Positions 1 through 24,000 of a stretch of DNA of 24,000 bases are shown one piece after another. Within the stretch, counting starts at the first letter, position 1. The number at the start of each line of letters is the position of its first letter. Origin of the DNA: Salirhabdus euzebyi (lineage in GTDB: Bacteria; Bacillota; Bacilli; Bacillales; Alkalibacillaceae); NCBI RefSeq assembly GCF_014207435.1, contig NZ_JACHGH010000008.1, forward strand, positions 17,667-41,666. The letters are read 5' to 3'. Made by a program: the position numbers and the translations under genes. The notes below the pieces were generated by a model. The model ran no database searches and was not told the DNA's origin. It saw only the letters and a list, made by a program, of their open reading frames with translations.

Positions 1-121
1 CATCAATAATTATTGACTTACCAGCACCAGTTTCTCCTGTTAAAACAGTTAAACCTTCTTTAAATTGTATTTTTATTTCATCAATTATGGCAAAATCCTT
101 AATGGAAAGCTCAGCTAACAC
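1..121 (-). CDS. recN: DNA repair protein RecN, first 40 codons only (gene runs off the window start)
   Basis: Too short for the ORF track. The reverse complement of 1-121 reads (GTG start) [40 protein letters not shown], which contains the RecN/SMC Walker A motif [16 protein letters not shown] Shine-Dalgarno (plus 127-133) lies 5 nt upstream of the GTG. The position downstream of argR matches B. subtilis ahrC-recN. Confidence 0.85.
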
Positions 122-146
122 GATGTCCACCTCAACTTTGTGGAGT

Positions 147-596
147 TTACAGCATCTCTAAAAAATGCTTGCGTAATTCTTGGGTGCTTTCTTCGGATCT
201 ACAAATGATTAAACAAGTATCATCACCACAGATGGTGCCTAATATTTCGTTCCAGTCCAGATTATCAATTAATACGCCAACTGCCTGTGCATTTCCAGGT
301 AATGTCTTTAACACAATAAAATGACCTGCTGTGTCAATTTTTACAAATGCATCAATCATTAGACGTTTTAATTTGTTTAATGGGTTAAATCGCTGATCTG
401 CAGGTAGACTATATTTATATCTTCCATCAGACATCGGGACCTTCACTAAATGTAGCTCTTTAATATCTCTTGAAACAGTAGCTTGTGTCACATTATAACC
501 AAGACTTTTTAATTTATCGACAAGCTCATCTTGCGTTTCAATATCATTGTCTGCAATGATTTCACGAATTTTGATATGCCTTTGGCCCTTATTCAT
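147..596 (-). CDS. argR: Arginine repressor ArgR/AhrC
   Basis: The 149-aa [17 protein letters not shown]...[12 protein letters not shown]...GTICGDDT has a winged-helix N-terminus and an ArgR C-terminal oligomerisation/arginine-binding domain. ATG start with GAGGGG/AAAGG upstream. Synteny with recN. Confidence 0.93.
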
Positions 597-647
597 CCTT
601 TACCCCTCACTTATATTCTGTTTCAAGTAATTTTTGCCCCATCTAAC

Positions 648-684
648 AGAGAAAAAGGGACTACATCATAAAATTTGTAGCCCC
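648..684 (-). terminator. Rho-independent terminator after the tlyA-like gene
   Basis: On the minus-strand RNA, GGGGCUACA (684-676) pairs with UGUAGUCCC (665-657). This is 9 bp including one G.U, and it is followed by UUUUUUCUCU. It lies between the tlyA stop (696) and the argR start (596). Confidence 0.6.
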
Positions 685-695
685 TACTCGTTGTA

Positions 696-1511
696 TTAGT
701 TCTTCTTTAAGGTGTCATGTGCTTCATCTACTGTATCGTTAATATTAACACTAGGGGAAATGCTTCCTTCTGCGTGATTCCATGATAAATGGACTAGAAA
801 TTCAATATTTCCTTCTCCTCCAGTAATTGGAGAAAAAGTTAAAGCTTTTACTAAATATCCCTCTTTTACTGCAAATTCTAACATATCTCGCAACACTTGA
901 CGATGAATTTTACTCTCTCTTACAATACCTTTTTTTCCAACCTGCTCTCTACCCGCTTCAAATTGAGGTTTAATTAGCGCAACCACGTCACTATTTTCAA
1001 GCAATAAGTTTTTAAGAACTGGCAAAATAATTCGAAGAGAAATAAAGGATACATCAATAGTTGCAAAGTTTGGCTTGCCTAACTTTAATTGCTCCTCTGT
1101 GACATAACGGAAATTAGTTTTCTCCATCACGACAACTCTTTCATCGCTTCGTAGCTTCCAGTCAAGTTGATTATACCCTACATCAATCGCATAACTTAAC
1201 CTTGCACCATTTTGTAAAGCACAATCAGTAAAGCCACCAGTAGACGAACCGATGTCGATAACAACTTTATCTCGAACTGAAACATCAAATTCGTGTAAAG
1301 CCTTTTCCAGTTTAAGACCACCCCTACTTACATAAGGGATTGCTCTTCCTTTTATTTCTATCGGAATATTTTCATCAACTTTTACACCCGGCTTGTCCAG
1401 TCTAACTTGCTCTGAAAATACCAGACCTGCCATAATAGTTCTCTTCGCTTTTTCCCTTGTATCCAATAGCCCTCTTTCAACAAGCAGCATGTCTAATCTA
1501 ACTTTTTTCAT
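696..1511 (-). CDS. tlyA: TlyA-family rRNA 2'-O-methyltransferase (YqxC/RrmJ-like; S4 domain plus FtsJ methyltransferase domain)
   Basis: The ORF KKVRLDMLLVERGL...DIGSSTGGFTDCALQNGA has an S4-like N-terminus and a SAM-binding GxSTGGF motif. The track starts at a TTG (1517) that abuts the dxs TGA. I prefer the ATG at 1511 (MKKVRLD...), which aligns with the B. subtilis YqxC N-terminus and has AGAGGG 11 nt upstream. The start is uncertain by 6 nt. Confidence 0.88.
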   Translation of the reverse strand: MKKVRLDMLLVERGLLDTREKAKRTIMAGLVFSEQVRLDKPGVKVDENIPIEIKGRAIPYVSRGGLKLEKALHEFDVSVRDKVVIDIGSSTGGFTDCALQNGARLSYAIDVGYNQLDWKLRSDERVVVMEKTNFRYVTEEQLKLGKPNFATIDVSFISLRIILPVLKNLLLENSDVVALIKPQFEAGREQVGKKGIVRESKIHRQVLRDMLEFAVKEGYLVKALTFSPITGGEGNIEFLVHLSWNHAEGSISPSVNINDTVDEAHDTLKKN

Positions 1512-1517
1512 GAACAA

Positions 1518-3407
1518 TCAAGCCCTCTGTTTATTAGGAATCATTTCTGTAATCTTTCTTATTGCATTTTCTGTTGTTAAATCAATTTCATTCCACAACT
1601 CACTTACACTACCGTGCTCAATAAATTGGTCTGGGATTCCCATTCTTGCAATTTTAGTATTCATCTTTCCAGCTTCTTGGATAAATTCTAAAACTGCACT
1701 TCCAAATCCGCCCTGCAAAACATGTTCTTCAATCGTTAAAATAGGAATTTCTTCATGAAGGATTGTTTTGAGCATGGCTTCATCTAAAGGTTTAATGAAC
1801 CTCGCATTGACTACGCGTACCGACAAGTCCGATTGCTCTAAAATTCGACTTGCTTCTAAAGCCATATCTATTGTGGTACCAAAAGTTAAGATAACAGTAT
1901 CCTTACCTTCTTTTAACACTTCCCAAGTACCTATTGGAATTTCTTTCATTTCCTCATCTGTTGGTACTCCGGCGGCATTTCCTCTTGGATACCGAAGTGC
2001 TATTGGACCTTGATCATATTGCACAGCTGTATATACCATGTGCTGACACTCATTTTCATCTTTAGGCATCATAAGTACCATATTCGGTACGTGACGTAAA
2101 AACGATATATCGAAAACTCCTTGGTGTGTTTCCCCATCAGCTCCTACAAGACCGGCTCGATCTATTCCAAATATAACGTTTAAGTTTTGGCGACAAACAT
2201 CGTGTACCACCTGATCATATCCTCGTTGAAGGAAAGTAGAATAGATAGATAAAAACGGTTTCATGTCTTGAGTTGCTAATCCACCAGCAAGCGTTGTCGC
2301 ATGCTGTTCAGCAATACCAACATCAAATAATCGATCGGGAAATTCCTTTTTAAAGTCCTCTAATTTTGACCCGACTGTCATAGCCGGTGTTATCGCTACA
2401 ACTTTATTATTTGTTCGAGCAATTTTGGCTAACGCATCACTTACAACCTTACTCCACGCGGGTCCATTTGCCCTTTTTTTAATCGATTCTCCGGATTCAA
2501 TCTTATAGGGACCGACACCATGCCATGTACCAATCTTGTCCGCTTCAGCTGGATGATAGCCTTTCCCTTTTTTTGTTAGGACGTGAATAATAACAGGACC
2601 TTCCGTTTTTTTCGCGTATTTTAAATTCTCAAATAGACTATCAAAATTATGACCATCCACTGGACCATAATAAGTAAAACCTAATTCTTCAAAAAACATC
2701 CCAGGAACGACAAACGATTTCATACCATCCTTTATGCGTTCTGCGGTTTGAGCCAGTCGACCACCTACTGCAGGAATTTTTTTCAGGAGATATTCCATTT
2801 CATCTTTAAACCAATTGTATTTATTCGCACTACGTAATCGACCCAAAATATTATGAACAGCCCCAACGTTAGGGGCAATAGACATTTCGTTATCATTTAA
2901 TATAACAATTATATTCTTTTTTTCATGTCCAATATGGTTTAATGCTTCTAAGGCCATACCACCAGTTAAGGCACCATCTCCAATGATTGGAACAATATAA
3001 CTTTTTTCTCCTTTTAAGTCGCGAGCAATAGCCATTCCCATTGCAGCAGACAAAGAAGTTGAACTGTGGCCCGTTTCCCAAACATCATGTTCGCTTTCTA
3101 ACCGCTTCGGAAAACCACTCAGTCCTTTATGTTTTTTCAACGTATCAAACTGGTTTGTTCGGCCAGTTAGAATTTTATGAACATAGGATTGGTGGCCTAC
3201 ATCCCAAATAAATTTATCATCTGGACTATTAAATGCTTTATGAAGAGCTAAAGTTAATTCTACAACCCCAAGGTTTGGTCCTAAATGACCGCCAGTCTTA
3301 GATAAGGTGTCAATTAAAAACTCACGAATTTCCTCCGCAAGCTCCTCTAACTGTTTCGTTGAATACGTCTTTAAAAAAGCTGGATCTTGTATTTCCTTTA
3401 GATCCAT
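1518..3407 (-). CDS. dxs: 1-deoxy-D-xylulose-5-phosphate synthase
   Basis: 629-aa ORF with the TPP-binding motifs [13 protein letters not shown] and [16 protein letters not shown], and a transketolase-like C-terminus. ATG start with GAAGGTGAG upstream. Confidence 0.96.
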
Positions 3408-3423
3408 GATGGATCACTCACCT

Positions 3424-4026
3424 TCATTGGGAATTTCTTCCGTTCTTCCTTTTAAGCGCAGGAAGCACTCTAATATGTAAATGCTTCTCGATGAAGGCAA
3501 TTACTTTTCCTGCAAATAATATAATTTGGGTAGAAGAATGGATAGCAAAAAATTTACCTAACGCTTTTCCACCTACCGTAAAAGCTGCAACAATACTCGT
3601 GAATATTATGGAAATGGTAAATTGGTTAGTGGAACCTTCATTATAACCGAATCCGAGTGCTAATTGAAGGACAACAACTGCTGAGGCGGTACCGCTAATA
3701 ATCCCAGATATATCTCCAATTACGTCATTACAAAAACTTGCAAACCGGTCCGCATTTCTTACAATTACAATCGCTTGCCTAGATCCATGAACCTTTTCTG
3801 CTGCCATTGCGTGAAATGGAACTTCGTCTGCAGCAGTTGCAGCAATCCCAAACATGTCAAAAATGACACCAATTAAGACGATGCTTAAAACAATAAAAAT
3901 ACCAGCAAACCATCCGACACCATTTAATAAAATGGATGAAATAATTGAAAAAAGGGCCGCTAACACAAAAGTGATAACGGCAATTCCTATACTAAAGCGT
4001 AACGACTTGTTAAATTGCTGACTCAT
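3424..4026 (-). CDS. oapA: OLE-associated membrane protein OapA-like (small 4-TM protein)
   Basis: 200-aa ORF with hydrophobic segments at about residues 12-34, 39-63, 106-126 and 136-156. It has a hydrophilic loop, a DxxxD motif (D101-VIG-D105 in CNDVIGDISG) and a basic tail (RVLPALKRKNGRNSQ). GAGGAAG lies 7 nt before the ATG. The gene sits immediately downstream of the large non-coding segment and upstream of dxs, which is the position reported for oapA in OLE loci. B. subtilis has no equivalent gene here. Confidence 0.75.
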   Translation of the reverse strand: MSQQFNKSLRFSIGIAVITFVLAALFSIISSILLNGVGWFAGIFIVLSIVLIGVIFDMFGIAATAADEVPFHAMAAEKVHGSRQAIVIVRNADRFASFCNDVIGDISGIISGTASAVVVLQLALGFGYNEGSTNQFTISIIFTSIVAAFTVGGKALGKFFAIHSSTQIILFAGKVIAFIEKHLHIRVLPALKRKNGRNSQ

Positions 4027-4129
4027 TTTTATACTTCCTCTATATGTAAATAGTTATGAACAGTATGTTAATAAAAAATTGGCCTTTTGGTCAAAAATAA
4101 TCTTTGTTTATAAAATATAAAGAAAGGAA

Positions 4130-4760
4130 TGGTCATTTAATAAGTAAAAATTGCAGCTTAGGTCCAGTAGGTTTTCCCAATTGAATACCGCGAGTTGCCT
4201 CTACGGCGGTTCCCCTTTAAATTCAACTTAGCTCCGTCACCGAAAGCTAGACTGGATTACCACTTAGCCTGCACTATAATCCTCATTAAATGTCACAATC
4301 GAGTAGTCTAGGAGTTTTCCTCTACAGTCCTTTAACCGTTCCCTAGCCTCTTTTGCAGTGTTGATTTCAAATGGTATACAAGGCAGCAAATAGTGGCCTG
4401 CTATTTTACTGCATTAAACCATTATCCCCTCAACACCACTCAAGGCAGGCTACGCTGCAGATAGAGATTCCCAACCCTATCGTGCAGGTTCATACCCCAT
4501 CCCATAGCACTTCGCGGTAGCTTAATGCCACAGTAATGGGCCTCCGCGGAAGTAGGGTCAACGCCCACATGCCTTTGTGGATCGCCCCACAACCTTAACT
4601 CCCAGCACCGACCCAAGGCTGGGCGCCTCAAGCCGACACAAGGAACTTCATCGATGTGCCCTTTGGCGGATTTTTAGGCCCGCCTTCAAGAACGGGGGAC
4701 TGACTAGAATACTACACCATCCCTTTAGTACTATTAATATACCATACGTTCTTTCATGTT
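4130..4760 (-). ncRNA. ole: OLE (ornate, large, extremophilic) RNA candidate; ends approximate
   Basis: The 754-nt gap (4027-4780) between ispA and oapA has no credible ORF and is visibly GC-richer than the other spacers. It contains many short complementary pairs, for example 4601-4606/4618-4623 (6 bp), 4510-4517/4544-4552 (8 bp plus a bulge), 4396-4401/4445-4450 (6 bp), 4163-4168/4251-4256 (6 bp), 4187-4191/4206-4210 and 4665-4669/4680-4684. There is no terminator after ispA. The context xseA-xseB-ispA-[RNA]-oapA-dxs-tlyA-argR-recN matches the published OLE context. The strand is inferred from the operon orientation. Confidence 0.75.
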
Positions 4761-4780
4761 CTCAATTACAATTATTCTCA

Positions 4781-5659
4781 TTAATAGTCGCGATTACCTA
4801 AATAATCAATGAAATCATATAAAATTTCATGATTAACTTTTGCTGTTTTTAACGCTAGTGCAGCTTTTTCCATATACCATTCTTTTTTCTTTATCGTCTC
4901 GTCTAACCCTAATATTTTTGGATAGGTGCTCTTCTCACTCTGCTCATCACTACCAATTGGTTTACCTAATTTTTCTTCATTACCAATTACGTCTAATACG
5001 TCGTCTTGAATTTGAAAAATGAGTCCGAGGCAGGTAGCATATTCATCAATAGCCTCTATTTGTGGTGGAATAGCTCCTCCTAAATAGGCCCCTGCCCGTA
5101 TAGCAAACCGTATAAGCTCTCCTGTTTTAAGAAGATGAATCTGGTCCATTTCTTGCAAGGAAAGGGATTTTTTTTCCCCTTCTAAGTCAAGCATTTGTCC
5201 TGCTACCATACCTTCTGGTCCACTAGCCTGAGCCAATTCCCTAACCAAATAAACTTTTTCTTCTGCATGAAGAAAATTAGAGGTAGTAATAACATGAAAC
5301 GCCCCTGCAAGTAATCCATCACCGGCTAGTATTGCCGTTGCATCATCAAACTTTTTATGATTTGTCGGTTTCCCTCTTCGAAAATCATCATTATCCATTG
5401 CAGGCAAATCATCATGTATTAAAGAATATGTATGAACCATTTCTAACGCAGCAGCTGGATGTACAACTTTTTTATCTATCGGACGAAATGCTTCATAAGC
5501 AGCCATCATTAATATTGGCCGAAGCCTTTTACCCCCAGCTTTTATGGAATATAGCATGGACTCCTTAAGTCGCTTTGGACTGTTAAATTCGTTTACAATT
5601 GCCTCAAGCTCGTAATTGAACCATTCTTGTTTTTCCTTTACATAATTTAAAAAAGTCAC
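4781..5659 (-). CDS. ispA: Farnesyl diphosphate synthase (polyprenyl synthetase family)
   Basis: 292-aa ORF with the two Asp-rich motifs LIHDDLPAMDNDDFRRG and FQIQDDVLD. GTG start with AGGAGGA 9 nt upstream, 5 nt after the xseB stop. Confidence 0.94.
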   Translation of the reverse strand: MTFLNYVKEKQEWFNYELEAIVNEFNSPKRLKESMLYSIKAGGKRLRPILMMAAYEAFRPIDKKVVHPAAALEMVHTYSLIHDDLPAMDNDDFRRGKPTNHKKFDDATAILAGDGLLAGAFHVITTSNFLHAEEKVYLVRELAQASGPEGMVAGQMLDLEGEKKSLSLQEMDQIHLLKTGELIRFAIRAGAYLGGAIPPQIEAIDEYATCLGLIFQIQDDVLDVIGNEEKLGKPIGSDEQSEKSTYPKILGLDETIKKKEWYMEKAALALKTAKVNHEILYDFIDYLGNRDY

Positions 5660-5664
5660 GCTAC

Positions 5665-5901
5665 TTATTCCTCCTGCACTGAAAACGGCTTTAGCTCACC
5701 TTGTTCGTTTAATATTTGTTCCATCTGTTTTTCTACTTTTGTTAGTTTGTCATTACAAAATTTGGATAATTTCATTCCTTCTTGGTAATAATCAATTGCT
5801 TTTTCTAAAGGAACATCGCCTTCTTCTAATTTCTCTACAATAGCTTCTAACTTCATAATAGCTTCTTCAAAACTTACTTCTTTATTTTGATCTTCCGTCA
5901 T
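5665..5901 (-). CDS. xseB: Exodeoxyribonuclease VII small subunit
   Basis: 78-aa [43 protein letters not shown], typical of XseB. It overlaps the xseA 3' end by 20 nt. Confidence 0.93.
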
Positions 5902-7243
5902 TTTTATCCTCCTCTAATCCCCATACTTGGCAGTCAACTAATCCATCCTTCAATTTAACAAACATTTTGTCCCCGGGTTGTACATCCTTTATTGTCTTGA
6001 CAACTTCTCTCTTTTCATTATAAGGAATGGCATATCCCCGTTGAATAATTTCCAGTGGGTTTAAAAGCGTTAATTTTTCTATCTTATGTGTAAAGGATTG
6101 TTGTTTCGTTTTTATTTGTTGTTCCATTGCTCGTTGTTGACGCTCTGTTAACTTTTGTAGCTCAAGTTTTGTCTGTTCTACTTTTCGAGCTGGATGAAGT
6201 TGAGCTAGTCTTTTAGAAATAAAATCACTTTTTTCTTTCTTATATGTAACATATTGCTTGGAAACCTTTTGTAATTGATCAAAAAGTCTGTCTAAGTCTT
6301 GCTCTTTCTGCTTTAACAATTGCTCTGGGTATCGAAAAGCATAAGATTGCTGTATGGAAGTAAGTCTTTCTTTTCTTGTGGAAATATGCATAGAAGCGCT
6401 TTTTTGTATGCGCTTGGTCATTATCGTAATTCTGTCCTGTACATCCAGCAAAGATGGAACTGCCAACTCTGCTGCTCCCGTAGGTGTAGGAGCCCTTAAG
6501 TCAGAAGCAAAATCACTTATCGTAAAGTCTGTTTCATGTCCTACAGCTGAGATAATAGGTACGTTTGATTGAACGATTGCTCGAGCTACCATTTCTTCAT
6601 TAAAGCTCCACAATTCCTCAATGGAACCTCCACCTCGTCCAATTATTAACACATCAAACATATTTAAGTCGTTTGCCTTTTTAATAGCTTGTACAATTGA
6701 CTTTGCTGCATAATCGCCTTGTACCAAAACGGGAAGTAACGTTTTCTTCACAATTGGATACCTTCTATTTATTGTGGAAAAAATATCTCGTACTGCAGCA
6801 CCCGTAGGAGAAGTAATGACACCGACATGTTCTGGATATAAAGGGATTTTCTTTTTTCTATCTTGACGAAATAACCCTTCATTTTCGAGTTTTTCCTTCA
6901 GTTGCTCATAAGCTAGATAAAGAGCACCTATACCATCTGGTTGCATTTGGTGTATATAAAGCTGGTATTGTCCGTGGGGTTCATAGACACCTATTTCACC
7001 TTCGACGAGGACATTCATCCCATTTTCAGGTCTGAATTTTATCTGTTTATTATGACCAGCAAACATGACTGCTTGAATTTTAGACTGATTATCTTTCAAG
7101 GTTAAATACATATGACCTCTAGAGTGTTGCGTAAAGTTTGAAATTTCCCCTTTTAAATATACCCGCTTCAAATTAGGATCTGTTTCCATTTTTCTTCTTA
7201 TATATCTTGTTAACGCTGTAACCGTTAAGTACCGATCCTTCAC
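5882..7243 (-). CDS. xseA: Exodeoxyribonuclease VII large subunit
   Basis: 453-aa ORF with an OB-fold N-terminus ([24 protein letters not shown]), the catalytic core ([25 protein letters not shown]) and a coiled-coil C-terminus. GTG start with AAAGGGG upstream. Confidence 0.94.
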
Positions 7244-7341
7244 AATACTTAATCCCCTTTTTCACCATATTAAAAGATTATCTTTATTCCTTGTACGACA
7301 ACACATAAACTGTCTCAAGGTTCTGTAAATCGGCTAGTTTT

Positions 7342-8187
7342 TTATGATTGTTTTGCTGCTATGATTGTATTATTTAATAACATCGTAATGGTCATCGGAC
7401 CTACACCTTTTGGAACAGGAGTAATGTAAGACGCTTTTTCCTTTACTACATCAAAATTAACATCTCCTGATAGTTTTCCACTAGAAAGGACACTGTTCCC
7501 AACATCTATTACAACTGCTCCATCCTTAACGCCTTGTTCATTTATAAGATTTGGTTTTCCTACAGCTGAAATTAGGATGTCTGCTTTCTTTGTATGGTTA
7601 TACAAATCTTCTGTAGCAGAATGACAATAGGTTACAGTTGCATTTTCATTAAGAAATAAGTGACCAACAGGCTTACCCACGATGTTGCTACGCCCTACAA
7701 CCACTACATGCTTCCCTTCTATTGGAATGTTTTTATCCTTAATCATATATAAAATCCCCAACGGTGTACATGGGACAAAGCATTCTTGATTCGTAATTAA
7801 TCTTCCTACATTAATAGGATGAAAACCATCCACATCCTTGTTAGGGGTAATGCTTTCAATGATTATTTTTGCGTCAATATGCTTTGGAAGAGGTAATTGA
7901 ACTAATATCCCATGTATTGATGAATCGTTGTTTAATTCTAATACTTTATCCAAAAGCTCTTGTTGGGAAGTGGCTTCGTTTAATTCAATGACTTTAGAAT
8001 GTATACCAATAGCCTCAGAAGCTCGTTTTTTTTCTCTAACATATACTTTGGAAGCAGGATCGTCGCCCACAATAATAACAGCCAGACCAGGTTGAATTCC
8101 TTTTTTCTGTAATGACATTATTTCTTTTCTCAATTCATTTCTTAACTTCGTAGCAATTTCTGTTCCATATATGACTTCAGCTGGCAT
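7342..8187 (-). CDS. folD: Bifunctional methylenetetrahydrofolate dehydrogenase / methenyl-THF cyclohydrolase
   Basis: 281-aa ORF with the FolD motifs VGDDPASKVYVREKKRA, GILVQLPLP, VVVGRSNIVGKP and PVPKGVGPMT. Confidence 0.96.
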   Translation of the reverse strand: MPAEVIYGTEIATKLRNELRKEIMSLQKKGIQPGLAVIIVGDDPASKVYVREKKRASEAIGIHSKVIELNEATSQQELLDKVLELNNDSSIHGILVQLPLPKHIDAKIIIESITPNKDVDGFHPINVGRLITNQECFVPCTPLGILYMIKDKNIPIEGKHVVVVGRSNIVGKPVGHLFLNENATVTYCHSATEDLYNHTKKADILISAVGKPNLINEQGVKDGAVVIDVGNSVLSSGKLSGDVNFDVVKEKASYITPVPKGVGPMTITMLLNNTIIAAKQS

Positions 8188-8201
8188 GCTATTTCCCCTT
8201 C

Positions 8202-8588
8202 CTATTGCTCATCCACTAATTTAGACAGAACACCATTTATAAACTTACCAGAGTTTTCCTCGCCATATTCCTTGGCAATATCAATTGCTTCGTTTATGGA
8301 AACTTTGATTGGTATTTCTTCTTTATATTTTATTTCATAAGTTGCAATTCGCAGTAATGTTTTTTCAACTAAAGCAAGGCGACTTAATGACCAATTAACG
8401 AGGTTATCCGATAGCATTTGATCGATCTTTTCTTTATGTTCTGACACACCATATACTAATTCAGACGTAAATGGATGAATAGATTCTTCATCTGTTGCAT
8501 AGAGAATGGCATCCTTTGGTGAAATATCGTTCATATCCATTTGAAATAAAATTTGAAACGCTTTTACCCTAGCATTTCTTCGTATCAT
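8202..8588 (-). CDS. nusB: Transcription antitermination factor NusB
   Basis: 128-aa ORF RRNARVKAFQILFQMD...AIDIAKEYGEENSGKFINGVL. ATG start with AAAGGAG 8 nt upstream. Confidence 0.94.
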   Translation of the reverse strand: MIRRNARVKAFQILFQMDMNDISPKDAILYATDEESIHPFTSELVYGVSEHKEKIDQMLSDNLVNWSLSRLALVEKTLLRIATYEIKYKEEIPIKVSINEAIDIAKEYGEENSGKFINGVLSKLVDEQ

Positions 8589-8865
8589 GTTACATGCTCC
8601 TTTTTTATATCATCAAAAATAGTATCATTAGTTAATTTCACCGTAATTCGTTTCCTTAAACGATGAAAAATATGACTTCATTTTCCTTTGAATGATAACA
8701 TTTTAAAGAAATAAAAGCTATTTAAAGGGGTATTCGTTAAAATAGTGAGCCAAAAAACCGCATCCATTAGGCATAAGAATCTATCCGGTGAGAAACTCCT
8801 AGCCACATAAGGTCAATCACCAAGAGAGAAATCGTTCTCTTTATAAGGATATTTTCGCAGTTTAT

Positions 8866-9163
8866 GTAAACTACGACAAACTATAGCTATGACTGTTGAG
8901 TGTTACACCGCCGCTTCGGCAGAATACTTCACTTTCCACGGGCACGGCCTCAGCCGCCTCGCGGAAAACCACCGCTGTGGGGTCTTCAGACACGTGCTTA
9001 GCGAAGGAAATACACGTAGACTCCTTCAGGACAGCGAAGACGTTGAGACCCCAACAGCGAGCGTTCTGTGCGAGTGAGAAGGCTCAACGCGAGCCCTAAA
9101 GGTGCGGGTAGTGTATTTCCTTAGCGGCTGTGATTTATACATATAAGTTACATCGCAGTTTCC
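8866..9163. repeat. Composite GC-rich palindromic repeat element A (half unit plus full unit, with imperfect terminal inverted repeats); MITE/REP-like, family unnamed
   Basis: The full unit is 8997-9130 and closes with a perfect 12-bp stem (9004-9015 aaggaaatacac / 9111-9122 gtgtatttcctt). An oppositely oriented half unit lies at about 8911-8996. The termini 8866-8886 (gtaaactacgacaaactatag) and 9143-9163 (rc ggaaactgcgatgtaacttat) are imperfect inverted repeats related to the ends of element B. Element A aligns unit-by-unit with 11781-12217. Confidence 0.8.
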
Positions 9164-9189
9164 TTCTATTGCGAAATACATAAAAAGGC

Positions 9190-9225
9190 TTATATAAAGA
9201 AGAAAAGGTCACAGAAATAACTCTG
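9190..9225 (-). terminator. Rho-independent terminator after the Asp23-family gene
   Basis: The stem aaaggtcacag (9194-9204) / ctgtgaccttt (9212-9222) is followed on the minus-strand RNA by UUUUCUUCUUU. It lies 12 nt after the stop at 9237. Confidence 0.8.
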
Positions 9226-9236
9226 TGACCTTTGCA

Positions 9237-9638
9237 TTATGCATCATTTGATTTTGGTTCGTCTTCTTTATGCTCCATTTGTACACCAACTACATGAACA
9301 TTAATTTCCTCAATTTCTAAGGCCGTCATATTCTTTAAAGCTTGGCGAATATTATCTTGAATTTTTTGAGCTACAGTTGGAATCGAAACACCGTAGTTTA
9401 AAACAGAAAAGATATCAATCTTAATACCTTTATCGGATAATTCTACTTTAACACCTTTACCATGGTTCTTTTTACCGAAACGCTCGGTCATACTGGATGC
9501 AAAATTACCACGCATTTGTGCAACTCCAGCAACTTCGTTAGCAGCAATACCTGCAATCACTTCAATAACTTCTGGTGCAATTTCCACACTTCCTAAAGAT
9601 GTGTCAGTACTAACATTAAGTAAGTTATGTTCAGCCAT
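9237..9638 (-). CDS. yqhY: Asp23/Gls24-family envelope stress protein (YqhY-like)
   Basis: ORF ...LGSVEIAPEVIEVIAGIAANEVAGVAQM..., the Asp23 family signature. The track starts at GTG 9647. I prefer ATG 9638 (MAEHNLL), which has AAAGGAG 8 nt upstream. Confidence 0.9.
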   Translation of the reverse strand: MAEHNLLNVSTDTSLGSVEIAPEVIEVIAGIAANEVAGVAQMRGNFASSMTERFGKKNHGKGVKVELSDKGIKIDIFSVLNYGVSIPTVAQKIQDNIRQALKNMTALEIEEINVHVVGVQMEHKEDEPKSNDA

Positions 9639-9715
9639 TGACGTCACTCCTTTTTCGCAAGATGTCGAGCTCCAGCACCTAGCATTTTAGATATAAAAGG
9701 TGCTTTGCCCTTTTC

Positions 9716-11071
9716 TTACTCATTTTCCATTATATTATACTTTTCAAGGAATTTTGTATTAAAATTTCCTTCCTTAAAAACAGGATGCTTCATCATCCGT
9801 TGATGAAATGGAACAGTTGTTTTAATTCCCTCAATTACAAATTCATCCAAAGCTCTATGCATTCGGTCAATTGCTTCTTCACGAGTTTTTCCGTAAGTAA
9901 TTAATTTTGCAATCATCGAATCATAATACGGAGGTATTTTCCATCCAGAATAAGCAGCGGAGTCAACACGCACCCCTAATCCTCCTGGTGGTAAATACAT
10001 TGTTACTTCCCCAGGTGATGGCATAAAATTCTTGCTTGGGTCCTCTGCATTAATTCTACACTCAATGGACCAACCATTAAAAGTAACATCATCTTGTGTA
10101 AAAGAAAGCTTTTCACCATTGGCAACAGTAATTTGTTCTTTAATTAAATCTATCCCTGTTACCATCTCTGTTACGGGATGCTCCACCTGAATACGAGTAT
10201 TCATCTCCATAAAGTAAAATTCATTTGTATTATGATCAAATATAAATTCAATAGTTCCAGCACCGTGATAATCAACTGCCTCTGCTGCTCGCACAGCAGC
10301 TTGACCCATTTTCTCTCTTATTTCAGGTGTAATAGCTGGAGAAGGTGTTTCTTCTATCAATTTTTGTAAACGACGTTGTACTGTACAATCGCGTTCACCT
10401 AAGTGGACAGTATTGCCGTGTTGGTCGGCAATTACTTGAATTTCTACATGTCGGAAATCTTCAATGTATTTTTCTAAATAAACACCAGGATTCCCAAATG
10501 CTGTTTCTGCTTCATTTTGTGTTACACGAATGCCTTTTATTAGCTCTTCTTTTGTTCTTGCAACACGTATTCCTTTTCCGCCTCCACCTGCAGTCGCTTT
10601 AATGATGACGGGGTAGCCAATTTCATCTGCAATTTTTATTCCTTCATCAACGTTTTCGATAATCCCATCCGAACCAGGAACAATCGGAACACCAGCACTT
10701 TTCATTGTTTCTCTCGCTACATCTTTCGTACCCATTTTCTGAATAGAATAAGCACTTGGACCAACAAAGATAACATTACATTCTTTACAAATTTCTGCAA
10801 AGTCAGCGTTCTCTGCTAAAAATCCATAGCCTGGATGGATAGCATCTGCTTCTGTTAAAGTAGCAAGACTCATTATATTTGTTACATTCAAATAGCTTTC
10901 CTTACTCGTAACTGGTCCAATACAGTATGCTTCGTCTGCAAGTTTTACATGTAGTGCTTCTTTATCAGCAGTTGAGTATACAGCAATAGTTTGAATACCC
11001 ATCTCTTTACAAGCACGTATAATTCGAACAGCTATTTCTCCTCTGTTTGCAACTAATAATCTTTTAATCAA
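9716..11071 (-). CDS. accC: Acetyl-CoA carboxylase, biotin carboxylase subunit
   Basis: ATP-grasp ORF IKRLLVANRGEIAVRIIRACKEMGI...EMNTRIQVEHPVTE. The track TTG at 11080 leaves no spacing after AAGGGG. The TTG at 11071 (MIKRLL...) has 9-nt spacing and matches the canonical AccC N-terminus. Confidence 0.95.
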   Translation of the reverse strand: MIKRLLVANRGEIAVRIIRACKEMGIQTIAVYSTADKEALHVKLADEAYCIGPVTSKESYLNVTNIMSLATLTEADAIHPGYGFLAENADFAEICKECNVIFVGPSAYSIQKMGTKDVARETMKSAGVPIVPGSDGIIENVDEGIKIADEIGYPVIIKATAGGGGKGIRVARTKEELIKGIRVTQNEAETAFGNPGVYLEKYIEDFRHVEIQVIADQHGNTVHLGERDCTVQRRLQKLIEETPSPAITPEIREKMGQAAVRAAEAVDYHGAGTIEFIFDHNTNEFYFMEMNTRIQVEHPVTEMVTGIDLIKEQITVANGEKLSFTQDDVTFNGWSIECRINAEDPSKNFMPSPGEVTMYLPPGGLGVRVDSAAYSGWKIPPYYDSMIAKLITYGKTREEAIDRMHRALDEFVIEGIKTTVPFHQRMMKHPVFKEGNFNTKFLEKYNIMENE

Positions 11072-11084
11072 AGAAGTCAACCCC

Positions 11085-11588
11085 TTATTTGCTCTTCACT
11101 CTAAACAATGGCTGGCCGTATTCGACTAGTTCACCATCTTCTACGAGTACTTCCACAATTTCACCATTTACTTCCGCTTCAATTTCATTAAATAGCTTCA
11201 TTGCTTCTACAATACAAACAACTGAATCATTTTTCACCTTGTCTCCAACTTGCACATACGGATCACTGTCTGGCGATGGCGCTCTATAAAAAGTTCCAAC
11301 CATAGGTGATGTGACTTCCTGATCATAGTTAGGCGCCTGTTCTTTAACTTCCGCTACAGGTGCAGCTTGTTCTACTTGTGGCTTATCATTTGTTTGTGCT
11401 GTAGATGTTTCCATTCTTTGTGGTTGAATAACAGGTTCAGAAACAACAACTTGCTCTTTTACTGGAGCTGCTGCTTCCACAGTTCTTTTCTTCAGTTTTA
11501 CCTTTGTTCCGTTAGATTCATACTTAAACTCATCGATAGATGATTCATCAATTAACTTAATGAGCTCTCGGATTTCTTGTACTTTCAT
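11085..11588 (-). CDS. accB: Acetyl-CoA carboxylase, biotin carboxyl carrier protein
   Basis: The C-terminal biotinyl domain has [14 protein letters not shown] (biotinyl-Lys motif EAMK), preceded by a Pro/Ala/Gln-rich linker. I prefer ATG 11588 ([14 protein letters not shown]), which has AAGGAG 8 nt upstream, over the track GTG at 11597. Confidence 0.94.
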
Positions 11589-11780
11589 TTCCGGCACTCC
11601 TTCATTTTTTATAATTTAATATTAGGTACTAATAACTCCTCTTAACATTTTATTATAAGTTAGTATAAAACTTCAACTCGAAAAGAGAACGTTTCCTTAA
11701 TTATTTCCATTAGTAACGGTTAATTCCCTTTAAAAAAATTTATAAAGGCAGTTTACTCAAGATTTTTATTTTACATAATA

Positions 11781-12217
11781 GATGGAAACTGCGACACAAT
11801 TAAGACAAAAAAAAGCGACCATTCTATACATGTTGAGAGATAATCCGACGCCGCGGAAACATACTCGCTTTCCATGGGCAAGGCTTCAGTCTCCTCGCGG
11901 GAAAACGCCGCTGCGGGGCCTTCAGACTCTTGCTCTCCCATTGGAGTCTTGCATGTTTCCGCTGCTTTGTTTAGTGGTCTTTACGTGCGAGAAGAAATCC
12001 CAAAACAAAAGCCTGGTGTTTTCACTACTCATAATTAAAAACATTTAACCTTAGCGGAGGCAGAATACGCAGACTCCTATGGGAAGTGTGAGCTATGTGA
12101 GACCCCGCAGACGAAGTCGAGGAGGCTCACGGGGAACCCATGGAAAGCGAAGTATTCTGCAGCAGCGACCTGCTACCACATGCTTCAAGCTATATTAGTT
12201 ACGTCGCATTATCCATC
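11781..12217. repeat. Composite GC-rich palindromic repeat element B (two inverted units around an AT-rich spacer, 24-nt imperfect terminal inverted repeats); same family as element A
   Basis: Unit B1 is about 11850-11965 (closing stem 11853-11862 gcggaaacat / 11953-11962 atgtttccgc). Unit B2 is about 12049-12170 in the opposite orientation (closing stem 12060-12068 gcagaatac / 12152-12160 gtattctgc). An AT-rich spacer of about 85 nt lies at 11966-12048. The termini 11781-11804 (gatggaaactgcgacacaattaag) and 12194-12217 (rc gatggataatgcgacgtaactaat) match at 18 of 24 positions. Confidence 0.8.
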
Positions 12218-12261
12218 AACTATGAACTAGTGAAAAAATCGCCATCTATTGAAAGAATAAA

Positions 12262-12298
12262 GAAAAACAAAAAACCTTGCCGCAATTGACGACAAGGG
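12262..12298 (-). terminator. Rho-independent terminator of the spoIIIA operon
   Basis: On the minus-strand RNA, CCUUGUCG (12297-12290) pairs with CGGCAAGG (12282-12275). This is 8 bp including one G.U, with a 7-nt loop, followed by UUUUUUGUUUUU. It lies 14 nt after the spoIIIAH stop. Confidence 0.8.
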
Positions 12299-12311
12299 AT
12301 CAGGTTAAATA

Positions 12312-12899
12312 TTATTCACTTGGTTGAAACTTTACATTAGCAGGAATGTCACCAAATTCATCTCTTACCATTTGCATAATATGAACTGTATCTGTTTCAC
12401 TAACTTCAGATGCTTTAACAGTGACATGAATCATGTCGTCTTCAGCACGTACGAGAACATCTTCATAATTTTTTTCTGTTTGAATTACTTTTTCTAAAAT
12501 TGCTTCTTTTGTTTTTAGTTCCTCTAATCTAGCCATTTCTTCCATTGCTTGATTCTTTTCTTCAGAAGAAACACTGCTAGATGCAACAATATCTTCTAAT
12601 TGTTCTTTCTTACGGCTTCTTTCATCTTGGATGTCCATTCGGATAGCTGTAAATACTTGATCAGATGATATACCAGAACTTACATTGCCATTCTCATCCG
12701 TTTCTACTCCGTCCGTAGCCCCTTCATTTACATTTGTTTCAATTGTATCTCCTGTATCCATCTCTTCTGACTCATCGTTATTTTGGTCATCAATGAATGC
12801 TACTTGCTCACCACCTGGGGAAGTCATATAATACACACTCAAGACAATTAGTAGACTCAACATTGTAAGTAGCCACACTGTTTGTTTTTTTAACATCAT
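12312..12899 (-). CDS. spoIIIAH: Stage III sporulation protein AH
   Basis: MMLKKQTVWLLTMLSLLIVLSVYY matches the SpoIIIAH N-terminal TM anchor, and there is an acidic linker and a C-terminal YscJ/FliF-like domain. The track start (12959) overlaps spoIIIAG. ATG 12899 has GAGGAGGAG 9 nt upstream and lies 20 nt after the spoIIIAG stop. Confidence 0.9.
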   Translation of the reverse strand: MMLKKQTVWLLTMLSLLIVLSVYYMTSPGGEQVAFIDDQNNDESEEMDTGDTIETNVNEGATDGVETDENGNVSSGISSDQVFTAIRMDIQDERSRKKEQLEDIVASSSVSSEEKNQAMEEMARLEELKTKEAILEKVIQTEKNYEDVLVRAEDDMIHVTVKASEVSETDTVHIMQMVRDEFGDIPANVKFQPSE

Positions 12900-12918
12900 A
12901 TTCTCATTCTCCTCCTCA

Positions 12919-13542
12919 TTACGATTTAGGGTTTGCTGTAACTCTATGGGTAGGTACATCTAGAACTGTTGAAACGGCCTCAACGACCATTTTCTTTACT
13001 TCTATGTTTTGCAAGCCTGATGCCACCACCATAACGCCACGTACATCTGGTTTTTTAACCTGTATTAAAAGTGGCGATTCCTCATTATTTCTTCGAATGA
13101 TCACACTTTGTTCATCCTTGGTAAGTTCTTCAATCGTTCTTTCTCCACCATTTGTATCTGTCTCTTGCGTTGTTTGTTGACTTTCGACTGTATTTGTTGC
13201 ATATATTTTCAGATTCGTCGCGTCTAAGTTGATCATAATATCAACGTTAGAAACGCCATCCAAGCTTTCAAGAATAGCTTTTAGTTCTCTTTCAAACTTA
13301 CTTTCCATTTCTGAAATGATAGCGGTCTTATCGTCCTCTGTTAATAGGGGTTCATTTTGTTTTTGCTCCATACTATTGTTTCCCTCATTTAGATAAGGGT
13401 TCGCACTATCTTCTTCTTGGAACATACTACTTAGTAGAACAAGTAATAACCCTATTAAGCCTAAGATAATAATGTATGAGAATTTTGTAGGCTTTCCGTT
13501 CTCATCCCTTTTGATTTTAAAAAGTGACCATATGTTTTTCAC
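12919..13542 (-). CDS. spoIIIAG: Stage III sporulation protein AG
   Basis: 207-aa ORF with an N-terminal TM segment (YIIILGLIGLLLVLL) and a C-terminal ring-forming domain (VRGVMVVASG...VVEAVSTVLDVPTHRV). The GTG start overlaps the spoIIIAF TGA (GTGA), with GGAGGGGGG upstream. Confidence 0.9.
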   Translation of the reverse strand: MKNIWSLFKIKRDENGKPTKFSYIIILGLIGLLLVLLSSMFQEEDSANPYLNEGNNSMEQKQNEPLLTEDDKTAIISEMESKFERELKAILESLDGVSNVDIMINLDATNLKIYATNTVESQQTTQETDTNGGERTIEELTKDEQSVIIRRNNEESPLLIQVKKPDVRGVMVVASGLQNIEVKKMVVEAVSTVLDVPTHRVTANPKS

Positions 13543-14147
13543 GTGTTATCGCCCCCCTCCCATTCAAGATGTATTTGTTCTTCAGATATCTCCCAGAGGG
13601 AGGATAAATCGTGTTTAATATCATCGATTGGTAATTCTTCTGCAGGCTTTTCCTGATTAAAATCAATGACCACATCCTCTACTTCAGCACCCCTTGGATC
13701 ATCAGCATTTTTTAGGAATACATGTAGACCTTCCATGTCCTCCCAATTCACTTCCTCGCTATCATTTGGAAAGGTAAAAGTTATGTCTTGAATTGTTACT
13801 CCATAGTCGTTTATCAACTCCCCCTCAGCTTGTTTTTTTAGTTGGACAGCCATCTGATTTAATATATATGCACGTTGAGAGGCTTGTATTTCTATTTTTT
13901 CTTTTTCTATACTATTTTTTATTTCTTCAGATTGAGCTTCGTTATATGCAAGTCCATTTTGAAAGATTTGAGAGGCATCTGCCTTAAATAATTGAAATAA
14001 TGGTTGAAGGAAAATGAGTACTAAAATTAAACCAACTGCAAACTTGACATACTTTTGCATTGTAGATTGTGGAAGTAAAAGATCTACAATCATGGCAATC
14101 AGCAAAAATATAATAATTTCTGTTACCCATTGTTGGATAAAGTCCAA
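13539..14147 (-). CDS. spoIIIAF: Stage III sporulation protein AF
   Basis: The N-terminus MDFIQQWVTEIIIFLLIAMIVDLLLPQSTMQKYVKF resembles B. subtilis SpoIIIAF. TTG start 11 nt after an AGGAGG that overlaps the spoIIIAE stop. Confidence 0.9.
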   Translation of the reverse strand: MDFIQQWVTEIIIFLLIAMIVDLLLPQSTMQKYVKFAVGLILVLIFLQPLFQLFKADASQIFQNGLAYNEAQSEEIKNSIEKEKIEIQASQRAYILNQMAVQLKKQAEGELINDYGVTIQDITFTFPNDSEEVNWEDMEGLHVFLKNADDPRGAEVEDVVIDFNQEKPAEELPIDDIKHDLSSLWEISEEQIHLEWEGGDNT

Positions 14148-14162
14148 TTTCCATCAAACCTC

Positions 14163-15338
14163 CTAACGTACCATTAAGGTTAAATTACTAGCTGCAACAA
14201 GAATAACAATCGCGAAAAAGAACATCATTGTCACCACAAGTAAAGCTGCAAATATATAGAAAATGTGTTTACTAATTAAATCTAGTGTTGTAATTACTGG
14301 TCCTCCACCTACTGGTTGTAAAATAGCAGCTGCAAGTTTATATATGATACCAATTACCAAAACTTTTATAGCTGGAAATAGTGCAATGGCAAGCACCGTA
14401 ACTACTCCTACTAATCCAATCGTATTCTTCAAAAGCATGGATGCGGACATAACAGTACCTGCTGCATCTGTAAACATCCTTCCAATGACAGGAATAAAAT
14501 TCCCTGTAACAAACTTTGCGGTTTTTAACGCAATACCATCTTGAATTGCAGTGGCTGCACCCTGAACAGAAATAACTCCTAAGAAAATTGTAAGAAAAAC
14601 ACCCATAATAGTTAGTGCAGCATTTCTTAATAGATTAGCTAGCTGAGTAGCTTTGTAATGCTCGTTAAGGGAACTTACAATGTGTAGTAATGCCGATAAG
14701 AATAGTAATGGCAAAATAACCTTAGAAATGAGCACTCCACTCGTATGAATTAAAAACAGGATAATAGGATGAAAAAATGCTAGTGAAGTGATACTTCCAA
14801 CTGAAGCCATAATAGCTAAGATTAATGGTATTAGGGCATTCATAAAATGAGACATCGCTTCTATTGCATCGGTTGTATAGGAAGCAGCTAAACGGAAACT
14901 ATTTAGTGCTAATGTAATAAGAACTAAGTAAATAACAGCATAAGCAACTTTGTTCACTGCTTTGGATTCAAATGCATTTTGCATAGTCTGCAATACGACG
15001 GAAAATAACGTTAGTAATATAAGAGACCCAAGTAATTTTCCATTTAAAAAGAGTTCATGAAACAAGTATTTGACTAATCCCTGGATCCAGTTCTGAATAG
15101 AGAGAGGTGCATCATCCTTTACAAAGTCTGTTAAATCTTTATTAGTCATCTCGGGAAGAAACTCCCCATACTGGTGTGTTACGGAACCCCAAGCATCCCC
15201 TATTTTCGAAAAGGACTTGTCCTGTATTTGATCATTAACCCACATGTCAGGATTAGGCTCGGCATGGACAGTTGGGATAATGACAATGAGAATAAACAGG
15301 AGAGTCGTTATGATTTTATATTTAACTGGTACCCTCAC
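14163..15338 (-). CDS. spoIIIAE: Stage III sporulation protein AE (polytopic membrane protein)
   Basis: 391-aa ORF with a signal-like N-terminus and multiple TM segments, in the conserved operon position. GTG start with AAGGAG 10 nt upstream. Confidence 0.92.
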   Translation of the reverse strand: MRVPVKYKIITTLLFILIVIIPTVHAEPNPDMWVNDQIQDKSFSKIGDAWGSVTHQYGEFLPEMTNKDLTDFVKDDAPLSIQNWIQGLVKYLFHELFLNGKLLGSLILLTLFSVVLQTMQNAFESKAVNKVAYAVIYLVLITLALNSFRLAASYTTDAIEAMSHFMNALIPLILAIMASVGSITSLAFFHPIILFLIHTSGVLISKVILPLLFLSALLHIVSSLNEHYKATQLANLLRNAALTIMGVFLTIFLGVISVQGAATAIQDGIALKTAKFVTGNFIPVIGRMFTDAAGTVMSASMLLKNTIGLVGVVTVLAIALFPAIKVLVIGIIYKLAAAILQPVGGGPVITTLDLISKHIFYIFAALLVVTMMFFFAIVILVAASNLTLMVR

Positions 15339-15360
15339 AAGATTGTCTCTCCTTCCAAGT

Positions 15361-15750
15361 CTAAAGCGGAATAAAGCTAAGAATTGTTTCTACTACTGCA
15401 GTTAAAATAGGTACGGCTAGGAATAAAATAAATATTTTTCCTGCTAGTTCGATCTTGGAAGCAATGGAATTAAGTCCGGCATCTCTCGTAATTTGAGCAC
15501 CAAATTCAGCTATATAAGCTATCCCAATTATCTTTAAAATTGTTTCGATATACATGAAGTTTATATTGGCCTTAGAAGTTATGTAAGTTAACATCTGAAA
15601 GATATCGGAAAGATACTGAATTAAAATGATAAAAATAACAATTCCAGTAAAAATAGCAATAAAAAAGGCAATACCAGAATTTTGATCTTTAACAATAATG
15701 GATAAAATGCCGGCTAGTACACCGAAGGAGACTATTTGAAAAATCTCCAT
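15361..15750 (-). CDS. spoIIIAD: Stage III sporulation protein AD
   Basis: 129-aa 4-TM ORF MEIFQIVSFGVLAGILSIIVKDQN..., similar to SpoIIIAD. AGGAGGA upstream, lying within the 3' end of spoIIIAC. Confidence 0.92.
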   Translation of the reverse strand: MEIFQIVSFGVLAGILSIIVKDQNSGIAFFIAIFTGIVIFIILIQYLSDIFQMLTYITSKANINFMYIETILKIIGIAYIAEFGAQITRDAGLNSIASKIELAGKIFILFLAVPILTAVVETILSFIPL

Positions 15751-15754
15751 AGGC

Positions 15755-15979
15755 TTAAAGTCCTCCTAAAAAGATAAGTTGAAAAAGGAATACAGATTTT
15801 ATTTGTTGAAAGAGATCTGCTAGATTTTCTACGACTACAATTAAAACAATGATAAACCCGATTAATGTAGCCCAGTGTGCCATATCTTCTTTTCCCGCTT
15901 GCTTTAAAAGAGTGTGGATAATAGCAACAATTATTCCTATTCCTGCTATTTGAAACAACAAAGATACTTGACTGATCAT
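15755..15979 (-). CDS. spoIIIAC: Stage III sporulation protein AC
   Basis: 74-aa 2-TM ORF MISQVSLLFQIAGIGIIVAIIHTLLKQAGKED...IKSVFLFQ, closely resembling SpoIIIAC. It has the only in-frame start after the spoIIIAB stop. Confidence 0.9.
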   Translation of the reverse strand: MISQVSLLFQIAGIGIIVAIIHTLLKQAGKEDMAHWATLIGFIIVLIVVVENLADLFQQIKSVFLFQLIFLGGL

Positions 15980-16003
15980 AGTAGGTGCCGACTCCTTTCC
16001 CCA

Positions 16004-16516
16004 TTAAATAAAAAGAAGAATAATGAACAAACCACCTAAAACACCTAAGCTTCTTGCCATTCTCCCATACTTTCTCTTTTCTTCTTCAGCACTTTCAAGC
16101 TCCCGATCTAAATGGGATAAGGCAAGGCGTATGTGTTTTTGTTGCTGGACAAAGTCATGTTGACCCAAAGTTTGTCCAAACTGTTCCATCACTTCTTTTT
16201 CTTCTTTTTTCATCGCTGTTTTATGCCAAAAATTATCCAATGTAGATTTCCAAACTTCATAAAGGGATAATTGCTTATTTTCCAGCTCTAGGTATAGTTG
16301 ATGGAATAACAGTGCTAAGGGCTTTGGGACCTGCTTCGATAATCGAAGAAATACTTCTTGAACCGGACTATGTCCATACACAATTTCAGCTTCCATAACT
16401 TGTAATGCATTTTTAAGTTGCCTTATTTGTCTCGGACGATTTTCAAGGCGCTTTGCGATATCAAACCCGATTAATGTGGTGGCGCAAAGCAGTAGTATTG
16501 CCCCTATCCATTTCAT
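16004..16516 (-). CDS. spoIIIAB: Stage III sporulation protein AB
   Basis: 170-aa ORF MKWIGAILLLCATTLIGFDIAKRLENRPRQIRQLKNALQVMEAEIVYGH..., with the SpoIIIAB signature RPRQIRQL. AAGGGGA lies 7 nt before the ATG. Confidence 0.93.
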   Translation of the reverse strand: MKWIGAILLLCATTLIGFDIAKRLENRPRQIRQLKNALQVMEAEIVYGHSPVQEVFLRLSKQVPKPLALLFHQLYLELENKQLSLYEVWKSTLDNFWHKTAMKKEEKEVMEQFGQTLGQHDFVQQQKHIRLALSHLDRELESAEEEKRKYGRMARSLGVLGGLFIILLFI

Positions 16517-17435
16517 TGTTTATTCCCCTTGTTTGCAAAATTTGATTATGTCCACTTTCATTAGCTATCGATTGAATCGTTCCTGGTTTTGGTTGATTAG
16601 AAAATGTAATAAAACGTTTAAATGCTTTATTTTGGAATAAAGGATATAAAGATGGCCGATTGCGAATTTCCTTTATACTACTTCCGTGCACACTGCAAAT
16701 AACGGTAACACCAGCATATAGTGCCTCCAATAGTGCTTTCACATCATTTTCGCTCCCAATTTCATCCACAACTAAAATATCTGGAGACATGGAACGAATC
16801 ATCATCATCATACCCTCTGCTTTTGGACAGGCATCCATCACGTCTGTACGAATTCCCACATCATGCTGTGGTATACCGTTTTTACAGGCAGCTATTTCAG
16901 ACCTCTCATCAATAACGCCTACCTTTTTAGGTGGGAAGTGTTGATAGCCGTTACTCATAAAACGAACAATATCCCGTAAAAATGTTGTTTTTCCGCATTT
17001 AGGTGGGCCGATTAACAAGGTGTTCAGATAGTTTTGTTCAAACAAATAGGGTAGATAGGATTGACTAATATTTTTCACTTCTCTTGCAATCCGGAAATTG
17101 AAAAAAGTAAGATGTCTAATCGCTTTTACGAGTCCGTTCTCTGTATTCACTTTTCCTGAAATTCCAACACGATGTCCGCCCTCTATCGTGATATAACCTT
17201 GTCTTAGTTCATCTTCAAACCTGTATATGGAATGTTCACTTAGCTGACTTAAAATAAATTGAGCATCCGACTCTGTCGGAATCATATCTTTGATGATGCG
17301 AGAGTATGTTGAAAAAACTAATTCAACTGGTTTCATTACACGTACTCTAATTTCCTCAAGGTTGTCCCATGTAACGATTTCGTTTTGTAATTTCTCTGTC
17401 AAATCACGTGGAAAGATACGCAATACTTCGTTCAA
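16461..17435 (-). CDS. spoIIIAA: Stage III sporulation protein AA (AAA+/secretion-type ATPase)
   Basis: Walker A GPPKCGKTT, Walker B ILVVDEIG, and CPKAEGMMMMIRSMSP. The 41-codon N-terminal extension in the track has no homology. The TTG at 17435 (MNEVLRIFP...) has AAAGGAG 8 nt upstream and aligns with the B. subtilis N-terminus MNEIAEVLP. Confidence 0.9.
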   Translation of the reverse strand: MNEVLRIFPRDLTEKLQNEIVTWDNLEEIRVRVMKPVELVFSTYSRIIKDMIPTESDAQFILSQLSEHSIYRFEDELRQGYITIEGGHRVGISGKVNTENGLVKAIRHLTFFNFRIAREVKNISQSYLPYLFEQNYLNTLLIGPPKCGKTTFLRDIVRFMSNGYQHFPPKKVGVIDERSEIAACKNGIPQHDVGIRTDVMDACPKAEGMMMMIRSMSPDILVVDEIGSENDVKALLEALYAGVTVICSVHGSSIKEIRNRPSLYPLFQNKAFKRFITFSNQPKPGTIQSIANESGHNQILQTRGINNEMDRGNTTALRHHINRV

Positions 17436-17472
17436 AGATATTTCTCCTTTACCTGTTGGAATAGTTACTTTC

Positions 17473-17500
17473 AATCTATGCTTAGTAGGATAAAATATGA
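17473..17500 (-). promoter_or_regulatory. Candidate sigma-E-type promoter of the spoIIIA operon
   Basis: The minus strand reads TCATATT (17500-17494), a 13-nt spacer, then CATAGATT (17480-17473). This resembles my recollection of the mother-cell sigma-E consensus (ATATT ... CATACA-T). It lies about 40 nt upstream of the spoIIIAA TTG. spoIIIA is sigma-E dependent in B. subtilis. Confidence 0.5.
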
Positions 17501-17611
17501 CTAGAGAATAGAAATGATTAGTAGAGAAAAAAATTTGGAATGGGGGAAAGGGAATCAAGAGGCAGCAGTCATCTATCTAGAATTCTCTTGGTATTTGACT
17601 AGACCAAACGC

Positions 17612-17650
17612 AACAAAAAAAGCCTTTGTCTACTAAAGACAAAGGCTTTC
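17612..17650 (-). terminator. Rho-independent terminator after efp
   Basis: A perfect 13-bp stem aaagcctttgtct (17619-17631) / agacaaaggcttt (17637-17649) is followed on the minus-strand RNA by UUUUUUUGUU. Confidence 0.88.
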
Positions 17651-17656
17651 ACACGA

Positions 17657-18214
17657 TTAACCACGTGATACATATTTACCATCACTAGTATTAATAATTA
17701 ATGTATCCCCTTCATTTACGAAGAAAGGTACTTGAACAACTAAACCAGTTTCAACCGTTGCTGGCTTCGTTCCACCACTAGCCGTATCCCCTTTAATACC
17801 TGGTTCTGTTTCTACTACTTTTAACTCCACTGTATTTGGTAACTCTACACCGAGTGTTTCACCAGCATATATTAGAATAGTTACGGACATATTTTCTTTC
17901 AAATAGTTTAGTTCATCTTCTAGTTGGGAAGATTGGAGTTCTAACTGCTCATATGATTCTTGATCCATGAACGTATGCACATTTCCAGAAGCATATAAAT
18001 ATTGCATATGTCTTCTTTCTAAGTGCGCTTTGCCTACTTTTTCACCAGCACGAAACGTTTTTTCTTGCACACTTCCGTTGCGTAGGTTACGAAGTTTCGA
18101 ACGAACAAACGCAGCACCTTTACCAGGCTTTACGTGTTGGAAATCTATAACCTGATATATATTACCATCTAATTCAATTGTTAAACCAGTACGAAAATCG
18201 TTAACAGAAATCAC
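17657..18214 (-). CDS. efp: Translation elongation factor P
   Basis: 185-aa [47 protein letters not shown]..., near-identical in pattern to B. subtilis Efp. GTG start with AAAGGGG upstream. Confidence 0.97.
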
Positions 18215-18235
18215 GCTATTTTTCCCCTTTCACTG

Positions 18236-19306
18236 TTACAAAATAATTAATTCTTTTGGAGACTTTGTTAGACTGACATTACCTTCTTCCGTAATAAGTG
18301 CATCATCTTCAATACGACAGCCACCGACATTTGGTACATATATGCCTGGTTCTACTGTTACAATCATTCCAGGTTGTAACGGCTGTTCATTACGGAATGA
18401 TAAGCCTGGTCCTTCATGAACATCCAGTCCAATACCATGTCCTGTTGAATGGCCAAAATAGTCTCCGTATCCTTTTTCCGTAATATAGTCTCTCGTTAAA
18501 GCATCTGCTTCTTTGCCTGTTATTCCACTTTTCAAGCCCTGCATACCAAGAAGTTGTGCTTCAAGGACAGTGTTATATATCTCTTTCAGTTTGTCATTGA
18601 TTTCACCAACAGCAACTGTACGAGTAATATCAGAACAATATCCTTTATAATAAGCACCAAAATCTAACGTAACGAGTTCACCAGATTCAATAACTTTCTC
18701 GGTAGCAACACCGTGTGGTAACGCTGATCGGTATCCAGAAGCTACAATAATATCAAAAGATGAAGATGTAGCTCCCTTACTTCTCATAAAGAACTCTAAT
18801 TCATTAGAAACTTCGATTTCCTTTACTCCAGGTTTGATAAAACCTAAAATATGATCAAAAGCTGCATCTGCTATTTCACAAGCTTCCTTTATAATATTAA
18901 TTTCTTCCTCTGTCTTTATCAACCTTAGTTTTTCTACAATTCCAGAAACAGGTACAAGTTCAGCCTTAACCTCGTTTTTATACGCTTCATATGTACTAAA
19001 AGTCATGTGGTCTTTCTCAAAACCTACACGCTTTAATCCCAACTTATCTACTTGTTCTGCAACTTCTTTTACAATCGGAGCTTTATGCTCAATAATGTCA
19101 TAACCCTTTGCCTGTTCTGTTGCCTGCTCAGTATAACGAAAATCAGTAATAAAAAGAGCATTTTCCTGTGTAACGAGCACAACCCCTGCTGTTCCTGTGA
19201 AATTAGTCATGTATCTACGGTTTTTATCACTTGTAAGAATTAAACCATCTAACTTTTCTTCATTTAATGAATTTCTTAGTTTTGCTAGTTTCTCCACTTT
19301 ACCCAT
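18236..19306 (-). CDS. yqhT: M24-family Xaa-Pro aminopeptidase/dipeptidase (YqhT-like)
   Basis: 356-aa ORF with a creatinase-like N-domain and M24 metal ligands (DFGAYYKGYCSDITRT, HSTGHGIGLDVHE, VEPGIY, RIED). The ATG overlaps the aroQ stop by 8 nt. Confidence 0.92.
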   Translation of the reverse strand: MGKVEKLAKLRNSLNEEKLDGLILTSDKNRRYMTNFTGTAGVVLVTQENALFITDFRYTEQATEQAKGYDIIEHKAPIVKEVAEQVDKLGLKRVGFEKDHMTFSTYEAYKNEVKAELVPVSGIVEKLRLIKTEEEINIIKEACEIADAAFDHILGFIKPGVKEIEVSNELEFFMRSKGATSSSFDIIVASGYRSALPHGVATEKVIESGELVTLDFGAYYKGYCSDITRTVAVGEINDKLKEIYNTVLEAQLLGMQGLKSGITGKEADALTRDYITEKGYGDYFGHSTGHGIGLDVHEGPGLSFRNEQPLQPGMIVTVEPGIYVPNVGGCRIEDDALITEEGNVSLTKSPKELIIL

Positions 19307-19745
19307 CCTTTCTTTTATGCATTTCTAGGAATGCATGCGCAGCAACACTATAGCCAATTGCTCCTAAACCTGAAATTTGCCCCCAGCAAACGGGAGCAAG
19401 TAGGGATTCTCTTCTGAATGGCTCTCTATTATGGACATTTGATAGATGGACTTCAATAACAGGAACATCAACAGCACTAATCGCATCCCGTAGTGCAACA
19501 CTTGTGTGTGTATAAGCAGCCGGATTAAATATAATACCTTTGTATTTCCCATCACTTTTTTGTATTGCTTCTATCAATTCCCCTTCATGATTAGACTGAA
19601 AGCTACTTAATTCCCAACCATGTTTTTGAAGAAGCATACGTACTTCATTTTCAATTTCATCTAAACCAGAGTTTCCATAAATATGTGGCTCTCTTTTCCC
19701 CAAAAGGTTTAAATTAGGTCCATTTAATAACAATAATTGATTCAT
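19299..19745 (-). CDS. aroQ: Type II 3-dehydroquinate dehydratase
   Basis: 148-aa ORF LLLNGPNLNLLGKREPHIYG...FQSNHEGELI...INPAAYTHTSVALRDA...IEVHLSNVHNRE, the canonical type II DHQase motifs. Confidence 0.95.
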   Translation of the reverse strand: MNQLLLLNGPNLNLLGKREPHIYGNSGLDEIENEVRMLLQKHGWELSSFQSNHEGELIEAIQKSDGKYKGIIFNPAAYTHTSVALRDAISAVDVPVIEVHLSNVHNREPFRRESLLAPVCWGQISGLGAIGYSVAAHAFLEMHKRKDG

Positions 19746-19801
19746 AAGCCTCCCCCAGTGCCTCCATTCCTAGAAAGTCTAATATTTTTTAGTTTATCAT
19801 A

Positions 19802-20335
19802 TCAACCAGCATTTTGTGAGCTTTTTCCCTTATTACTACTTGCTAATTGTATATTTTCATATTCGTACGAAATGGAATACCCAATAAATGTTCCATACAA
19901 CACGTATAAGCATATACTCGTAATAACCGTATCCATTTTTAAGTCAGAGAAAAGAGGAACTGCCTCAAACATAGGGTTTAGGAAATACATAAATGCAATC
20001 CATAATACTGATCCAAACAATATACCGGGAAGCATGCCACCTCTTTTTTTGAAAAACAAGTAATAGACAAGGGCAGTACCTATGGACAAAACTCCAACAA
20101 TAACCATACTAATAACTTCCCCTAATAACCCTTGTGTCCATGTACCATTAAAGAAAGATCTTAAAATAAAACTGGCATGAGATACTTCCATAAAATTAAA
20201 GTAATAAGCTAAAGAAGCTAATCCACTCCAAAATACTCCGCCAACGAACCCAGTTAAAATAGCTTTATGAAAAAGAGACATTGGCTTTTTATGTTGGTTT
20301 TGTTCTAATTTTGGTTCTGTTTGATTATTCTCCAA
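19802..20335 (-). CDS. yqhR: YqhR-family integral membrane protein
   Basis: 177-aa ORF with about 4 TM segments (ILTGFVGGVFWSGLASLAYYF...), in a position syntenic with B. subtilis yqhR. TTG start with GGAGGTG 6 nt upstream. Confidence 0.8.
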   Translation of the reverse strand: MENNQTEPKLEQNQHKKPMSLFHKAILTGFVGGVFWSGLASLAYYFNFMEVSHASFILRSFFNGTWTQGLLGEVISMVIVGVLSIGTALVYYLFFKKRGGMLPGILFGSVLWIAFMYFLNPMFEAVPLFSDLKMDTVITSICLYVLYGTFIGYSISYEYENIQLASSNKGKSSQNAG

Positions 20336-20690
20336 TTACAACACCTCCAATAGTTAACGTTTCCCATTTAATAAAAAGACATGCTTCCATATGTCAAATA
20401 ATGTACGTTCATTCTTTTTTCTAGTAAAATATAGATAAATATCCAAAATACATCATACATATAAATTAGCACGTAGTATTTGCTGATTTATCAAATCAAG
20501 CCTCCGTTATCTATATTTTTACAAGTAAAAAAAGAATAATTTCTTAAAAGTAGGGAACAATCTTAGAGAAGTTATCTTGAAAAAAATACCACGCTTACCT
20601 AGTTTTTGTATTTTTTCATTAACTAATTAAAAAGAATGAAAATCGTTTGATAGTAGTTAATGATTCATTGAACAAGAAAGGAGGTCCACT

Positions 20691-21062
20691 ATGTCTCCAC
20701 GCAAAATAAATCCTCTTATTTATGTTTTAATCGGGCTCGCAATTATCGGCGTTTTTAGTCAGCTACTTTTTGATACCGCAGATTTCTTCCGATTTGTTGT
20801 TATGTCGGTTGGATTTGCAGCTATTTTGTTTGGAATCTTCTATTTCTTTTTGAGAAGAAGAGGTTCTGGTGGATTTTCAAATAAATATAAAAAAGCCGTT
20901 AAGCAATCAAATCAGAAATACGGTACTAGTAACGACCAAAAAATGTATTCTGTAGCCGCAAAGGCTCAACAAAAAAAGAAAACAAGCCAAAAGAAAAGCA
21001 CAACTCACTTAAGAGTGATTGACGGAAAAAAAGAAAAAAAGAAGAATCGAGCATCTTTTTGA
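20691..21062 (+). CDS. Small membrane protein with a Lys-rich basic tail (YqhP-like by position)
   Basis: 123-aa ORF with two TM segments followed by KKAVKQSNQKY...QQKKKTSQKK...GKKEKKKNRASF. AAAGGAGG lies 6 nt before the ATG. It is the only plus-strand gene and occupies the slot of B. subtilis yqhP. The family assignment rests on position alone. Confidence 0.7.
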   Translation: MSPRKINPLIYVLIGLAIIGVFSQLLFDTADFFRFVVMSVGFAAILFGIFYFFLRRRGSGGFSNKYKKAVKQSNQKYGTSNDQKMYSVAAKAQQKKKTSQKKSTTHLRVIDGKKEKKKNRASF

Positions 21063-21080
21063 TGCTTCGTTCTTCTTTTT
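21020..21080. terminator. Bidirectional terminator between the convergent yqhP-like and patatin-like genes
   Basis: The hairpin gagcatc (21049-21055) / gatgctt (21061-21067) is 7 bp including one G.U. It is followed on the plus strand by CGUUCUUCUUUUUU. On the minus strand it is followed by a U-rich run (rc of 21020-21047). Confidence 0.65.
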
Positions 21081-21099
21081 TATTGGCTCAAACGATCAT

Positions 21100-21990
21100 T
21101 TAATAAGTCCATCTCTTTAAATACTTTTCAGCACTTCTTTGGCCAATATCGATTAATCTTTTTTTCGTTTCTAAATCGATATGAAAATCAGTAGCTTCTA
21201 TTTCTTCTGTATTAATGAACATAATTTGATCCGAGGTTGTTTTTGATATATAACGCGCATCGTGTGCTTGCATCATTGTTGTAAATAATGCATAAAACAT
21301 GTCAATTGCCCCATTAACTTCTCTAGCTGGAATTCGATCATATAAAGAGCTTATTTTCATTCCTAAAATCGGCCTCTTTTTCTTTTCTCCATCTTTAAAA
21401 AGCCATATAGGAAAGTTGCTTAATAAACCTCCATCAACTAAGACATTTTTTCGCTTAGTTTGCCCTAAAAACTTTACTGGCCGAAAAAAAAATGGAATCG
21501 AAGCACTTATCCTAACCGCTCTTGCTATCGAGTAGTGGTTGCCATCTAAATTGTAAAGTCGCTCCAAGTCATCTGGGAATACAACTATTTTACCTAAAGA
21601 TAAATCGGAAGCTACTATTTTTAATGTGTTTGGTTTCAGGTCACTAAATCGATATATACCTTTTGCTAACAGCTTTTCTTTCATCCAAGCTTCCAATCTA
21701 TTTCCTTTATACAGCCCAAGACTAAAATAAAGGGTTAACCACTTTAAAAAGGGTAGGGCCCTTCCTATTCCAGTCGGTTCTTGAAGAAAATAGCCCATAT
21801 CTAAATCTAGAAATAAATGTTTTATTTCTTTCGTTGAATATCCCGCAGCTAATAGAGCAGCCATTATAGCTCCTGCTGATGTACCTGCAGTACGCTCAAA
21901 TCGTATTCCTTGTTCTTCTGCTACTTCTAATGCCCCTATAAAAGCTAATGATTTTACCCCGCCACCGGAAAAAACACCGTCTACTTTCAA
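21100..21990 (-). CDS. yqhO: Patatin-like phospholipase (YqhO-like)
   Basis: Motifs GVFSGGGVKSLAFIGAL (oxyanion GGGxK/R), GTSAGA (GxSxG nucleophile) and VDGGLLSNFP (DGG catalytic Asp). The track ATG at 22050 has no Shine-Dalgarno. The TTG at 21990 (MKVDGVFSGGG) has GGGAGG 6 nt upstream. Confidence 0.88.
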   Translation of the reverse strand: MKVDGVFSGGGVKSLAFIGALEVAEEQGIRFERTAGTSAGAIMAALLAAGYSTKEIKHLFLDLDMGYFLQEPTGIGRALPFLKWLTLYFSLGLYKGNRLEAWMKEKLLAKGIYRFSDLKPNTLKIVASDLSLGKIVVFPDDLERLYNLDGNHYSIARAVRISASIPFFFRPVKFLGQTKRKNVLVDGGLLSNFPIWLFKDGEKKKRPILGMKISSLYDRIPAREVNGAIDMFYALFTTMMQAHDARYISKTTSDQIMFINTEEIEATDFHIDLETKKRLIDIGQRSAEKYLKRWTY

Positions 21991-22065
21991 AATAAACCTC
22001 CCACTATTTTTTCTAAAAGTATAATCTGCGATTAAAAAATTTAGAACCATAGGGAAGGTTTTATA

Positions 22066-22497
22066 TTATGTATTTGATTGATTTTCATTTTCATCCTGAA
22101 CTTTTTTCAGTGCTTCAAGTCTAGAAGGGTCTTCCTCAAAATATTGAACTACATCACCAATCCGATCAATGGCATTCCAACTAAGGTGGTGTTCTATTCC
22201 TTCTACATCTTCATAAATTTTTTCTTTATCAACGCCAATAATTCCTAAGAATTGTTCTAGTAACTCATGACGATAGACTAGTCGCTTGCCGATTTTCTGA
22301 CCTTTTGCTGTCAAAATAAGTCCTCTGTATTTCTCATAGTTTAAATAACCGTCTCTGTCTAATTTTTGAACCATTTTTGTCACGGATGAAGGATGTACTT
22401 GTAAAGATTCTGCGATGTCTGATACTCTAGCGTACCCTTTCTGTTCTATTAATAGATATATTTGTTCAATGTGGTCTTCCATACTTGGGGTCGGCAT
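22066..22497 (-). CDS. mntR: Manganese transport regulator MntR (DtxR family)
   Basis: [52 protein letters not shown]...EGIEHHLSW is very close to B. subtilis MntR. I prefer ATG 22497, with TGGAGTG 7 nt upstream. The track TTG at 22512 overlaps that Shine-Dalgarno. Confidence 0.94.
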
Positions 22498-22544
22498 ATA
22501 TATACACTCCAAACTATTGTTACCTTTTTTGTTTTAATATAAAA

Positions 22545-22573
22545 ATCATACAATAGTTTACATACCATGACAA
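22545..22573 (-). promoter_or_regulatory. Candidate sigma-A promoter for mntR
   Basis: The minus strand reads TTGTCA (22573-22568), a 17-nt spacer, then TATGAT (22550-22545), about 48 nt upstream of the mntR ATG. Confidence 0.5.
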
Positions 22574-22599
22574 GAAAAGCTATAGTATCTTAATTAAGT

Positions 22600-22628
22600 T
22601 TAAAAAAGACGGCTAATTAGCCGTCTCG
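22600..22628 (-). terminator. Rho-independent terminator after the nrdJ-like gene
   Basis: Stem gacggct (22608-22614) / agccgtc (22619-22625) with loop aatt. The minus-strand RNA continues UUUUUUAAA. It lies 10 nt after the stop at 22636. Confidence 0.85.
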
Positions 22629-22635
22629 TTTCATT

Positions 22636-24000
22636 TTATAGTCCACACTTAAGTTGTGCACCACAGTTGGTACATGTATTACAGCCACCCATGTCCTCAA
22701 CTGTTCCTTTTCGGCATACCGGACAAGTATCCCCTACTTCGGACCCGATTGTTACATTCGTCTTACCTAATTCCTGAACGGTGTCCATCAATACTACCTT
22801 CGGGGCAGCTTTTACTTCTTGTTGTACCGTTACGTCTTGATCAAGCTCGTTTTCTTCTGCTTTTAATGTTAAAACTTGAGAATCTCTACTTCCATCAACG
22901 TATACAGTTCCACCTTTTGCTCCACCCCGATAGAGTCTTTGATAAACATTTTCCACTTGCTCTACTGTATAACCTCGTGGGGCATTTACAGTTTTAGAAA
23001 TAGAGCTATCCACCCACTTTTGAATAACACATTGTGTATCTGCGTGTGCCTCTGGTGATAGACTCATTGCTGTTACAAACCATTTCGGTAATTGTGCAGG
23101 ATCCTGATGAGGATTTGCATCTAAATATTCTTGAACTATATCTGCTTTTACTTCAATAAATTTACCTAATCTTCCGCTTCGATAATAGGTGAAAGAAAAA
23201 TAAGGTTCTAGTCCTGTTGAAACACCCACCATTGTTCCAGTTGAACCTGTAGGAGCAACAGTTAAAAGGTGTGAATTACGTATACCATATTTCAAAATAT
23301 CTTGACGGATATCCTCAGGCATTTTTGCCATATAGCCCGTTTCGATAAATCTTTTTCTTAATTGTAGCGTTTCTTTTTCTGTTTTTCCAACCAAAAACGG
23401 GAAGCTACCCTTTTCTTTAGCAAGTTCAATAGATGTACGATATGCAGTAGTTGCAATTGTTTCAAAGATTTTATCTACCAGTACATTACCTTCTGAAGAG
23501 CCGTATTCTGTTTCACAATAAATCAGCAAATCATGTAAGCCCATCACACCAAGACCAACACGACGTTCACCTAAAGCTTGTTTGCGATTAGCTTCTAAGA
23601 AATAAGGTGTTGCGTCTATTACGTTATCTTGCATACGCACGCCTACTTCAACGGATTGTTTTAACTTTTCATAGTTAACCGTTTTATTGTTTTTATCAGC
23701 CATTGCAGCTAAATTTACAGCTGCCAAATTACACACACTATACGGAGCAAGAGGTTGCTCACCACAAGGATTCGTTGCCACTACTTTTTGTCCATAACTT
23801 TTTGCATTGGTCATGTCGTTGGCATTATCGATAAAGAATATACCTGGTTCAGCGGAATAGGTTGCACATATATTAATTAAGTTCCAAAGATCCTTAGCTT
23901 TAACCTTTCTGTATACCCGAACACCATATCCTAGTTTATTCCATTCGCGAACATCACCTACTTCATGCCATTCGCTATTGTATGCTTTCATTTCCTCTGC
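22636..24000 (-). CDS. nrdJ: Class II (adenosylcobalamin-dependent, NrdJ-type) ribonucleotide reductase, C-terminal ~454 codons (the N-terminus lies beyond the window end)
   Basis: The frame is open to position 24000. The active-site motif TNPCGEQPL is the class II form of the RNR Cys/Glu loop, and there is a TVAPTGSTG segment. The C-terminal Cys-rich tail is CPVCRKGTVEDMGGCNTCTNCGAQLKCGL. The M at 23991 in the track is internal. Confidence 0.85.
   Translation of the reverse strand, partial: AEEMKAYNSEWHEVGDVREWNKLGYGVRVYRKVKAKDLWNLINICATYSAEPGIFFIDNANDMTNAKSYGQKVVATNPCGEQPLAPYSVCNLAAVNLAAMADKNNKTVNYEKLKQSVEVGVRMQDNVIDATPYFLEANRKQALGERRVGLGVMGLHDLLIYCETEYGSSEGNVLVDKIFETIATTAYRTSIELAKEKGSFPFLVGKTEKETLQLRKRFIETGYMAKMPEDIRQDILKYGIRNSHLLTVAPTGSTGTMVGVSTGLEPYFSFTYYRSGRLGKFIEVKADIVQEYLDANPHQDPAQLPKWFVTAMSLSPEAHADTQCVIQKWVDSSISKTVNAPRGYTVEQVENVYQRLYRGGAKGGTVYVDGSRDSQVLTLKAEENELDQDVTVQQEVKAAPKVVLMDTVQELGKTNVTIGSEVGDTCPVCRKGTVEDMGGCNTCTNCGAQLKCGL

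Follow-up and report, generated by a model that had tools for sequence, protein, structure and literature searches.

An OLE RNA gene and its neighbouring oapA between ispA and dxs in Salirhabdus euzebyi

Among bacterial non-coding RNAs whose biochemical function is unknown, OLE (ornate, large, extremophilic) RNA is one of the largest and most highly conserved. A stable and abundant OLE transcript, membrane localisation and phenotypes under alcohol, cold and Mg2+ are known for Halalkalibacterium (Bacillus) halodurans only (PMC12265935, PMC3413148). The ole promoter of that species has been validated. It raises expression more than 100-fold and is the main source of OLE RNA, and the 5' ends of the RNA map near the start of helix P1 (PMC3413148). 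OapA sites are placed "in or near P2 and P4a" (PMC12265935). The same source proposes, as a hypothesis, that the P3/P3.1 stack of 12 bp spans the membrane. Binding of OapB needs a GNRA loop and a 1-nt bulge in P13, and P14.1 is a weak secondary OapB site in H. halodurans (PMC7936274). About 60% of OLE species carry oapB and about 45% carry oapC. An analogy between OapA and MpfA has been drawn, and regulation of a transporter by the RNA is a hypothesis in the literature (PMC11332333). Cryo-EM of the OLE RNAs of C. acetobutylicum and C. botulinum shows dimers (PDB 9LCR; Kretsch et al. 2025). The A-rich P4 loop is a dimer contact that forms an A-A bridge (PMC12286853, PMC12265935). The P9 loop is kissing-loop bridge B3 of the dimer and covaries as GGCC, GAUC or AGCU (PMC12286853). 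GOLLD, ROOL and the raiA motif are likewise large structured non-coding RNAs of unknown biochemical function, and GOLLD and ROOL form homo-oligomers. They have no sequence or structural relationship to OLE. Unlike these other ornate RNAs, OLE is chromosomal, is linked with a membrane protein and assembles as a dimer, not as a nanocage.

Salirhabdus euzebyi is halotolerant. It belongs to the Bacillaceae (Bacillota), which fits the host range of OLE (Bacillota, typically an extremophile or anaerobe). We analysed a 24-kb stretch of its DNA, here called the window. The original prediction, made from the sequence alone, was that the insert between ispA and dxs is an OLE RNA locus, and it proposed an Rfam covariance-model search as the test. 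A minus-strand segment, 4113-4736, matches the Rfam OLE model RF01071 from end to end and scores 530 bits, where the gathering threshold is 50 (E 4.9e-153). The match is 624 nt long in the window and is not truncated (model positions 1-616 of 616). It is the only family found in an Rfam scan of the whole window. Canonical pairs form at 149 of the 159 paired positions of the model, and the minimum free energy of the segment is -229 kcal/mol (z = -6.2 against shuffles). Eleven sampled OLE homologs score 374-550 bits. The window's RNA is near the upper end of this range, and since it falls within it we regard it as a typical full-length member. We are nearly certain that S. euzebyi has its ole gene at 4113-4736 (minus strand), encoding a full-length OLE RNA, and that the gene at 3424-4026 is oapA. 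The coordinates of all features are collected in the table.

Table. Features of the ole-oapA locus of S. euzebyi, in window coordinates
Feature	Position	Strand	Basis or remark
ispA (farnesyl diphosphate synthase)	4781..5659	-	NF045485 FPPsyn, 390.9 bits; upstream neighbour
-35 box TTGAGA, proximal ole promoter (predicted)	4760..4765	-	promoter scan
Extended -10 box TGgTATATT (predicted)	4736..4744	-	promoter scan; comparison of 78 loci
OLE RNA gene	4113..4736	-	extent of RF01071 match; covariation; MFE z
P1 5' strand (GGGAUGGU)	4716..4723	-	pairs with 4126-4133; 98.5% paired, 6/8 pairs change on both sides
P2 5' strand (UCUAG)	4704..4708	-	pairs with 4307-4311; 100% paired; U-A to C-G in 9 sequences
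CUAG palindrome inside P2 5' strand (position of that strand)	4704..4708	-	region of one mapped OapA-binding site
P3 5' strand	4697-4702	-	pairs with 4325-4330
P3.1 5' strand	4690-4695	-	pairs with 4336-4341; 6/6 pairs change on both sides, 96% paired
P4 hairpin	4665..4684	-	Rfam helix, 6/6 pairs; 100% paired, 5/6 covarying
A-rich P4 loop (CCUAAAAA)	4671-4678	-	invariant in the 78-sequence alignment
AUCGAU palindrome, P4a region	4650..4655	-	nearly invariant in the alignment; second mapped OapA-binding region (assigned via PMC12265935)
GGCC palindrome, terminal loop of long P9 stem	4395..4398	-	invariant in the alignment
P3 and P3.1 3' strands (GGACUG; GAACGG)	4325..4341	-	covariation
P13 hairpin	4229..4249	-	Rfam helix, 8/8 pairs; 92% paired, 7/8 covarying
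P13 GUGA tetraloop and single bulged U	4237-4240; 4244	-	OapB-binding determinants by published criterion
Probable P14.1 hairpin, GCAA tetraloop 4195-4198	4187..4207	-	model pairs and covariation
P1 3' strand (ACCAUUCC)	4126..4133	-	mutual-information scan; covariation
ole-oapA spacer	4027..4112	-	holds oapA RBS GAGGAAG (4034-4040); no convincing terminator
oapA, 200-aa membrane protein, four TM helices	3424..4026	-	directly downstream of OLE, same strand
dxs	1518..3407	-	TIGR00204, 952 bits; follows oapA

The neighbourhood agrees with this assignment. The predicted order xseA-xseB-ispA-[RNA]-small 4-TM protein-dxs-tlyA-argR-recN is correct, and the ispA stop at 4781 is indeed separated by 754 nt from the start at 4026 that comes next. 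The order in full is yqhY-nusB-folD-xseA-xseB-ispA-OLE-oapA-dxs-tlyA-argR(-recN), where the window's first 146 nt correspond to a RecN-like N-terminus with GETGAGKS. The expected conservation in relatives was found too. The segment is kept in all 78 assessable related loci, each time directly 5' of the same small membrane-protein gene, the homolog of oapA. OLE is directly preceded by ispA in 74 of these 78 and followed by oapA and then dxs in 67, and an identical 10-gene order is found in 43. The prediction's description of OLE agrees with the literature (PMC12265935, PMC11332333, PMC3413148): an RNA of about 600 nt, first reported in 2006, which OapA anchors in the membrane, which has been connected with stress from alcohol, cold and Mg2+, and whose biochemical function is unknown.

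The locus has the features of ole in H. halodurans C-125, another member of RF01071. Its helices, P1-P3.1 among them, are the same, and it has in common with that gene the A-rich P4 loop, the P9 GGCC loop, the P13 GNRA loop and bulge, a proximal extended -10 promoter, a downstream oapA and the ispA/dxs/xseAB/tlyA/argR neighbourhood. The likeness is one of published features, as the loci fetched did not include the H. halodurans sequence. The two elements that bridge the clostridial dimers, the A-rich L4 and the palindromic GGCC L9.3, are also present in S. euzebyi, as is the 12-bp P3/P3.1 stack. Its OLE, which is 53-58% identical to the clostridial-type homologs in our alignment, may dimerise as well. 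It differs from the rest of the family at the level of the lineage only, in 7 substitutions at conserved positions, several of them compensatory, in a 99-nt spacer before oapA (median 42.5) and in having no ACATA by P1.

The fold was examined in a MAFFT alignment of 78 OLE sequences (the window's and 77 homologs) that was built blind to structure. At the helices of the model 90.2% of cells pair, against 40-46% in slid controls. Changes on both sides are seen in 119 of 155 pairs, and none of 500 shuffles reached as many. P1, P2, P3 and P3.1 are absent from the Rfam model, but an unbiased mutual-information scan found them present and covarying here (96.7% of cells paired against 28-49% in controls; both-side changes in 18 of 25 pairs). 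The ornate fold, which has about 25 helices in the family, is therefore backed by covariation for the window's OLE.

The helices that had been called by eye fared unevenly. Two of the six, 4163-4168/4251-4256 and 4665-4669/4680-4684, are exactly those of the Rfam structure. A third, 4187-4191/4206-4210, is the right hairpin (probably P14.1) in a register that is 3 nt out. The remaining three (4601-4606/4618-4623, 4510-4517/4544-4552 and 4396-4401/4445-4450) are outside the consensus and do not covary in the alignment. For these three and for the shifted register both-side changes are at chance level, and two are paired in 36-68% of cells. The helix 4601-4606/4618-4623 is conserved, yet it conflicts with a covarying 20-bp helix. 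The helix 4396-4401/4445-4450 would use the P9 GGCC loop for intramolecular pairing, and the alignment does not support this.

The segment had also been described as GC-richer than every other spacer. This is true of whole-spacer averages (0.43 against at most 0.41), and the gene itself has a GC content of 0.473 against 0.368 for the window. GC richness is not a unique signal, because a dispersed GC-rich repeat lifts 8851-9150 to 0.507, close to the maximum of 0.517 within OLE. The GC-rich patches at about 8900-9130 and 11770-12240 were considered as further structured RNAs and rejected. They hold three diverged copies of the dispersed repeat and have weak fold z-scores. The Rfam search found no family in either, only chance sub-threshold matches to JPX_2 and L10_leader.

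The product of the gene after ole has the features published for OapA, namely four hydrophobic helices, a DxxxD motif and a CorB/CNNM-like fold, and the sequence and the structure model support the assignment. Hydropathy peaks fall at residues 15-33, 43-61, 106-124 and 138-156. The motif is D101-V-I-G-D105, and neither aspartate varies among 41 homologs, some of them clostridial. The published account of OapA also has a cluster of basic residues on the cytoplasmic face and the loss of a proline that CNNM domains conserve. Along the linear sequence of the S. euzebyi protein, Lys and Arg are concentrated at 78-94 and 174-197, and the only prolines are at 70 and 189. The protein is 100% identical to one recorded for Salirhabdus euzebyi. 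No Pfam or NCBIfam family scores above threshold, the match to Pfam CNNM is not significant (E = 3.4, 7.7 bits against a cutoff of 28.4), and a sequence search of PDB chains gives nothing beyond chance matches to the spike proteins of coronaviruses (E at best 0.075). AlphaFold predicts an all-helical protein with only moderate confidence (pLDDT 66.6). The top five Foldseek matches of this model in the PDB are the transmembrane domains of CorB (7M1T, 7M1U) and CorC (7CFG), with probabilities of 0.96-1.00. Query TM-scores are 0.44-0.54 (best chains 0.52-0.54), and even the best of the E-values, 0.019, is weak. By predicted fold the CNNM Mg2+ transporters MpfA, CorB and CorC are thus the closest known relatives of OapA, in agreement with the comparison made for the H. 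halodurans protein (PMC11332333). OapA differs from them in having no CBS or CorC domains in its 200 aa and four TM helices instead of three. It also has the DxxxD motif, which CNNM domains lack. Neither oapB nor oapC is present within the 24-kb window.

The original prediction held that the segment is co-transcribed with ispA, since no terminator follows that gene. The terminator part stands. A scan of 3300-6000 found no terminator-like site, so there is none after ispA and none after OLE, and since none separates the two genes some read-through from ispA into ole is possible. Simple co-transcription probably does not hold, because ole has a predicted extended -10 promoter of its own at 4765-4736 that is conserved and had been overlooked. 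The promoter scan gives TTGAGA-18-TATATT, which matches at 10 of 12 positions and has an upstream TG. A TG-extended -10 is found in 72 of the 78 loci and ends 17-19 nt before the invariant U of P1 in 55 of the 78. A TTGAGN hexamer at equal spacing is found in most of the 78. Transcription is predicted to start at about 4729 (+/-2), 6 nt before P1. The mature RNA would probably run from there to just past 4126. The distance from the predicted start to the end of P1 is about 604 nt and fits the OLE length of about 600 nt. This promoter is conserved from Bacillaceae to Clostridia, which implies that some twelve positions at the start of the Rfam model probably represent DNA of the promoter and not RNA.

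The spacer before oapA is unusual. Its only hairpin with a U6 run has a free energy of -2.0 kcal/mol, and it also holds a weak promoter-like site. Some termination between ole and oapA is conceivable because of the U6 run and the length of 99 nt from P1 to the oapA ATG. An ACATA motif occurs within 30 nt of the P1 3' strand in 57 of 78 loci, against about 6 expected by chance. In most OLE loci it is 4-9 nt past that strand, and it is missing there in S. euzebyi. ACATA might act as a signal, not described so far, for the 3' end or the processing of OLE, or it might belong to the 5' UTR of oapA, and the expanded spacer of S. euzebyi might partly uncouple the expression of OLE from that of OapA. 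We think this improbable enough to offer it only as a speculation. Neither the motif nor the spacer affects the identity of the locus.

We propose the following working for the locus. The RNA would be made mainly from its own sigma-A-type promoter, with its start a few nucleotides before P1, which is how the H. halodurans homolog behaves, and oapA would probably be read from ole transcripts since there is no convincing terminator between them. The RNA folds into two domains, as covariation indicates. P1 and P2 close domain 2, and the 12-bp P3/P3.1 stack joins it to domain 1 (P4-P9). Two such RNAs may form a dimer by way of the A-rich P4 loop, the P9 GGCC kissing loop and further contacts between loops, judging from sequence conservation and the clostridial cryo-EM. 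By analogy with H. halodurans biochemistry, OapA would bind the palindromic sites that flank P3/P3.1 and hold the particle at or in the membrane, and the P13 GUGA loop and bulge would recruit OapB if the genome has one. OapA itself would be a bare CNNM/CorB-like transmembrane domain that lacks the CBS and CorC regulatory domains of MpfA-type Mg2+ transporters. The RNA may take over their regulatory or sensing role, and so adjust how the cell handles divalent cations and how it responds to stress more widely (alcohol, cold, high Mg2+, poor carbon sources). To this last part we would give slightly less than even odds. The explanation as a whole, the identity of ole and oapA together with the proposed working, has in our judgement a probability of about 0.88.

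The alternative that survives best concerns what OLE does. It could be primarily a ribozyme, or a translation regulator that sequesters bS21, rather than a regulator of ion handling by OapA. The ribozyme proposal is long-standing, and the size, conservation and complexity of OLE are ribozyme-like (PMC11332333). Binding of bS21 is reported (PMC12054373), as is a bS21-like pocket in the dimer (PMC12286853). However, no catalytic activity, splicing or self-cleavage has been found (PMC3413148). The co-occurrence of OLE with OapA is near-obligate, and OLE is anticorrelated with MpfA (PMC11332333). This points to a function tied to OapA, so we regard a primarily catalytic or bS21-directed RNA as unlikely, though a serious contender. 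It must be noted that the ribozyme, bS21 and OapA roles are not mutually exclusive, and the window does not discriminate between them.

The segment could instead be a cis-acting leader of oapA and dxs, a riboswitch or attenuator and not a free-standing RNA. Its position is what a leader would have: it lies directly 5' of oapA in the same orientation, no strong terminator separates the two, and oapA probably depends on the same promoter. But the family has been shown to be a stable, abundant RNA of about 600 nt that gives a single Northern band, binds its proteins in trans and can complement when placed at a distal locus (PMC3413148). There is also no expression platform here. A terminator/anti-terminator is lacking, and the fold predicted for the spacer leaves the RBS free. 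In size and complexity OLE far exceeds known leaders, and a leader is very improbable.

Even less probable is that this copy is a decaying, non-functional remnant of OLE. Of the 252 columns in which at least 90% of the other 77 sequences agree, the window's sequence matches 245. The seven deviations, among them a C to U change at 4714 where 99% of the others have C, could be read as decay, as could the missing ACATA beside P1 and the unusually long spacer. A remnant would not be expected to score at the upper end of the family range with 149 of 159 pairs intact, and the promoter and oapA are intact too. At least two of the seven deviations belong to compensatory pairs, 4270/4155 and 4714/4304 (+4303), and we therefore argue that selection on the structure continues.

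The reading that the segment encodes protein, with the open reading frames 4440..4631 (minus) and 4577..4801 (plus) as real small genes whose protein accounts for the conservation, is effectively refuted. Both frames exist and overlap as predicted, and the OLE part of the plus-strand frame is open in 48 of 77 homologs. But the 25 nt upstream of each frame hold nothing that resembles a Shine-Dalgarno sequence, and the composition of both is odd (R+P+G+W 0.37 and 0.23 against 0.16 in real genes). Across the 78 homologs neither frame shows codon-position periodicity or more variation than expected at third positions (p = 0.98 and 0.79). The minus-strand frame is open in only 7 of 77 homologs, and modulo 3 the lengths of the homologs are spread over all three classes. 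The substitutions compensate for each other pair by pair within RNA helices. The plus-strand frame crosses the promoter in antisense and extends into the 3' end of ispA.

We conclude that the locus is an ordinary member of an RNA family that is already catalogued. The S. euzebyi copy adds little to it, as Rfam finds OLE at default thresholds and published surveys hold more than 2,800 OLE genomes. The name Salirhabdus does not occur in one small part of the supplement to one survey (PMC11332333). The locus could be recognised from raw sequence, while unaided helix calls and the inference about transcription were unreliable without tools. What the copy does supply is independent compensatory changes at two pairs that are almost invariant elsewhere, 4270/4155 and 4714/4304. 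Recent structures suggest that in OLE we may have the first natural membrane-spanning RNA, and therefore each correctly annotated copy has some comparative value.

The segment between ispA and dxs is an ordinary full-length member of the OLE RNA family (ornate, large, extremophilic RNA; RF01071). The family is already known, being in Rfam, and a survey of it covers more than 2,800 genomes (PMC11332333). All 4,227 Rfam families were scanned against the whole window. OLE matched the minus strand at 4113-4736 with 530 bits (E = 4.9e-153, gathering score 50), in an untruncated alignment to the whole model (positions 1-616 of 616), and no other family in that scan rose above threshold. The original prediction of OLE RNA at 4130-4760 is upheld by this match and was near the true extent. 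When the Rfam structure is mapped to window coordinates, 149 of 159 consensus pairs, in 18 helices, are standard base pairs. Folded alone, the 624-nt RNA reaches -229 kcal/mol, which is 6.2 SD below dinucleotide shuffles.

The gap around the RNA is 754 nt, as first described, and its two ORFs do overlap, lack ribosome-binding sites and have an odd composition. They can be dropped as genes. Neither has a third-position excess across homologs (p = 0.98 and 0.79), the minus-strand frame is open in only 7 of 77 homologs, and homolog lengths are not multiples of three. The claim that this spacer is GC-richer than every other holds for whole-spacer averages (0.43 versus at most 0.41) but not locally, since the highest value within OLE is 0.517 and 8851-9150 comes close to it at 0.507. 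The six helices proposed by eye fared unevenly. Two are exactly right (4163-4168/4251-4256 and 4665-4669/4680-4684) and one hairpin is 3 nt out of register. The other three are absent from the family structure and had no covariation in the alignment test. One of these had used the GGCC loop at 4395-4398, through which, according to cryo-EM, the two RNAs of the OLE dimer make a kissing contact with each other (PMC12286853).

Relatives were found with the 200-aa protein encoded downstream as query against a single genome of each species, which gave 80 loci across the Bacillaceae and Clostridia. In 78 of these the gene is immediately preceded, on its own strand, by an OLE-like sequence, and the remaining two have no upstream DNA, so the conservation on which the OLE reading was staked is present wherever it could be seen (78/78). 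Rfam confirms full-length OLE in 11 loci spanning the identity range (374-550 bits). We aligned 78 OLE sequences, the window's included, with MAFFT, which is blind to structure, and used the window row to carry the Rfam structure over to the other sequences. The Rfam pairs are standard in 90.2% of cells versus 40-46% when partners are slid 1-3 columns. Both sides change in 119 of 155 pairs, and 0 of 500 shuffles match any observed measure.

Of the 252 columns with at least 90% conservation among the other sequences, the window agrees in 245. Among its 7 deviations is the pair 4270/4155, where G-C has become A-U (75 G-C and 2 A-U in the alignment). A C->U change at 4714 with G->A at 4304, plus U->C at 4303, keeps and strengthens a 4-bp helix adjoining the P2 stem, giving U-A at 4714/4304 and G-C at 4715/4303. 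This helix is absent from the Rfam model; outside the window it varies in a single clostridial sequence, which has its own compensated version. The compensatory changes at 4714, 4304, 4303, 4270 and 4155 are lineage-specific and fall at pairs almost invariant elsewhere. We argue from these substitutions that selection on this OLE is continuing and that it is not a decaying copy.

The first 53 positions of the Rfam model are unpaired; in recent OLE consensus models the RNA is closed by stems P1-P3.1. These pairings also emerged, without prior input, when the columns of the 5' region were scanned for mutual information with every other column (see the table). They are paired in 96.7% of cells (slid controls: 28-49%), with changes on both sides in 18 of the 25 pairs. 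P3 and P3.1 total 12 bp, the same length as the published stack proposed to cross the membrane (PMC12265935). The A-rich P4 loop is present and invariant. AUCGAU and CUAG palindromes are present in regions mapped in other species as sites for OapA, the membrane-protein partner. P13 carries the GUGA tetraloop and single bulged U that are determinants for OapB, a second OLE-binding protein, and the neighbouring hairpin has a GCAA loop.

Stems outside the Rfam model and copies of the dispersed repeat (window positions except for L038, a related Gracilibacillus locus)
Feature	Coordinates	Strand or orientation	Source
P1	4723-4716/4133-4126	minus	mutual-information scan
P2	4708-4704/4311-4307	minus	mutual-information scan
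P3	4702-4697/4330-4325	minus	mutual-information scan
P3.1	4695-4690/4341-4336	minus	mutual-information scan
Repeat, window	8895-9130		
Repeat, window	11763-11975		
Repeat, window	12040-12240		
Repeat, L038	799-898 and 1060-1165	inverted	Gracilibacillus

The minus-strand gene order is mntR-like, patatin-like, yqhR, aroQ, M24 peptidase, efp, spoIIIAA-AH, accB, accC, yqhY (Asp23), nusB, folD, xseA, xseB, ispA, OLE, oapA, dxs, tlyA, argR and the start of recN. Directly upstream of OLE is ispA in 74/78 related loci, oapA then dxs follow in 67/78, and 43/78 share all ten genes from yqhY to argR in the same order. A 207-aa ORF without a Pfam match between spoIIIAF and spoIIIAH (12919-13542, minus) should be spoIIIAG by position. 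Directly 3' of the yqhY stop codon a hairpin then T-run, AAAGGUCACAGAG-UUAUUU-CUGUGACCUUUUCUUCUUU (9200-9232, minus), was seen by eye and looks like an intrinsic terminator. If it terminates, accBC-yqhY is set apart from nusB-folD-xseAB-ispA. There are also three diverged copies of a GC-rich dispersed repeat, one in the yqhY-nusB spacer and two, in inverted orientation, in the accB-spoIIIAH spacer. The repeat has internal inverted symmetry, and its copies are 65-78% identical over a core of ~130 nt. Since no Rfam family matches and fold z-scores are weak (-0.25 to -2.85), this looks like a MITE- or REP-like element. In two Gracilibacillus species (L038 and L019) a related sequence is present as two inverted copies in the syntenic spacer between yqhY and nusB, and none was found in the other related loci.

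No terminator-like site occurs in 3300-6000, in line with the original prediction that none follows ispA. Co-transcription with ispA may happen, but that proposal overlooks a strong promoter-like site from the promoter scan, TTGAGA-18-TGgTATATT at 4765-4736. The TG-extended -10 is present in 72/78 loci, clostridial ones included, and its end lies 17-19 nt 5' of P1's invariant U in 55/78. The proximal promoter in H. halodurans raises OLE expression >100-fold, and the 5' ends of OLE there lie close to where P1 begins (PMC3413148). Model positions 1 to ~13 of the Rfam match (4724-4736) overlap the -10 box and the nucleotides leading up to the predicted transcription start. Given the -10 position and the H. 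halodurans 5' ends, roughly the first dozen positions of the match are probably promoter DNA, not RNA.

The only hairpin with a U-run in the ole-oapA spacer (4094-4068, U6) is worth -2.0 kcal/mol. No convincing terminator was found between the two genes, so oapA probably shares its transcripts with OLE. From P1 to the oapA start codon there are 99 nt (4027-4125) versus a median of 42.5 (interquartile range 36-63.5), and only 10/78 loci have a spacer this long. Within the extra sequence lie this weak hairpin and a weak promoter-like site, TTGACC-18-TAACAT. It must be noted that an ACATA motif follows the P1 3' strand within 30 nt in 57/78 OLE loci, mostly at offsets 4-9 (shuffles: mean 5.7, maximum 14). 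Candidate roles are a signal for 3'-end processing and an element of the oapA 5' UTR. In the window the motif is missing from the usual place and occurs only near 4069 and 4048.

Directly downstream of ole, 3424-4026 encodes a 200-aa protein with the features published for OapA (PMC11332333, PMC12265935). Its identity to a Salirhabdus euzebyi protein is 100%, which places the window in the Bacillaceae. No Pfam or NCBIfam family matches it (CNNM in Pfam reaches only E = 3.4), and CBS and CorC domains are absent. It has four hydrophobic segments and a DxxxD motif at D101-D105, both aspartates being invariant in 41 homologs. The five best PDB matches of its AlphaFold model (pLDDT 66.6) are all CorB or CorC transmembrane domains, a predicted resemblance that reproduces the published OapA comparison.

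This analysis establishes the identity, fold and conserved contact elements of this OLE and, at the level of sequence, its promoter and partner gene. What the RNA does has several candidate answers. We prefer one in which OapA is a CNNM-type transmembrane domain lacking the regulatory CBS/CorC part and sensing or regulation falls to the RNA, because the relationship of OapA to the Mg2+ transporter MpfA suggests that role. We give this a probability of roughly 0.4-0.5. OLE could instead be a ribozyme or act by bS21 sequestration, and the window cannot tell these two apart. Work on other species suggests how the particle would be built. The RNA would dimerise, and OapA would bind the palindromes flanking P3/P3.1 and hold the particle at or in the membrane. 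The particle would help cells withstand alcohols, cold, excess Mg2+ and poor carbon sources.
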